64,000 bases of DNA from positions 1,536,001 to 1,600,000 of the forward strand of contig CBDEFM010000002.1 in the NCBI GenBank assembly GCA_965237415.1, read 5' to 3'. Shown piece by piece: positions 1 through 64,000 of this stretch. Under the pieces are notes generated by a model that worked only from the letters and a program-made list of their open reading frames with translations, did no database searches and had not been told where the DNA came from. The stretch comes from Alphaproteobacteria bacterium. GTDB lineage: Bacteria; Pseudomonadota; Alphaproteobacteria; UBA828. Position numbers and translations under genes: made by a program. Within the stretch, counting starts at the first letter, position 1. Each line of letters starts with the position of its first letter.

Positions 1-25
1 CGGCCGAGTAGGAAGGCGCGGCGCC

Positions 26-961
26 ATGGCCGAGCACACCGGAATCGCTTTTCGCGACGGGGCGTATCTTCCGGTCGAGGATCTCTCGATCTCCGTTCTC
101 GATCCCGCCTTCTGCCGCAGCGACGTCGTCTTCGACGTGGTCTCGGTGTCCGACCGCGCTTTCTTCCGCCTCGACGATCACATGGCCCGCTTTCGCGCGT
201 CTTGCGATCACGTCTACATGGTCTCGCCCTATCCGGACGCCGAAATGGCGCACATCATGGCACAGTGCGTGGATCGCGCGGGTCTTTCCGACGCGCTCGT
301 CTATGCGCTGTGCACCCGCGGCCGGTACAGCGACGGCCGCGCCCAGGGCGACCCCCGCTTCTGCGAGAACGAGTTCATCGCCTATGCGGTGCCCTACTAC
401 ACGACGGTGCCGGAATCGTGCGCGCGGGGGGGTGTCCACCTCTGGGTCGCGGAAACACGCCGCGTGCCCGACGCCGCCATCGACCAGCGGGTGAAGAACT
501 TCAACCGCATGGACCTGACACGCGCCCAGTTCGAGGCGTTGAACGCGGGAGCCGACGCTCCGCTACTCTGCTCGACCGAGGGGTACATTGCGGAGGGGCC
601 AGGCTTCAACCTCTGGCTCTTGCGCGGGCGTACGGCATTCACGCCACGCGACAATCTGCTCGAGGGCATCACGCGCAAGACGGTGTTCGAGCTCTGCGCC
701 GAAGCGGGTCTGGCGGCGGAGGCGACCGACCTGACGCCGGGCGATCTCGACGACGCCAACGAGATGTTCATCTGCTCATCGGCGGGCGGGCTGATGCCTG
801 TTACCCGCCTCAACGGGAGAACCATCGGCAACGGCGCGCCCGGCATCACCACGAGCCAGCTTCGCGATCTCTATTGGCGCAAGCGTGCTCAGGGTTGGTA
901 CGCAACCGATGTTGCTTACCTGCTAGAGCTGTCGCCGGCCAGGCGCGCGATCGCCGAGTAG
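26..961 (+). CDS. PLP fold-type IV aminotransferase (BCAT/D-amino-acid/(R)-amine transaminase-like)
   Basis: SDVVFDV, FRLDDHMARF, catalytic Lys in RVKNFN, EGPGFN, LEGITR, CSSAGG; RBS-like AGGAAGG upstream. Confidence 0.9.
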   Translation: MAEHTGIAFRDGAYLPVEDLSISVLDPAFCRSDVVFDVVSVSDRAFFRLDDHMARFRASCDHVYMVSPYPDAEMAHIMAQCVDRAGLSDALVYALCTRGRYSDGRAQGDPRFCENEFIAYAVPYYTTVPESCARGGVHLWVAETRRVPDAAIDQRVKNFNRMDLTRAQFEALNAGADAPLLCSTEGYIAEGPGFNLWLLRGRTAFTPRDNLLEGITRKTVFELCAEAGLAAEATDLTPGDLDDANEMFICSSAGGLMPVTRLNGRTIGNGAPGITTSQLRDLYWRKRAQGWYATDVAYLLELSPARRAIAE

Positions 962-1027
962 GGCAGGAGTCCGCGGTGCGCTCCGGGCCCGGCATACCGG
1001 CCCTGAGGCCAAATGCCGGGATGGCTC

Positions 1028-1195
1028 TCAGCGCAACACAAACGGGTTGGGCACTTCGCTCGCGGTGCTGATCCAGACGCTCTTCGTCTGCAGGTACTCG
1101 CGGATTGCTTCTGCGCCGTTTTCCCGCCCCAGTCCGCTCATCTTGTAGCCGCCAAAGGGGGACATGAAGCTGATCGCCCGGTAGGTATTGACTAC
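1028..1195 (-). pseudogene. C-terminal remnant of an aldehyde dehydrogenase
   Basis: minus strand reads VNTYRAISFMSPFGGYKMSGLGRENGAEAIREYLQTKSVWISTASEVPNPFVLR*; the rest of the gene is absent. Confidence 0.75.
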
Positions 1196-1646
1196 ACGGT
1201 GCCAGCCTGGAGGGGCGGGCAGTCGATCCAGTCGAGCTCGGCCAGGATCGTCTCCGGGTCAACGCCATGGACAAGGCCGTTGACGATGTCCGCGGGATGC
1301 TCGCCGGGTTCCGGCTGGCCGGAGCGGGGATCGAGGACGATCACGCGACAGCGGAAACGCGGCGGCCAGGTGTGGATTTCTGTGTGATTTCACGAGCGGG
1401 CGCTGAACTCTTGGCAGGCAGATTGTGGGTCAGTCGGTGTGACTGTCGCAATGGGCGGGCCGGCGATCGATCAGAATCGGGTTAATGCCGTTACGGTATT
1501 CGAATCTGCAATCTTCTCCCTGCGGCGTCGCGGGCCGCCCCGCCTCGTTCCGCGACCCCGCCGGGACCTGCGCCATGAGGCGTCGAGGAGGAACGTGCGG
1601 GTCGCGGCCGCTGCAGACTCCGGCAGGTCTTCGCAGTCGGATCCGG

Positions 1647-4272
1647 CTACCACCGGGCCGAGAGCCGGGCGCCGATGCGGTGCTCCGCCGGGCCGCCGCC
1701 GCCGGCCGTCTCGATCCGGCGCGCCTCGGTCGACAGCTGGAACCTGCCGGAGCCGCGGGACCCGTCGTCCGCCAGGCGCCAGCCCAGGATATACTCCCGG
1801 CCCGTGCCGGAGAGGCCGAGGCCGATCTCCGGGACAGAAGCGAAGCGGCCGCCCCAGGCCGGGAAACCATAGCCGAACCTTGCCTCCAGCCGGCTGTTCC
1901 GCAGGTCGCCATGATCGCCCGGCCCTGACCCGGAGCCGGGCTGCGCCGCCAGACCCGTCAGCGTACCGCGCGCCAGCAGTGCATCCGCTCCGCCCGAGGC
2001 CGGACCGCCGACCGTCCGGGTCAGGGACAGCGCCGGGCCGCGCGCCGAGGACGGTTTCGGGTCCCAGGCGAGCGAGCCGGAGAAGCCGCGCTGGCGGAAG
2101 CCCTTCGCCTCGTGGGTGAGCAGGCCGCGCCCGTGCAGCTCGATCTGCAGGCCGTGCTTCGCCACGGTCCAGGCGATGCCGCCGCCCATGTCGACGCCGA
2201 AACCGGTCTCGGCATCGGCGCCGTCGTGGCGCATGCCGATCTCGAAGGACGGCGTCAGGGCCCCTCCGGCGCCGAGGCTGAAGGGCCGCGCTCCTTCCAG
2301 GCCGAGGCGCAACCGGGTGACCGTGGCCCGGGCGGCGGCCAGGTTGCCGCCGTCGGACCCGGACGCCGCCCCCGACTCCGTCTGCACGATCAGCGCGTCG
2401 GTCTTGCCGGTCAGGGCGAAGCCGTTCCGACCGCCCTCGACCAGCTCGCGGCGAAGCCCGGCGGCTGCCATCCGCAGGTCCAGGTCCGTGCGGATCGTGG
2501 CGCCGTCCTCGTCCGTTCCCGGCTTTTTGGGCGTCACCGTGAGCTCGCCCGTGCCGTAGCCGGCGACGCCCCAGACATCGACCCCCTCGGAGAGCGCAAG
2601 CCGCCCCCAGGGCCAGAGGCCGGTGAGCGTCGCCTCGACGCGGCCCTGGCTGTTGCCGGCATAGTCGCCCTCGCCGACGCTGCGCGAGACGATCAGCCCG
2701 GCGGTCCAGGCGCCTGCCCCGGAGCCCGACCTGTCCCGGCCTCCGAGCCGGGATCCGGGATCCCGGGACCAGTCGAGGCCGACCATGCCGCTCGCGACCT
2801 CGCCGTCGAGCGACAGGCTGCCCTCGCGGCCGTCGAAGCGGGTAACGGCGCCTCGTCCCCACAGGGAGACGGTTTCGCGCGTCCGGGTTTCCATGGTGAG
2901 CGAGAAGGACGAACCGGCCGGCAGGTCGCGCCCGGCTCCCAACCGGTCCGACGGGCCCGCGGCCTCGCCCGAATCCCGATCTTTCCCGGATTCCGAACCG
3001 GCAACCGGACCCTGATTGCCGACCCGATGGCCGGCGAGCGGCAATTCGATGCCGGGCCGGCGCGCCGCCCGCAGCCGGTTGGCCAGGTCCTGCACCGTGC
3101 GTTGCGCCCCGGCCTCCGTTTCCCGTGTCCGGTCTTCCCCGGACGCCGCATCCCCGCCCGACCCCGCTCCGAACAGCGGCCCGAGCCCGATCCGCCGCCC
3201 GGCGAGGCGCGCCTCGCCGCCGGGCACCCGCGTCGCCCGCACCCGGGCGTCCGCCGCATCCAATACCTGCTCGGCCACCGTGCGCCCGAAGCGCGCGATC
3301 CACGCCGTCGGCATCTTGTCGGTGTTGGAGATCGTCCCGGTCGCGGTCGGGTCCGCCACGCTCATATGCAACGGGCTCAGGTTCCACACCGTCAGCGTCA
3401 GCGTCTCCGAGCCCTCGTCCAGCTCGTCGTCCAGCACCGGCACGGAGACCGTCTTCTCCGTCTGCCGGGGCGAGAAGGTCAGCCAGCCGGAAGTCTCCCT
3501 GTAGTCCGATCCGGCCCTGGCCGTGCCGTCCGAGGTCGCAAAGCGCACTGTCACCGTCTCCGAAAGCGCCCGGCTCAGCGTCACGGCGAAATCCAGAGAC
3601 GCGCCCCGGGCCTGTCCGGGCATCGTTGACCGACACCGCGGGCGCTGTGGTTCGGGCACGGCCACAAGGCCCGCGGGTCAGGTGCCCTGCGCAATTGCGC
3701 ACGTCGCCCAGATCGAGCCAGGGAACGGTAATCCTGGTCGGCATGTAGGGGTAAAACTCAGGGGGAGGAACGGTCATCCAGCATTCGGCGGAGATGGTGC
3801 AGTTGTAGTTTTCGCCGGAAATGGCGGCGATGGCTCTTGGGCGCGCGCAGGTCCGGGCCGCCGGACTCACTTGCATGAAACGCGCAAGGCAACCCGCATC
3901 GGTAACCACGTCGGACCTGTTGCAGAGCGCGCCGGTGTCGGAGCAGCAGGAGATACCCCGGATCCGGTGGCGGGTGTCGCCGTCCCTCGGAAGGCTGTCA
4001 TTCAGATGGAGCGTACGGTCCATGGCAGATTTCAGGTCGACCTTGGCCACGACCTTCCCGTATTCCGGGCACATGTTCCGGACATGGTACGGGCTCTTCT
4101 TGAGCAGGCCCCGGTTCTTCCACCAGGCGCTCAGGCATTCGGAGTCCCTGTGGTCCACCCTGTTCCCGGCGCTGCATGAAGCCTCCGCCGTCGTTGCCGG
4201 AAGCAACATGAACGCCGCGGCAAGAAGTGCGACCGCCAGGACTCCCGTGCGGAAGGTGCTTGCTTCGGCCAT
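1647..4272 (-). pseudogene. Frameshifted autotransporter-like surface protein: signal peptide, Cys-rich domain, Calx-beta domain, C-terminal beta-barrel
   Basis: ORF from 4272 has a signal peptide and 12 Cys up to PAVSVNDAR, then a frame change near 3610 into ASLDFAVTLS...ATSDGTARAGSDY...DDELDEGSETLTL (Calx-beta), AWIARFGRTVA, barrel ending LSARW. Confidence 0.75.
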
Positions 4273-4391
4273 TCCGGCGCTCCCCTGCGATCCAGGAGGC
4301 GCGTCCCAGAAGGATGCGCTACCTAATCAGGTGGGGAGGCCTGCCGGCGCAACCAGACGGATTTTCCAATGGGGTCTATTGGAAATTAATA

Positions 4392-5421
4392 GGCTCAATT
4401 CGCAAACCGTAGGCACCGGCGGTAGAATGGTTCCCGATTCGCGTGGGAGGTCAGGCAGATGGATCACGAGCGGTTTCGGGACTGGTTCTCGCATGTTGAT
4501 GAGTTGACGGCGGCGCAGCGCAAGGAGGTCGCGACGGTGCTGTCGGACCCGCCGGAGGGCGCGGCCTCGCTGGCGGCGATCGAGTTGGGCGTGGATGACG
4601 AGCGGCGCTGTCCACATTGCGGCAGCGCCGGGGCGGTGTCGCGGGGCAAGGCGCGCGGTCTGCGCCGCTATCGGTGCAAGACCTGCGGTAAGACATTCGG
4701 CGCGCTCACGGGCACGGCGCTGTCGGGGCTGCACCACAAGGAGCGCTGGCTGGCCTTCGGCGCCTCGCTTGGCGAAGGCGAGACGATCCGAGAGGCAGCC
4801 GAGCGCTGCGGGATTGCGCCGAGCACGGCGTTTCGCTGGCGCCACCGCTTCCTGGCGGCGGTGCGCCAGGCGCCGGACCGGCTTGCCGGGATCGTCGAGG
4901 CGGACGAGACCTTCGTTCTCGAGAGCCGGAAGGGGGAGCGGAAGCTGGACCGCAAGCCGCGCCGGCGCGGCGGCAAGGCCCGCAAACGCGGTCTCTCGCG
5001 CGAGCAGGTGCCGGTTCTGGTCGCCGCCGACCGTGCCGGCGCGACCCTCAGCCAAACCCTGCCCGCTCTCAACGCAAAGAGCGTGAAGGAGGCGCTGGAG
5101 CCGGTCGTCGCCCGCGATGCCTTGCTCGTCTCCGACGCCAACCGCTGCTATCCGCCCGTCGCAGCGGCGCTCGACATCCCGCACGAGAGCATCAACGGCG
5201 CCGCCGGCGAGCGGGTTCGCGGCGCCCTGCACATCCAGACGGTCAACAGCCGCCACAGCCAGATCAAGGGCTTCCTGCGGGGCTTCCGCGGCATCGCCAC
5301 CGAGTACCTCGACAGCTATCTCAGGTGGTTCCATCTCATCGAACTCGGCGACCAGCCATCGCCCAGAGCGTGTCTCAAGGCGGCAATGGCCAGACCATGC
5401 CTACGCTTCGCTAATTGAGCC
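4392..5421 (+). mobile_element. IS1595-family insertion sequence, complete
   Basis: 24-bp IRs (GGCTCAATTCGCAAACCGTAGGCA, 21/24 match) and 8-bp target duplication AATTAATA at 4384-4391 and 5422-5429. Confidence 0.93.
4459..5418 (+). CDS. IS1595-family transposase
   Basis: Zn ribbon CPHCG...RYRCKTC, HTH, VEADETF, LVSDA, HIQTVNS..H, YLDSYL. Confidence 0.92.
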   Translation: MDHERFRDWFSHVDELTAAQRKEVATVLSDPPEGAASLAAIELGVDDERRCPHCGSAGAVSRGKARGLRRYRCKTCGKTFGALTGTALSGLHHKERWLAFGASLGEGETIREAAERCGIAPSTAFRWRHRFLAAVRQAPDRLAGIVEADETFVLESRKGERKLDRKPRRRGGKARKRGLSREQVPVLVAADRAGATLSQTLPALNAKSVKEALEPVVARDALLVSDANRCYPPVAAALDIPHESINGAAGERVRGALHIQTVNSRHSQIKGFLRGFRGIATEYLDSYLRWFHLIELGDQPSPRACLKAAMARPCLRFAN

Positions 5422-5669
5422 AATTAATATGAGCAGCCCCGCGCCAGACCTGCCGACAACGGTCGAACTGAACAGCACCCGTCAGGTCGGTCCGTCCCCC
5501 GGACAAATCCAACGAACCCCGCCCCGCGTGGGACGCATTATGGAGTTACACCGATTCCCGGTACCCGGAACCACCCGGTCCAGCGGCTAAACGGCTCCTG
5601 CGCAGACTCAACGCTCGTGACGGCACGCGCCACCACCTCAATGCGGCGTTGCACTCATGAGCGTAGATT

Positions 5670-5921
5670 GTGGGTCTGAGGGTTTCGCTTCAGACCTCTG
5701 GATCGCCAGACTTGAGCAGGGAAGCCCTGGCCGAACAATGGAGCTTCGGGTTCGAGACGCCGATTACTAACTTCACCTTCGTCGACCTCAAGCCGGACAC
5801 CGAGTACGAGTTCCAGGTTCGCATCAGGACTGCAGCCGGCGAAGGCCCGCCCGCGCTCTTCAGGGTGCGCACCGGCCCGACGGGGAACAGCGGCAACGTG
5901 ATCCCGTTCCCGAAGCACTGA
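5670..5921 (+). pseudogene. Fibronectin type III-like domain remnant
   Basis: FVDLKPDTEYEFQVRIRTAAGEGP matches the FN3 C-terminal signature; no convincing start. Confidence 0.5.
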
Positions 5922-6085
5922 CCCCGCGGGCTCCGCGCCTGCCGATTCATCCCGCCGCAGGGCCGCCCGCCGGCCCCTGGCTCGGCGGAGAGCGGTTCGA
6001 ACGAACCCTCGTTCGAACGAACCCTCTGAGACGCTGCCGTGACAGCCAGGGTTGCTAAGGAACCGCGAGCCGAGACGGCCGGTGA

Positions 6086-6547
6086 TCAGCTCTTGAGAGC
6101 GACCACCGCTTCGATCTCGACCGGTATCTGGAACGGCAACGAGTTCATGCCGATCGCCGAGCGCGCGCACCGGCCCGGCTCCCCAAAGATATCGACCATC
6201 AGAGTCGAGAATCCGTCGATGACTTTCGGATGGTGCTCGAAGTCTGGCGCCGCGTTCACCATGCCGAGAACCTTGACAAAACGCTCCACCCGGTCGAGGT
6301 CGCCGATCACCGCCCTGAGGCTCGACAGAAGGTTCAGCCCGACCAGGCGGGCTGCCTCGACCGCCTCCTCGATGCTCACCTCGGTCGGGACCTTGCCGGT
6401 CAGATGGCCGCCGTCCGCGCGGCGCGGCCCATGCCCCGCGATGAACACGAGATTGCCGGTGACGACCGCACCGACGTAGGCGCCCAGGGGCGGAGGCGGC
6501 GCGGGCAATGTGATGGCAAGTTCCGTCAACCGTGCTTCGATGGTCAT
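6086..6547 (-). CDS. RidA/YjgF/UK114 family protein
   Basis: GAYVGAVVTGNLVFIAGHGP, ARSAIGMNSLP, VEIEAV; RBS AGGAGG. Confidence 0.88.
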   Translation of the reverse strand: MTIEARLTELAITLPAPPPPLGAYVGAVVTGNLVFIAGHGPRRADGGHLTGKVPTEVSIEEAVEAARLVGLNLLSSLRAVIGDLDRVERFVKVLGMVNAAPDFEHHPKVIDGFSTLMVDIFGEPGRCARSAIGMNSLPFQIPVEIEAVVALKS

Positions 6548-6706
6548 GTTGCCTCCTTTTTGTGACCGGCCGATCCCGGTCCGCCCTTATCCGACATTCC
6601 CCGAATACACGCTGGTTCCGACCGTCAGAACAGGCAACTTGAAGCAACAGCTTGAGAAAGTCCTGGTGAGGGCCGGGCGGACCCTCGGCGACGGGGCGGT
6701 GAAAGG

Positions 6707-8413
6707 CTAGTCCGGGTCTGCGGGCGGATTGGACAAGCGATCCAGAATGTCGGCGAGGCGGCTGGGATCGGCGCTTGGCATGCCGATCTCCTTGAGCAGC
6801 GCGTCAATGATCGGGGCCTGAGCCCGGTATCGTAGCGCGCTATCGGTCAGCTGCTCGGCGTAGTTGCCTGGGCCGCTGCCTTCGCCCCGGCTCCCGGTCG
6901 AGCCGGCACCGAGGCCATCGACGTGCACGATCTTGATCCCTTCGATCTTTTCGAGGGGCTTGACGGTCTCGCCGATAATCTCCTGCAGCCGCTCGATGAT
7001 CGCCATCTTGACCTTGAGCTCGATCAGTTCGGGCGTGAGCGCGGTATCGGCTTCGTGCATGGCGCGTTGGGCCTTGGCCTCTACCGCGCTGCGCACGTCC
7101 GCGGCATCGGCGCGCTGCTTCTCGGCGTCTGCCTCGGCCAGGGCAAGAAGGCGTACGCGGTTTGCCTCGCTCTCGGTCTGGATGTGGTTGGTCTCGGCCA
7201 ACTCCGCGGCCGCTTGGCGCCGGGCCTCGGCGGAGACCACGACGCCGATCGCGGTGCGTTCCGCCTCCTGTCGCGCCGCAACCAGCTCGATCTCCTTCTG
7301 CCGCTCGGCCCGTTCCACCTCGCGCACCGTGGCGACGGTCTCGCTCGCCCGAACCGCCTCTGAGCGGGCCGTCTCGGCCTCGGCCTGGGCGTGCGATTGA
7401 TCCTTCGATCGCTCCGCCACCGAGATATCTCGTTCGAACCGGGCCAGTTCGATCGTGGCGTCGCGGGCGATCTCGTGCTCACGCACCTTCTGCTCCGAAT
7501 CGAGACGCGCCTCGTTGACGATTCGCTCGGAGGTGATCTGGGTCAATTCGATCTGCTCGCGCGCATTGACCCGAGACTCTTCAATATGCCGGTCCCGCTC
7601 CGCCTCCTCCGCCGCGATCTCCGACTTCTGCTGCGCGCGCCGAATCGCGATCTCCTTCTGCTGCTGAAGGCGAGCATGCTCTTCCTGCTTGGTGATCTCG
7701 AGCTTGAGGCGCTCCGCTTGGAGGTTCTTCTCCTGGATCGCGACCTCGGCGTCCTGCTCGATCTCGTTGCGCGCCCGGCGCCGCGTCTCGATCTCCGCAG
7801 TCAGCTTGGTCAGGCCCTCCGCGTCGAACGCATTGTTGGGGTTGAAGTACTCGCGGCTCGCCTGATCGAGGCCCGTGAGCGAGATCGATTCGAGCTCCAG
7901 GCCGTTGTGCGCGATCTCCTCCGTCAACGTGGCCCGAACCGTCCGGACGAAGTCGATGCGCTGCTCGTGCAACTGCTGCATGTCCCGCTCGGCCGCGACC
8001 GAGCGCAGCGCGTCGACGAACTTCCCTTCCAGCAGCGGCCGCAGCTGCTCCGCATCGAGGGTCTTCGAGCCGAGGGTCTGCGCGGCAGCGCCGATGGCCT
8101 CTGCATTGGGACGGACTCGGACGAAGAACTCCGCCGTAACGTTAACCCGCATGCGATCACGGGTGATCAGCGCGTGCTCGTCCCCGCGCGCGAGGTCGAG
8201 CAGCAGGGTCTTCATGTTGACAGGGGTGGTGTTGTGTAGAACCGGCAGAACGAACGCGCCGCTGTTCATGACGATCTTCTCGCCGCCGAGCCCGGTACGC
8301 ACGAACGACATCTCCTTCGATGCGCGATCGTAGAGCCACCAGAACAAGAGCCACGCGATCCCGATGACGGCAAGGATCACCACGACTATCAGGACGATAC
8401 CGCCTGCACCCAT
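6707..8413 (-). CDS. Flotillin/SPFH family membrane protein (YqiK-like)
   Basis: N-terminal TM helix, FVRTGLGGEK, LITRDRMRV, NPNNAFDAEGLTKL, long Ala/Glu coiled coil, KPLEKIEGIKIV. Confidence 0.9.
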   Translation of the reverse strand: MGAGGIVLIVVVILAVIGIAWLLFWWLYDRASKEMSFVRTGLGGEKIVMNSGAFVLPVLHNTTPVNMKTLLLDLARGDEHALITRDRMRVNVTAEFFVRVRPNAEAIGAAAQTLGSKTLDAEQLRPLLEGKFVDALRSVAAERDMQQLHEQRIDFVRTVRATLTEEIAHNGLELESISLTGLDQASREYFNPNNAFDAEGLTKLTAEIETRRRARNEIEQDAEVAIQEKNLQAERLKLEITKQEEHARLQQQKEIAIRRAQQKSEIAAEEAERDRHIEESRVNAREQIELTQITSERIVNEARLDSEQKVREHEIARDATIELARFERDISVAERSKDQSHAQAEAETARSEAVRASETVATVREVERAERQKEIELVAARQEAERTAIGVVVSAEARRQAAAELAETNHIQTESEANRVRLLALAEADAEKQRADAADVRSAVEAKAQRAMHEADTALTPELIELKVKMAIIERLQEIIGETVKPLEKIEGIKIVHVDGLGAGSTGSRGEGSGPGNYAEQLTDSALRYRAQAPIIDALLKEIGMPSADPSRLADILDRLSNPPADPD

Positions 8414-8581
8414 TGCTACGATCTCCCCTGTCGCGACCTTGGCCGCGTGGCTGGCGGTCGCCGAGCGTTGTCGAAACTATTACGGAACTTGTCTCGGCAT
8501 GCCAGCGTCAATACCCTGCCAGACCGAATGACGGCGCGCAGGCTCCAAGGATAGCCGCCGGACCAAACCGCGAAGGCAGGC

Positions 8582-10055
8582 ATGGCGACACCGGCGCGAG
8601 AGGTCGCTCCCGGGCTTAGAGAGCTGAGCAATTATGTCGGTGGCCGGTTCGAGGCGACCGGCTCGTTGTTCGATGACGTGACGCCGGTGAGCGGCGCAGT
8701 CGTCGCGCGAGTACATGAGGCCGACGCGGCGCTTATTGACGCCGCGGTCCACGCCGCGCGCGGCGCCTTCGAGAGTGCATGGCGGCCGCTGCCGATCGCC
8801 GAGCGTTGCGCCCTGCTTCACAAGGTCGCGGACGGCGTCGAGGAGCGTTTCGACGATTTCCTCGAGGCGGAAGTGGCTGATACCGGCAAGCCGGCGTCGA
8901 TCGCGCGTGAGATCGATATTCCGCGCGGCGCGGCCAACTTCCGGATGTTCGCCGATTTGATCAAGACAGCGGGCACAGATTGCTTCGAGATGGACACGCC
9001 CGATGGCCGCGGAGCCCTCAACTACTCGGTGCGAGAGCCCCATGGCGTGGTGGGCGTCATCGCGCCCTGGAACCTGCCGCTCCTCCTGCTCACCTGGAAG
9101 GTCGCGCCGGCGCTCGCGAGCGGGAACACGGTGATCGCCAAGCCGTCCGAGGAGACCCCGGCGACGGCGACCCTGCTCGCCGAGGTGATGGACGCGGCAG
9201 GCGTACCCCCCGGCGTGTTCAATGTTGTCCACGGCTTCGGGCCGAATTCGGCGGGCGAATGGCTCTCTCGTCACCCGGGGATCGATGCGCTCACCTTCAC
9301 GGGCGAGAGCAAGACTGGCGCTGCCATCATGAATGCCGCCGCCGATACCGTGAAGCCGCTCTCGTTCGAACTCGGCGGCAAGAATGCGGCCGTCATCTTC
9401 GCCGACGCGGATTTCGAGGCGGCGATCGAGGGCACAACACGGTCAGTGTTCGCAAATTGCGGGCAGGTTTGCCTCAACTCCGAGCGAGTCTATGTCGAGC
9501 GACCCATCTTCGAGCGCTTCGTCGCGGCCCTGAAGGAGCGGGCCGAAGCGTTGGTCCCGGCCGATCCCTGGGCCGACGACTGCACGTTGGGGCCACTCAT
9601 CTCGGCCGAGCATCGCACCAAGGTTCTCGGCTACTACGATCTCGCCAGAGACGAGGGCGCAGAGGTGGTGACCGGCGGGGGCGTGCCGGACTTCGGCGAC
9701 GCGCGCGACGGCGGCTCCTACGTGCAACCGACGATCTGGACCGGCCTCACCGACACCGCGCGCTCGGTGCGCGAGGAGATCTTCGGACCGGTCTGTCATA
9801 TTGCGCCGTTCGACAGCGAGGACGAGGCGATCGCCCGCGCCAACGACAGCGACTACGGCCTCGCAACCGCAATCTGGACCCGCGATCTGTCACGCGCGCA
9901 TCGCGTGGCGCGGCGGATCGCGGTTGGGATTTGCTGGGTCAATTGCTGGTTTCTGCGTGATCTCCGAACCCCGTTCGGCGGCGTCAAGCTCTCCGGAATC
10001 GGCCGGGAGGGTGGGCTCCACTCGCTCAACTTCTATGCCGAGCAGAAGAACATCT

Positions 10056-10069
<14 letters not shown>
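8582..10069 (+). CDS. 2-hydroxy/2-aminomuconic semialdehyde dehydrogenase (DmpC/AmnC-like)
   Basis: DIPRGAANF, PWNLPLLL, KPSEETP, FELGGKN, GQVCL, EEIFGPV, WFLRDLRTPFGG. Confidence 0.9.
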
Positions 10070-11464
<1,395 letters not shown>

Positions 11465-11495
11465 CCATGGTTCCTGCGGGATCGGCCGCACGAAC

Positions 11496-12308
11496 ATGAC
11501 CCTCGCCGCCGCGTTCCTGGTTCCGGGTTCTCCTCTGCCCTATTTGCGCAAGGACAATCCGCCCTGGTCCGGTCTCGCCGCCGGCTACGAGAAGGCGGCG
11601 CGCGCGCTCTCCGCTGCCCGCCCCGACGTCGTGCTGCTCTACTCCACCCAATGGGTGGCGGTTCTGGACCAGCTCTGGCAGGAGCGGCCGCGATTGCAGG
11701 GACTGCATGTCGATGAGAATTGGTACGAGTTCGGCGAGTTGCCGTTCGACCTGGGCATCGACACCGCGCTCGCGCAGGCCTGTGTCGAGAATGCCAATGC
11801 GCTCGGGCTACACTCGAGGGGAATCGACTACGACGCCTTTCCGGTCGATACCGGAACCATCGTCGCCAGCAACAGCCTCGATCCCGAGGGTGCTCGACGT
11901 TTCGTGCTGGCCGCCAACAATCTCTACCACGACTTCGAGACCACCCGGCGCATCGCGACCATCGCGGGCGAGGCCGCGAGCGCGCAGGGCAAGCGCTTCG
12001 CCGTGGTCGGTGTCGGCGGACTTTCGGGCACGATATTCCGCGAAGAGATCGACATCGCCGACGATCGGATCGCGAGCGACGAGGACGATCGCTGGAACCG
12101 GCGTATGCTGAGCCTGCTGGAGAAGGGCGAGACGCAGCAGGTCGACCGGGAGTGCGCGGACTATGTGCAGGCGGCCAAGGTCGACATGGGCTTCAAGCAC
12201 CTCGCATGGATTCAGGGTGCGACGGGAGGACGCTATTACGGCGCGCGCATTCACGCCTACGGTCCGACTTATGGAGCCGGCGCGGCCGTCGTCGAGTTCA
12301 AGGTTTAG
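11496..12308 (+). CDS. amnA: 2-aminophenol 1,6-dioxygenase alpha subunit
   Basis: AFLVPGSPLP, YSTQWVAVLDQLWQ, VDENWYEFG, DMGFKH, YGPTYGAGAAVVEF; follows the beta subunit. Confidence 0.88.
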   Translation: MTLAAAFLVPGSPLPYLRKDNPPWSGLAAGYEKAARALSAARPDVVLLYSTQWVAVLDQLWQERPRLQGLHVDENWYEFGELPFDLGIDTALAQACVENANALGLHSRGIDYDAFPVDTGTIVASNSLDPEGARRFVLAANNLYHDFETTRRIATIAGEAASAQGKRFAVVGVGGLSGTIFREEIDIADDRIASDEDDRWNRRMLSLLEKGETQQVDRECADYVQAAKVDMGFKHLAWIQGATGGRYYGARIHAYGPTYGAGAAVVEFKV

Positions 12309-12336
12309 AGAATCGGATACAAACAGGGAGAAGACG

Positions 12337-13596
12337 ATGAGAAAGGTACTCTTGCTCGCGGCGTTCGCGATGGTCGCCGCGACTTCGTTCTGGCAAGCCG
12401 CGCCGGTGCAGGCGGCTGACGATTGCGTGGTCACGGTGGGCCGGGTCGTACCGCTCACGGGGCCCTTACTGGACATGGGCCGTGAAACGCCCTGGCTGGA
12501 CCACAACAAGGTCGATCCGATCAACGAGGCCGGAGGTCTGCAGGTCGGGGATCAGCAATGCAAGATCGAATTCAAGATCTTCGATTCGAAAGGCACGATG
12601 GCCGGTTCCGGCGAAGCTGCAACGCGGGCGATCTTGGGCGAGAAAGTCGACGTGGTCTTCGCGCAAGGCACGCCTGACACGACCAACGCTCCCTCGGACC
12701 TCTGCGAGCGCTACGAGGTGCCCTGCATCACCTCGAACACACCGGTCGAGGCATGGCTATTCGGTCCCGACGGCAAGCCGAAGACCTACACTCACACGTA
12801 CCATTTCTTCTTCGGCGTGCCGGACCTCGTCGCCAATCACGTTGGCATGATCAAATCGCTGCCGGGCGGCTTCAACGGGAAGATCGGCTACCTCTACCCG
12901 AACGATCCCGACGGCGTCGTCTTCGCAAGCCTGTTCGACCCGACCTTCAAGGGCGAGGGCTGGGAGCCCATCGATCCGGGCCGCTTCGAGCAAGGTATCC
13001 CCGATTTCTCCGCGATCATCAACAAGTTCAAGCGCGGTAGGGTCGAGGTCGTGACCGGCGTGCTGGCCCCGCCGGACCTGCAGAACTACCTGCAGCAAGC
13101 GGCGCAGGCAGGCTTCAAGCCGCGGATGTACATCATCGACAAGGCGACCGGCTATCCGGAGGCGATGCGGGCGCTCGGCAAATTCGGGATCGACATCCTG
13201 AGCGTGAATTTCTGGTCGCCGGCCTATCCGGGGTCGTCGAAATACGGCGGCTACACGGGTCAGGGTCTGGTCGATGCTTACGAGAGCGCCAACCCGGACA
13301 AGTACTATTCGCCGCCGCTGGCTTATACGGACGCCTCCTATGACGTCCTGTTCGACGCCCTGCAACGGGCCGGCACGACCGATCGTGTGGCGCTCCTCAA
13401 GGCGTTGGCCGAGACCGACTTGGACACCGTCGTCGGTCGCGTCAAATTCACCGAGCAACACTATTCGGTTCAGCCGCTCGGCGGGGCGCAGTGGCGCGTC
13501 GACGGCGAGACCAACCGCTGGGTCAAGGACAACGTCTACAACGCCGTCTATCCGGATGTGAAGAAAACCGCGGAGATGCGTCTCTACCAACAATAA
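12337..13596 (+). CDS. Branched-chain-type (LivJ-like) ABC substrate-binding protein
   Basis: signal peptide, VVPLTGPL, INEAGGL, YPNDPDG. Confidence 0.88.
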   Translation: MRKVLLLAAFAMVAATSFWQAAPVQAADDCVVTVGRVVPLTGPLLDMGRETPWLDHNKVDPINEAGGLQVGDQQCKIEFKIFDSKGTMAGSGEAATRAILGEKVDVVFAQGTPDTTNAPSDLCERYEVPCITSNTPVEAWLFGPDGKPKTYTHTYHFFFGVPDLVANHVGMIKSLPGGFNGKIGYLYPNDPDGVVFASLFDPTFKGEGWEPIDPGRFEQGIPDFSAIINKFKRGRVEVVTGVLAPPDLQNYLQQAAQAGFKPRMYIIDKATGYPEAMRALGKFGIDILSVNFWSPAYPGSSKYGGYTGQGLVDAYESANPDKYYSPPLAYTDASYDVLFDALQRAGTTDRVALLKALAETDLDTVVGRVKFTEQHYSVQPLGGAQWRVDGETNRWVKDNVYNAVYPDVKKTAEMRLYQQ

Positions 13597-13601
13597 CGCA
13601 G

Positions 13602-13637
13602 TGGGACGGTGGCGGTCAGCGCGCCGCCGCCGTCCCA
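13602..13637 (+). promoter_or_regulatory. Intercistronic stem-loop after the SBP gene
   Basis: TGGGACGGTGGCGG pairs with CCGCCGCCGTCCCA; typical position for differential mRNA stabilisation. Confidence 0.55.
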
Positions 13638-13679
13638 TCGCCGACGTTCTCCTCGCGGGTCTCAGACCGGTCCAGCACG

Positions 13680-14396
13680 ATGACCGAAATTCTGGTTGTA
13701 TCTGAGCTCTGCAAGTCATTCGGCGCGCTCCGGGTGGCCGACCGGATTTCCTTTGTCGTTCGGCAGGGAGAAATCCTCGGCATCATCGGGCCCAACGGGG
13801 CCGGCAAGACGACGCTGTTCGGCCTCCTCGCCGGCAATATCAGCGCCGATTCGGGGAACATCGAATTCGACGGTGCCGACGTAACCCGGTCGCCGGCGCA
13901 CGATCGCGCTCGTGGGGGCCTCGCCCGGACCTATCAGATTCCGCGCCCGTTCACGCACATGACGGTGTTCGACAATTTGCTGGTGGCCGCCCGTTTCGGT
14001 GGCAACATGGATGAAGCCGAAGCGGCGACCTGGGTCGAGCGCGTGATCGCGGCGCTGGGTCTGCGGGCCGAGCGCAATACCCTCGCGGGCCGATTGCCGT
14101 TGCTGATGCGCAAACGCCACGAGCTCGCGCGGGCTCTTGCCATGCGGCCGAAGCTCATTCTGGTAGACGAAGTGGCAGCTGGCCTGACCGATGCCGAAGT
14201 GGTGCAGTTCATCACGCTCATTCGCGGCATCCGTAATTCGGGCATCACGGTGGTGTGGATCGAGCACGTGATGAAGACCATGCTCACCGCGACCGATCGC
14301 CTCATCGTCTTGGATGCGGGGCGGCTCCTGGTCTCCGGTCCGCCACAGGAGGTGATCAACACATCGGAAGTTCGCCGTGTCTATCTTGGCGCCTGA
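13680..14396 (+). CDS. ABC ATP-binding protein (LivG-like)
   Basis: GPNGAGKTT, ARTYQIPRPF, LVDEVAAGL, WIEH. Confidence 0.92.
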   Translation: MTEILVVSELCKSFGALRVADRISFVVRQGEILGIIGPNGAGKTTLFGLLAGNISADSGNIEFDGADVTRSPAHDRARGGLARTYQIPRPFTHMTVFDNLLVAARFGGNMDEAEAATWVERVIAALGLRAERNTLAGRLPLLMRKRHELARALAMRPKLILVDEVAAGLTDAEVVQFITLIRGIRNSGITVVWIEHVMKTMLTATDRLIVLDAGRLLVSGPPQEVINTSEVRRVYLGA

Positions 14397-15144
14397 GGAT
14401 GACGGGCCGCTTCTGAGGGTCGCGGGACTTTCCGCCTACTATGGCGAGCTTCGTGCGCTTACCAACATCGGCTTCGAGATCGAGCGCGGGGAGATTCTCT
14501 CGATCATCGGTGCCAACGGCGCTGGCAAGACAACCCTCTTGAAGTCTTTGGTGGGCTTGATGGGTCGCGGGCGCCTCGCCCGTATCGAAGGGCGGATCGA
14601 GTTCGAAGGCCGCGCCATCGAGCACCTGGCGACCGAGGACATCGTCAATGCCGGCATGGCGCTGGTACCCGAGGGCCGCCGCCTGTTCTCCCGGCTTTCG
14701 GTGCAGGAAAACCTCATGGCAGGCGCCTATCTGCCCCGCTGCCGAAGCACGCTGAAAGAGCGCCTCGACGAAATCTACGCGTTGTTTCCCGCGCTCGCCG
14801 AGCGGCGACGGCAGATCGTCTCGCAAATGTCCGGCGGTGAGCAGCAGATGGTGGCTATCGGGCGGGCGCTGATGTCGTCGCCGACGCTGATCCTGTTCGA
14901 CGAGTTATCGCTCGGCCTCGCCCCGTTCGTGGTCGACGACATCTACCGCAAGGTCAATCAAATTCACGAGCTGGGCGTGACCGCAATCGTAATCGAGCAG
15001 GACATGAGGCGCGCCCTGCGCGTCGCATCGCACGTGTTCGTCATGCTCGGGGGCCACGTCGTGCTGGAAGGCAAGCCCGAGTATCTCACCGAGGAGCAAG
15101 TCAGCGCCGCCTATTTCGGCGCCGGGATCGAAGGCCTCGGCTGA
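14377..15144 (+). CDS. ABC ATP-binding protein (LivF-like)
   Basis: GANGAGKTT, VPEGRRLF, MSGGEQQM, DELSLGLAP. Confidence 0.92.
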   Translation: MSILAPEDDGPLLRVAGLSAYYGELRALTNIGFEIERGEILSIIGANGAGKTTLLKSLVGLMGRGRLARIEGRIEFEGRAIEHLATEDIVNAGMALVPEGRRLFSRLSVQENLMAGAYLPRCRSTLKERLDEIYALFPALAERRRQIVSQMSGGEQQMVAIGRALMSSPTLILFDELSLGLAPFVVDDIYRKVNQIHELGVTAIVIEQDMRRALRVASHVFVMLGGHVVLEGKPEYLTEEQVSAAYFGAGIEGLG

Positions 15145-16061
15145 TGAGCGAGGATCTATACTGGACGCTCATCGACATCGCCAACGGCCTCCTCTCGGGC
15201 GCGATGCTCGGCGGCTACTACGCCATCATCAGCCTTGGTCTCGCACTGGTGTTCGGTGTCATGCGCCTGGTCAACCTGGCGCACGGCGATTGGCTTATCG
15301 TCGCCGCCTATATCGCGTCTGTGATCGTCCAGTTTCTCGGTTTCCCGCCCTTCGTGTCGTTGATCGTTGTCGTCCCCGCCATGTTCGCGATCGGCTACGC
15401 GCTGCAGCGCCAGGTGTTGAATCGGGTCTCGGTCCAGGCGATGGAAGAGAAGGGCATGTCGTCCAGTTTCGGGCTCATGTCCCCGATCCTGGTGACCTTC
15501 GGCCTGTCGATCGTGATCGCCCACGCGTTGCTCGGGATCTTCGCCTCGGACGCCACGGCCATCGAGAACGCGCTGAGCTATTCGGCGATCCGCCTGACGC
15601 AGGATCTCAGTATCTCGACCCTCCGCCTGATCTTCTTCGGAATTGCCAGCGTTATCCTGGTGAGCGTTCACCTGTTCCTGCATCGCACCCACGCGGGGCG
15701 GGCGATCCGCGCGGCATCGGACGATCCAGAGGTCGCCTCGCTCATGGGGATACGCACGGAGCGCATCTACGCGCTGGCGAGTGCGATCTCTCTCGCGGTC
15801 GCGGGCGTTGCCGGCGTCGCGGTCGGCATGTCGCGCACCTTTCAACCATTCGACGGGCCGCAGTTCCTGCTGATCGCGTTCGGCGTGGTGATCGTCGGCG
15901 GCCTCGGATCGATCGCCGGCAGCCTGGTCGGCGGCGTCCTGCTCGGCGTCACGCAGGTCCTGGCCGGGACCTATTTCGGCCCCTCCGCGCAACTCGTCGC
16001 CGGCTACATGCTGATCCTCTTCGTGCTCGCGGTACGCCCCCAAGGGCTCTTCTCGCGATGA
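15144..16061 (+). CDS. ABC permease (LivH-like)
   Basis: GLALVFGVMRLVNLAHG, GRAIRAAS, GGLGSIAG, RPQGLF; TGATG coupling. Confidence 0.92.
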   Translation: MSEDLYWTLIDIANGLLSGAMLGGYYAIISLGLALVFGVMRLVNLAHGDWLIVAAYIASVIVQFLGFPPFVSLIVVVPAMFAIGYALQRQVLNRVSVQAMEEKGMSSSFGLMSPILVTFGLSIVIAHALLGIFASDATAIENALSYSAIRLTQDLSISTLRLIFFGIASVILVSVHLFLHRTHAGRAIRAASDDPEVASLMGIRTERIYALASAISLAVAGVAGVAVGMSRTFQPFDGPQFLLIAFGVVIVGGLGSIAGSLVGGVLLGVTQVLAGTYFGPSAQLVAGYMLILFVLAVRPQGLFSR

Positions 16062-19000
16062 TCGCGCGTGGGCTCAACCTCTTGCTGACCGGCTGGTCGG
16101 GCCGGGGCTTGCTCGCCGTGCTGCTCGCCTTCGCCATCGCTATCCCGTGGCTGGTCGGCGATCGGAGCTACGTGACCTATTTGGTGTTCACGTTCTTCGT
16201 GTTTGCCGTGTTCGGCCACGCCTGGAACTTGCTGGCCGGCTACTGCGGTCTGCTCTCTTTCGGCAACCAGGTCTACGTCGGCATTGGCGGCTTCGCTCTG
16301 GCGATCATGTTCTACTACGGCGGCATCAACGTCTGGTTGGCGCTGCCAATCTCCGGAATTGTCACCGCGGCTTTCGCATTTCTGCTCGCGACACCGGTGC
16401 GGGAGAGCCTGGTCGGCATCGGGGTCTGGAAGCCCGTGGCAGTCGCCGGCGTGCTGTGGGCCGGCTACGAGGTCGCGCTTGGCTACTTTCCCGAGGCCGA
16501 CATCTTCGGCGAGGTCTATATCCGCCGCGTCATAATCCTCTTGCTGATCTTCCTCGGCGCCCTCCCCCTACTACGCCTGCAAGGCGCCTATTTCGCGGTC
16601 GCAAGCTGGTTGATCGCGGCCGCGGTGGGCTCGATCTTCAACGAGTGGAAAGTGGTCGGCGCCGGTGGTGGCATGCAGATCAAGACCGATGCCACACAGA
16701 TCGAGATGTATTACGCCGGCCTCGGGTTGCTTGTGTTCGCGACCGTGGTGATCGCGTGGCTTCTCAAGAGCCGGTACGGGCTCGCACTGACCGCGGTGCG
16801 CGACGATGAGGAAGCGGCGCGGACGGTCGGCATCGATATCCGCAAGGTGAAGCTGATCGTCTTCGTGGTCGCGGGCGGGCTCAGCGGCCTCGCGGCGGGT
16901 CTGTTCTATATCGACGCGGTGATCATCACGCCGCCGTCCGCGTTCACGATCTTCTGGTCGGCCTATTTCGTCTTCATCGTCGTCGCGGGCGGCATGGGCA
17001 CGCTGGCCGGCCCGATTATCGGTGCCGCAATCTTCGTCGTCGTCGACCGCGTGCTTTCCGGCTTCATCGAGTATCCGCTATTGGTCCTCGGAATCGCGGC
17101 CGTGGTCATCATCTTCGTGATGCCGCGTGGCGTCATGGGCATCATCAATGCGCTGCGGCATCTGGACGATTCGGCCACCGGCCGCAACGAATTGCTCGAA
17201 GCGCTCGGCATCGGCGACCGACTTCAACGCGCCCTGTTGTTCGCCAGACGGCGCGACACAACGCCGGGGGTGGTGGCGGCCTTCCTGGTTCCGGGCAGCC
17301 CCCTGCCGCTCCTCGCCCGCGACAATCCACCGTGGACCGAGATCGCGGACGGTTTCGAGGACGCGGCCGCTGCGCTGCGTGAGACGGAGCCCGACGTCAT
17401 CCTCATCTACTCGACTCAATGGCTCGCCGTTCTCGACCAGCCGTGGCAAACCCGGCCGCGCGTCCGCGGCCTCCATGTCGATGAAAACTGGTACGAGTAT
17501 GGCGAGATCGCCTACGACATCGAGATCGACACCGAGCTCGCAGAGGCGTGCATCAGCGCCTGCCGCACTCTCGGGATCAAGGCCCGCGGCGTCAACTATG
17601 ACGGCTTCCCGATCGATACGGGCAGCATCGTCGCCAACCGCTTCCTCAACGCGGACGGTGCCTGCGCGGTCGTCATGGCGGCGAACAACCTCTATCACGA
17701 TTGGGAGCAGACCCTGAAGCTCGGGGAGATGGCGGCGAACCAAGCGGTGCGCCTGGGCCGCCGGGTCGCCGTGATCGGCGTCGGCGGCCTGTCGGGCTCC
17801 ACGTTTCGACGCGAGATCGATCCTGCCGATGATCACATCGCAAGCGCGAGCGAAGATGCGTGGAACCGGCGGATGCTCGACACGATGGTCAGGGGCGATG
17901 CTTCGGCCATAAAGGCGCTGATCGCGGACTATGCGCGCGAAGCCCGCGCGGATATGGGTTTCAAGCATTTCGCCTGGGTGCTCGGCGCCATAGGAGGCCG
18001 CTTCCATAGCGCGACGGTTCACGCTTACGGCCCGACCTATGGAAGCGGCGCGGCGGTGGTGGAGTTTCACACCAGCGACGAGGCGGCGGTTCTCGCGGCG
18101 ACGCGGCGAAGGCGCCGGCAGCGGCGGGCTCTGCGGGAGCAGGCCGCGCAAAGCAGGTCACGGGACGACGACGGCGACGGCAGGCGAGCTCTCCTCCGTT
18201 GGCTCCCGGCGGGTTCGCGTCACTTGGCACCGACCGATCGCCCGTCGGCGACGCCGCCTGCCGCGCCTCCGTCGCTTCCTACCCGCCGGCAATCTGCCAC
18301 GCGGACCGGTCCCGCTCTCTATCGCTCGTTCCGCACTCAGGCCGAGATCGACACGCAATATGATGTCGAGAGCAGCGTGCCCGATTTCGGCCGACACGTG
18401 GATTTCTTCCTCTCCAGCAGCGCGCGCGTTCGCAAGAAGCTCGGGCCTCGGCTCGATGTGCCCTTCGGCCCGACCACCGCCGAGACCCTCGACATCTATC
18501 CGGCGGCCCGGTCCGATGCGCCGATTCACATGTTCATTCACGGCGGCTACTGGCACTCGTTGAGCAGTAAGGAGTTCAGCTTCGTCGCCGAGAGTCTGGT
18601 CGCGGCGGGCGTGACGGTGGTGATCAACAACTACGCGCTCTGCCCGGAGGTCACGATCACGGAGATCGTGCGGCAGAACCGTGCCGCGGTCGCATGGCTC
18701 TACCGCAATGCCGCAACCTTCGGCGGCAACCGGAGCCGCTTCTATGTATCGGGGCATTCGGCCGGCGGCCATCTGACGGCCATGTTGCTCGCGACCAATT
18801 GGGAGCGTGATTTCGGACTACCGCCCGACCTCGTCAAGGGCGGCACCGCGATCAGCGGCCTGTTCGACCTCGATCCCTTCGTTCATTCCTGGCTGCAGCC
18901 GAAGCTCCGCTTGACCGCCGAGGAGATCGATCGAATGAGCCCGATCCGACACGTCCCGGACCGCGCGTCTCCGCTGACCGTCACGCTCGGTGGCGATGAA

Positions 19001-19174
19001 TCCGCGGAGTTTCACCGCCAGTCCGAGACCTTCCTCGCCGCCTGGACCGAGAAGGGCCTCGACGGCCACTATCTCGACCTGCCCGGCCGCAACCATTTCA
19101 CGGTACTCGAGGACTACATGGACTCTGGTAGCCCGCTCTGCCGCTCGATCCTGCGGCAAATGGGGATTACTTGA
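16058..19174 (+). CDS. Triple fusion: LivM-like permease, aminophenol dioxygenase alpha-like domain, arylformamidase-like alpha/beta hydrolase (about 1038 aa)
   Basis: single frame: WNLLAGYCGLLSFG...AVRDDEEAA...MPRG (to about 17160); VVAAFLVPGSPLP...YGSGAAVVEF (about 17270-18070); LDIYP, HGGYW, GHSAGG, NHF (about 18320-19174). Confidence 0.8.
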   Translation: MIARGLNLLLTGWSGRGLLAVLLAFAIAIPWLVGDRSYVTYLVFTFFVFAVFGHAWNLLAGYCGLLSFGNQVYVGIGGFALAIMFYYGGINVWLALPISGIVTAAFAFLLATPVRESLVGIGVWKPVAVAGVLWAGYEVALGYFPEADIFGEVYIRRVIILLLIFLGALPLLRLQGAYFAVASWLIAAAVGSIFNEWKVVGAGGGMQIKTDATQIEMYYAGLGLLVFATVVIAWLLKSRYGLALTAVRDDEEAARTVGIDIRKVKLIVFVVAGGLSGLAAGLFYIDAVIITPPSAFTIFWSAYFVFIVVAGGMGTLAGPIIGAAIFVVVDRVLSGFIEYPLLVLGIAAVVIIFVMPRGVMGIINALRHLDDSATGRNELLEALGIGDRLQRALLFARRRDTTPGVVAAFLVPGSPLPLLARDNPPWTEIADGFEDAAAALRETEPDVILIYSTQWLAVLDQPWQTRPRVRGLHVDENWYEYGEIAYDIEIDTELAEACISACRTLGIKARGVNYDGFPIDTGSIVANRFLNADGACAVVMAANNLYHDWEQTLKLGEMAANQAVRLGRRVAVIGVGGLSGSTFRREIDPADDHIASASEDAWNRRMLDTMVRGDASAIKALIADYAREARADMGFKHFAWVLGAIGGRFHSATVHAYGPTYGSGAAVVEFHTSDEAAVLAATRRRRRQRRALREQAAQSRSRDDDGDGRRALLRWLPAGSRHLAPTDRPSATPPAAPPSLPTRRQSATRTGPALYRSFRTQAEIDTQYDVESSVPDFGRHVDFFLSSSARVRKKLGPRLDVPFGPTTAETLDIYPAARSDAPIHMFIHGGYWHSLSSKEFSFVAESLVAAGVTVVINNYALCPEVTITEIVRQNRAAVAWLYRNAATFGGNRSRFYVSGHSAGGHLTAMLLATNWERDFGLPPDLVKGGTAISGLFDLDPFVHSWLQPKLRLTAEEIDRMSPIRHVPDRASPLTVTLGGDESAEFHRQSETFLAAWTEKGLDGHYLDLPGRNHFTVLEDYMDSGSPLCRSILRQMGIT

Positions 19175-19574
19175 GAGCAGGCGTATTGTCGGAACGGAGT
19201 GGGACGCCCCTCTGCCTGTGCCGCCAGGCTGCGCAAGAACATGGCCGAAGTCTATGGCAGGCTGAGGAAATGCGCGACGGAGCTTGAAGAGTACTACCCT
19301 GCGGCGGACGTGCTGTCGTTTCTGCTCCTCGACCTCGAAATGTACCCCGACGAGCTCGGCTGCGCGGAAGGACGCCCTCGCCTGTTGCCGCCATGTCGCA
19401 CTACGCCTTCTCTTCGAAGGAATCTTGGATGCAATGGGGCAAACGAGGTTTGCGGAAGAAAAGGATTCGCTCAGGGGCCGGGTGGAAACGATTATGCGCG
19501 GGGGCGTCCCGCCGCTACGCAGCTTGCTGACCGCGCTGCGCCCAGTTTTCAGCTTCTTGTAGGCGTGCTTGTTC

Positions 19575-19786
19575 TTTCCTTTACCACCTACTACTTCGCC
19601 ATCCTTCGCGCCGTCATCGCCACCGTCCGAAAGCAAGGCTGGAATGTCCTCCAAACCCTGGCTGATCTCGATCCGATGCAAATGATCAGACAACTGCGCC
19701 TCTGAGAACCCAGCCCCGGTGACAGACCGGATCGCCACGATCCCGTCGCATCTGAACACTCGATCCAATCAGACCTGGGCAGTTGC
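19575..19786 (+). mobile_element. IS66-like right-end remnant
   Basis: FAILRAVIATVRKQGWNVLQTL* resembles a TnpC C-terminus; followed by ACCTGGGCAGTTGC, a degenerate GTAA-type end. Confidence 0.5.
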
Positions 19787-20118
19787 CCGATGGGACTGGA
19801 TATCGGGAACAATGGCGGACACGCCCTGACGGCTTTCCTGGACTTCGTCACCCTGACCTCCCGTCCCTACGCGCCGGCGCGTGCGCGCACCGCCCCCGCG
19901 TAATCCATCCCTCTATCGCCGCTCACGACGCGGAGGCGGGGTCGCCGGTCGCCGACGGCCTTCAACTTACGCCGCTCCGCTTCCGACAAGGTGATCGCTA
20001 CCGCTGCTCTGCCCACCAGTCATCCCTCCAACACAACCGATGAATTTATTCTAATAGACTTCTCGATCGCGACACTAGTTTGAGAACCTAACATGGTAGA
20101 AAGTTGTCATTCGCTCGG

Positions 20119-21510
20119 GAGCTATAGCCGAATCTTGGTGACGGTTTGGGTCAGGCGGCGGCTTGAGGTTGTTGCCTGACGGCTTCGATTCCGTCGATGA
20201 ACTTTACGCCGACGATCAGCTTGGGCAACTGGTTGTGTCCGTCGAGGCGGCGCCAACTGTCCTGTGCCGCCTGGGCGAGTTTTAAGACCATGGCGAGCGC
20301 CGTCTTGTTGGAGAGGCATCCCTTGGATCGCACGGTACGGTGTCGCACGGTGGCGACTGTGCTTTCGATGGGGTTGGTGGTGCGCAGATGCTTCCAATGC
20401 TCGGCGGGAAAGTCGTAGAACGCCAGCATCGTCGCGCGATCCTTGACCAGGCAGGCGGCCGCCTTGTCGTATTTGACGGCGTCGGTCTCGATGAAGGCGT
20501 CGAAGGCGCTGTCTGCGTCGTTCCTGGTCTCGGCCATCCAGATTTCCTGGAGAGCACGCTTTGCCTTCGAGTGCTGGCTCTTGGGCAGCTTGTTGAGCAC
20601 GTTGGCGGTCTTGTGCATCCAACAGCGCTGGCTGCGGGTCCGGGGCCACACCTCCTCGATCGCCTTCCAGAAGCCGAGCGCGCCGTCGGCGATGGCGAGT
20701 TCGGGCGCGACCGCAAGCCCGCGCCGTTTGAGGTCAAGTAGCAGCTCGCGCCACGATTGGGCGCTCTCGCGCACCCCGTCGATGAGGCCTACGAGTTCCT
20801 TCTTACCCTCCGGCGTCGCGCCGATGATGACCAGCAGGCATTGCGCATCGTCCTCGAGCCGGGCCTGCACATGGATGCCGTCGGCCCAGAAGTAAACATA
20901 GTGCCTGGCCGACAGATCCCGCTTCAGCCAGTGCGCGTGCTGGTCCGCCCAAACCTCGGTGAGCCGCGCCACGGTCGAGGCCGACAGGCCGCCGGCGTCC
21001 GGCCCGAGCAAGGCCGCCAGCGCCACGGCGAAGTCGCCCGTGGAGATGCCCTTGAGGTAGAGCACGGGGATCGGGACTTCGAGGCTCGTCGAGCGCCGCG
21101 CATAAGGCGGCAGGAGCGCGGAGCTGAACCGGATGCGCTCGGCGCCCTGGCCCGTGCGGTCGCGAACGCGTGGCGCGCGAACCGCAACCGGGCCGATGCC
21201 GGTCATGATCTCGCGTTCGGGCAGGTGGCCGTGGCGCACCAGCCGTCGGCGGCCTTCTTCGGTGCGCGCCTCGGAGTGGCCATCAAGGAACCCGGCAACC
21301 TCCGCCTCGACCGCCCGCGCCAGCAGGGACCGGGCGCCGCTGCGCAGCACCTCGGTCAACGGATCGGAAAACGTCGATGGCTGGGAAAGCTTCAAAACGG
21401 TATTGTCACTCACGGCGTATCACTCCTTCGTTGGAGAAGTGGAGGCTCGATTACCCCCACGATACGCCGCCTTAACCCTTCACCCCGTCACCAACTTCTG
21501 GCCATAGCTC
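20119..21510 (-). mobile_element. IS256-family insertion sequence (copy A)
   Basis: 26-bp IRs GAGCTATAGCCGAATCTTGGTGACGG / GAGCTATGGCCAGAAGTTGGTGACGG; no target duplication visible. Confidence 0.88.
20151..21413 (-). CDS. IS256-family (mutator) transposase
   Basis: YFWADGI, RESAQSW, ADGALGFW, QRCWMHK, RTTNPIES. Confidence 0.93.
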   Translation of the reverse strand: MSDNTVLKLSQPSTFSDPLTEVLRSGARSLLARAVEAEVAGFLDGHSEARTEEGRRRLVRHGHLPEREIMTGIGPVAVRAPRVRDRTGQGAERIRFSSALLPPYARRSTSLEVPIPVLYLKGISTGDFAVALAALLGPDAGGLSASTVARLTEVWADQHAHWLKRDLSARHYVYFWADGIHVQARLEDDAQCLLVIIGATPEGKKELVGLIDGVRESAQSWRELLLDLKRRGLAVAPELAIADGALGFWKAIEEVWPRTRSQRCWMHKTANVLNKLPKSQHSKAKRALQEIWMAETRNDADSAFDAFIETDAVKYDKAAACLVKDRATMLAFYDFPAEHWKHLRTTNPIESTVATVRHRTVRSKGCLSNKTALAMVLKLAQAAQDSWRRLDGHNQLPKLIVGVKFIDGIEAVRQQPQAAA

Positions 21511-21533
21511 CGGCGCGATGCAGGGCAGGCGCA

Positions 21534-22823
21534 ATGACCGACATTAGCCTCTTCACGGCCATCGGTGCGGTGATCACCCTGGCCGCGGTGTTCGGCTATC
21601 TCAACCATCGCTTCCTCCGCCTGCCGCCGACGATTGGGGTCGTCGTTATCGCGCTCGTGGCGTCGCTCGGCACGAACGGGATCGATGCCGTCGTGCCCTC
21701 GCTCGGTATCGGCGGGGCAGTCCGCACCGCGATCCTCGGCATCGATTTCCACGAAGTGCTGATGAAGGGCATGCTGAGTTTCCTGCTCTTCGCCGGCGCG
21801 CTTCACGTCAACCTCGGGGATCTCCTAAGCCGCAAATGGGCAATCGGCTCGATGGCCACAGTCGGCGTCGTGCTCTCCACGTTGCTGGTGGGCTTGGCTG
21901 TCTACGGCATCACCCAAGCATTGGGCCTGCCCCTGGCGCTTATCTATTGCCTGGTATTCGGTGCCCTCATCGCGCCGACCGATTCGGTCGCCGTGTTGGG
22001 AATTCTCAAGACAGTCAAAGTGCCGTCATCGCTTCAGGCCAAAATCGCCGGCGAGAGCCTGTTCAACGACGGTGTCGGTATCGTGGTGTTCATCATCATG
22101 ACGGCTATCGCCGTCGGCAGCGCGCACGGCGGGAGCATCACGGCGCTCGACGTCGTGATCCTCTTCGTGCGGGAGACGCTTGGCGGCGCGGCTCTCGGGC
22201 TCGCCACCGGATTCCTCGCCTACTACGCAATGAAGTCGATCGACGATCACAACGTCGAGGTCATGATCACCCTCGCGCTGGTGATGGCGACCTATGGCAT
22301 CGCGAGTGCGCTCCATCTTTCCGGCCCGATCGCCGTCGTCCTGGCAGGGATCCTGATCGGCAACCGCGGCTCCCGGTTCGCGATGAGCGAGACCACGCGC
22401 GAACACGTGCACACGTTCTGGTCCGTACTCGACGAGATGATGAATGCGGCGCTCTTCCTCCTCATCGGCTTCGAGGTGGTGGCGCTCAGTCTTACCGGCG
22501 AGGTCGGTATCCTGATGGCGCTGGCGATCCCGATCGTGCTCGCGGCGCGCTTCGTCAGCGTCGGCACTCCGCTCACTCTGCTCGGCCTCCGGCGGGAATA
22601 CACCAAGGGCGCGATTCCGGTCCTCACCTGGGGCGGCCTTCGCGGCGGCATCTCGGTCGCGCTCGCCCTCTCACTCCCTGCCGGACCGGAGCGCGACATT
22701 ATCCTTGCCGTCACTTACGCGGCAGTGATCTTCTCCATTGTGGTCCAGGGCCTTACCGTGCGCGCGCTCGTCGAACGCGTGATCTCGCCGGACGTGACCA
22801 AGGCGGACGACAAACGACACTGA
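21534..22823 (+). CDS. Na+/H+ antiporter, CPA1/NhaP family
   Basis: LLFAGAL, ALIAPTD, IAGESLFNDG, WGGLRGGIS, VVQGLT. Confidence 0.92.
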   Translation: MTDISLFTAIGAVITLAAVFGYLNHRFLRLPPTIGVVVIALVASLGTNGIDAVVPSLGIGGAVRTAILGIDFHEVLMKGMLSFLLFAGALHVNLGDLLSRKWAIGSMATVGVVLSTLLVGLAVYGITQALGLPLALIYCLVFGALIAPTDSVAVLGILKTVKVPSSLQAKIAGESLFNDGVGIVVFIIMTAIAVGSAHGGSITALDVVILFVRETLGGAALGLATGFLAYYAMKSIDDHNVEVMITLALVMATYGIASALHLSGPIAVVLAGILIGNRGSRFAMSETTREHVHTFWSVLDEMMNAALFLLIGFEVVALSLTGEVGILMALAIPIVLAARFVSVGTPLTLLGLRREYTKGAIPVLTWGGLRGGISVALALSLPAGPERDIILAVTYAAVIFSIVVQGLTVRALVERVISPDVTKADDKRH

Positions 22824-22899
22824 GAGCGGTTTCTCGGCACGCTACAATACAGCACTCCCTCGCCCTTAATTGCGATGGGTGGCGCATCTGTGGACGCCT

Positions 22900-23844
22900 C
22901 TAGTCGCGAAACTCGCGAATTGCGCCGCGCTGCACCACCAGGCTCGCGAGCAGAACGATGGCGAGGCCGGGGACGGTCATCAGCGGCGGCGCGGGCTTGC
23001 CTGCGGCGAGGTCGATGAGGAGCACCAACGCCGGGAATCCGTAGCCGTAGGCCTGCACCCGCGTCGCGCCGAGGCGCAGCGTCGTGTACTGGGTGAGGAA
23101 GAAGGTGACGATCGTCGGCAGGATCGCGAGGTAGACGATGCCGCCCAGCACCACCGGCTCGACCTCGGACCAGTCGGTGCGCCAGAGCTTGACGTTGCTC
23201 GCCGCCACCAGCCAGATCGCTGCCGCCACCAGAGTCCAGAAGGTGAGCACCAGGACCGGCTCGTCCCGGTGCAGGCGCTTGATGAGCGGACCGTAGAGGC
23301 TGAAGCCGAAGCAGCCGGCGAAGAAAATCCCGTCGCCGATATTGACCTCGAGATCGATTAGGCGTGCCGGATCGCCCCGGAAGATGATCCAGAGCGCTCC
23401 GATCATGCCGAGGAAGAGAGCTACCAGCCGATGAGGGCCTAGCCGCTCGCCGACCAGCACCGCTCCGAACAGCGCGGAGAAGCCGGGCACGATCGTGAAC
23501 ACCGCGCTCGTGTTGAGTGCGCTGGTGTAGCGCAGCGCCTCGAACATGCACCAGAAGAAGAAGGCGAGCAGCGCGCCAAGCGTGAAATAGCGCACGAACG
23601 CTCTCGGCGGCGGCAGCCGCAACCCTTCGCGCCAGGCGACGATCGGCGCCATGAGGAGCGCCGCGAGCACAAAGCGGATGCACATCAACACCGCCGGATC
23701 GAGACCGTGGGTGATGTGCTCGCCCAGAGGAAACGATGTGGAGATGATAACGGTCAGCAGGAAGGCGAGCGCGTGCGCATGCGCCTGGCCCGTGCCCGCC
23801 GGCCCGCCTGGCCGTGGCACCGGCTGTGCAGCCTCCTTCGCCAT
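22900..23844 (-). CDS. DMT/EamA family transporter
   Basis: about ten hydrophobic helices in two EamA repeats (IRFVLAA, ALRYTSA, GERLG). Confidence 0.85.
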   Translation of the reverse strand: MAKEAAQPVPRPGGPAGTGQAHAHALAFLLTVIISTSFPLGEHITHGLDPAVLMCIRFVLAALLMAPIVAWREGLRLPPPRAFVRYFTLGALLAFFFWCMFEALRYTSALNTSAVFTIVPGFSALFGAVLVGERLGPHRLVALFLGMIGALWIIFRGDPARLIDLEVNIGDGIFFAGCFGFSLYGPLIKRLHRDEPVLVLTFWTLVAAAIWLVAASNVKLWRTDWSEVEPVVLGGIVYLAILPTIVTFFLTQYTTLRLGATRVQAYGYGFPALVLLIDLAAGKPAPPLMTVPGLAIVLLASLVVQRGAIREFRD

Positions 23845-24223
23845 GTCTCACATTCTCCCCTGCGCCTCGGCCGAAACAGCCGCTTGTCGCTCGAACAGCG
23901 AGACGCCAAGCGCGTCCTCCAGTTTCTGAGTTCGTCGTGCGACGACCGATTGGCTCACCAGTAAGCACTGACCCGCCTTCCCTCGGGAACAAGAACGGCG
24001 AGCAACGCCATACCGGCCACACCCACGACGGGCGCAGAGATGATCGCCCGTCGTGCCATGCAACCCTCCGCGCCGGAGCTGAGAATGGAGCCGATCGCCC
24101 AGCCACCGGTCATGGAGGCTGCCAAATGGCCCGCGATCAGTGGCGTCTGGGAGGTCCATGTCGGCGTCCTTCTTGCGTTTCACTGCCTCTGCCTGAGGCC
24201 ATTGCAAGGGCGAGCCGACATAG

Positions 24224-24254
24224 GTTATAGAACCTCAACCATTGTTGAGGTCAA
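24224..24254 (-). promoter_or_regulatory. SoxR box with MerR-type promoter
   Basis: dyad CCTCAACCATTGTTGAGG (24233-24250); minus-strand -35 TTGACC and -10 TATAAC with a 19-bp spacer. Confidence 0.85.
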
Positions 24255-24266
24255 GGCATTTCTTCA

Positions 24267-24746
24267 ATGACCGGATACATCGATACGAAACGACCGCTGT
24301 CGGTTGGCGAAGTCGCCAGCAGGAGCGGCGTCGCCGTCTCGACGCTGCACTTCTATGAGCGAGAGGGTCTGATTGAGAGCTGGCGCACCAATGGCAACCA
24401 ACGGCGCTATAGCCGCGACGCGCTGCGCCGGATCGCAATCGTCCGCGTGGCCCAGCAAACCGGCGTGCCGCTTGCAGAGATCAGAGACGCGCTCGCCGCC
24501 GTCCCGTCGAAGCGAACCCCTGCAGCTGAGGACTGGCGGCGGTTGTCAACAATCTGGAAAGCGCGTTTGGAAGGAAGAATTCGGGCCCTGACCCAATTGC
24601 GGGATGAGCTGGAAGGGTGCATCGGCTGCGGGTGTCTTTCCATGACAGACTGTCCGCTACGCAATCCTGGCGACCGCCTTGGTCAGCACGGCTCCGGCCC
24701 GGTCCTTCTTCTTCAAAGTCGCAACACCGATGCCGAACTTTCGTAG
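24267..24746 (+). CDS. soxR: Redox-sensitive transcriptional activator SoxR
   Basis: [27 protein letters not shown], [2Fe-2S] motif [17 protein letters not shown]. Confidence 0.95.
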
Positions 24747-24766
24747 TCCGACACCCTGAAGGGTGA

Positions 24767-25897
<1,131 letters not shown>

Positions 25898-26023
25898 CAG
25901 ACAAGACAGTCGCTCACCCATCTCCATTTCCCCCTCCGTCGGAGTTTCCGTTCCACGCCGCATTCGTTCCATCGACCTCATGGGCTCCGCACGACCGGCG
26001 GACAATTCACCTCGGCGTCCTTT

Positions 26024-26360
26024 CGCGTCTGGGCGCTGATGACGACGAAGGAGACCTACCGGGATCCCGTGACGGCCTTCGCCTGAGCGGCTGGAGCCTA
26101 CCGGGATCACGTCGGGGATGTGAGCAGGACGGAGGACGGGTAAGGGCAAACAATCAATGATACGGGATCTGAAAAACCAGTTCTATGGACCGAGCACAAG
26201 AACTCACGGAGGCGATATTAGATCCGATCCGCGCATCTCCATACTGGCCCGCGGCGCATCAATGCCGCCCTATTGAGGCCGGTCATACGTCACAACCTGG
26301 CCACATGCCAAACCTACCTGACCGAAAAGCGCTTGCATCCGAAGGGGCGTCCACATACGT
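26024..26360 (+). mobile_element. Orphan IS1111-type right end (transposase C-terminus plus non-coding region)
   Basis: RVWALMTTKETYRDPVTAFA* then GATCCGCG...GGCCCGCGG...AGGCCGG...CTTGC...GGGGCGTCCACATA, which resembles IS1111 downstream ends from memory. Confidence 0.55.
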
Positions 26361-26425
26361 CCACAGATGCTCCACGCGATGCCTATGCCTCGGCGCGGCG
26401 GCAACCGCATGCGAAGGAGAGGTCA

Positions 26426-27374
26426 ATGACTGCCTGCAACGCTCGATACCGTTGCCGTCGTTGGCAACGGCCGCGTCGGCCACGGAATGGCCCAGATTTT
26501 CGCGGCTGCGGGCCACCGGGTCGTCATGATCGGCCGGCGCGAGGAGAGCCTCGCCGCAGCGACGGACAGGATTGCGAAGAGCCTCGCCGCCTTCGAAGCG
26601 CACGGGCTCGTCACTTCCGGCGAAGTGAGCGCCGCCCTTGGGCGCATCCGCGCCTCGACCGAACTCGAGGACGCGGCGGATGCGCAGCTCGTCCTCGAGG
26701 CGGTTCCGGCCGATCGGGCTGTCCAGGACGAGGTGTACGGGCGGCTGGACGCAATTTGCGCGCCGCCGGCGGTCTTCGCCTCCGGGAGCGGGCAGCCCGC
26801 GAGCGAGCTCGTGTCGAACGTCACGCACCGCGGGCGCGTGGTCGCCGCCCACTTCTGGTACCCGCCGCAGCTAATTCCCCTCGTCGAAGTCTGCGCCGGA
26901 CCGGAGAGCGACCCGGACGTGGCGCCGTGGCTCTGCGACGTCCTCCGGGCAGCGGGCAAGGAGCCGGTGATCGTCGACAAGGAGGTTCCGGGCTTCATCG
27001 GCAACCGGCTTCAGTACGCGATCCTGCGCGAGGCTTGGGCACTGTGGGCGGAGGGGGCGGCGTCGGCCGAGGCGATCGACACGGTGGTCAAGGCGTCCCT
27101 CGGGCGGCGTCTCGCGATCACCGGACCCATCGAGTCGGCCGACATCGGGGGCCTTGATACGCTGCACGCGTTCGGAGCGTACCTCATCCCGCACCTGAAG
27201 ACGGGTTCCCAACCCGCTTCGGCGGTTACCGAGCTGGTCGATGCGGGGCATCGCGGTCTGCCCTCGGGGCGGGGCGTATATGACTGGAGCGCTCGCGACG
27301 GCGCGGCGCTGCTCGAGCAACGCGAGGAGGAGCTGTTCCGTCACCTCGCCCGAGACAAGGCCGAGCACCGATAA
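26426..27374 (+). pseudogene. 3-hydroxyacyl-CoA dehydrogenase family, frameshift just after the start codon
   Basis: ATG 26426 after AAGGAGAGG is one base out of frame with VAVVGNGRVGHGMAQ; HFWYPPQLIPLVE, PGFIGNRLQ. Confidence 0.75.
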
Positions 27375-27790
27375 CCGCGCGGCACCTCGAATGGGAGCTT
27401 ATGAGCGTAGATAATCGAGCCCCCTTGGTTTGTGTCCATGAACACGCCCCGTCATTGGACGGACGGGGCGGGATTCCGTGCTCTCCGATAACCTATTGTA
27501 GCTGTGTATCCTTTTGGGCCCTCTATTTCGTCAGCCCCACACCCCGCCCAACACAGCCAACCTGACCATAGGGGTCATCCCGGGCCGACTCCGCACCACA
27601 CCGTGATGCAGCCCGCAACGCGGATCTGGACTTCATGGCCATGCGCCGGGAGATCGTGGGTACCGCCACCGGCATCCTCGTCATCACGGCCGCGACGTCG
27701 TCCGGCCCGTCGAGCGAAACCTTACCCGCTCCAAACCCTTTGTCGGCAACGCGGTGACAAATGCAACCATTCGGGCGGCGGCGTAGCGCC

Positions 27791-28570
27791 TCACCCGTCG
27801 AAAATGGCGACCGCGCGGGTCCAGCCCGCCGAGGCGCCGCGGATCTTCACCGGGAAGCAGCACACCGTGAAGCCGTCGCCCGGCAGCACCTCCAGATTGT
27901 GCAGTTTCTCGAGATGGCAATAGCCGATGTCGCGACCGGCCTTGTGCCCTTCCCAGATGATCGAGGCATCGCGGTTCTCGGCATAGCGCTTGGCCGTGTG
28001 GCTAAAGGGCGCGTCCCAACTCCAGGCGTCGGTGCCGGTCAGGCGCACGCCGCGCTCGAGCAGACACATGGTGGCGTCGTAGCCCATCCCGCATCCGGCA
28101 TCGACATAGTCGTCATCGCCGTAGGCCGACCCGGCGCGGGTGTTGACCACGACGATATCCAGCGGCCGGAGGTCGTGGCCGATCCGCGTCAGTTCCGCGG
28201 CGACATCGTCGGCGGTCGCGACGTAGCCGTCGTCGAAATGGCGGAAGTCCAGTTTCACGCCGGGCTGCATGCACCAGTCGAGCGGCACTTCGTCGATGGT
28301 GATGGCGCGCTCGCCGCGGTTCATGGTCGAGGCGAAGTGATAGGGCGCATCGAGATGGGTGCCGTTATGGGTGATGAGCTGCACCATCTCCACCGCCCAG
28401 GCCTCGCCGTCGGGAAGATCCTCCTTCTTCAGGCCGGGGAAGAAGGGCGCCATCTGCTCGTAGGATTGATGGTGGTCGAAATAGGTGATCTTCGGGCTGT
28501 ATGGCTGCGGATCGGAGATCACATCATTCTCCAGCGGCATCGAGATATCGACAATCCTGCGTGTCATCAT
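27791..28570 (-). CDS. Cyclase family metal-dependent amidohydrolase (KynB/isatin hydrolase-like)
   Basis: HNGTHLDAPYH, GTDAWSWD, HLEKLHNL. Confidence 0.88.
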   Translation of the reverse strand: MMTRRIVDISMPLENDVISDPQPYSPKITYFDHHQSYEQMAPFFPGLKKEDLPDGEAWAVEMVQLITHNGTHLDAPYHFASTMNRGERAITIDEVPLDWCMQPGVKLDFRHFDDGYVATADDVAAELTRIGHDLRPLDIVVVNTRAGSAYGDDDYVDAGCGMGYDATMCLLERGVRLTGTDAWSWDAPFSHTAKRYAENRDASIIWEGHKAGRDIGYCHLEKLHNLEVLPGDGFTVCCFPVKIRGASAGWTRAVAIFDG

Positions 28571-28597
28571 TCGGATCCTCCGGAGAAGCGGGCGGGC

Positions 28598-29923
28598 TCA
28601 GAGCAGCGCCAGGCTGAGCCAGGGAAAAAGGATGATCAGCAGCAGAACGACCAGCATGATCGCGGCGAAGGGCGCGGCGCCGGCAAAAATATCCCCGAGC
28701 CGGACCGACGGATCGTCCAGGGTGGATTTGATCACATAGACCGCGATGCCCAGCGGCGGGGTCAGCAGGCCGATTTCCACCGCGATCACCGTTACGATGC
28801 CGAACCAGACCAGGTCCACGCCGAAAGACTGGACGATCGGCAGGACCAGCGGCAGCACCACCAGCATGATCGAGGTGGAATCCAGGACGGTCCCCATGAC
28901 CAGGATCAGCACCACATAGAGTGCGATGAAGGCAGCGAAGCCGAGTTCCGCCGACTCCACCAGGCCGACCAGATGCTGCGGAATGCCGGCCAGGCCGAGC
29001 ATGCGCGTGTAGATGCTTGCCGCGATCAGCAGGAAGCAGATCGACACGGTGACGTGTCCGGTTTCGATCAGGACGCGCCAGTAGTCCTTCACGCCGGCCC
29101 GCGCCGCCCTTCTCCGCCCGCGGGCGAGGGCAAGCAGCAGGGCGCCCAGCGCACCGACCGCACCGGCTTCCGTCGGCGTGAAGAACCCGCCGTAAATCCC
29201 GCCGAGCACCAGAACGATCAGGCCGACGACCGGCGCCATCGACAAGTAGCCGACCGGCGGTCCGCCATCGGTGACACCGCCGGCCACAACCTTCGGCGCG
29301 CCGACGAAAGCGGGAAAGCGCGTCGCCAGCACGAATATCAGCAGCGCAAAGGCCAGGCTGAGCAGCAATCCCGGAATGATGCCCGCGATGAACAACGCCC
29401 CGATCGAGGTTTCGGCCAGAAACCCGTAGACGATGAGGAGAAGGCTGGGCGGAATCAGCATGCCGAGCACGCTCGAGCCGGCGACGACACCCGTCGCGAA
29501 CCGGGCCGTGTAGCCGAGCTTCAGCATCTCGGGGATGGCGACCTTGGTAAACACCGCGGCCGATGCGATGGAAATGCCGGTGATCGCCGCGAAGACCGCG
29601 TTCGCCGCCACGGTCGCCACCCCGAGACCGCCGGGGATCCGGCGCAGCGGGCGGTTCGCCACCTGGAACATGTCGCGACCGATACCCGACATGCTGATGA
29701 GCAGCCCCATCAAGACAAACAAGGGCACGACGCCGAAAATATGGTTGGCGATGGCGTCATAGGCCGAGAGCGCCAGGAACTTGGTCGCGAGCACGAAATT
29801 GTCCCGCATCAGCCAGACGCCGACGACCGACAGCAGGGAAAGCGCCACGCCGACATGCATGCCCAGCCAGATCAGCAGCAGCATGGCGGCCAGCATGATC
29901 CAGCCGATATCCAGCGCCGTCAC
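28598..29923 (-). CDS. TRAP transporter large permease (DctM)
   Basis: VPLFVLMG, LGMLIPPS, GFFTPTEAGA, GLLTPPLG. Confidence 0.92.
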   Translation of the reverse strand: MTALDIGWIMLAAMLLLIWLGMHVGVALSLLSVVGVWLMRDNFVLATKFLALSAYDAIANHIFGVVPLFVLMGLLISMSGIGRDMFQVANRPLRRIPGGLGVATVAANAVFAAITGISIASAAVFTKVAIPEMLKLGYTARFATGVVAGSSVLGMLIPPSLLLIVYGFLAETSIGALFIAGIIPGLLLSLAFALLIFVLATRFPAFVGAPKVVAGGVTDGGPPVGYLSMAPVVGLIVLVLGGIYGGFFTPTEAGAVGALGALLLALARGRRRAARAGVKDYWRVLIETGHVTVSICFLLIAASIYTRMLGLAGIPQHLVGLVESAELGFAAFIALYVVLILVMGTVLDSTSIMLVVLPLVLPIVQSFGVDLVWFGIVTVIAVEIGLLTPPLGIAVYVIKSTLDDPSVRLGDIFAGAAPFAAIMLVVLLLIILFPWLSLALL

Positions 29924-30483
29924 GGCAGACTCCGCCGGAAGGCACGGCTGGCGGCGCGGCCCGTGAGCGCAAGGAAGGTGAGGCCGGTCGCGCCGCTGCC
30001 AATCAGGATGATCAGCCGGACGGGCCAGGTCGGTGCGGTGAAATCGCCGAGGGCGCCGACATAGTCCCCTTCGTCGAACGCGCGCCGGAAGTAGGGCAGG
30101 CTCGCCCAGAACAGGACCGCCATGACAGCAGCTCCGGCAAGATGGAACAGCGCGTCCAGGCCGTGGCCGATCGCTGGCTGCGCCCGCATCAGCCGGCCGA
30201 GCAGCGCATCGGAACGGGTGATCCGCCCGGACCACAGCGTGTGCGCGAGCTGGAGAAAAACGATCCCGACGATCGAAAGTGCGACCAGCTCGGGCACGCC
30301 GCGAATTGGGGCCGTCAATGCCTCTCGCGAGATGACGTCGGCATTGATCAGCACCATCAGGGCGGCGATCCACACGCCGCCCAACGCGTTCAGTACGACG
30401 ATCGCGCGCAACAGGCCGCGTGCGACCCGGTCCGCAGCTCTGCTTCCCGTGCCTCCCGGCGGCGGCCGACCCTCCGGGGCCAT
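29920..30483 (-). CDS. TRAP transporter small permease (DctQ)
   Basis: four TM helices, NADVISR, PIRGVPEL; position between DctP and DctM. Confidence 0.85.
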   Translation of the reverse strand: MAPEGRPPPGGTGSRAADRVARGLLRAIVVLNALGGVWIAALMVLINADVISREALTAPIRGVPELVALSIVGIVFLQLAHTLWSGRITRSDALLGRLMRAQPAIGHGLDALFHLAGAAVMAVLFWASLPYFRRAFDEGDYVGALGDFTAPTWPVRLIILIGSGATGLTFLALTGRAASRAFRRSLP

Positions 30484-30504
30484 CGTCCCCCTGTTGGCCC
30501 CCGG

Positions 30505-31581
30505 CTATTCGGCCGACCAGTCGCGCGGGATATCGGCGCCAGCCCCCTTGAGCTTGTCGATAAAGCCTTTCAGCACCGCGTTGCCCGGCACGCCCTTCTC
30601 CTCCAGCCCGGCCGCCCACAACTGTGCGACGTTCGGAATGGCCTCTGCCCATTGCTTGCGCAGCGCCGGATCAATGGCGACCCGCTCGGCCCCGGCCTCG
30701 ACCATGCGCTCTTCCAGCGCTGCCGCGGCGCCGCCCTGGGCCGCGGCGAAACGCTTGCCGTATTCAGCGCTGACGTCCGTAAGGACAGACTGCACTTCCG
30801 CCGGCATGCCGTTCCAGGCGTCCAGGTTGACCGACAGGCCTCCGGCAAACTGGGCGCCGAAGTTGCACTTGTTGATGTAGGGCGCGACCTCGAACACCTT
30901 GGAGCCCCAGGCTCCTGTGGTGAACACCACAACGCCGTCCGCAACGCCGGTGCTGATATCGTTGTAGTAGGTCTGCAGATTGCCGGCGACGGCAACCGCG
31001 CCGGTTCCCTTGATCCAGTTTGCCGCCGGTCCCGGCGCGAGGATCTTCTTGCCGTTCAGGTCGTCCAGGCTGTTGATCGGGAACTTGGCCCACAAATGGT
31101 AGGTGTCCAGCGCCGCCCCGGCCAGATAGCGCTGGTTGCGCGCCTTCCAGGCCTCGCCCATCGCCGGGATCTCTTGCTGCAGGGCCCCGATCGCGCCGGT
31201 CACGGTGCCGATGTCGGCTGAGCCGAACGGGCAAACATAGCTGACGTTCTGCAAGGGCATCTTGGCGGCTTCGAAGATAGTGCCGACAAAGCCCATCTCG
31301 ACCAGGCCTTCCTCGATCGCTTCCAGGACGCCGCCGATCTTGGCGATCGTGCCGCCGTAACCCTGGGTCCAGGCGATGCTGTGCGCGCCGGCGGCCTTCA
31401 GACGTTCATCCACCTCCGGGATGAAATAGTCCTGCAGCAGCTTGACCCACAGGAAGTGCTGCGGGTGGCCGGCCGCGACGGTAATTTTGAACGCGGCACC
31501 CCAGGAGGGCGTCGCCGTGACGGTAACCGCGCCGGCAGCGACGGCCGCCGCCAGCAATTGTCGTCTCGATATGCGTTCCAT
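30505..31581 (-). CDS. TRAP substrate-binding protein (DctP) with Tat signal
   Basis: ISRRQLL leader, INSLDDLNGKKI, TGVADG, WNGMPAEVQ. Confidence 0.88.
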   Translation of the reverse strand: MERISRRQLLAAAVAAGAVTVTATPSWGAAFKITVAAGHPQHFLWVKLLQDYFIPEVDERLKAAGAHSIAWTQGYGGTIAKIGGVLEAIEEGLVEMGFVGTIFEAAKMPLQNVSYVCPFGSADIGTVTGAIGALQQEIPAMGEAWKARNQRYLAGAALDTYHLWAKFPINSLDDLNGKKILAPGPAANWIKGTGAVAVAGNLQTYYNDISTGVADGVVVFTTGAWGSKVFEVAPYINKCNFGAQFAGGLSVNLDAWNGMPAEVQSVLTDVSAEYGKRFAAAQGGAAAALEERMVEAGAERVAIDPALRKQWAEAIPNVAQLWAAGLEEKGVPGNAVLKGFIDKLKGAGADIPRDWSAE

Positions 31582-31792
31582 GGATCTGTCTTCCCCGATG
31601 CCGGTTTGCGATGATGCGGAAACGGCCATTCGCCAGCCGATCCTGTCAGCCCAAACGGACTCCCGATGGTCGCTCCGCTCGCGCGCTCCTGATGCATGCC
31701 GCTTCGTACGGCGACGACAACGACGACCCTCCGGGTCGCTGGCGCTTCGGCCGAGCGATCACTTTGGACGATCGACGCTTGCATGCATGCTA

Positions 31793-31919
31793 GTCATCTG
31801 AATCCAAAGTGCGCCACATAAAGACAGCTATATTGGACGACCATATTCTTCGACAATAGAGCGACTTAGTGTGACGACACTGCCAATTTATAATGATCTC
31901 AACTTCAGTGTCAGGTGAC
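31793..31919. mobile_element. 127-bp MITE with IS630-type ends
   Basis: ends GTCATCTGAATCCAAAGT and ACTTCAGTGTCAGGTGAC closely match the ends of the IS630 at 54562-55746; TA duplicated within CTAG on both sides. Confidence 0.85.
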
Positions 31920-32017
31920 TAGGGGTCGATTAAAAATATGTAAAGCACCAAGATAGTGGTAAAATATATAAATATCGATTTTATTGCCTGACCAAGAACC
32001 TTGAGGGGCAGGATCGA

Positions 32018-32752
32018 ATGGATGGACACACCGCAACGACGCTGGCCGACAGGGCGGCACAGGTAGTCGGCGAGGAGATACTCTCCGGCCGCCTCGCAGC
32101 CGGTTCGCGTCTCCACATACGACAGTTGGCCGAGCGGACAGGCATCGGGCCGACACCCTTGCGGGAGGGTCTCTCGCGGCTCCTCTCGCGCGGTCTCGTC
32201 GTTGCGGTGGAACAGCGGGGCTTCCGTGTCGCACCGATGAGCCGGGCCGATCTGGAAGACATCCTCAAGACACGTGCCGCGCTGGAGACGGAAGCGCTCC
32301 GCCTGTCGATCGCGAACGGGGACGACCGTTGGGAAGCAGAGGTGGTCGCGTCCCTGCATCGGCTGGTCCGCTTCCTCGAGCGGGTTCCCCGGGATGCGCG
32401 CGCCGTCGCCGGCGAATTGGACAAACGTCACAAGGCCTTCCACACCTCGCTGATCGCGGCGTGCGGATCGACCCGCATGATCGATCTCCATAGTGTCCTG
32501 CACGATCAGGGGTATCGATATCGCCACAAGATGGTGGCGTCTTTCGATCCGCTGGCGATCGCCGAGGAGCATCGCCAGCTGGCCGCCATCGTTCTGGACC
32601 GCGACGCGGAAACGGCGGTCGACGCCTATCGCGACCATCTTCAACTCCTGGTCGCGGGGACCTATCCCGACGCGGACCCACGCGACACGGCTGCTCCCGG
32701 GACTGCATCGGCCCCGGCAGCGGGTCCGCCACGCTGCGGCCCGACCTCTTGA
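32018..32752 (+). CDS. GntR-family regulator (FCD domain)
   Basis: GIGPTPLREGLSRL, QRGFRV, FHTSLIAACGS, EEHRQL. Confidence 0.9.
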   Translation: MDGHTATTLADRAAQVVGEEILSGRLAAGSRLHIRQLAERTGIGPTPLREGLSRLLSRGLVVAVEQRGFRVAPMSRADLEDILKTRAALETEALRLSIANGDDRWEAEVVASLHRLVRFLERVPRDARAVAGELDKRHKAFHTSLIAACGSTRMIDLHSVLHDQGYRYRHKMVASFDPLAIAEEHRQLAAIVLDRDAETAVDAYRDHLQLLVAGTYPDADPRDTAAPGTASAPAAGPPRCGPTS

Positions 32753-32774
32753 CCAGCCAAGGAGTATTCTGCCG

Positions 32775-33755
32775 GTGAAGCTCGCAACATACCGTTCGCA
32801 CGATGAGCTGCGCGTCGGCGTCGTGATCGACGAGGAGACCCGCATTCTCGATCTCGGGCGCGCTGCCGAAGCCGGAGGCGGCAATCCCGATACGTTTCGC
32901 ACGATGCTCGATCTCGTAGACGCCGGGCCTGCCGGATTGGATTCAGCCGCAAGCCTGGTGGCACGATACGCTGAAGAAAGCGCTCTCACCGTGTCGATCG
33001 ATGACATCGTACTCGAGGCGCCCCTGCCGGTGCCGCGCCAGATCCGCGACTTTTCCGTGTTCCCCGGTCACATCCGGCAGGCGCCGGTCGGTATGCGCAA
33101 GCTGCAGGCCCGGATGGCGGGGCAACCGATCCCCGATCTGCAGGCCGCCGATTCAGTACCGGAGATCTACCAGTCCCAGCCGATCTACTACCTGTCGAAC
33201 CGCTTCAGCGTTGCCGGGCCGGACGCGACGGTGATTTGGCCGGGCTACAGCCGTTTCATGGATTTCGAGCTCGAGCTGGCCGCCGTCATCGGGCGGGCCG
33301 GCAAGAACATCGGCGCGGCCGAGGCCGCCGGCCACATATTCGGATACACGATCTACAACGATTTCTCCGCCAGGGACGCCCAGCTGATCGAAATGCAAGG
33401 CTTCCTCGGCCCAGCGAAAGGCAAGAGTTTCGATGGCGGCAACGTCATCGGCCCGTGGATCGTCACGTCGGACGAGATCGCCGATCCCAACAGCCTCGAG
33501 ATGCGTGCCCGGGTGAACGGTGCGCTGTGGTCGCAAGGCAGCACCGCCGACATGCTCCACAGCTTCGAGGACATGCTCGCATTCGTCTCACGGGACGAAA
33601 CCATTCACGCCGGCGAGATATTCGGCTCCGGCACCATCGGCAACGGGTGCGGACTCGAACAAAACCGCTATCTGGAAGACGGCGACCTCGTTGAACTCGA
33701 AGTCGAGAATATCGGCGTGCTGCGGAACAGGGTGGTCCGGGCCGATCGACCCTGA
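32775..33755 (+). CDS. Fumarylacetoacetate hydrolase family protein
   Basis: DFELELAAVIG, GYTIYNDFSARD, KGKSFD, GSGT. Confidence 0.9.
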   Translation: MKLATYRSHDELRVGVVIDEETRILDLGRAAEAGGGNPDTFRTMLDLVDAGPAGLDSAASLVARYAEESALTVSIDDIVLEAPLPVPRQIRDFSVFPGHIRQAPVGMRKLQARMAGQPIPDLQAADSVPEIYQSQPIYYLSNRFSVAGPDATVIWPGYSRFMDFELELAAVIGRAGKNIGAAEAAGHIFGYTIYNDFSARDAQLIEMQGFLGPAKGKSFDGGNVIGPWIVTSDEIADPNSLEMRARVNGALWSQGSTADMLHSFEDMLAFVSRDETIHAGEIFGSGTIGNGCGLEQNRYLEDGDLVELEVENIGVLRNRVVRADRP

Positions 33756-33771
33756 GCCGCAGCGGACTGTT

Positions 33772-33841
33772 GACCGGCGTCGAATGTTGAGCCCTTATAC
33801 TCACGCAATATCAACTCATTAGAGCGCCGATCGGCGTCGAA
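33772..33841. repeat. Dispersed REP/MITE-like repeat; inverted second copy at about 50001-50070
   Basis: TTAGAGCGCCGATCGGCGTCGAA (33819-33841) matches the reverse complement of 50001-50023 at 22/23. Confidence 0.6.
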
Positions 33842-33861
33842 TCGGCGCGCCGATCAATAGC

Positions 33862-33930
33862 CTGCCATGGTCCGCGAGCAAATGGAGCGATTCATGGCCG
33901 AGGTGGCGCCGGCTTTCGACCACGGCCCTG
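33862..33930 (+). pseudogene. Possible C-terminal remnant of an LLM-class flavin oxidoreductase
   Basis: AMVREQMERFMAEVAPAF. Confidence 0.35.
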
Positions 33931-34128
33931 GGCGCTCAACGGCGGCCGAGGCGCGGATAACGTAAGCGCGGGCAAGTACCGCAATCTCACCCCCGGGCTC
34001 GAACCGGGGTCCGGGGAGACCGGGAAACGCGCCTGGCGGTTTGGCATTTCGGCGGGTTGCTGCCTATATGGACGTTTGTCCGCCGAGCGCCCGATCCAGG
34101 GCATTCGGTGCGAGCGTTCCGGTCGGAA

Positions 34129-36039
34129 ATGAGTCGAGACGGCAGTTCCTCACACGGCGGCAGCTCCGACCGCGACCCGGCGACGGACATCAAGCCGCGC
34201 GCCTATGCCCGCGCCTATGCGGGCATGGAGGGGGGCGGCTCGGCGCCGGGCGATGCGGAGATCGTCTGGCGGATCGTCAGGATCGCGCTGCGCTACCGCG
34301 CCGGGATCGCGGTGGCGCTGCTGGCCACTCTGGCCGCGTCGGCCTTCCAGCTCGCGATTCCCGGCCTGGTCGGCGATGCGGTGGACGGCGCGCTCAGGCT
34401 GCTCGACGACGGCGCGGCGACGCCCGAGGCGGCGCGGGGGGCGCTCTACCACGCGGCGCTCCTGCTGCTCGGCGCCTCGATCCTGCGCGGGGTCTTCACC
34501 CTCGCCCACAACTATAGCGGCGAGGCGATCGGCCACCGCCTCGCCCACGACCTCCGCCTCACCTTCTACCAGAAGCTCCAGCGCCTCGGCTTCTCCTTCC
34601 ACGACCGGATCCACACCGGCGAGCTGATCACCCGCGGCATGCTCGACCTCGAAGGCGTGCGCACGCTGATCAACGCGGGGCTGCTGCGCGCGGTGCAGAT
34701 GGTTGTGCTGGTCAGCGCCGGCGCGGCGCTGCTGCTCACCACCGACACGGTCCTCGGGCTCTTGAGCCTGAGCTTCGTCCCCTATATCGCCTGGCGGTCG
34801 ACGACGACGCGGCTCCGGCTGCGCTATCTGTGGACCCTGTTTCAGGACCGGATGGCGGTGCTCGGCCGCATCATGGACGAGAACCTGACCGGCATAAGGG
34901 TGGTCCGCGCCTTCGGCGCCGAGCCGTTCGAGCTCGGCAAGTACGACGAGGCGGCGGCCGAGGCGCTGCTTCTGTCGTCGCGGCGCATCAATGTCCGCGT
35001 CGCCTCGACCACGGAGATGACATTTGCCTATTTCGTCTCCATGGGGCTGGTGCTCTGGGTCGGCGGCGAGCGGGTGATCGCGGGCACGATGACGCTCGGG
35101 ACGCTGACCGAGTTCCTCACCTTCATTACCATATTGCAGCTCCCGGTGCGCTCGCTCGGGCTGGTTGTGAATTCCTTCGCGCGGGGCACGTCCTGCGGCG
35201 CGCGGCTGTTCGCGGTGATCGATCTGGAGCCGACGATCCGCGATGCCCCGGACGCGCGCGAGCTCGCGGTGACCGAAGGCACGTTGCGCTTCGAGAATGT
35301 CAGCTTCGCCTATGACGAGGACGGCCCGCTCGCCCTCGACGGGGTCTCCTTCGAGGTCCGGCGCGGGCGGATGCTCGGCATCGTCGGCCCGCCGGGCAGC
35401 GGCAAGTCCACCATCACCCATCTGCTGCCCCGCTACTACGACGTAACCGGCGGGCGCATCGCCATCGACGGGCAGGACATAAGGGGCGTCACCCTCGACA
35501 GCCTGCGCCGCGCCGTCCGCGTGGTGCAGCAGGACCCGTTCCTGTTCACCGCCTCGATCGACAACAACATCGCCTATGGCGATCCGTGGACCGAGGAAGC
35601 CCCGATCCGCGACGCCGCCGGGCTGGCGCAGATCGACGGCTTCATCGGCCGCCTCGCCGAGGGCTACGAGACCCTGGTCGGCGAGCGCGGCGTGTCTCTG
35701 TCGGGCGGCCAGAAGCAGCGCGTGGCGATCGCGCGGACCGCGCTGCTCCACCCGGCGGTGCTGGTGTTCGACGACTCGACGGCGGCGATCGACGCGGCGA
35801 CCGAGAGCCAGATCCGCGAGGCGCTGGCGGAACGCGCCGAGGACACGGCGCGGATCGTCGTCTCGCACCGGCTCGCCGCGATCCGCGACGCCGACGAGAT
35901 CCTGGTGCTGGAAGCGGGGCGGGTGATCGAGCGCGGCACGCATGAGACCCTGATCGCCCGGGGCGGTAACTACGCCAGGATTTTTGCCCTGCAGGCCCGC
36001 GAAAGCCTCGACGGCGGATTGCAGGGGGCGGCGGAATGA
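34129..36039 (+). CDS. Heterodimeric ABC exporter subunit 1 (TMD plus NBD)
   Basis: six TM helices, GPPGSGKST, LSGGQKQR, degenerate Walker B FDDS. Confidence 0.9.
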   Translation: MSRDGSSSHGGSSDRDPATDIKPRAYARAYAGMEGGGSAPGDAEIVWRIVRIALRYRAGIAVALLATLAASAFQLAIPGLVGDAVDGALRLLDDGAATPEAARGALYHAALLLLGASILRGVFTLAHNYSGEAIGHRLAHDLRLTFYQKLQRLGFSFHDRIHTGELITRGMLDLEGVRTLINAGLLRAVQMVVLVSAGAALLLTTDTVLGLLSLSFVPYIAWRSTTTRLRLRYLWTLFQDRMAVLGRIMDENLTGIRVVRAFGAEPFELGKYDEAAAEALLLSSRRINVRVASTTEMTFAYFVSMGLVLWVGGERVIAGTMTLGTLTEFLTFITILQLPVRSLGLVVNSFARGTSCGARLFAVIDLEPTIRDAPDARELAVTEGTLRFENVSFAYDEDGPLALDGVSFEVRRGRMLGIVGPPGSGKSTITHLLPRYYDVTGGRIAIDGQDIRGVTLDSLRRAVRVVQQDPFLFTASIDNNIAYGDPWTEEAPIRDAAGLAQIDGFIGRLAEGYETLVGERGVSLSGGQKQRVAIARTALLHPAVLVFDDSTAAIDAATESQIREALAERAEDTARIVVSHRLAAIRDADEILVLEAGRVIERGTHETLIARGGNYARIFALQARESLDGGLQGAAE

Positions 36040-37910
36040 GCGCCGCCGTCGGATCGGCCCGGCCGCCGCGCGCCGTCGTCGGCTCGCAGATCAGCCGCGA
36101 CGAGGAGATATTCGGCGCCGCCTACGATCGCCGCGTGGCGAGCCGCTTCATGGCTTATGTCCGGCCCTATACGCGCTGGCTCCTGATCGCGCTCGGGGCG
36201 GTGCTGGTCTATACCGCGGCCCAGCTCCTGATCCCGCTGGTCATCCGCCACGCGATCGACGAGGCGATCCTCGCCGATGGCGGCGACGTCGTGCATCTGC
36301 AGCTCACCGCCGCCGTGTTCGGCGTGGTGATCCTGGTCAGCTACGCCGCCAGCTACCTCCAGGACCGCCTGGTCGGCCATATCGGCGAGCGGGTGATCTT
36401 CGATTTGCGCCGCGCCATGTTCGCCCATCTCCAGGAGGTGTCGCTCTCCTTCATGGACAAGACCGAGGTCGGGCGGATGATGTCCCGCCTGCAGGGCGAC
36501 GTGAACTCGCTGCAGGAATTCCTCGAAAACTCGGTTACCGCCTTCGGCGATCTGCTGCTGCTGGTGGGCATCGTTGTCATCATGCTGACGCTCAACCTGG
36601 AGCTCGGGCTGCTCACCCTGGTGCTGGTGCCGACGCTGGCGGTGGTCCGCATCGTCTGGCTGCCGCGGGCGAAGATCGCCTTCCGCCGCGCGCGCGAGAC
36701 CAACTCGATCGCCAACGGCGCGCTGGCCGAGGCGATCCACGCGGTGCGCACCGTCCAGGGCATGCGCCGCGAGGACGTCAATTTCCTGCTTTACGGCGAC
36801 AAGGCGGGCGAGAACCTCGACGCCCATCTGCGCGCGGCCAGATACGCCCAGGCGATGGTGCCGGTGGTCGACACCCTGACCGGGGCGGCGCTCGCCATCG
36901 TGGTGGTGCTGGGCGGCTCGCTGGTGCTCGACAGCGCGCTCGAAATCGGGGTGATGGTCGCCTTCCTGTTCTACGTCCAGCGCTTCTTCGACCCGATCCG
37001 CTCGCTCACCATCCAGTACAGCATCATGCAGCGCGCGATGGCGTCGGGGCAGCGCATCTTCGAGGTGCTCGACGTGGCGCTGGCGATCACCGACAAGCCG
37101 GACGCGCTGTTTCCCAAGCGGGTGCGGGGCGCGATCGATTTCGATTGCGTCACATTCGGCTACGCCCCCGGCCAGCCGGTGCTGCACGAGGTGAGCTTTT
37201 CGGTGGCGCCGGGCGAGACGGTGGCGCTGGTGGGTCCGACGGGCTCCGGCAAGACCAGCATCACCACCCTCCTCCACCGGTTCTACGATGTCTGGGAAGG
37301 ACGTATCTCGATCGACGGGCACGACGTCCGGGAATACGCCAAGGCGGCGCTCGGGCGGCACATCGCGATGGTCCTCCAGGACCCCTATCTGTTCACCGGC
37401 ACGGTGCTCGACAACATCCGCTTCTCCACCGACAAGGCGACCCGCGAGGACATCGAGCGCGCGGCCCGCGCGGTCGGCGCGCATGATTTCATCGTCCAGC
37501 TCGCCGACGGCTACGACACCGTCCTCGACCAGCAGGGGCGCAACCTCTCGCTCGGCCAGCGGCAGTTGCTGAGCTTCGCCCGCGCGCTGGTCGCCGACAC
37601 ACCGATCCTGATCCTCGACGAAGCGACCGCGAATATCGATTCCTACACCGAGCGCCAGATCCAGATCGCGCTGGCACGCCTGCTGGAGGGGCGCACCGGC
37701 ATCGTGATCGCCCACCGCCTCGCCACCGTGCGCGGCGCCGACCGCATCGTCGTCCTCAACGAGGGCCGGATCGTCGAGAGCGGCAACCACGAGGCGCTGA
37801 TCGAGGCCCAGGGCCTCTATGCCAGGCTGTACGCGTTCAACTACGCCTCGTTCGACGACATCCCCGACGATCTCGTCGCCCGGGTGTCGGGCGCGCGGGC
37901 GCGCACCTGA
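36036..37910 (+). CDS. Heterodimeric ABC exporter subunit 2 (TMD plus NBD)
   Basis: GPTGSGKTS, LSLGQRQL, ILDEAT; ATGA overlap with subunit 1. Confidence 0.9.
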   Translation: MSAAVGSARPPRAVVGSQISRDEEIFGAAYDRRVASRFMAYVRPYTRWLLIALGAVLVYTAAQLLIPLVIRHAIDEAILADGGDVVHLQLTAAVFGVVILVSYAASYLQDRLVGHIGERVIFDLRRAMFAHLQEVSLSFMDKTEVGRMMSRLQGDVNSLQEFLENSVTAFGDLLLLVGIVVIMLTLNLELGLLTLVLVPTLAVVRIVWLPRAKIAFRRARETNSIANGALAEAIHAVRTVQGMRREDVNFLLYGDKAGENLDAHLRAARYAQAMVPVVDTLTGAALAIVVVLGGSLVLDSALEIGVMVAFLFYVQRFFDPIRSLTIQYSIMQRAMASGQRIFEVLDVALAITDKPDALFPKRVRGAIDFDCVTFGYAPGQPVLHEVSFSVAPGETVALVGPTGSGKTSITTLLHRFYDVWEGRISIDGHDVREYAKAALGRHIAMVLQDPYLFTGTVLDNIRFSTDKATREDIERAARAVGAHDFIVQLADGYDTVLDQQGRNLSLGQRQLLSFARALVADTPILILDEATANIDSYTERQIQIALARLLEGRTGIVIAHRLATVRGADRIVVLNEGRIVESGNHEALIEAQGLYARLYAFNYASFDDIPDDLVARVSGARART

Positions 37911-38965
37911 TCCGGTGACCTCCTCCGACCGAACGCTCATCCGCCAGGGCTACGTGATCTACGCGTGTGCTCTGCACCGGGCTGGTGGCGAGCCAGTTCT
38001 TCCGGGTCTCCAACGCCGTCATCGCGCCCGAGCTGATGGTCGAGCTGGCGATCGGCACCGAGACCATGGGGGTGGTCAGCGGGACCTACTTCCTCGCCTT
38101 CGCGGCGATGCAGATCCCGGCCGGGATATTGCTCGACCGCTACGGCGCCAGGCGGATGGTGCCCGGGCTGTTCCTGCTCGCCGTCGCCGGCTCGCTGCTC
38201 TACGCCTGGGCGCAGAGCGGCCCGGAGCTGATCGCCGGTCGTGCCCTGGCATCGGCTGCGCGCTGGGGCTGATGGGCCCGATGGTGGTGATCGCCCGCTG
38301 GTTCGAGCGCGAACGCTACGCGAGGCTGATCTCGCTCCTCTTCACCATCGGCGGGCTCGGCGCGCTGATGGCCTCGACCCCGCTCGCCGCGGTGTCGGAG
38401 GCGATCGGCTGGCGCGGCGCGTTCCTGGCGATGGCGGCGGTCACCGGCGTCATCGCGATCCTGCTCTTCGTGGTCGTCCGCGACGCGCCGCCGGGCGCCG
38501 CCCCGGCGGAATCCGGGGTGGAGACCGCGGCCGAGATGTGGCGCGGGCTGGGCCGGGTGCTGGCGCTCCGCGATATGCGCTGGATCTGCGCCGTCCAGTT
38601 CGTGAGCTACGGCACGATGATCACCATCGTCGGGCTGTGGGCCGGCCCCTATCTCAACGATGTCCACGGGCTGCGCGGGGTCGACCGCGGCAACGCCTTG
38701 CTCGGCCTCAACATCGTGCTGTTGGGCTCGGTTCTGCTGTTCAGCCATGTCGAGCGCTGGCTCGATTCGCGCAAGACCGCGGTCCTGGGCGGCGGCTGCC
38801 TCGCGGTCGAGCTGCTGATCGTCCTCGCCCTGGTCCCCGGCCTCGGCCTCTGGGCCGCGCTCGGCCTGCTCGGCCTGTTCACTGTCGCCAGCGCGTTCTT
38901 CATGCTGATCCACGCGCATGCCCGCGCGATCCTGCCCGACCGGCTGATCGGCCGCGGTCTCACCC

Positions 38966-40357
38966 GAGCTATGGCCGAGAGTGGGTGACGGGCTGAGAGA
39001 AGGAGGTGGCGTATTGTGGGGGGTGACGAAGCCTCCCGGTCTCCAAGCAAGGAGTGATACGCCATGACGGAAGATAGTGTTGTCGCGCTGCACCATCCAG
39101 GGGTGACGGCCGATCCGCTGACCGAAGTACTCCGCGCCGGAGCTCGCGAGCTCCTGGCACAGGCCATTGAAGCGGAGGTTGCCGCCGTGCTGGCGGCGCA
39201 TGAACATCTGAAGACCGAAGACGGCCGCCGGCGCCTGGTGCGTCATGGCCACGGGCCGGAACGGGCGATCCTGACTGGCATTGGTCCTGTGTCTGTGCGG
39301 CGCCCGAAGGTCCGGGACCGTGGCAGCGTCGGAGGAGAGCGCATCCGTTTCACGTCGGCCATTCTGCCCCGTTTCGCGCGGCGGACGCGGTCGCTGGATG
39401 CGGTTTTGCCGACGCTCTACCTTCGTGGCGTGTCCAGCGGGGACTTCCAGGAGGCGCTGGAGGCGTTGCTCGGCAAGGACGCCTCTGGCTTGTCGGCGCA
39501 GGTGATCGGCCGCCTGAAGGCGGAGTGGGAGGCCGAGCACGAGCGCTGGTGCCGGCGCGACCTGTCGGCCCGACGCTACGTCTACATGTGGGCCGATGGC
39601 ATCCATCTCCAGGGTCGGCTGGAGGACGAGAAGCAATGCATTCTGGTCCTCATCGGCGCCACGCCGGAGGGACGCAAGGAACTCGTGGGCTTCCAGGCGG
39701 GGGTGCGCGAGAGCGCCCAGAGCTGGCGTGAGTTGCTGGCATGCCTGCGCGGGCGCGGGCTCACGATTGGTCCCGAGCTCGCCATCGGCGATGGCGCTCT
39801 GGGCTTCTGGAAGGCGCTGGAGGAGATCTTTCCCGACACCCGCCGCCAGCGCTGCTGGGTCCACAAGACAGCCAATGTCTTGAACAAGCTGCCGAAGTCG
39901 CGACAAACGGCCGCCGAAGCTGCCCTGCATGATATCTGGATGGCGGATGGCCGCGCCGAGGCCGAGAGGGCGATGAATACTTTCGCCGCCAAGTACGACG
40001 CCACATACCCCCAAGCCGTCGCCTGCTTGACAAAGGACCGCGACGCCTTGCTGGCCTTCTACGACTTCCCGGCCGAGCACTGGCGGCATATCAGGACGAC
40101 CAATCCAATCGAAAGCGTCTTCGCTACCGTCCGCCACCGCACCGTGCGCACCAAGGGCTGCTTGTCTCACGGGACAACTCTGGCCATGGTCTTCAAGCCG
40201 ATCACCACCGCCAGCAAGACCTGGCGGCGGCTCATGGGAAACAATCAGTTGCCCAAGGTCATCGAAGGTGTGAGATTCAAAGACGGTATGCAGATCGACG
40301 AAACCAAAACTCGCGCCGCCGCCTGATCACGCCGTCACCCAAAATCGGGCATAACTC
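38966..40357 (+). mobile_element. IS256-family insertion sequence (copy B), complete
   Basis: IRs GAGCTATGGCCGAGAGTGGGTGACGG / CCGTCACCCAAAATCGGGCATAACTC; 9-bp duplication GTCTCACCC at 38957-38965 and 40358-40366. Confidence 0.93.
39064..40326 (+). CDS. IS256-family transposase
   Basis: YMWADGI, GDGALGFW, QRCWVHK, RTTNPIES. Confidence 0.93.
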   Translation: MTEDSVVALHHPGVTADPLTEVLRAGARELLAQAIEAEVAAVLAAHEHLKTEDGRRRLVRHGHGPERAILTGIGPVSVRRPKVRDRGSVGGERIRFTSAILPRFARRTRSLDAVLPTLYLRGVSSGDFQEALEALLGKDASGLSAQVIGRLKAEWEAEHERWCRRDLSARRYVYMWADGIHLQGRLEDEKQCILVLIGATPEGRKELVGFQAGVRESAQSWRELLACLRGRGLTIGPELAIGDGALGFWKALEEIFPDTRRQRCWVHKTANVLNKLPKSRQTAAEAALHDIWMADGRAEAERAMNTFAAKYDATYPQAVACLTKDRDALLAFYDFPAEHWRHIRTTNPIESVFATVRHRTVRTKGCLSHGTTLAMVFKPITTASKTWRRLMGNNQLPKVIEGVRFKDGMQIDETKTRAAA

Positions 40358-41179
40358 GTCTCACCCTCCAGAACCTCTCGGTGATGCTCGGCGTGTTCGT
40401 GCTGCAGGCGATCGCCGGGGTGATCGTCGGCGCCTTCGCGCCCGAGGGCACCCGTCGCTAGCGGGGCCCTCGTGATTGAATTCCAGCGATTCCCGCATCC
40501 CCTCAACGCGCTCGGCACAGCCCGCCAGGATTCTTCGACAACATCATTGAGTGCAACGCCGCGGAGCGGGCTTCGCAGCCGCGCCGTCGACCGGGCACGG
40601 GCAGGTTGGGCATCTGTAGGTAATGGTTGGCTCAACCGAATCGGTCCTCGGCCGATAAGTATACGCTAACACACACGCTGATATGCGTTGACGCTGGAGC
40701 AGGGCTGTTCACGACGAGCTTACACCTCACTGCACACCGCGTAGAGAGCCATTTAGGCCACCGACGATATTCACGATGTTTCAGCTATTAGTGGCCGTCT
40801 TTGCGCTCAACTCGCGGACATTTTGTGTATTCGGCCCTTAGATATTCAACGTCTTCCTCCTCGGCTCCGTACGGGCCCGCGGTTCGCTCCGACCAGCCTC
40901 GACCGCAATGTGACGCTCAGGCCAGTCCGTGCTTTCCTTTATCAGCTCGCCCCGCTCCGACGCCGAGGGCCCGGCGATCTCGCCGTCTGAATCTCCAAAA
41001 TGGTGAGGGCGGGGTGCGCGAAGATGCGCACGACAAGGCGGCAGATTAGTTATCGTCCCAGCTACGGGGTTCTGAACCCAGAGTCCAACCACCCTGACCT
41101 TGAACGTCGGCCCCGTGCTCGGAACACGCGCGGAATGCACCTGCGTCCGATCTCCACCGAGCGGCGCGGCCATCCATTC

Positions 41180-41953
41180 TCACACCCAGCCACCGTCGGC
41201 TACGTAGTTCTGGTTTGTGCAGATACCGCTGTCGGCGGAAGCGAAAAACAACACCACTCGTGCCAGCTCTTCGGGCGTCAGTTTGCGCTTCAGGCACTGG
41301 CGGGCCAGCAGCTCCTTTTCGCCATCGGGCGTCAGCCACTTGTCGATCTGCCGTTGGGTCAATATCCAACCGGGAAGAACCGAGTTGACCCGGATGTTGG
41401 ACGGCCCCAAGTCGCGTGCCAGCGAACGTGTCAGCCCGGCCACGGCGGCCTTGGCAGCGGAGTAGCAGGGCATGCCGCCCTGGCCGATCATCCAGCTCAC
41501 CGACCCGATGTTGACGATAGAGCCGCCGCCTGCGGCCGCCATCGACCTGTGCACTGCCTGGACGGCAAAGAATTGGTGCCGCAGATTGATGGCGATGCGC
41601 TCATCGAAATATTCCGGCGTCACCTGGTCTATGGTGTGCCGATCGTCGTTCGCGGCGTTATTGACCAACACGGTAATCGCTCCGTCTGTAGCGATCGTCT
41701 GCTCGATGCTGACCTGCAGCGCCGCGATGTCCACAAGATCGCAATGCTGGTAGCGCGGCGGCACCAAGCCGCGGGCCTCGATTCTCGCGATCAGCGTTTG
41801 AGCGCTGGAATCGTCGATGTCGACGAAACTGACCTTCGCGCCCTGCTCGCAAAACTTTTCGGTGATCGCGCCGCCGATGCCCGAGGCTCCGCCGGTGATG
41901 AAGACCACCCGGTCCTTCAGGCTCGGATAGATGGCCTCCTGACTCTCGTTCAT
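41180..41953 (-). CDS. SDR oxidoreductase, D-xylose 1-dehydrogenase (Caulobacter XylB)-like
   Basis: AIYPSLK..V.ITGG.SGIG, NNAANDDRH, YSAAK, TQRQ..W.TP.GE....QCLK. Confidence 0.8.
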   Translation of the reverse strand: MNESQEAIYPSLKDRVVFITGGASGIGGAITEKFCEQGAKVSFVDIDDSSAQTLIARIEARGLVPPRYQHCDLVDIAALQVSIEQTIATDGAITVLVNNAANDDRHTIDQVTPEYFDERIAINLRHQFFAVQAVHRSMAAAGGGSIVNIGSVSWMIGQGGMPCYSAAKAAVAGLTRSLARDLGPSNIRVNSVLPGWILTQRQIDKWLTPDGEKELLARQCLKRKLTPEELARVVLFFASADSGICTNQNYVADGGWV

Positions 41954-42030
41954 TGCGGTTCTCCTCGGAAGCACAGCCAGACACCGCCACACCGGCGCGG
42001 CTCCACGTTGGGGGCCATTACGCCCATGCT

Positions 42031-43062
42031 CTAGCCGCCGTCAGCCTTGGCCGGCGCCGATCGCGTGCCGTCCCGCCGCCGCTTGCGGCCGCCACTCAAT
42101 CGCGTCTGCAAGAGAATGACGACGAAGAGAAAGGCGCCCCTGATGACAAGCTGCCAATAGGCACTCAGGCTGATTGTGCCGCGCCCGTTCTCGAAGTTCA
42201 GGATGTTGAAGAGCAGGCCAAGCAGCAATGCGCCGGCCACCGTCGCCGGAATCGATCCCAGGCCCCCTGTCAACAAGGTCCCGCCGACCACGACCGAGGC
42301 AATCGCTGCGAGTTCCCAGCCCAGCCCTTCCAGCGGCTGGCCCGCGCCGAAGCCGGAGGCCAGGATCACCCCTGCGAGACCCGCGCAGCCACCGCTGAAC
42401 AGATAGACGAATACCTTTGTACGGTTGACCCGCAGTCCCATCAGCGTCGAGGCTTCTTCGCTATCGCCGATCGCAAGCACCGTGCGTCCGAGCGAGGTCC
42501 GCTCCAGCACGCACCAGGCGCCCAGCGCCACCACGGCGGTGAGGACTATCGTCCACGGCAGTACGCCGAACGCGGTCTCCATGCCCAGCTTTGTGAAATT
42601 GCTGCCCCAGTCGATGCCGATGGTCTTGGCGCCGCTCAGCACCAGCGCGCCGCCCTTGGCGGCAAGCATGCCGGCCAGTGTGGCGATGAACGGCGGAACC
42701 CGCATGACGATGATGACGAAGGCATGGATTGCGCCGAAACCGAGACCGGCCAGCACTCCGCCGGGCAGAGCGACTTGCAGGCCATAGGGGCTGAGATAGG
42801 CCGCGACCACCGACGCGAAAGCAGCGACAGAGCCCACAGACAGGTCGATGCCGCCGGTCATGATCACGAAACACATGCCGATCGCGATCAGGATGAACAT
42901 CGAGTTGTAGTTGAGAAACGACGCGATGTTGTAGGCGCTTCCGAAGTTCTCGTACCGCAGCAGACCGAAAACGATGAGCGCCGCCAGCGCTATCCACACG
43001 CCGTTGGACCGAGCGTTTCCACGCAGATATTTCCTGAGGTCGAAGAGAGACGGGTTCGGCAC
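42031..43062 (-). CDS. Sugar ABC permease 2 (YjfF-like)
   Basis: GGIDLSVGS, PPFIATLAG, ELAAIASVVVGGT. Confidence 0.9.
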   Translation of the reverse strand: MPNPSLFDLRKYLRGNARSNGVWIALAALIVFGLLRYENFGSAYNIASFLNYNSMFILIAIGMCFVIMTGGIDLSVGSVAAFASVVAAYLSPYGLQVALPGGVLAGLGFGAIHAFVIIVMRVPPFIATLAGMLAAKGGALVLSGAKTIGIDWGSNFTKLGMETAFGVLPWTIVLTAVVALGAWCVLERTSLGRTVLAIGDSEEASTLMGLRVNRTKVFVYLFSGGCAGLAGVILASGFGAGQPLEGLGWELAAIASVVVGGTLLTGGLGSIPATVAGALLLGLLFNILNFENGRGTISLSAYWQLVIRGAFLFVVILLQTRLSGGRKRRRDGTRSAPAKADGG

Positions 43063-43067
43063 GATCC

Positions 43068-44068
43068 CTATTCCCTGCGCGCCTGCTGCAGATACACCGC
43101 CAGCACGATGATGATTGCCTTGACGATCAGTGCGACCTCGTCCTCCACGCCGTTGGCGAGCAGGGTATACTTGACCAACTGGATGATGACCGCGCCCAGG
43201 ACGGCGCCGAAGATGGGCGCGCGCCCACCGTGCAGCACCGCGCCGCCCACCACCGCCGCGGCTATGGCGTCCAGCTCCATCAGGTTTCCGTTGCGTGCCG
43301 CGTCCGAGGCCGAGTTGATCGCAACGACGATCAGCCCGCCGATCCCGGAGAGGACGGCGCAGATGACGTAGGCGCCGATCTTGACGCCGCGCACCGGAGA
43401 ACCGGACAGGCTGGCGGCGCGCTCGTTGCCGCCGATCGCCAGGAGGTAGCGCCCGAACACCGTGCGGTTGACCAGCCAGAAGACCATCGCTGCCAAGCCA
43501 AGCGCGAGCCAGCCCTGGAATGGCAGGCCCAGAATCTTGCCCGTGCCCAGGTAGCTGAACGACGGATTGGAGAACGTCTGCAAGTTGCCGTTGGTCAGAA
43601 CCTGCGCGACGCCGCGCCCGGAGATGAACAGGATCAAGGTCGCGATGATCGGCTGAATACCCAGGAAACTGACCATCATTCCGTTGAACAGGCCGCAGGC
43701 TGCGGCAGCGATCAGGGGCAGCACGAAGGCGGCGGCCAGCGCCAGCGCCGGATGCTCCACGCCAAAGGTCGACGTAAAGATTAGCGGGGCCAGGGCACCG
43801 GCCAGCGCCATGACCGCGCCGACCGAAAGATCGATGCCCCGGGTTGCGATGACGAGCGTCATGCCGGTGGCGACTATGGCGATCGTCGCCACCTGGCTGA
43901 TGTTCACGAAGAGCGTCTGCAGTTGCAGGAAGTTCGGGGTGACCAGAGCATTGAAGATCAGCAGCGCCAGCAGCGCCATCAGGGTGCCGTGCTCGCGCAG
44001 CTTTCGCCACCCCGAGACGCCCGCGGTCGGGAGCGTGCGCCACCTCGATTGCGGCTGGTGGTTGGTGC

Positions 44069-44072
<4 letters not shown>
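43068..44072 (-). CDS. Sugar ABC permease 1 (YtfT-like)
   Basis: GIDLSVGA, IQPIIATL, AIGGNERAA, ELDAIAA. Confidence 0.9.
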
Positions 44073-45628
<1,556 letters not shown>

Positions 45629-45632
45629 GAAA

Positions 45633-45662
45633 GAAGCGGAACCGCAGCAGCGGTCCCGCTTC
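45633..45662 (-). promoter_or_regulatory. Intercistronic stem-loop after the sugar SBP
   Basis: GAAGCGGAACCGC / GCGGTCCCGCTTC inverted repeat. Confidence 0.5.
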
Positions 45663-45682
45663 CCGACCGAGGGCCGTGAAAA

Positions 45683-46657
45683 TCAGTAAGCGCTGTCGAT
45701 ATGCATCGCGGCGTTCGCCTTGGTGAAGATGCGGTCTTCGACCTTGACCCAGGGTTCGATGGTTTCGCCGTTCGTGTAGCGCTTCATCGTCTCGCAGGCC
45801 AGGGGGCCGAAGAAGGGCGAGGACTCCACCGTCACGCCCATCTTGCCGTCGATGATGGCTTGCAGCGCGTCGCGCGTTCCGTCGATCGACACGACAAGCA
45901 CGTCGTCGCCCGGCTTGCGGCCGGCCAACTCCAGCGCCTGGATGGCGCCGATGGCCATTTCGTCGTTGTGGGCATAGACGATGTTCACGTCGGGATGCGC
46001 CTGAAGCAAGGTCTCCATCACCTGGCGCCCGAGGTCGCGCGCGAAATCGCCGGTCTGGGAGGCAACGATGGTCATGTTGTCATGCATGGCCATGACGTCG
46101 TCGAAACCCTTTTTGCGGTCGTTGGCCGGAGACGATCCGGTCGTGCCTTCCAGCTCCACGATGATGCCCGCGTCGCCCTTGAAGTTCTCGAGCGTCCATT
46201 CGGCGACACGGCGGCCCTGATCGACGAAGTCGGAACCCAGGAACGCCACGTAGTGCTCGCCGGCCCTGGCCACATTCGGATCGACAGAGCGGTCGACCAG
46301 GAACGTGGGAATGTTGGCGGCTTTGGCCTTCATCACCGCGGGCAACAGCGGCTTTTCCTCGCGCGGGGGCAGGAACAGGACATCGATGCCCTGCGCGATC
46401 ATGGAATCCACGTCGGCGACCTGCTTGGCCGCGGAACCGGCGGCATCGGTTGCAACCAGGTCCCATCCACACTCGTCGGCGGTGTCATGGAAGGACTTGG
46501 TCTCTGCGATACGCCACGGATTGTTGCTTTCCATCTGCGCGAATCCGACCTTGTAGCGATCCTTCTTGGTCAAGGGAGGCAGATCTGCGGCGAGTGCACT
46601 TGACGCGACGAGAACCAAGCCTGCGGCCGTCGCAATCAAACGGGTGAGTCGGGTCAT
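45683..46657 (-). CDS. Sugar ABC substrate-binding protein (YtfQ-like)
   Basis: signal peptide, VGFAQMESNNPWRIAET, FLVDR, AHNDEMAIGA, SIDG. Confidence 0.9.
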   Translation of the reverse strand: MTRLTRLIATAAGLVLVASSALAADLPPLTKKDRYKVGFAQMESNNPWRIAETKSFHDTADECGWDLVATDAAGSAAKQVADVDSMIAQGIDVLFLPPREEKPLLPAVMKAKAANIPTFLVDRSVDPNVARAGEHYVAFLGSDFVDQGRRVAEWTLENFKGDAGIIVELEGTTGSSPANDRKKGFDDVMAMHDNMTIVASQTGDFARDLGRQVMETLLQAHPDVNIVYAHNDEMAIGAIQALELAGRKPGDDVLVVSIDGTRDALQAIIDGKMGVTVESSPFFGPLACETMKRYTNGETIEPWVKVEDRIFTKANAAMHIDSAY

Positions 46658-46729
46658 GAGATCCTCTCCTGTTCTGCGGCGGCGCATTCCGCCTTGAGAT
46701 GAGTAGACCATGACGGTTGCAATCCGGTC

Positions 46730-46743
46730 AATAAATATTTATT
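46730..46743. promoter_or_regulatory. Candidate LacI-family operator
   Basis: perfect palindrome AATAAATATTTATT upstream of the sugar operon; related TGATAAATATGCATTCA at about 48780. Confidence 0.5.
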
Positions 46744-46745
46744 AT

Positions 46746-48741
46746 CCCAAGTTTAACATTCGGGAGGCAGAAGTTGGCGTATTTGGGCGCCGGGTATCCG
46801 CTAACGCGTTGATTTTGCTTGTTTTCGTGTTTCACGGGCGCGATGTAGTGACATAATATTCGAGTCAGGGGGTTATCAAAGGCCGGGCCCGCCGTTATCC
46901 TCCGCCCATGTTCATCCGGCACGCCAAGATACGCACAACCGAACGCGGCGACGTCTATTACTCGTACCGCCTCGTGCGCAACGAGCGCAGCGGAGACAGG
47001 GTCCGCCAGCACACCCTGCTCAACCTCGGCAGCGACTTCGCTCGAGCGACGGCACTGGCCCGTGCTGTGCGCCCGGATCCAGCAGCTGCTCGAGCGCCAG
47101 GGCGAACTGGTGCCGCTGTCCTGTCCGCAAGAGGTGGAGCGGGATGCCCAGCGCATCGCCGCGCAACTCCTCAATCGCGCACCGCCCGCCGCAGTCGAGC
47201 GCCCCGACCTGCAGACGGTGGATGTGAGTTCCCTGGAGTTGATCCGCCCGCGCTCGGTCGGCGTCGAGAATGTCGGGCTGTGGGCCATGGAGCAGCTCGG
47301 CCTGGAGGCTCTGCTGGAGCGGCTCGGCTTCAACGGCACGCAATTTATTAGCGCGCTGGCCATGCTGGCCACCATCGGATGTGATAAATATGCATTCAAA
47401 TCAGGCCATTGCATGAACAAGCGGGCTCGGAGCGCGACAAACTGGAGGCTGGGCGCGGTGGAGGCACTAAAGCCGCCGACAATCGGGATAGGCCGAATAC
47501 GGGCGCCGACGCCGGGTCACGGATGACCGATGTCGCCTCTACCGGGCCTCCGATGCCCGCTGGCGCGGCGCGCGGCTCGAGGCCCACCTGTTCCACCTGT
47601 TCGCCTTGCCCCAAACTCACGCTGTCTGACCAACACCTTCTTCAACAAGGCCGAACGCGGCCACTCCCGCAGCGATTGCCCGCAGATGGGCCTGCTCGAC
47701 GGCGCGGGCGTGCGCCGGCGAACGGGTCAACGAAGACACGACCCTGGCGCGCTCGCGCCTTGCATGCTCCGGCGACGCTCTGGTGGTGATGGATGCGAGG
47801 GGTCGCCGAGGCCAATGCGTCTGGCTGCGCGAGACGGCTACCGCTATCTGGTCGTCAGCCGGGAATTCGACCCGGACCTGGCGATTGCCCTCGAGACCCG
47901 GTCGCGCCACGGTCCATGTGCACAGGGTGGTCGAGGCGGACGGGGGAGAGGTGCGGTCTGCTACTCCGAGGCGCGGGCGAAGACGGAACAGGGCATTGCC
48001 GCGCGCTTCGCCGCGCGCTTCGAGGGTGACGCAAGCTCCACGACGGCCTCAAGCGCCCGCGCACCCGCAAGCGGCCGACCATGTCTGGCGCGGATCGGCC
48101 GGATCAAGGAGAAGAGCCGCGGTGTCGGGGGCACTACGGCGATGTCATCGCCGATGACAGCAGGCCCGCGCCGTCACTTGGGAACGCCGCCCGCTCGCCG
48201 GCACCATGATCATCCCGGCGTCTACTGCCTGCGCACCAACGTCGAGGACTGGGACGAGGAGACGTTGTGGCGCACTTATACTGCGCTCACAGATGTGGAG
48301 GCCGTGTTCCGCTCGCTCAAATCCGAACTCGGCCTGCGCCCCATCTTCCACCAGACCCAGAAGCGCTCCGACGGGCACCTGTTCATCACCGTGATCGCCT
48401 ACCAGCTGGTGCAGACCATCCGCCGGCGCCTCGGCGAGCAGGGGGAGCGCGCAAGCTGGGCCAGCCTGCGACGCATTCTCGAAGGCCAGCAGCGCGTCAC
48501 GGCAACCTTCCGGCGCAAGGACGGCCGCACCCTTCATGTGCGCAAACCGACGCGCGCGGAGCTCCGACAACGGGCCATCTATCAGGCGCTCGGCGCAGAC
48601 CCCGTTCCCGGAGGCATCAGGAAGATGATCGTCTGACCCCGAATCCGGCACAGGCAACCGAAATGTAGTGCCATACGCGGAATTCTTGCTCCCCAACGCA
48701 TTGATAAACAACAGACTTCGAAACGGGTTGTTAAACTTGGG
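46746..48741 (+). mobile_element. IS1634-family element with heavily frameshifted transposase
   Basis: 13-bp IRs CCCAAGTTTAACA / TGTTAAACTTGGG; fragments YRLVRNER..RVRQHTLLNLG, GHS...R.DCPQ, GVYCLRTN, VEAVFRSLKSELGLRPIFHQ. Confidence 0.82.
47376..47536 (+). repeat. Near-copy of the lacI promoter and 5' region (48775-48928) inside IS1634
   Basis: CGGATGTGATAAATATGCATTCAAATCAGGCC...GATGACCGATGTCGC repeated with small indels. Confidence 0.9.
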
Positions 48742-48851
48742 TTAGGAATCGTGTCAATGCTGGCAATTTTTCCCGGATGTGATAAATATGCATTCAAATC
48801 AGGCCATTGCATGAACAAGCGGCCGAGCGGACAAACTGGAGGCTGGGCGCG

Positions 48852-49928
48852 GTGGAGGCACTAAAGCCGCCGACAATCGGGATAGGCCGAATACGGGGCC
48901 GACGCCGGGTCACGATGACCGATGTCGCGCGCGTGGCCGGCTGCTCCCAGTCCACCGTCTCCTTCGTTCTCAACAACAACACCGCGGTCCAGATCTCCGA
49001 AGCGACCCGGCAACGGGTCAAACGCGTCGCGGACGATCTTGGTTACGAGGGTGTGCCGGCTCTGGCCAGAGGAGAGGCCAATTCGACGACAGCCCAAGTC
49101 ATCGCCTTCGTCGTAGACAGCCTCTCGACGAGCTGGGAAGCTCCGGCCGCGCTCGCAGGCGTCAGGCAGGCGGCTTGCAGTGCCGGTGCTCTGGTTCTGG
49201 CCACGGAGACCCAGAATGATCCGCGGATCGAGCCGAAAACACTGTCCCTCCTGATCGAGCAGGAGGTCGAGGCGATTATCTACGCCTGTGTCCACACCAG
49301 GGAGGTCGTTCTGCCCGACACGCTGAAGGCGACCGACATCCCGGTCTATCTGCTTAATTGCCATACCAAGGACAACGCCCGTCCCGCAGTCGTGCCCAGC
49401 GAAATCGCGGGCGGTCAGCGCGCAACCAATGTCCTGATCGATGCCGGGCACACCCGCATCGCCACCATCACTGGCGAGCCCTACATGGCGGCGACCGGGG
49501 ATCGCTTGACAGGCTATAGGAGAGCCCTGGCAACGGTGGACATTCCCTTCGATCCAAGCCTCGTCGTCGAGGGAGACTGGTCCGCCAGCGCCGGGTTCAA
49601 CGGCACCATGAAGCTCCTGGAACTCGACCGGGCGCCGACGGCGATATTCTGCCAGAACGATCGCATGGCGATCGGCTGCTACGAGGCGCTGAAAGAAAGC
49701 GGATACGCGATTCCCGGCGACATGTCGGTCGTCGGCTATGATGACGAGGAGATCTCCCGCCATCTCTTCCCGCCGCTGACGACACTGATCCTGCCACATC
49801 GGGCCATGGGATTCTGGGTGGTCGAGCAGCACGTTCACCCGCCGACAAGGCGAGACGACCCCTTTGTGGTGACCAAGCTCGAGTGCGAGCTTGTCGAGCG
49901 CAACTCCGTAGCCGCCCCGAGAGGGTAG
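48852..49928 (+). CDS. LacI-family transcriptional regulator
   Basis: VTMTDVARVAGCSQSTVSFVLN, GHTRIA, PTAIFCQND.MAIG, SVVGYDD, PPLTT; start uncertain. Confidence 0.9.
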   Translation: MEALKPPTIGIGRIRGRRRVTMTDVARVAGCSQSTVSFVLNNNTAVQISEATRQRVKRVADDLGYEGVPALARGEANSTTAQVIAFVVDSLSTSWEAPAALAGVRQAACSAGALVLATETQNDPRIEPKTLSLLIEQEVEAIIYACVHTREVVLPDTLKATDIPVYLLNCHTKDNARPAVVPSEIAGGQRATNVLIDAGHTRIATITGEPYMAATGDRLTGYRRALATVDIPFDPSLVVEGDWSASAGFNGTMKLLELDRAPTAIFCQNDRMAIGCYEALKESGYAIPGDMSVVGYDDEEISRHLFPPLTTLILPHRAMGFWVVEQHVHPPTRRDDPFVVTKLECELVERNSVAAPRG

Positions 49929-50229
49929 CCGCTTCCCAGAGGTAACTCGCGACGCTGGACGGTGGTGCTTGACAGTCGTCTGTGTTGTTCGCCGCGAGAG
50001 TTCGACGCCGATCGGCGCGCTAACTCATTGACCTGACTGCAATGTGAGGGGTCAACACGTCACGCCGAACAATAGTCTGGCGGTACGGCCTCGGCTGGCA
50101 CGCGCCCAAGAGGGGCGATGAGCCCCTGGTACTCGATTCGCTGGTCATGGGCGATCTCGTTCATCAGACGCTTGAACGCGCCCTGCGAACGCCGGAGGTG
50201 GATGGCAGCCTCGCCAACGCTGCTCCGCC

Positions 50230-50301
50230 GACCATCCAGCTTGGCCGAGAAACCGTCAATGCCCTAACATTCAAACTGGACCAGTCGCCGGGGGCAGGTC
50301 A
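50230..50301 (+). mobile_element. IS3-family right-end remnant
   Basis: LAEKPSMP* then CATTCAAACTGGACCAGTCGCCGGGGGCAGGTCA ending in CA. Confidence 0.5.
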
Positions 50302-50423
50302 GCAGAACTCCATTCCACTCGCCCGTAAAACCCGCTGTACTTCGAGTGCGTCGGTTATAGTAAGGCGAGGCCTGTTTCTGCGTAGCATATTTGCGTACGA
50401 CAATTTGGTGACGGGAGGCAACT

Positions 50424-51518
50424 GTGGATACACAGGAACGACTCGATTCCCTTCTTCGAGAATTCGACGCGTTGAGTCGGCATTCTGTTGGCTATCCCTG
50501 CAATCAGGATTTCGACTACACCGCACTGCTGCCCTTTATGCGATACGCTATCAACAACGTGGGCGACCCTTTCCACGACAGCAACTTCCGCAGTAACACC
50601 CACCAGATGGAGCGTGAGGTCATCGGCATCTTCGCTGACTTGATGCATATCTCGCGCGAACAGATGTGGGGCTACGTCACGTCGGGCGGCACCGAGGGCA
50701 ATATGTACGGCCTGTACCTGGGGCGGGAACTCTATCCGGACGGCGTGGTCTATTTCTCGCAGGATACTCACTACAGCGTGGTCAAGATTATGAGCGTGCT
50801 GAAAGTGCGCAACATCATGATAAGGAGCCAAGACAATGGCGAGATAGATTACGACGACCTCTACGAGACGATTCGCATCAACCGGGACGTGCCCGCAATA
50901 ATGATGGCGAACATAGGCACGACCATGAAGGGCGCGATAGACGACGTGGGCAAGATCCGTGACATCCTGAACGACCTCGCGGTGACCAGGTCCTACTTAC
51001 ACGCGGACGCTGCCCTGAGCGGCATGATACTGCCGTTCGTGGACGACCCGCAGCCCTACGGGTTCGATGTCGGGTTCGACAGCGTGTCGGTCAGCGGGCA
51101 CAAGATGGTCGGCTCGCCACTGCCCTGCGGCGTCGCCCTGACCCGGCGCGAATACGTGTCGCGCATCGCGCGTGCCATCGAATACGTGGGCGTGTTGGAC
51201 ACCACGCTCACAGGCTCACGCAACGCCCTCACGCCGCTGATGATGTGGTACGCGTTCGAGCAGCAGGGGCTGGACGGCTTCAGGCGCATCGTGAACGGAT
51301 GCCTTGAGACGGCGGAATACGCGGTTACGCGCTTCAACGACGGCGGCATCCCTGCGTGGCGCAACAAGAACTCGGTCACCGTCGTGTTCCCCAGGCCGCC
51401 AGCAGATGTCGTACGCAAGTGGCAGCTCGCACCCTACGAGGACATCGCGCACCTCATCGCGATGCCGCACGTAACACGCGAGACTATCGACGCCGTGGTG
51501 GACGACTGCATGGCGTAA
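50424..51518 (+). CDS. PLP-dependent group II decarboxylase, histidine decarboxylase-like
   Basis: GYP.NQDFDY, INNVGDP, WGYVTSGGTEGN, THYSV, HADAALSG, SGHKMVGSPLPCG, GSRN. Confidence 0.85.
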   Translation: MDTQERLDSLLREFDALSRHSVGYPCNQDFDYTALLPFMRYAINNVGDPFHDSNFRSNTHQMEREVIGIFADLMHISREQMWGYVTSGGTEGNMYGLYLGRELYPDGVVYFSQDTHYSVVKIMSVLKVRNIMIRSQDNGEIDYDDLYETIRINRDVPAIMMANIGTTMKGAIDDVGKIRDILNDLAVTRSYLHADAALSGMILPFVDDPQPYGFDVGFDSVSVSGHKMVGSPLPCGVALTRREYVSRIARAIEYVGVLDTTLTGSRNALTPLMMWYAFEQQGLDGFRRIVNGCLETAEYAVTRFNDGGIPAWRNKNSVTVVFPRPPADVVRKWQLAPYEDIAHLIAMPHVTRETIDAVVDDCMA

Positions 51519-51549
51519 CAGCAACACAAGACGAAACGGGGACAATCGC

Positions 51550-51942
51550 ATGACCAGGATCGTAGTAATAGCAAACAACGAGGCAGGCGTTATCGCCGAC
51601 ATCGCCGGAGCATTGGCCGACCGCAACATCAATATCGAAACCATCAGCACAGAGGCACTCGGGGAAAAGGGCGCGATAACGCTCACCACGGACGACTACG
51701 ACGGCGCCCTGCGCGCGCTGACGGACGCGGGATTCAAGACGGTATCCGACGACGCGCTAATCCTGAGACTGCACGACGAACCGGGCGCGCTGGCCAAGCT
51801 GGCGGAGAAGTTCAAGCAGGGCGGCGTGAATATCCAGAGCCTACACATACTGGACCGCCGAAACGGCCACACCACGGTAGCCATATCCGCCGACGACCGC
51901 GCCAAAGCGGAGGCGCTGGTGGAGCCGGAGACGGCAGTGTAG
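51550..51942 (+). CDS. Tandem ACT-domain protein
   Basis: NEAGVIADIAGALADRNINI and DEPGALAKLAEKFKQGGVNI. Confidence 0.85.
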   Translation: MTRIVVIANNEAGVIADIAGALADRNINIETISTEALGEKGAITLTTDDYDGALRALTDAGFKTVSDDALILRLHDEPGALAKLAEKFKQGGVNIQSLHILDRRNGHTTVAISADDRAKAEALVEPETAV

Positions 51943-51976
51943 GAGGGAAGACACGGGGCGTAATTTATGTTGGCAG

Positions 51977-52050
51977 TGTCAACGGCGGCGTAATAATGTA
52001 CCGGCGCGGCGGCGTAAAATTGTCCCACGGGCTCGGTGGCAGCTTGTCCC
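51977..52050 (+). mobile_element. IS21-family terminal remnant
   Basis: TGTCAACGGCGGCGTAATAATGTACC...GGCGGCGTAAAATTGTCC; TG end with tandem internal repeats. Confidence 0.6.
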
Positions 52051-52125
52051 CGTAGATCCTATGAGGCGACTCGGCGAGCGGCGCTACGGTGCCGCCGGCC
52101 AGGAATCCTCAAAAGGAGACACGAG

Positions 52126-52678
52126 ATGCCCCCAAGTAGCGACATCGTCGCGCCGGCCGGCGCGGAGCACAACACGCTGTACGTCGCGATCGAGATAAGC
52201 CGGAAGAGTTGGGTCATCGGGATCAAGAGCCCGGCGAGTGAGCGGATCGGCCTGCACTCGCTTGGCGCAGCGGACGTCGTAGGTCTCAGGGATCTGATCG
52301 AGCATCAGCAGACCAAGGCCGAACGCGCGCTCGGCCGTGAAGTGCGTGTTCTGTGCTGTTACGAAGCGGGCTACGAGGGGTTCTGGCTGGCGCGCTGGCT
52401 GGACCGAACGATGTCTGTCGAGACGGTCGTGCTCGATCCTGCGAGCCTTTTGGTGAACCGAAAGGCGAAGCAGCGCAGGACGGATCGGATCGACGCCAGG
52501 AAGATGGTGCGCGCGCTGCTGGCGCACGACCGGGGCGACGCGGCGGTGCTCAGCCGGGTGCGGATACCGAGCGTTGAGGAGGAAGACCGCAAGCGATTGC
52601 TCCGGGAGCGCCGGCGCCTGGTGAAGGAGCGGACATCGCTGACCAACGCGGTCAAAGGGCTCCTGAAGCTGCACGGTA
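52126..52678 (+). pseudogene. IS110-family transposase, N-terminal half only
   Basis: VAIEISRKSW, CYEAGYEGFWL, RTDRIDA; breaks off at LLKLHG. Confidence 0.8.
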
Positions 52679-53953
52679 CCGAGCGAGGATCGCCTCCATC
52701 TGTTCCCAAGTGAACCATCCTTTCTGGCCGCGGCGGGCGAGCCACCGCTTCCAGGTCAAGATGACCCGTTTCAGGAACCACCGGATGCGTTTGTTGTTGC
52801 CCGTCAGACCGTAATAGGCGTAGTGCCCACGGAGCACGCGAGAGAGATGCGCGTGCTGGTCCGCGAGCCGCCAGTGCCGGTGTCGCTTGCACCACTCCCA
52901 GACCGCTCGCAGCGCACGGGCATAGCGGCCCTTGGCCGTGATCTGGCGAACGACGTCCTTACCTCGTCTCGACTTGCCCCAGACATGGGTGAAGCCGAGG
53001 AAGTCGAACGTCGTGCCCACGGTTGTCGGGTGCCGCCCGCGCGGACGCTTGAACCGGAAGTCGACAAAGCGCGTCTTGGTCTTGTGGAGCGTGAGCCCGT
53101 AGCGACCGAGACGCTTCGCCAGCGCGGCAAGCATGCGCCTGCCGCTGAGATGGTCTTCAAAGGTCAACACTGCATCGTCGGCGTACCGGACGAGCAGGCA
53201 GCGGCCCTTGAGGCGCGGTTTCGCCACGCGCTCGAACCAGACATCCAGCACATGGTGCAGGAAAACGTTCGAGAGCAGCGGCGAGATCACCCCGCCCTGA
53301 GGAGTGCCCGTTTCCGTCCGGCGGAGGCTCTCCCCTTCGAGCACCCCAGCCTTCAGCCACTTGTCGATCATGCGTCGCACGACGCCATCCTTGATCCGCA
53401 GGTCGAGGAATGACCGGAGGTGTCCGTGGTCGATGCTGTCGAAGTACTTCGCGATATCGGCATCGATCACCCAGCGGCAGCCCTGCTCCATGAAGCCTGT
53501 CCGCAGCGCTTTCAGGGCGTCATGGGCCGAGCGTCCGGGCCGAAAGCCGTACGAGCAGGGCAGAAAGCCCGCCTCGTAGATCGGCTCCAGCATCATCAGG
53601 ATCGCCCGCTGCGCCACCTTGTCTTCGAACGTCGGGATGCCGAGAGGGCGTCTCGTTCCATCCGCCTTCGGGATGTAGTGGCGGCGCACCGGCGGCGCGC
53701 GGTAGCTGCCCGACTTGATCCGGTTCAGCAGGCTTTCGAGGTTGGCCTCCAGATCCTTTTCGTAGTCGGCAGCGGTCACGCCGTCGATGCCTGTCGCCCC
53801 ATCCTTGCGCGTCCGGCGATACGCTTCACGCATCCATTCGCCGTCGATCAGGTGGTGCAGGGACGTGAACACCCGTTCCGGGTGCTCCCTCGCCTGTTCG
53901 GCTATCCACTGCTGTTTCGTTGACGTGGTCGTGGAGCTCAGTGTCTCCTCCAT
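52652..53953 (-). CDS. Group II intron reverse transcriptase/maturase, C-terminally truncated
   Basis: GIDGVT, RPLGIPT.ED, SYGFRPGRS, GTPQGGVISPLLSN, RYADD, FDFLGF, LRGHYAYYG; last residues come from IS110 antisense sequence. Confidence 0.9.
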   Translation of the reverse strand: MEETLSSTTTSTKQQWIAEQAREHPERVFTSLHHLIDGEWMREAYRRTRKDGATGIDGVTAADYEKDLEANLESLLNRIKSGSYRAPPVRRHYIPKADGTRRPLGIPTFEDKVAQRAILMMLEPIYEAGFLPCSYGFRPGRSAHDALKALRTGFMEQGCRWVIDADIAKYFDSIDHGHLRSFLDLRIKDGVVRRMIDKWLKAGVLEGESLRRTETGTPQGGVISPLLSNVFLHHVLDVWFERVAKPRLKGRCLLVRYADDAVLTFEDHLSGRRMLAALAKRLGRYGLTLHKTKTRFVDFRFKRPRGRHPTTVGTTFDFLGFTHVWGKSRRGKDVVRQITAKGRYARALRAVWEWCKRHRHWRLADQHAHLSRVLRGHYAYYGLTGNNKRIRWFLKRVILTWKRWLARRGQKGWFTWEQMEAILARYRAASGAL

Positions 53954-54561
53954 CGTTTCCCATCAGTGGGTCTGGACATGTGACGCCTCCCTTTCCTCGG
54001 ACGGGTCCCGATGGCCACGGTTCCCCGCCGTCAGCGGTACTATGAAGGCGCTACGACTTCCTGCTCCGCATGCCCTTCGGCTTATGGTTTCGCCAGCCGG
54101 GTCCATGGGTTCCTGCTTCTTTGTGTCCGCTCGCGCGCTCCCGGCGACTTGCAGGCCGATCACCGGGCCGGGGTCTTTGTTGGTCACGCTGGCCGTCCCC
54201 TTCCAGCGGTTTCCCTCATGAGCAAGAACAGGACCTCACAGGTTCCCTGGCGACCCTTCCCGTGGCTCTGCGTCTTTCCAAGACCCCGGACGACCCGTTG
54301 CACCTCGCCTGTCGCGGTGCTTCCGGTGCTGCCCCCAGGCCCAACACACCAAGGGCGTCGTCGGTCTCCATGATTTCGAGGCTTACCGAGCCGCTTCACC
54401 ACACGCTGTCTACGCTTCACGACGGGCGTTGCCGCACGCCATGCAAGACTCGCTTCCGGCTGGCGGGCTGCGCCTTTGCCGGGCGGGAGTCGAACCCGCT
54501 GGGTCGCAACGAAAGGTTTCAGTTCATGTCATCCCCCTTTCCAGGGCTTACCCTGTCGCTA
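52678..54561 (-). mobile_element. Group II intron, 3' end (domains V/VI) deleted
   Basis: about 600 nt of structured leader starting TAGCGACAGGGTAAGCCCTGGAAAGGGGG upstream of an RT/maturase ORF. Confidence 0.8.
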
Positions 54562-55746
54562 GTCACCTGGCACTGAAGTAAGGCTCAGTGTAGGCTGTTC
54601 ATCGTGGTGTGGCTGTGGAGGTCATTGCGATGGCGCGTGGTACTGGCCGGCCGATGGCGGTCTTGGTTCTGAGCGATGAAGAGCGGTCGTATCTTGAGCG
54701 TCAGGCTCGACGCCGCCGGGTCGCGCGCTCGATCTCCGATCGCTGCCGCATGATCCTGCGCTGCGCAGACGGCCTGACCAACAAGACGGTAGCCGCAGAG
54801 ATCGGCGTGCACGAGCACACGGTCGGCAAGTGGCGCCGCCGCTTCCTGAAGGAGCGCATCGAGGGGCTGTCGGATGAGCCTCGGCCGGGACGGCCGCGAA
54901 CGCTCACGGACGATCAGGTGGCCAAGGTTGTCGAGCGGACGCTCAGCGCGACGTCGGCGGACGCCACCCATTGGTCGCTGCGCTCGATGGCCAGGGAAAG
55001 CGCGGCCTTTCGCACACGACGATCTGGCGCATCTGGGGCGCCTTCGGCTTGCAGCCGCACCGCTCGGAGACCTTCAAGCTGTCGGGCGATCCGCACTTCG
55101 TGGACAAGGTCCGCGACATCGTTGGGCTCTATCTCTCGCCGCCGGACCGCGCGCTGGTGCTCTGCGTCGACGAGAAGAGCCAGATCCAGGCGCTCGACCG
55201 TACACAGCCGGTCCTGCCGATGTTGCCGGGCATGCCTGAGCGGCGCACGCACGATTACAAGCGCCACGGAACGACCTCGCTGTTCGCAGCCCTCGATGTC
55301 GCCACGGGCCGCGTCATCGGCAAGTGCTACAGACGCCACCGGGCCGGGGAGTTTCTCGACTTCCTGAAAGAGATCGACCGCTCGGTCCCCGAGGGGCTGG
55401 ACGTCCACATCGTCATGGACAATTACGCCACTCACAAGACCGCGGCGGTCAAGGCTTGGCTGGCACGGCGGCCGCACTGGCACGTCCACTTCACGCCGAC
55501 GTCGGCGTCCTGGATCAATCAGATCGAACGCTGGTTCGCCGAGTTGACGCGAAAGCAGTTGCAGCGCGGCGTGCACACCTCCACCCGCCAGCTCGAAGCC
55601 GATATCCGGGCCTTCATCGAAAAGCACAACGAAGACCCCAAGCCCTTCAGGTGGACCAAATCGGCCGACGACATCCTCGCCGCCGTCAAACGCTTCTGCC
55701 TCCGCGTCGATCAAAACTTATGCCACGAACTTTAGATTCAGGTGAC
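54562..55746 (+). mobile_element. IS630-family insertion sequence
   Basis: IRs GTCACCTGGCACTGAAGT / ACTTTAGATTCAGGTGAC; TA duplicated at 54560-54561 and 55747-55748. Confidence 0.9.
54630..55735 (+). pseudogene. IS630 transposase, frameshift near 55000
   Basis: HTH VGKWRRRF..PRPGRPR; DDE motifs [27 protein letters not shown]. Confidence 0.85.
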
Positions 55747-55748
55747 TA

Positions 55749-56353
55749 GCTGGAGCCATCAACGGCGCGACTTTATCGAGTGCGCGGCCGGCCAGGTGAG
55801 CCTGACGCAATGGTGCCAGGGATGGATCGAGCAGATCGCGGTGCTCTACCGCCTGAACGAGGCGCGTCTGGAGCATTACGACCCCGGCCTTGAGCGCCAG
55901 ACGCCAGCGTTCGATGCGGCGCAGGGCAGGCTGAAGGAGGCGCTCGACGGCCTGTTCGCGGAGGCCGAACAGGAGCTCGCCGGCCTGCCCGACCAAGCGC
56001 GCGAGGGCAAGGCGCTGCGCTCGCTGGTGAATCATCGCGAGGGGCTGTGCGTCTTCGTCGACCGGCCCCAGGTGCCGCTGGATAACAATCTCGCAGAAAG
56101 GGTGCTCAGAGGGCCGGCGATCGGAAGACGACTGTCATTCGGCTCCGACAGCGAGAACGGCGCCCGGTTCACGGCCGTGATGTACTCGGTCGTCGGCACG
56201 CTCGCCTTGAACGGCATAGACGTCCTGCGCTGGCTGGAAGCGTGGCTGGAAGCATGCGCGAAGAACGCCGGGCGTGCGCCGGACGACCTGTCGCCGTGGC
56301 TGCCATGGTCGATGAGCGAGGAGCGCAGGCGCGCCTTCATGGCGGCAGCATGA
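55749..56353 (+). pseudogene. IS66 transposase TnpC, C-terminal half
   Basis: WSHQRRDF, PLDNNLAERVLRGPAIGRR, YSVVGT..LNG, WLPW. Confidence 0.82.
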
Positions 56354-57231
56354 CCGGCCGGGTCGAGTGCCGCTATTACGGCCGCGACTTCACGGCGCAA
56401 GAAATGGCGCTGCTGCGCGCGCTGATCGCTGTCGATCCGCAGCCGACCCGCGCCGGACTGTCGCGAGAGTTCTGCCGGCTCATCGGCTGGCTCAAGCCCG
56501 ACGGCGGGCTCAAGGACATGATGGCCAGGGTCACCATGCTGGCCATGCACCGCGACGGCCTCGTCGTCCTGCCACCGCCCAAGGGGCGGCAGCACCGGCC
56601 AAAGCCCGTCGTCTTCGGGCCGGACACCGAGCCGCCGCTGCTTTCGGCTCCGACAACCCTCGACGAGGTTCGCACGATCGACCTGCGCCCCGTCGTCCGC
56701 GAGACCCGCGAGGGCAGGCTGTGGAACGAGTTCGTCGCCCGTTACCACTATCTCGGCTACAAGACCCTCGTCGGCGCCCAGATGCGCTACGCCGTCCACG
56801 ACCGAAACGGCTGGCCCATCGCCATGCTCGGCTTCTCAACCGCCGCATGGAAGCTCGCTCCGCGCGACAACTTCATCGGCTGGACGCCACGATCGCGCGA
56901 GAAGAACCTCCCGCTCGTCGTCGACAATCCGAGGTTCCTGATCCTGCCCTGGATCACCATCCCCAACCTGGGCTCGCACATCCTCGCCCTCATCCGCCGG
57001 CGCTTGCCCCTGGACTGGGCCGAGCGCTACAACACAACGCCCGTGCTCATCGAGACCTTCGTCGAAACGCCGCGATACACCGGCGCCGTATACAAGGCAT
57101 CGGGCTGGATCCATGTCGGCGCCACTCAGGGGCGCGGGCGCTACGATCGCGACAAGCTGTACGACAAACCCCGCAAAGACATCTGGCTCCGACCACTGCG
57201 AAAAGACTGGAAACGCGCCCTCAATCGCTAG
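56350..57231 (+). CDS. DUF4338 (Druantia DruA-like) domain protein
   Basis: WNEFVARYHYLGY, AAWKLAPRDNFIGW, NPRFLILPW, LIETFVE, YKASGW..VG.TQGRGR; ATGA overlap with tnpC. Confidence 0.82.
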   Translation: MTGRVECRYYGRDFTAQEMALLRALIAVDPQPTRAGLSREFCRLIGWLKPDGGLKDMMARVTMLAMHRDGLVVLPPPKGRQHRPKPVVFGPDTEPPLLSAPTTLDEVRTIDLRPVVRETREGRLWNEFVARYHYLGYKTLVGAQMRYAVHDRNGWPIAMLGFSTAAWKLAPRDNFIGWTPRSREKNLPLVVDNPRFLILPWITIPNLGSHILALIRRRLPLDWAERYNTTPVLIETFVETPRYTGAVYKASGWIHVGATQGRGRYDRDKLYDKPRKDIWLRPLRKDWKRALNR

Positions 57232-57662
57232 AATCTGCGGGATCGGATAAGCTCATCACGGGCTGACGGAACATTTACATGCGGCTTTGCCCTCATGGGC
57301 GCAGATTGCGGGTCTGGCGCCGCCATTCGCAGTCAGCACTTATAGTCCCATTGTTTGCCAATCGTTTGCCGGACCGGCTCAACGGCCCGGTTCCACACAA
57401 CGGATACAGCCTGTAAATGTCAATATCTTCAGTGCTATAGTTCTGATCTTCCGATCAGGCCTTGCCCCACTGCACCGCTGTTTGTGGGTCTGAAGGTCTG
57501 TCGCTGAGCAGGGACGCTGCATCCACATGCCCGCAAGCCCGACATCGCCGACAGTACCAACAGCCCAAGAATATACCGGCGGCGTAGTCTACAACCGGAT
57601 ACACCTCAACCGGACCGCCCGATTGTGGGAAAAGTGGAACCAGCTCAGCCGCCGATCCCTCC

Positions 57663-59156
57663 TCAGCATTCCATTGCGCGACCCTGGCTGCCCAGCGCCT
57701 TGCGCAGTGCCACCAAGGCCAGCGTATCTCGAGCGCAATAGGCGCGTAGGTCGTCGAAGGCGCGCCTACGATCTTCCGGGTCGGCGCTTACTAGCGCCGA
57801 GCCGTAGCGTACCGCCGCTGTCTGTCCATCGGAGATCGCCAAGTCGCCGTAACTCATCCCGGGTTTCAGTACCGGGAGGACATTCTTGATCGAGAACGAG
57901 CCCCGGAACTCTGGATGATAATAGCCGTTGCGCACAACCGGGAGCAGATCGAACAGCCGCGCCTCGATTGAACGAAGTTCCCCGGCCCGGTCCGGCAACG
58001 CTTCGCCGAGCTCGCGAAGCACCCGCCTTTCGTATCCCGAATAGGTGCAGACCGTCCCTTTGCTTCCCATCGCCTCGATCAAACAATCCGCGAGCTTCGG
58101 ACGCGGATCGTCGTCGCCTTCGTGCAGATAGTCGACGTGCAGTGGCGGGACGCCGCTGCGCTCGGTATGGACCGAAAAGAGGAACGGGACCGCGTCGAAG
58201 GGGCGCGTGCCGGCGAAACGCGGGATGGCGGGTGCGAAGGTCTCGAAATCGAGATGGCGCACCGGCGACGTAATACCGGCAAATGCTCCGGCAATGTCGC
58301 CGTGCATCGCCGGGCGACCTTCGCGAATTGTCCGACGGACGATGCTCTGCAGTCCGGTTAGCGGAAAATCCGCGGGAATGTCGCGAATCTCCTCGATTCC
58401 GGCGGCTTCCAGCTGCGCACGGCGTCCCGAAGCGAGGCGAGGAAGTTCGTCAATGCCGTGATCTGGAAGGACCGCTTCCCGGGTGCAGTGCGCGTAATAC
58501 GGGCAATCATAGGGTGCGAAGCAATGGCCGCCCGGCGCGATGTCCGGCGTGGCAGTCTCGGACAGCATCACTTGCATTTCCGATACCTGCGTTGCCATGG
58601 ACTCGAGAAGCGCGCTCGCCTCGTCGAAGACCGGATGAAGCCTGAACAGCGCGTCGAGTTCGAGCGTCACGCCATCGTAGACGTAGTCCCGGTTCAGGGT
58701 GAGCACCCCGGCTTCGCGCACGTCCAGTCCGGCGCCGCGCAGCACCCATAGCTGGATGGCCGCGTCCAGCACGAAGATGTCTTTCAGCCGGGTGGACGAC
58801 TTCACCTCGACAAGACGCCAGCCGCCTTCGGGAAGCCGTTCGATCACGTCGGGGCGGACTAGCACGCCTTCGTGCTCGAAAGCGGCTTCGAAGACCGCTG
58901 GCGCGGAGCCCGCCCCGATGACGCTGCACGTTTCTTCGAGCGCCTCCCGGATATGGTGGTGATCGTGGGCAACGACATGGCCACCGAGGTAAAGCCTGCA
59001 TGCCGTCTCGCCGACCTCATGCCCGGTATCGAATACCGCCTGCAGGACATCGTCGGGCTCGGACCCGAGATCGGGCCGATGGGTGTCGTACCAGAGCCGC
59101 AGATGGCACTGCGTCCCGGAGATATAGCGCGACTTGGAGAGGCGGGGATTGCTCAT
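57663..59156 (-). CDS. DUF2779 protein: Cas4/RecB-like nuclease plus RNase H-like exonuclease domain
   Basis: LSKSRY..G.QC, RPDVI..LVEVKSST, HC..PYDCPYYAHC, HLDFET, FSIKNVLP, AYCARDT. Confidence 0.78.
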   Translation of the reverse strand: MSNPRLSKSRYISGTQCHLRLWYDTHRPDLGSEPDDVLQAVFDTGHEVGETACRLYLGGHVVAHDHHHIREALEETCSVIGAGSAPAVFEAAFEHEGVLVRPDVIERLPEGGWRLVEVKSSTRLKDIFVLDAAIQLWVLRGAGLDVREAGVLTLNRDYVYDGVTLELDALFRLHPVFDEASALLESMATQVSEMQVMLSETATPDIAPGGHCFAPYDCPYYAHCTREAVLPDHGIDELPRLASGRRAQLEAAGIEEIRDIPADFPLTGLQSIVRRTIREGRPAMHGDIAGAFAGITSPVRHLDFETFAPAIPRFAGTRPFDAVPFLFSVHTERSGVPPLHVDYLHEGDDDPRPKLADCLIEAMGSKGTVCTYSGYERRVLRELGEALPDRAGELRSIEARLFDLLPVVRNGYYHPEFRGSFSIKNVLPVLKPGMSYGDLAISDGQTAAVRYGSALVSADPEDRRRAFDDLRAYCARDTLALVALRKALGSQGRAMEC

Positions 59157-59349
59157 CGGTTGCTCACATCGACAGCTACAGCGGTTCCGATTCTGAGTTG
59201 AGCCATTGCCGACCAACCTAGACCAGACGGGTACCGCCATGACAGACGGTGCGCTGAGCCTGCGCGCGCAATCGGAAAGAAATGTCGTACCGGTGTCTCG
59301 GAGCGTCGATCGGGGCTGCGGGCCAGAGTCCGAGGCAACCCTGGGGGAT

Positions 59350-60646
59350 CTTGCCGGACCAGTGGTACGGCGACTATCTGTCGCAGCTCGGCGCGGCACG
59401 GATCGGCGAACGCAGGCTGAAAGCGTTCGTCGCGAAGCACGGGGTGGACCGGGTGCGCTGCTTCATCGACGCCTGGTTCGACTATGCCGAGCGCCGCGCC
59501 GACCACGCCATCCGCAGGCTGCCCGAGGGCACGTTGGTCAACAGCGGGATGCACGACCCGGTGCAGCCCTTCCTGCCCGAGAGCCTGGAGATCACGGTCA
59601 AGGTCGCGATCGACCCGGCGGCGGGCCGCATCGTCGTGGACCTGCGCGACAACCCGGATTGCATCGACGCCGGCCTCAATCTCACCGAGGCTTGCGCGAC
59701 CGCCAACTGCATCCAGGGCGTGTTCGAGAATCTGGAGGCCGACATCCCGCCCAACGCCGGGAGCTTCCGCCGCCTCGAGGTCAAGCTGCGCGAGGGCTGT
59801 GTCGTCGGCATCCCGCGCTTCCCGCACTCCTGCTCGCTGGCCACCACCAACATGGCGGACGTGGTGGTGAACCTCGTGCAATCGGCCTTCACCCAGCTCG
59901 GCGACGGCCACGGGCTGGCGCAGGGCAATCTCTGCTTCTCGGCCGGCATGGGCGTGGTCTCAGGCAGGGACTGGCGCCGCGGCGGGGCCGAATACATCAA
60001 CCAGGTTTATCTGATGGGGGGCGGCGGGCCGGCGCTGCCCGAGCACGACGGCATGATCTACCTGCTGACGCCGGGCGGCTGCGGTCTGCTGCACCGGGAC
60101 AGCATCGAGTTCGACGAGCAGCGCTTCCCGATGCTCGTCCGTTCCCAGCGCCTCCTCCCCGATTCGGGCGGCGCAGGGCGCAGGCGCGGCGGGCCCGCGA
60201 CCGAGGTGATCTTCGGCCCCCGTCGCGACCCGATGACCGTGAGCATCATGGGCGGCGGCACCATCAACCCGCCCAAGGGCGTGCGCGGCGGAGGCGACGC
60301 CAACCACGCCTATCACGGCCACCTGCGAGTCGACGGCTCGGAAGATTCGGTGCCGAACGGGGTGATGCTGGCGCTCGGGCCGGGCGAGTTCGTCCGCTCG
60401 GTGGACAATGGCGGCAGCGGCTACGGCGACCCGCTCGCCCGCGAGCCCGTGCGTGTGCTGGAGGACGTGGCCGAGGGTTATGTGACCCAAGACCACGCGG
60501 CGGCAGTCTACGGAGTCGTGCTCAGCGGCGGCGCGGCGGACGGCACGCTCGCGGTCGACGAAACCGCGACCGGGACGTGCCGCACCGCCTTGGCTGCGAG
60601 CGGCGCGGTGCCGCCGCCGAGCGTTGGCCGATTCGGGGAAGGGTAG
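59350..60646 (+). pseudogene. Hydantoinase B/oxoprolinase family, 5'-truncated
   Basis: begins mid-protein at PDQWYGDYL; DSGGAGRRRGG, GGSGYGDPLAREP..VLEDVAEGYVT. Confidence 0.78.
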
Positions 60647-60769
60647 CCGCCCGGCCGTCCTCCACCGGCTCAGTTTGACTTCCCCGAACCAACCCGGCGG
60701 ACATCCGCGCCGCCGATCTTGTCGACCTCACCGGGGATTTCCCGACTGTTCGTCCCCGCGGTCGTGATG

Positions 60770-60899
60770 TTGACCCGCATTTCTCACCACGGTCGTGGTC
60801 TGCAAGGCGCCGTCCGGCCCGTAGGGAGAGAAAGACGCGCAGCGGATCGAACGCCAGGGAGGGACGCAGGCCGCGACCGTGGTGAGAAATACGGGTTAA
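60770..60899. repeat. 130-bp MITE-like element with 34-bp terminal inverted repeats
   Basis: TTGACCCGCATTTCTCACCACGGTCGTGGTCTGC versus reverse complement of 60866-60899, 30/34 identical. Confidence 0.75.
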
Positions 60900-61693
60900 G
60901 GGCGTCATTCGAGTTCTCATCATTTGTGCGCTCGATTCGCTTTCCGGAGTCAGGCGTATTGCTGCAGACGGCCGTCTGGGCCTATGCGCCCGCCGTCGAA
61001 ACAAGGAGCGCTGCAAGGATGCGGCACACGCCCGTGAGCCACGCCATAGCGACCGTGAACGTCCATATCATTGAGTAATCTCCTTATGCCAAAATCGAAT
61101 ACTTTCCGTTGCATTCAGCCATTCACGGCGCCTAAACGAGACAGACATTCCGAACTCAACCATGGGCCTCTCACCTCGCATCCGGTGCTCTTTTTGGAAA
61201 CCGAGAACACGCGTTAACCTCACTCTGTCCGACACGCAGGATCATTAGAACCCCAGTCGGAACGAAAGCACGCGAGAAAATTACAGGAGACTCACGCCAA
61301 ATCAACATACTCTGTTGGTCTAAAGGCATATCACAGATGCATGTTTGATATTCGTTAACACGCTAAAATTATGCAATTAGTGATTTCGTCCTATGCTGTA
61401 AAGTCAAAAGATGGCCGGACCAATACGAAATGAATAGGAAGCGGTTCGACCAATAGACACCTTCGAACAATTCTGATAACGCCATATCATTTCAATTATA
61501 TTTCAGTGCGACCTATTCTCGCTTCGAAGCACAAAATCTCTGAGACTCTCCTATTGCTAAAGGAGAGTGTCCCTTATGACGAAGCCGGACTGGCCGTCCA
61601 CGCGATAAGCGCGGCGCGGGGCGCGGTGGAGACGCGGCGGATACTCGACTACCATGGGGGCGGAGTGCGAGTGCTTCGGGGAGGGCCAGTGCC

Positions 61694-62869
61694 ATGCGGC
61701 GGAGCGAAGAGCGGATACTCACCACTCATGCCGGCAGTCTCGCCCGCAATCCGGCGCTCAGCGCGCTGCTGATCCGGCAGGATCACGGCAAGCCGGTCGA
61801 GGCCGCGGAACTCGACGCCGCGATTCGCGCGCGCACCGCCCATGTCGTCGCCCGCCAGCTCGAGAGCGGCATCGACATCGGCGGCGACGGCGAGCAGGCC
61901 CGCGCCGGCTATTCGACCTATCCGGCCCAGCGCATGAGCGGCTTCGGCGGCAGCTCGACCCGCAACGACCTGCTGGATTTTCAGAAGTTCCCGCTCTACG
62001 CGGAGGCCTACCGCGAGGCCTTTCGCACCAACCCGGATGAACGCTCGCGCATCGTGAACGCGCCCCAAGCGGTCGCCGAGGTGCGCTACGACTCCGCCTG
62101 CGCCGGCGTGCGCGCGGAGTGCGAGGCCTTCGAAGACGCGCTCGCCCGGCAGGAGGAGAGCTTCGCCGAGACCTTTGTGACCGCGGCCTCGCCCGGCTGC
62201 GTGCTGACCATCATGCAGAACGCCCACTACGCGTCGGACCGCGACTACCTCTTCGCGCTGGCGAAGGAACTGAAGAGGGAATACGCGTTCATCGTCGGGC
62301 GCGGCCATCTGCTCCAGATCGATGCGCCGGACCTCGCCATGGAGCGCTATCTCTACTTCCGCGACGAGTCCGACGCGGCCTTTCTCGCCAGCGTGGAAGA
62401 CCACATCGAGGCGCTCAACCTGGCGCTCGCCGATGTGTCCCCCGAGCGGGTGCGCCTGCATGTGTGCTGGGGCACCTGGGACGGCCCCCACGCCAACGAC
62501 ACGCCGCTGGGCCCCCTGCTGCCGCGCCTCTACGAAGCCAAGGTCGGCGCGCTGAACATCCCCTTCGCCAACCCCGGCCACCAGCACGAGTACGAGACGC
62601 TGCGCGAGCACCCCCTACCCGACTCGATGGTCCTGATCCCGGGCGTGATCGACAACATGACCAAGCATCTGGAGCATCCGGAGGTGGTGGCCGAGCGCAT
62701 CCAGCGCGCGGTCGACGTGGTGGGTGATCGCGAACGCGTGATCGCGGGCGTCGACTGCGGCTTTGCCGTCTTCACCGACAACGCGATGATGACCGAGGAC
62801 ATCTGCTGGGCGAAGTTCCGCGCGCTCCGCGCCGGCGCCGACCTCGCCAGCAGCCGGCTCTGGGGGTAA
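61694..62869 (+). CDS. Cobalamin-independent methionine synthase II family (single-domain MetE-like) protein
   Basis: ILTTHAGSL, GDGEQ, LQIDAPDL, Zn ligands HVCWG and DCGF, PGVID, EHPEVVAERI. Confidence 0.85.
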   Translation: MRRSEERILTTHAGSLARNPALSALLIRQDHGKPVEAAELDAAIRARTAHVVARQLESGIDIGGDGEQARAGYSTYPAQRMSGFGGSSTRNDLLDFQKFPLYAEAYREAFRTNPDERSRIVNAPQAVAEVRYDSACAGVRAECEAFEDALARQEESFAETFVTAASPGCVLTIMQNAHYASDRDYLFALAKELKREYAFIVGRGHLLQIDAPDLAMERYLYFRDESDAAFLASVEDHIEALNLALADVSPERVRLHVCWGTWDGPHANDTPLGPLLPRLYEAKVGALNIPFANPGHQHEYETLREHPLPDSMVLIPGVIDNMTKHLEHPEVVAERIQRAVDVVGDRERVIAGVDCGFAVFTDNAMMTEDICWAKFRALRAGADLASSRLWG

Positions 62870-62885
62870 CGCGCGGACCAGTCCG

Positions 62886-63821
62886 TCAAGGCGGCGGCAG
62901 CGCGGCCTTGAGCGACTCTTCGTGGCCGAGGCCAAGGATCCAGGCTTCCTCGGTCTCTACGATCCGACGTTCGGCGGGCGTGAGGTGCGGAGCGCCGGCG
63001 AAGAGCAGCGCCAGCCCGCCGCCGGCATCCAGCCGGGCGAAGGCCTCCGCGTTCACGCGCACCTGCGCACGGTCGAGAATCTCGTTCTCGCCCAGGCGCG
63101 CGCGAACCTCGCCCCTGAGAAGCGAGGGATAGACTTCGGCGATCACCGCCGGCGCGTCGGGCGCTCGCAAGCCGGTCTCGAAGGGCCAGATCGCCGCACG
63201 GCCCGCGATGCGCGGGTCCGTCACAAGGCGCTTGAGCGCGGGCAGGCCCAGCAGCATCTGCGAGCCGACGGAGCCGGCATAGGCGAGCTGCCAGACGGTC
63301 TTGGCGCCCTTCGCGTGACAGTCCGCGATGCGGCGCTCGGGCGGTTGGGATTCCTGCCGCGAGCGCGCCGAGGCACGCACGGGAATCGTCGGGTAGCTCC
63401 ACTTGGTCGGGCGGCCCCAGAACGGGCCGATGCCCGGATAGGCCGCGTTGATCGCCGCCGCGACCGCGTAACGATTGTTGTCGTTATCCGGCCCGTCCTC
63501 GATTCTTTCCGCGAGCCAGTCCCAGAGCGCGAGGGCCGATGCTTTGCCGGTCAGACGTTCGGCGACACCCACCGGATAGCCGAAGGGAAAGTCGAAGCCC
63601 ACCAGCACCCGCCGGCCAGCGCGCAGCTCGCCCGCAATAAGGCGAGCAAGGCGGTCGAGCGCCTCATGGCGGGTACGCTCGTATTCGGGCGACGCCACGA
63701 TGATCTCGCCGCCGCAAATGCGAGCAACGGCCCACCAGATCGCATCCTTTGTGGGCTTTGCGGGGCTCGGCCGAGACCTCGCCGACCAGTCGACGACGAC
63801 GTGGGTGTGGAAGAGGGGCAC
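62886..63821 (-). CDS. Uncharacterised RNase H-like fold protein (DUF429-like)
   Basis: VVVDWSA, VGFDFPFGYP, AEVYPS, EEAWILG acidic motifs. Confidence 0.6.
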   Translation of the reverse strand: MPLFHTHVVVDWSARSRPSPAKPTKDAIWWAVARICGGEIIVASPEYERTRHEALDRLARLIAGELRAGRRVLVGFDFPFGYPVGVAERLTGKASALALWDWLAERIEDGPDNDNNRYAVAAAINAAYPGIGPFWGRPTKWSYPTIPVRASARSRQESQPPERRIADCHAKGAKTVWQLAYAGSVGSQMLLGLPALKRLVTDPRIAGRAAIWPFETGLRAPDAPAVIAEVYPSLLRGEVRARLGENEILDRAQVRVNAEAFARLDAGGGLALLFAGAPHLTPAERRIVETEEAWILGLGHEESLKAALPPP

Positions 63822-64000
63822 GGCTTGACCTTCAGATCGAAATCCCGGTCAAGTGCTCGAAACCGGCGCGCCAGTGCGCGCCAAGGTGAAGAACGTATCG
63901 CCATTCGTCATTGGCATAGCCGTCGATCATGATGCAGGCGCGATCGAAAATCGGCTGCCACTCGGTGCCGGAATTTCCCTGGCCGAGCCAGCCGAGCGCG

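Follow-up and report, generated by a model that had tools for sequence, protein, structure and literature searches.

Does a permease gene whose reading frame runs on into a dioxygenase subunit and a hydrolase encode one protein, and what would a dioxygenase subunit do on an importer? A gene of this kind lies in the stretch of 64,000 nucleotides analysed here (the window; contig CBDEFM010000002.1 of an alphaproteobacterium of the GTDB lineage UBA828), inside a gene set for 2-aminophenol meta-cleavage (amn). A study of Actinobacteria (PMC10470539) describes, in its available sections, 2-aminophenol as toxic and picolinate as a dead-end product.

The fusion gene and its product

The gene at 16058..19174 (forward strand) encodes 1038 residues, in which sequence and Pfam place a LivM-type permease, an AmnA-type alpha domain (alpha') and a serine hydrolase one after another; relatives' loci and junction-crossing contigs support a single gene. 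The frame has no stop from 15290 up to the TGA at 19172-19174, and the ATG at 16058 overlaps the livH stop codon as ATGA. Pfam searches of the whole protein found BPD_transp_2 (E 1e-27, residues 165-355), LigB (E 1.3e-15, residues 422-657) and BD-FAE/Abhydrolase_3 (E 1e-17 / 2e-13, residues 811-938). The product is an inner-membrane protein made up of three folded domains; the full-length AF2 model had a pTM of 0.44, and the placement of the domains relative to each other is uncertain in it. The first-pass annotation had described these three domains, with a second alpha paralogue beside a free copy, and the Pfam and PDB-chain matches bear this anatomy out. It had also called the architecture undescribed, and we found no published description of a permease-alpha'-hydrolase protein in the searchable literature.

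The permease domain, delimited by Pfam BPD_transp_2 and the AF2 helices, covers residues 1-355 (16058..17122, forward strand). It scored 97.4 bits against PF02653 (BPD_transp_2) and carries the coupling-loop motif AVRDDEEAA at residues 246-254. AF2 predicted four helices after the cytoplasmic coupling loop, and in our reading of the sequence and the AF2 helices arginine and lysine are concentrated on the loops that would be cytoplasmic. We infer from the model that the C-terminus of the fusion protein is cytoplasmic. The permease scored 102.8 against the NCBIfam LivM model NF008450 (cutoff 366) and 101.3 against the UrtC model TIGR03408 (cutoff 296.2), and thus by those models it is not part of a branched-chain amino acid or urea system. 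The search for solved structures matching the permease part gave 0 matches.

The alpha' domain (residues 405-671; 17270..18070, forward strand) was assigned from its match to 3vsg_A and from an alignment. A phmmer search of PDB chains aligned residues 5-271 with the AmnA/CnbCa alpha subunit 3vsg_A (E 7.4e-100) and with 8ihg_B (1.9e-89); the domain is about 60% identical to the solved CnbCa and scored 57.6 bits against LigB PF02900 (cutoff 26.3). In an alignment of 49 sequences, free and fused alpha have VPGSP and STQW where beta has PHPPH and SPHW, and alpha' has G and Q in place of the two motif histidines of beta. We take the histidines of the APHPPH and SPHW motifs of beta to be the iron ligands. 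Judged by its sequence, alpha' is a non-catalytic alpha-type LigB-fold domain. Unlike AmnA, which is a stand-alone soluble protein of about 270 aa, it is residues 405-671 of a 1038-aa membrane protein. Its dN/dS is 0.16, and 0.08-0.20 in typical clades.

The hydrolase is an alpha/beta serine hydrolase of the HSL family (residues 753-1038; 18314..19171, forward strand), as assigned by Pfam, PDB matches and motifs. The motifs HGGYW (828-832), GHSAG (899-903), GGDES (978-982) and NHFTV (1012-1016) are conserved across 10 aligned triple forms. The domain scored 51 bits against PF07859 (Abhydrolase_3; cutoff 25) and 159.4 bits against the NCBIfam model HaHSL_fam, which is below the cutoff of 320; its PDB matches were 9n8r_A (5.3e-44), 2pbl_A (1.2e-20) and 4e11_A (1.8e-15), and its dN/dS is 0.10-0.15. 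HGGYW and GHSAG are typical of arylformamidases. Like the HSL esterases and arylformamidases (9N8R 'Lipase 1', 2PBL, 4E11), the hydrolase has an HGG oxyanion motif, a GHSAG nucleophile elbow and conserved GGDES and NHF motifs, but unlike them it is fused to a membrane protein. The Drosophila kynurenine formamidase 4E11 is a distant match (E 1.8e-15), and the cassette showed no genes of the tryptophan pathway. No pointer to the substrate came from the hydrolase or from the binding protein.

The importer and the amn cassette

The fusion gene is the last of an import module that comprises a binding protein, two ATPases, livH and livM::alpha', and this module sits inside the amn gene set. All of its genes are on the forward strand. 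The periplasmic substrate-binding protein (12337..13596; Peripla_BP_6) has a signal peptide (N-terminus MRKVLLLAAF...) and is followed by two ABC ATPases (13491..15144; ABC_tran), namely a livG-like ORF whose true start is uncertain (13491-14396) and a livF-like gene (14377-15144), and by a livH-like second permease (15144..16061; BPD_transp_2). The window permease shares its fold family with LivHMGF/UrtBCDE-type importers, which likewise consist of a Peripla_BP_6 protein, two ATPases and two permeases, but unlike their permeases it carries 680 extra residues that are probably cytoplasmic.

The catalytic beta subunit amnB (10550..11464, forward strand; 3vsg_B E 9.3e-166) starts with GTG, preceded by GGGAGAGG, and has a mean column identity of 83% among 56 sequences. 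It is followed by the free amnA, a stand-alone alpha subunit (11496..12308, forward strand; 3vsg_A E 3.4e-102). An amnC-type semialdehyde dehydrogenase is encoded at 8582..10069 (forward strand; TIGR03216 855.5 bits, cutoff 693). On the reverse strand are a Rid/YjgF-family protein of the same type as amnJ/amnD (6086..6586; Pfam YjgF_endoribonc, Ribonuc_L-PSP) and a divergent flotillin gene (6707..8476; Pfam SPFH and Flot), whose product has a hydrophobic N-terminal anchor. Where a locus extends 3 kb or more upstream of amnB, a divergent flotillin gene lies there in 47 of 50 cases, and it was absent from the two classical amnBA-ALDH loci without a transporter (L081, L082).

The same arrangement, amnB-amnA-SBP-(hyd)-livG-livF-livH-livM::alpha'-ALDH, is found again at loci from the Alpha-, Beta- and Gammaproteobacteria. 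In the tree, a branch with a support of 90 has the free alpha sequences on one side, and the subtrees of fused and free alpha mirror each other. As read from these sequences, livM::alpha' is a single old fusion common to many members of the three classes. The free amnA is retained in every locus with enough upstream DNA, and therefore alpha' is not needed for building the enzyme. Related transporters without alpha' were found at three loci (L057, L059, L065), and in a cultured Neopusillimonas genome (L073) the livM part is broken.

The hydrolase has a different history. A separate hydrolase gene lies between the binding protein gene and livG in 36 out of 40 two-domain loci and in 0 out of 15 triple loci. 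These stand-alone hydrolases begin 2-5 residues ahead of an LYRxF motif and have no signal peptide. The comparison of loci indicates that the cassette's own hydrolase gene left the site between the binding protein gene and livG and was fused to the C-terminus in the window clade only.

Continuity of the reading frame

Linker 1 (residues 356-404; 17123..17269, forward strand; about 48 aa) was placed by alignment and AF2; it is rich in arginine, is predicted to form three short helices and is modelled with low confidence at residues 385-402. Linker 2 (residues 672-752; 18071..18313, forward strand; about 80 aa) was characterised by pLDDT, the lengths in relatives, dN/dS and a scan for start codons. 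It has a basic predicted helix at 674-704 and then a disordered stretch of Pro, Ala, Ser and Arg, with pLDDT below 50 at residues 705-750 in the AF2 model. Its dN/dS is 0.2-0.6 (0.20-0.43 in pairs with unsaturated dS).

Three neighbouring genes might be read as one through stop-poor, high-GC DNA or an indel in the assembly. The linker 2 DNA has 76% G+C and the remaining two frames are likewise free of stops, so the openness of the frame in this single genome is not beyond chance, and the genome is a 2-contig assembly. It is the comparative data, namely relatives, in-frame loci, start codons, dN/dS and independent contigs, that place the fusion beyond chance. A search for the domain architecture in other genomes found all three domain types in 51 of the 120 relatives listed (58-99% identity). 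The first-pass annotation had pointed to stop codons in the linkers of relatives as evidence that would speak against a fusion. Of 80 related loci, 63 keep the frame open from permease to alpha, which makes 63 of the 65 that have both parts. Where the hydrolase follows alpha', it continues the frame without a stop in all 16 loci, despite diverged linkers of 56-87 aa; on the other side, four long relatives (P0021, P0023, P0028, P0065) have a frameshift in linker 2. In locus L015, linker 2 has 62% G+C; a different frame contains four stops there, the reading frame none. The hydrolase part had been said to have no ATG of its own, which holds: the 83 codons scanned in linker 2 contain no ATG and a single TTG, at codon 723. 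Among 15 linker 2 sequences examined there was no conserved internal start; five have no ATG, GTG or TTG whatsoever, and an SD-like motif precedes just one candidate start in the whole set. Finally, both junctions, whose continuity had been put forward as a check, are crossed with 0 gaps by contigs of sequencing runs from other studies. We consider separate genes very improbable, and an assembly or high-GC artefact was rejected, as far as sequence can do so, on the in-frame relatives, the gap-free contigs and the start-less linkers.

Does alpha' bind AmnB?

The window has a true amnB and a free amnA like those of AmnAB/CnbCaCb (3VSG, 8IHG, 7TXY), and alpha' is equally alpha-like. The first-pass annotation had supposed that the fused alpha docks catalytic AmnB on the importer and had proposed a structure prediction of the pair. 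The predicted complex of AmnB and alpha' scored 0.90 (best control 0.00), a score that 116 of 157 solved complexes attained, as did 2 of 215 mismatched pairs; the runs agreed in at least 96% of contacts, with a partner pLDDT of at least 92. Similar complexes have been solved (3VSG, 8IHG, 7TXY), and therefore the pass may reflect only memory or likeness. Among 55 typical fused domains, the window's included, the predicted interface shows higher conservation than the remaining positions (0.78 vs 0.65; Mann-Whitney p 0.002), and free alpha and typical fused domains share the consensus residue at 24 of 31 predicted interface positions. Since the interface residues overlap the core motifs of the fold, this conservation is not specific proof of binding. 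Docking has in silico support from a conserved predicted interface and from a complex model that resembles 3VSG, and the probable cytoplasmic C-terminus fits it; we infer that the window alpha' binds AmnB as the free alpha subunit does.

A divergent subclade that comprises 10 fused domains at 28-36% identity, from Paracoccaceae, Devosia and others, differs from this picture. Its conservation is lower in the predicted interface than outside (0.44 vs 0.55), and the interface matches free alpha at only 7 of 31 positions, yet dN/dS of 0.13-0.23 indicates that purifying selection is kept. These sequences hint that alpha' has another role in the subclade.

Possible functions of the fusion

The fusion probably lets the cell degrade a toxic aromatic compound at its point of entry. 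In the reading that we favour, at somewhat better than even chances, the locus encodes an aminophenol dioxygenase tethered to its importer, with the hydrolase held on a leash and flotillin possibly clustering the assemblies. The alpha' domain would capture catalytic AmnB at the importer; if it does bind AmnB, the importer would carry its own ring-cleaving enzyme. The leashed hydrolase would unmask an imported ester or amide conjugate to o-aminophenol, which would be cleaved at once, with the semialdehyde handed to the dehydrogenase. The first-pass annotation had named an N-acyl-aminophenol as the possible imported compound, with deacylation and ring cleavage at the pore. With tethering, less aminophenol would be free and less semialdehyde would end up as picolinate, and flotillin may cluster the importer-enzyme assemblies in the membrane. 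According to the available sections of PMC10470539, the (alpha-beta)2 dioxygenase dimerises through beta. A tethered alpha'-beta could therefore pair with a free alpha-beta, which would explain why both alpha copies are retained. A more specific form is possible but doubtful: in Proteobacteria a dedicated flotillin would organise an importer-anchored metabolon, in which a decoy-like alpha' captures the dioxygenase, each enzyme holds a tethered alpha' besides a free alpha, and the hydrolase is leashed in one clade.

It is unlikely that alpha' is a cytoplasmic ligand-sensing or regulatory domain, a dioxygenase subunit that has lost its iron but kept a pocket for aminophenol or its product and that gates the importer by trans-inhibition, with AmnB binding unnecessary; uptake would then never outrun cleavage. 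The missing motif histidines, the constant presence of a free alpha and the divergent domains that lack the AmnB-interface signature but remain under selection all fit such a sensor. The predicted AmnB interface is, however, the most conserved part of the 55 typical fused domains and resembles free alpha, and the complex model of AmnB and alpha' passes. Moreover, the trans-inhibited ABC importers known to us bear the sensor on the ATPase and not on the permease. Another account, to which we give about the same low weight, is that the fusion couples only expression and location, alpha' being an ordinary alpha subunit that happens to be made on the permease, as is the hydrolase, and that brings no channelling or proximity benefit. 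Genes of the same operon fuse easily in high-GC genomes, and the hydrolase is a separate protein in most two-domain loci (36/40). Against this account, permease and alpha' are in frame across classes beside a free alpha that was kept, the lineages of fused and free alpha go back to one old duplication and have diverged in parallel, and the flotillin gene travels with the transporter-bearing cassette.

Comparison with known systems

Transport metabolons and vectorial catabolism are represented by the anion exchanger with carbonic anhydrase, PTS group translocation and vectorial acylation by FadL/FadD. In these, the first metabolic step is coupled to the transporter and free substrate never accumulates, an idea shared with the system proposed here. 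Their couplings are non-covalent or chemical, whereas the ABC-importer permease encoded in the window has a non-catalytic enzyme subunit covalently joined to it, a case for which the searchable literature yielded no paper.

Actinobacteria enclose the aminophenol pathway in the ARO microcompartment, and the authors who described it place its true substrate upstream of 2-aminophenol (PMC10470539, available sections). As described there, the compartment contains an AmnAB-type dioxygenase and an aldehyde dehydrogenase, enzymes shared with the window pathway, and faces the same presumed problem of a toxic or unstable aminophenol, its semialdehyde and the picolinate dead end. Its confinement is a protein shell, while the confinement proposed for the window is a membrane tether to the importer; the window locus has no shell-protein genes. 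The likeness is an analogy of function and not membership. If the flotillin-organised metabolon is real, it would be a membrane counterpart of the ARO microcompartment, and there would be two unrelated ways to confine one toxic pathway.

The classical operon of Burkholderia xenovorans LB400 is amnRJBACDFEHG, as given in the accessible part of PMC3790839. Classical amn operons encode a single alpha and lack a transporter, which the control loci L081 and L082 show and, for LB400, the gene table of that paper. Unlike them, the window has a second alpha covalently attached to the importer permease; amnA and amnC are separated by a module for uptake with a hydrolase, and a flotillin gene is attached. 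In the Methylibium locus L033, the module lies within a MarR-Rid-amnB-amnA...amnC-Rid-lower-pathway set, and in its surrounding genes the cassette there resembles the LB400 operon (PMC3790839, accessible part).

The fused gene and its cassette

The reading frame that holds the fused gene (16058–19174, +) has no stop codon from 15290 until the TGA at 19172–19174, as the first-pass annotation had claimed, and its start ATG at 16058 forms an ATGA overlap with the stop codon of the preceding livH-like gene. The proposed make-up of the 1038-aa product was borne out by Pfam, in which BPD_transp_2 matched residues 165–355 (E 1e-27), LigB residues 422–657 (E 1.3e-15), and BD-FAE/Abhydrolase_3 residues 811–938 (E 1e-17 / 2e-13). 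The hydrolase part carries the motifs HGGYW (828–832), GHSAG (899–903), GGDES (978–982), and NHFTV (1012–1016). Against PDB chains, the middle domain (alpha') matched the alpha subunit of 2-amino-5-chlorophenol/2-aminophenol 1,6-dioxygenase (3vsg_A, E 7.4e-100; 8ihg_B, E 1.9e-89). The product of the stand-alone amnA gene (free alpha, 11496–12308, +) matched alpha about equally well (E 3.4e-102), and 10550–11464 (+) matched the beta subunit, AmnB (E 9.3e-166). amnB has a GTG start with the motif GGGAGAGG ahead of it. The permease part had no match in PDB, and NCBIfam held no equivalog for alpha', AmnB, or the hydrolase. An alternative-frame ORF at 18039–18563 matched no Pfam family.

Before amnB in the window lie a Rid/YjgF protein gene (6086–6586, −), a flotillin gene with Band_7 and Flot domains (6707–8476, −), and an amnC-type dehydrogenase gene (8582–10069, +; TIGR03216, 855 bits vs cutoff 693). 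After amnB and amnA come a Peripla_BP_6 binding protein with a signal peptide (SBP, 12337–13596, +), two ABC ATPases (13491–15144, +), the livH-like permease (15144–16061, +), and the fused gene. In PDB, the binding protein matched only distant Leu- and urea-binding proteins at E 1e-5 or weaker, and thus gave no ligand clue. Using tblastn on 80 loci from species-representative genomes, we found a shared gene order amnB-amnA-SBP-(hydrolase)-livG-livF-livH-livM::alpha'-ALDH, where ALDH is an aldehyde dehydrogenase. It is carried by Rhodospirillales-type MAGs, Mesorhizobium, Phaeobacter, Devosia, Paracoccaceae, an Ectothiorhodospiraceae MAG, and many Burkholderiales (Methylibium, Xenophilus, Variovorax, Rubrivivax, Rhizobacter, Lautropia, Pusillimonas). 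In the Methylibium locus (L033), the import module sits between amnA and amnC, and the order is MarR, Rid, amnB, amnA ... ALDH, Rid, two FAA-hydrolase-type genes, acetaldehyde dehydrogenase, and aldolase. Outside the import module, this set resembles the LB400 operon amnRJBACDFEHG as it appears in the available text of PMC3790839. The positions of amnC and the Rid gene in the window differ from those in the Burkholderiales loci.

Conservation of the fusion

The DNA between alpha' and the hydrolase (linker 2) is 76% G+C and has no stops in any of the three frames, and codon-position G+C across it was uninformative. By itself, the open frame in this genome does not settle the matter. A search limited by length found 329 relatives of 570–1817 aa, 120 of which were listed. 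This domain-architecture search, which the first-pass annotation had proposed, found all three domain types joined in 51 of the 120 (58–99% identity, 988–1043 aa); the remaining 69 had the permease and LigB families only and were mostly 665–702 aa. Among the 80 loci, the permease-to-alpha' junction (linker 1) was in frame and open in 63 and broken in two (L071, L073). No alpha domain followed the permease in 11, and the contig ended too early in four. The hydrolase was in frame and open in 16/16 loci where it follows.

Linker 2 is 56–87 aa long and largely diverged in sequence (14 measured; 17 tried, with the motif missing in three). In one relative (L015) it is only 62% G+C; there the reading frame is free of stops and another frame has four. 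An internal translation start for the hydrolase was rejected: ATG, GTG, and TTG were all absent from 5 of the 15 linkers examined (17 tried), and an SD-like motif lay upstream of a single candidate start among the 15. In seven chosen pairs, dN/dS was 0.10–0.15 for the hydrolase domain and 0.20–0.43 for the linker where dS was unsaturated.

We also compared contigs from 4 of the 24 sequencing runs listed. Assembled contigs of three runs from other studies cross both junctions without a gap. Contigs of run X2 span 17085–17328 and 17917–18402, those of X4 span 16985–17328 and 17917–18176, and one of X11 spans 16000–17706. The sole indel in the run contigs was a +1/−1 pair at 17381/17384 in one minor contig. 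Contigs of an RNA-library run (X18) cover each of the three domains in part, as well as the two junction regions (17138–17447, 18010–18234), and such contigs are silent on transcription, transcript ends, and a single transcript. An assembly frameshift was rejected, since the frame is conserved across loci and the independent contigs have no gaps. The comparative data go beyond openness in one genome, and by them the fused gene is real; its covalent architecture, cassette membership, and conservation are direct observations.

Four long relatives (P0021, P0023, P0028, P0065) have a frame switch inside linker 2, after which the hydrolase is read out of frame for ~300 aa without a stop. This is either a sequencing error in a very GC-rich linker or a real loss of the fused hydrolase. 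In the complete genome of the cultured strain Neopusillimonas aromaticivorans CC-YST667 (L073, 9900–11905), the permease part is broken up among three overlapping frames, the last transmembrane helices, linker, and alpha' are still one ORF, and livF and livH read as one 583-aa ORF. The disruption is either a pseudogene or the result of sequencing errors.

History and rarity of the fusion

We built a quick maximum-likelihood tree from 65 fused alpha, 59 free alpha, and five beta sequences, in which the free alpha subunits formed one side of a branch (SH-aLRT 90), and the fused and free subtrees showed the same groupings of loci. This fits a single old duplication and fusion, after which the cassette was inherited and transferred as a whole. 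Because the beta outgroup attached by a very long branch inside the fused sequences, the root is unsettled. A match spanning permease and alpha' occurred in none of 400 other genomes evenly sampled from the phylum, the window's own genome apart, and free alpha occurred in two of them. Thus the architecture is rare in that sample, from which absence elsewhere does not follow. Among 1.84 billion representatives, alpha' matched only 308 proteins at E <= 0.001, a count that takes in fragments and beta subunits, and the best 150 of these included four permease-fused forms (P0021, P0036, P0060, P0139).

A separate hydrolase homolog (46–56% identity) lies between the SBP gene and livG in 36 of the 40 loci that have only permease and alpha' fused and show both flanking genes, whereas none of the 15 triple-fusion loci has one there. 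Therefore, the cassette's own cytoplasmic hydrolase was moved 3' and fused on in the window's clade, where it gained a new linker of ~80 aa. The separate hydrolases start 2–5 residues ahead of a LYRxFxTQAE motif and have no signal peptide (14 inspected). In the ESM Atlas, the hydrolase fell only in generic 'alpha/beta hydrolase/esterase' clusters. In the window's own genome, amnB, free amnA, and the fused alpha' each occur once, and two stand-alone hydrolase paralogs lie elsewhere, at G000:C2:988236–989099 (−; 45% identity) and 748140–748958 (+; 43%).

The fused alpha domain and AmnB

The alpha subunit had been described as non-catalytic, and the alignment agrees with this: at the positions of the APHPPH and SPHW histidines in beta, G and Q stand in both free and fused alpha, which are therefore both non-catalytic. 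For AmnB (56-row alignment) and alpha' (residues 401–681), complex prediction scored 0.90, with the best control at 0.00. This score was attained by 116/157 solved complexes and 2/215 mismatched pairs, and contact agreement between runs was at least 96% with partner pLDDT at least 92. Over the 31 predicted interface residues, typical fused domains (n=55) had a conservation of 0.78, compared with 0.65 at other positions (Mann-Whitney p 0.002). The free alpha subunits (n=59) had 0.79 and 0.70, respectively (p 0.017). Typical fused and free alpha share the same consensus residue at 24/31 interface positions and 162/241 elsewhere. The window's alpha' thus looks fit to bind AmnB. The docking of AmnB proposed in the first-pass annotation is therefore favored in silico by the predicted complex and by interface conservation, and the prediction may show likeness only, because complexes of this family are already solved.

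In 10 divergent fused domains (28–36% identity), the interface was not more conserved (0.44, other positions 0.55), and they match free alpha at 7/31 interface positions, the alignment being less sure at such distance. This clade (L026, L029, L030, L031, L035, L037, L038, L039, L060, L063) comes from Paracoccaceae, Devosia, and unclassified Pseudomonadota, with the fused domain at ~11100–12000 in full-flank loci. Its free alpha and beta remain conserved. For alpha', dN/dS was 0.08–0.20 in typical pairs, and the divergent clade's alpha' remains under purifying selection (0.13–0.23). Over the same 9 pairs, free alpha gave 0.03–0.15 and beta 0.01–0.09, and many of the dS values were saturated. 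AmnB binding seems to have been given up in this subclade with the domain kept, and the divergent fused alpha may have a new function.

Structure and topology

AlphaFold2 was run on 67 sequences: the window's protein and 66 of the 120 listed relatives, with frameshifted and partial ones left out. It predicted three confident domains (mean pLDDT 81.3), with low confidence at residues 385–402 and 705–750; domain placement was uncertain (pTM 0.44). A crude hydropathy scan gave overlapping, unusable segments, so the topology is our reading of the AlphaFold2 helices and a count of charged residues. From its position in the family, the conserved loop GLALTAVRDDEEAARTVGIDIRKVK (~residues 241–265) is probably the cytoplasmic coupling region. 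Four helices follow it (261–287, 299–311, 318–333, 340–354), and Arg and Lys are concentrated in the loops read as cytoplasmic; the C-terminal 680 residues should therefore be cytoplasmic. This fits the free alpha, beta, and stand-alone hydrolases, none of which has a signal peptide.

Right after alpha', AlphaFold2 predicted a long basic helix that is rich in arginine (residues 674–704, window 18077–18169): TRRRRRQRRALREQ. Its counterpart in the group at 58–60% identity is LARRGRARGIP..KRRL. Unlike the rest of linker 2, the helix is conserved within subclades, and it may be a membrane- or ATPase-contacting element.

Association with flotillin

A divergent flotillin gene lies 0.8–3.5 kb upstream of amnB in 47 of the 50 loci with at least 3 kb of upstream sequence. 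It is downstream instead in L009, and it was not found in the stretches fetched for L007 and L017. It was also absent from L074–L080, seven loci whose only LivM is a distant plain one (33% identity), and from two classical amnB-amnA-ALDH loci without a transporter in the phylum sample (L081, L082). The window's flotillin has a hydrophobic N-terminus. By gene neighborhood, flotillin accompanies the cassette, and it is unusual for a flotillin to be dedicated to a single catabolic cassette.

Working model and alternatives

According to the available text of a study of the ARO microcompartment of Actinobacteria (mBio 2023), two alpha/beta heterodimers form the biological dimer via their beta subunits, 2-aminophenol above 100 µM is toxic to the ARO host, the pathway yields toxic aldehydes and dead-end picolinate, and a precursor further upstream is probably the true substrate. 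The available text of the LB400 paper (PMC3790839) reports that the semialdehyde forms picolinate non-enzymatically and that picolinate inhibits growth. With alpha peripheral in (alpha-beta)2, tethered alpha'-beta could pair with free alpha-beta. Given one LivM per importer, this would explain one fused and one free alpha per cassette. In the best-supported working model, the importer would bear the ring-cleaving enzyme on its cytoplasmic side, and an imported ester or amide would be unmasked by the hydrolase, which is leashed in the window's clade and a free protein in most lineages. The o-aminophenol would then be cleaved and oxidized ahead of auto-oxidation or semialdehyde cyclization, and flotillin may gather importer assemblies. 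That AmnB is recruited, that channelling occurs, what flotillin does, and what kind of substrate is imported are all inferred.

Alpha' might instead be a sensing or gating domain, which the divergent clade and the constant presence of free alpha favor; interface conservation in the typical forms speaks against this, and we consider it unlikely. We would give similarly little credit to the idea that the fusion merely ensures co-expression with no benefit from proximity, since the fusion has been retained long-term beside free alpha and is linked to flotillin. By far the least probable is an artefactual fusion, which is refuted as far as sequence allows.

The pathway is already known, as are the families to which all the parts belong. 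What is new is an importer permease covalently joined to a non-catalytic enzyme subunit, here also to a hydrolase, with a dedicated flotillin. The architecture had been put forward as undescribed, and we likewise found no description of the permease-dioxygenase fusion, the inserted import module, or the flotillin-amn link in the main text of openly available papers. Database names are automatic ('alpha/beta hydrolase fold domain-containing protein', 'ABC-type ... permease subunit/aromatic ring-opening dioxygenase').

If the tether works as proposed, this would be a genetically hard-wired ABC importer physically coupled to its substrate's first catabolic enzymes, an arrangement (vectorial catabolism, or a transport metabolon) that is frequently invoked and seldom demonstrated. 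The alpha subunit, whose lack of catalysis has been puzzling, would be a docking module, a bacterial flotillin would be tied to a defined metabolic client, and the aminophenol pathway would have a second, independent confinement besides the actinobacterial microcompartment. The conserved cassette hydrolase and binding protein point to a conjugate, and not 2-aminophenol itself, as the natural substrate, which would bear on the role of widespread amn genes outside polluted sites. Because of the covalent link and the cultured carriers (Xenophilus sp. L33, Phaeobacter sp. 11ANDIMAR09, Mesorhizobium sp. ANAO-SY3R2, Methylibium), the coupling is directly testable.

Variation and mobility of the cassette

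Transposase genes of the IS1595 (4426–5418, +), Mutator (20151–21413, −), and IS110 (24767–25696, +) families lie on either side of the cassette, suggesting that it is part of a mobile or recently rearranged island. Three loci (L057, L059, L065) have close relatives of the transporter (LivM 52–53% identity) without alpha' and without amn genes, and thus the import and hydrolase module can stand alone. In one of them, from Lichenihabitans (L059, 1296–2878), the hydrolase gene directly follows the permease gene. The SBP and hydrolase pair is present in two copies in L027 (3033–7475), and a second, upstream hydrolase copy is found in L016 (879–1778, 6439–7293) and L018 (269–1117, 6728–7594). These duplicated copies hint at more than one substrate.
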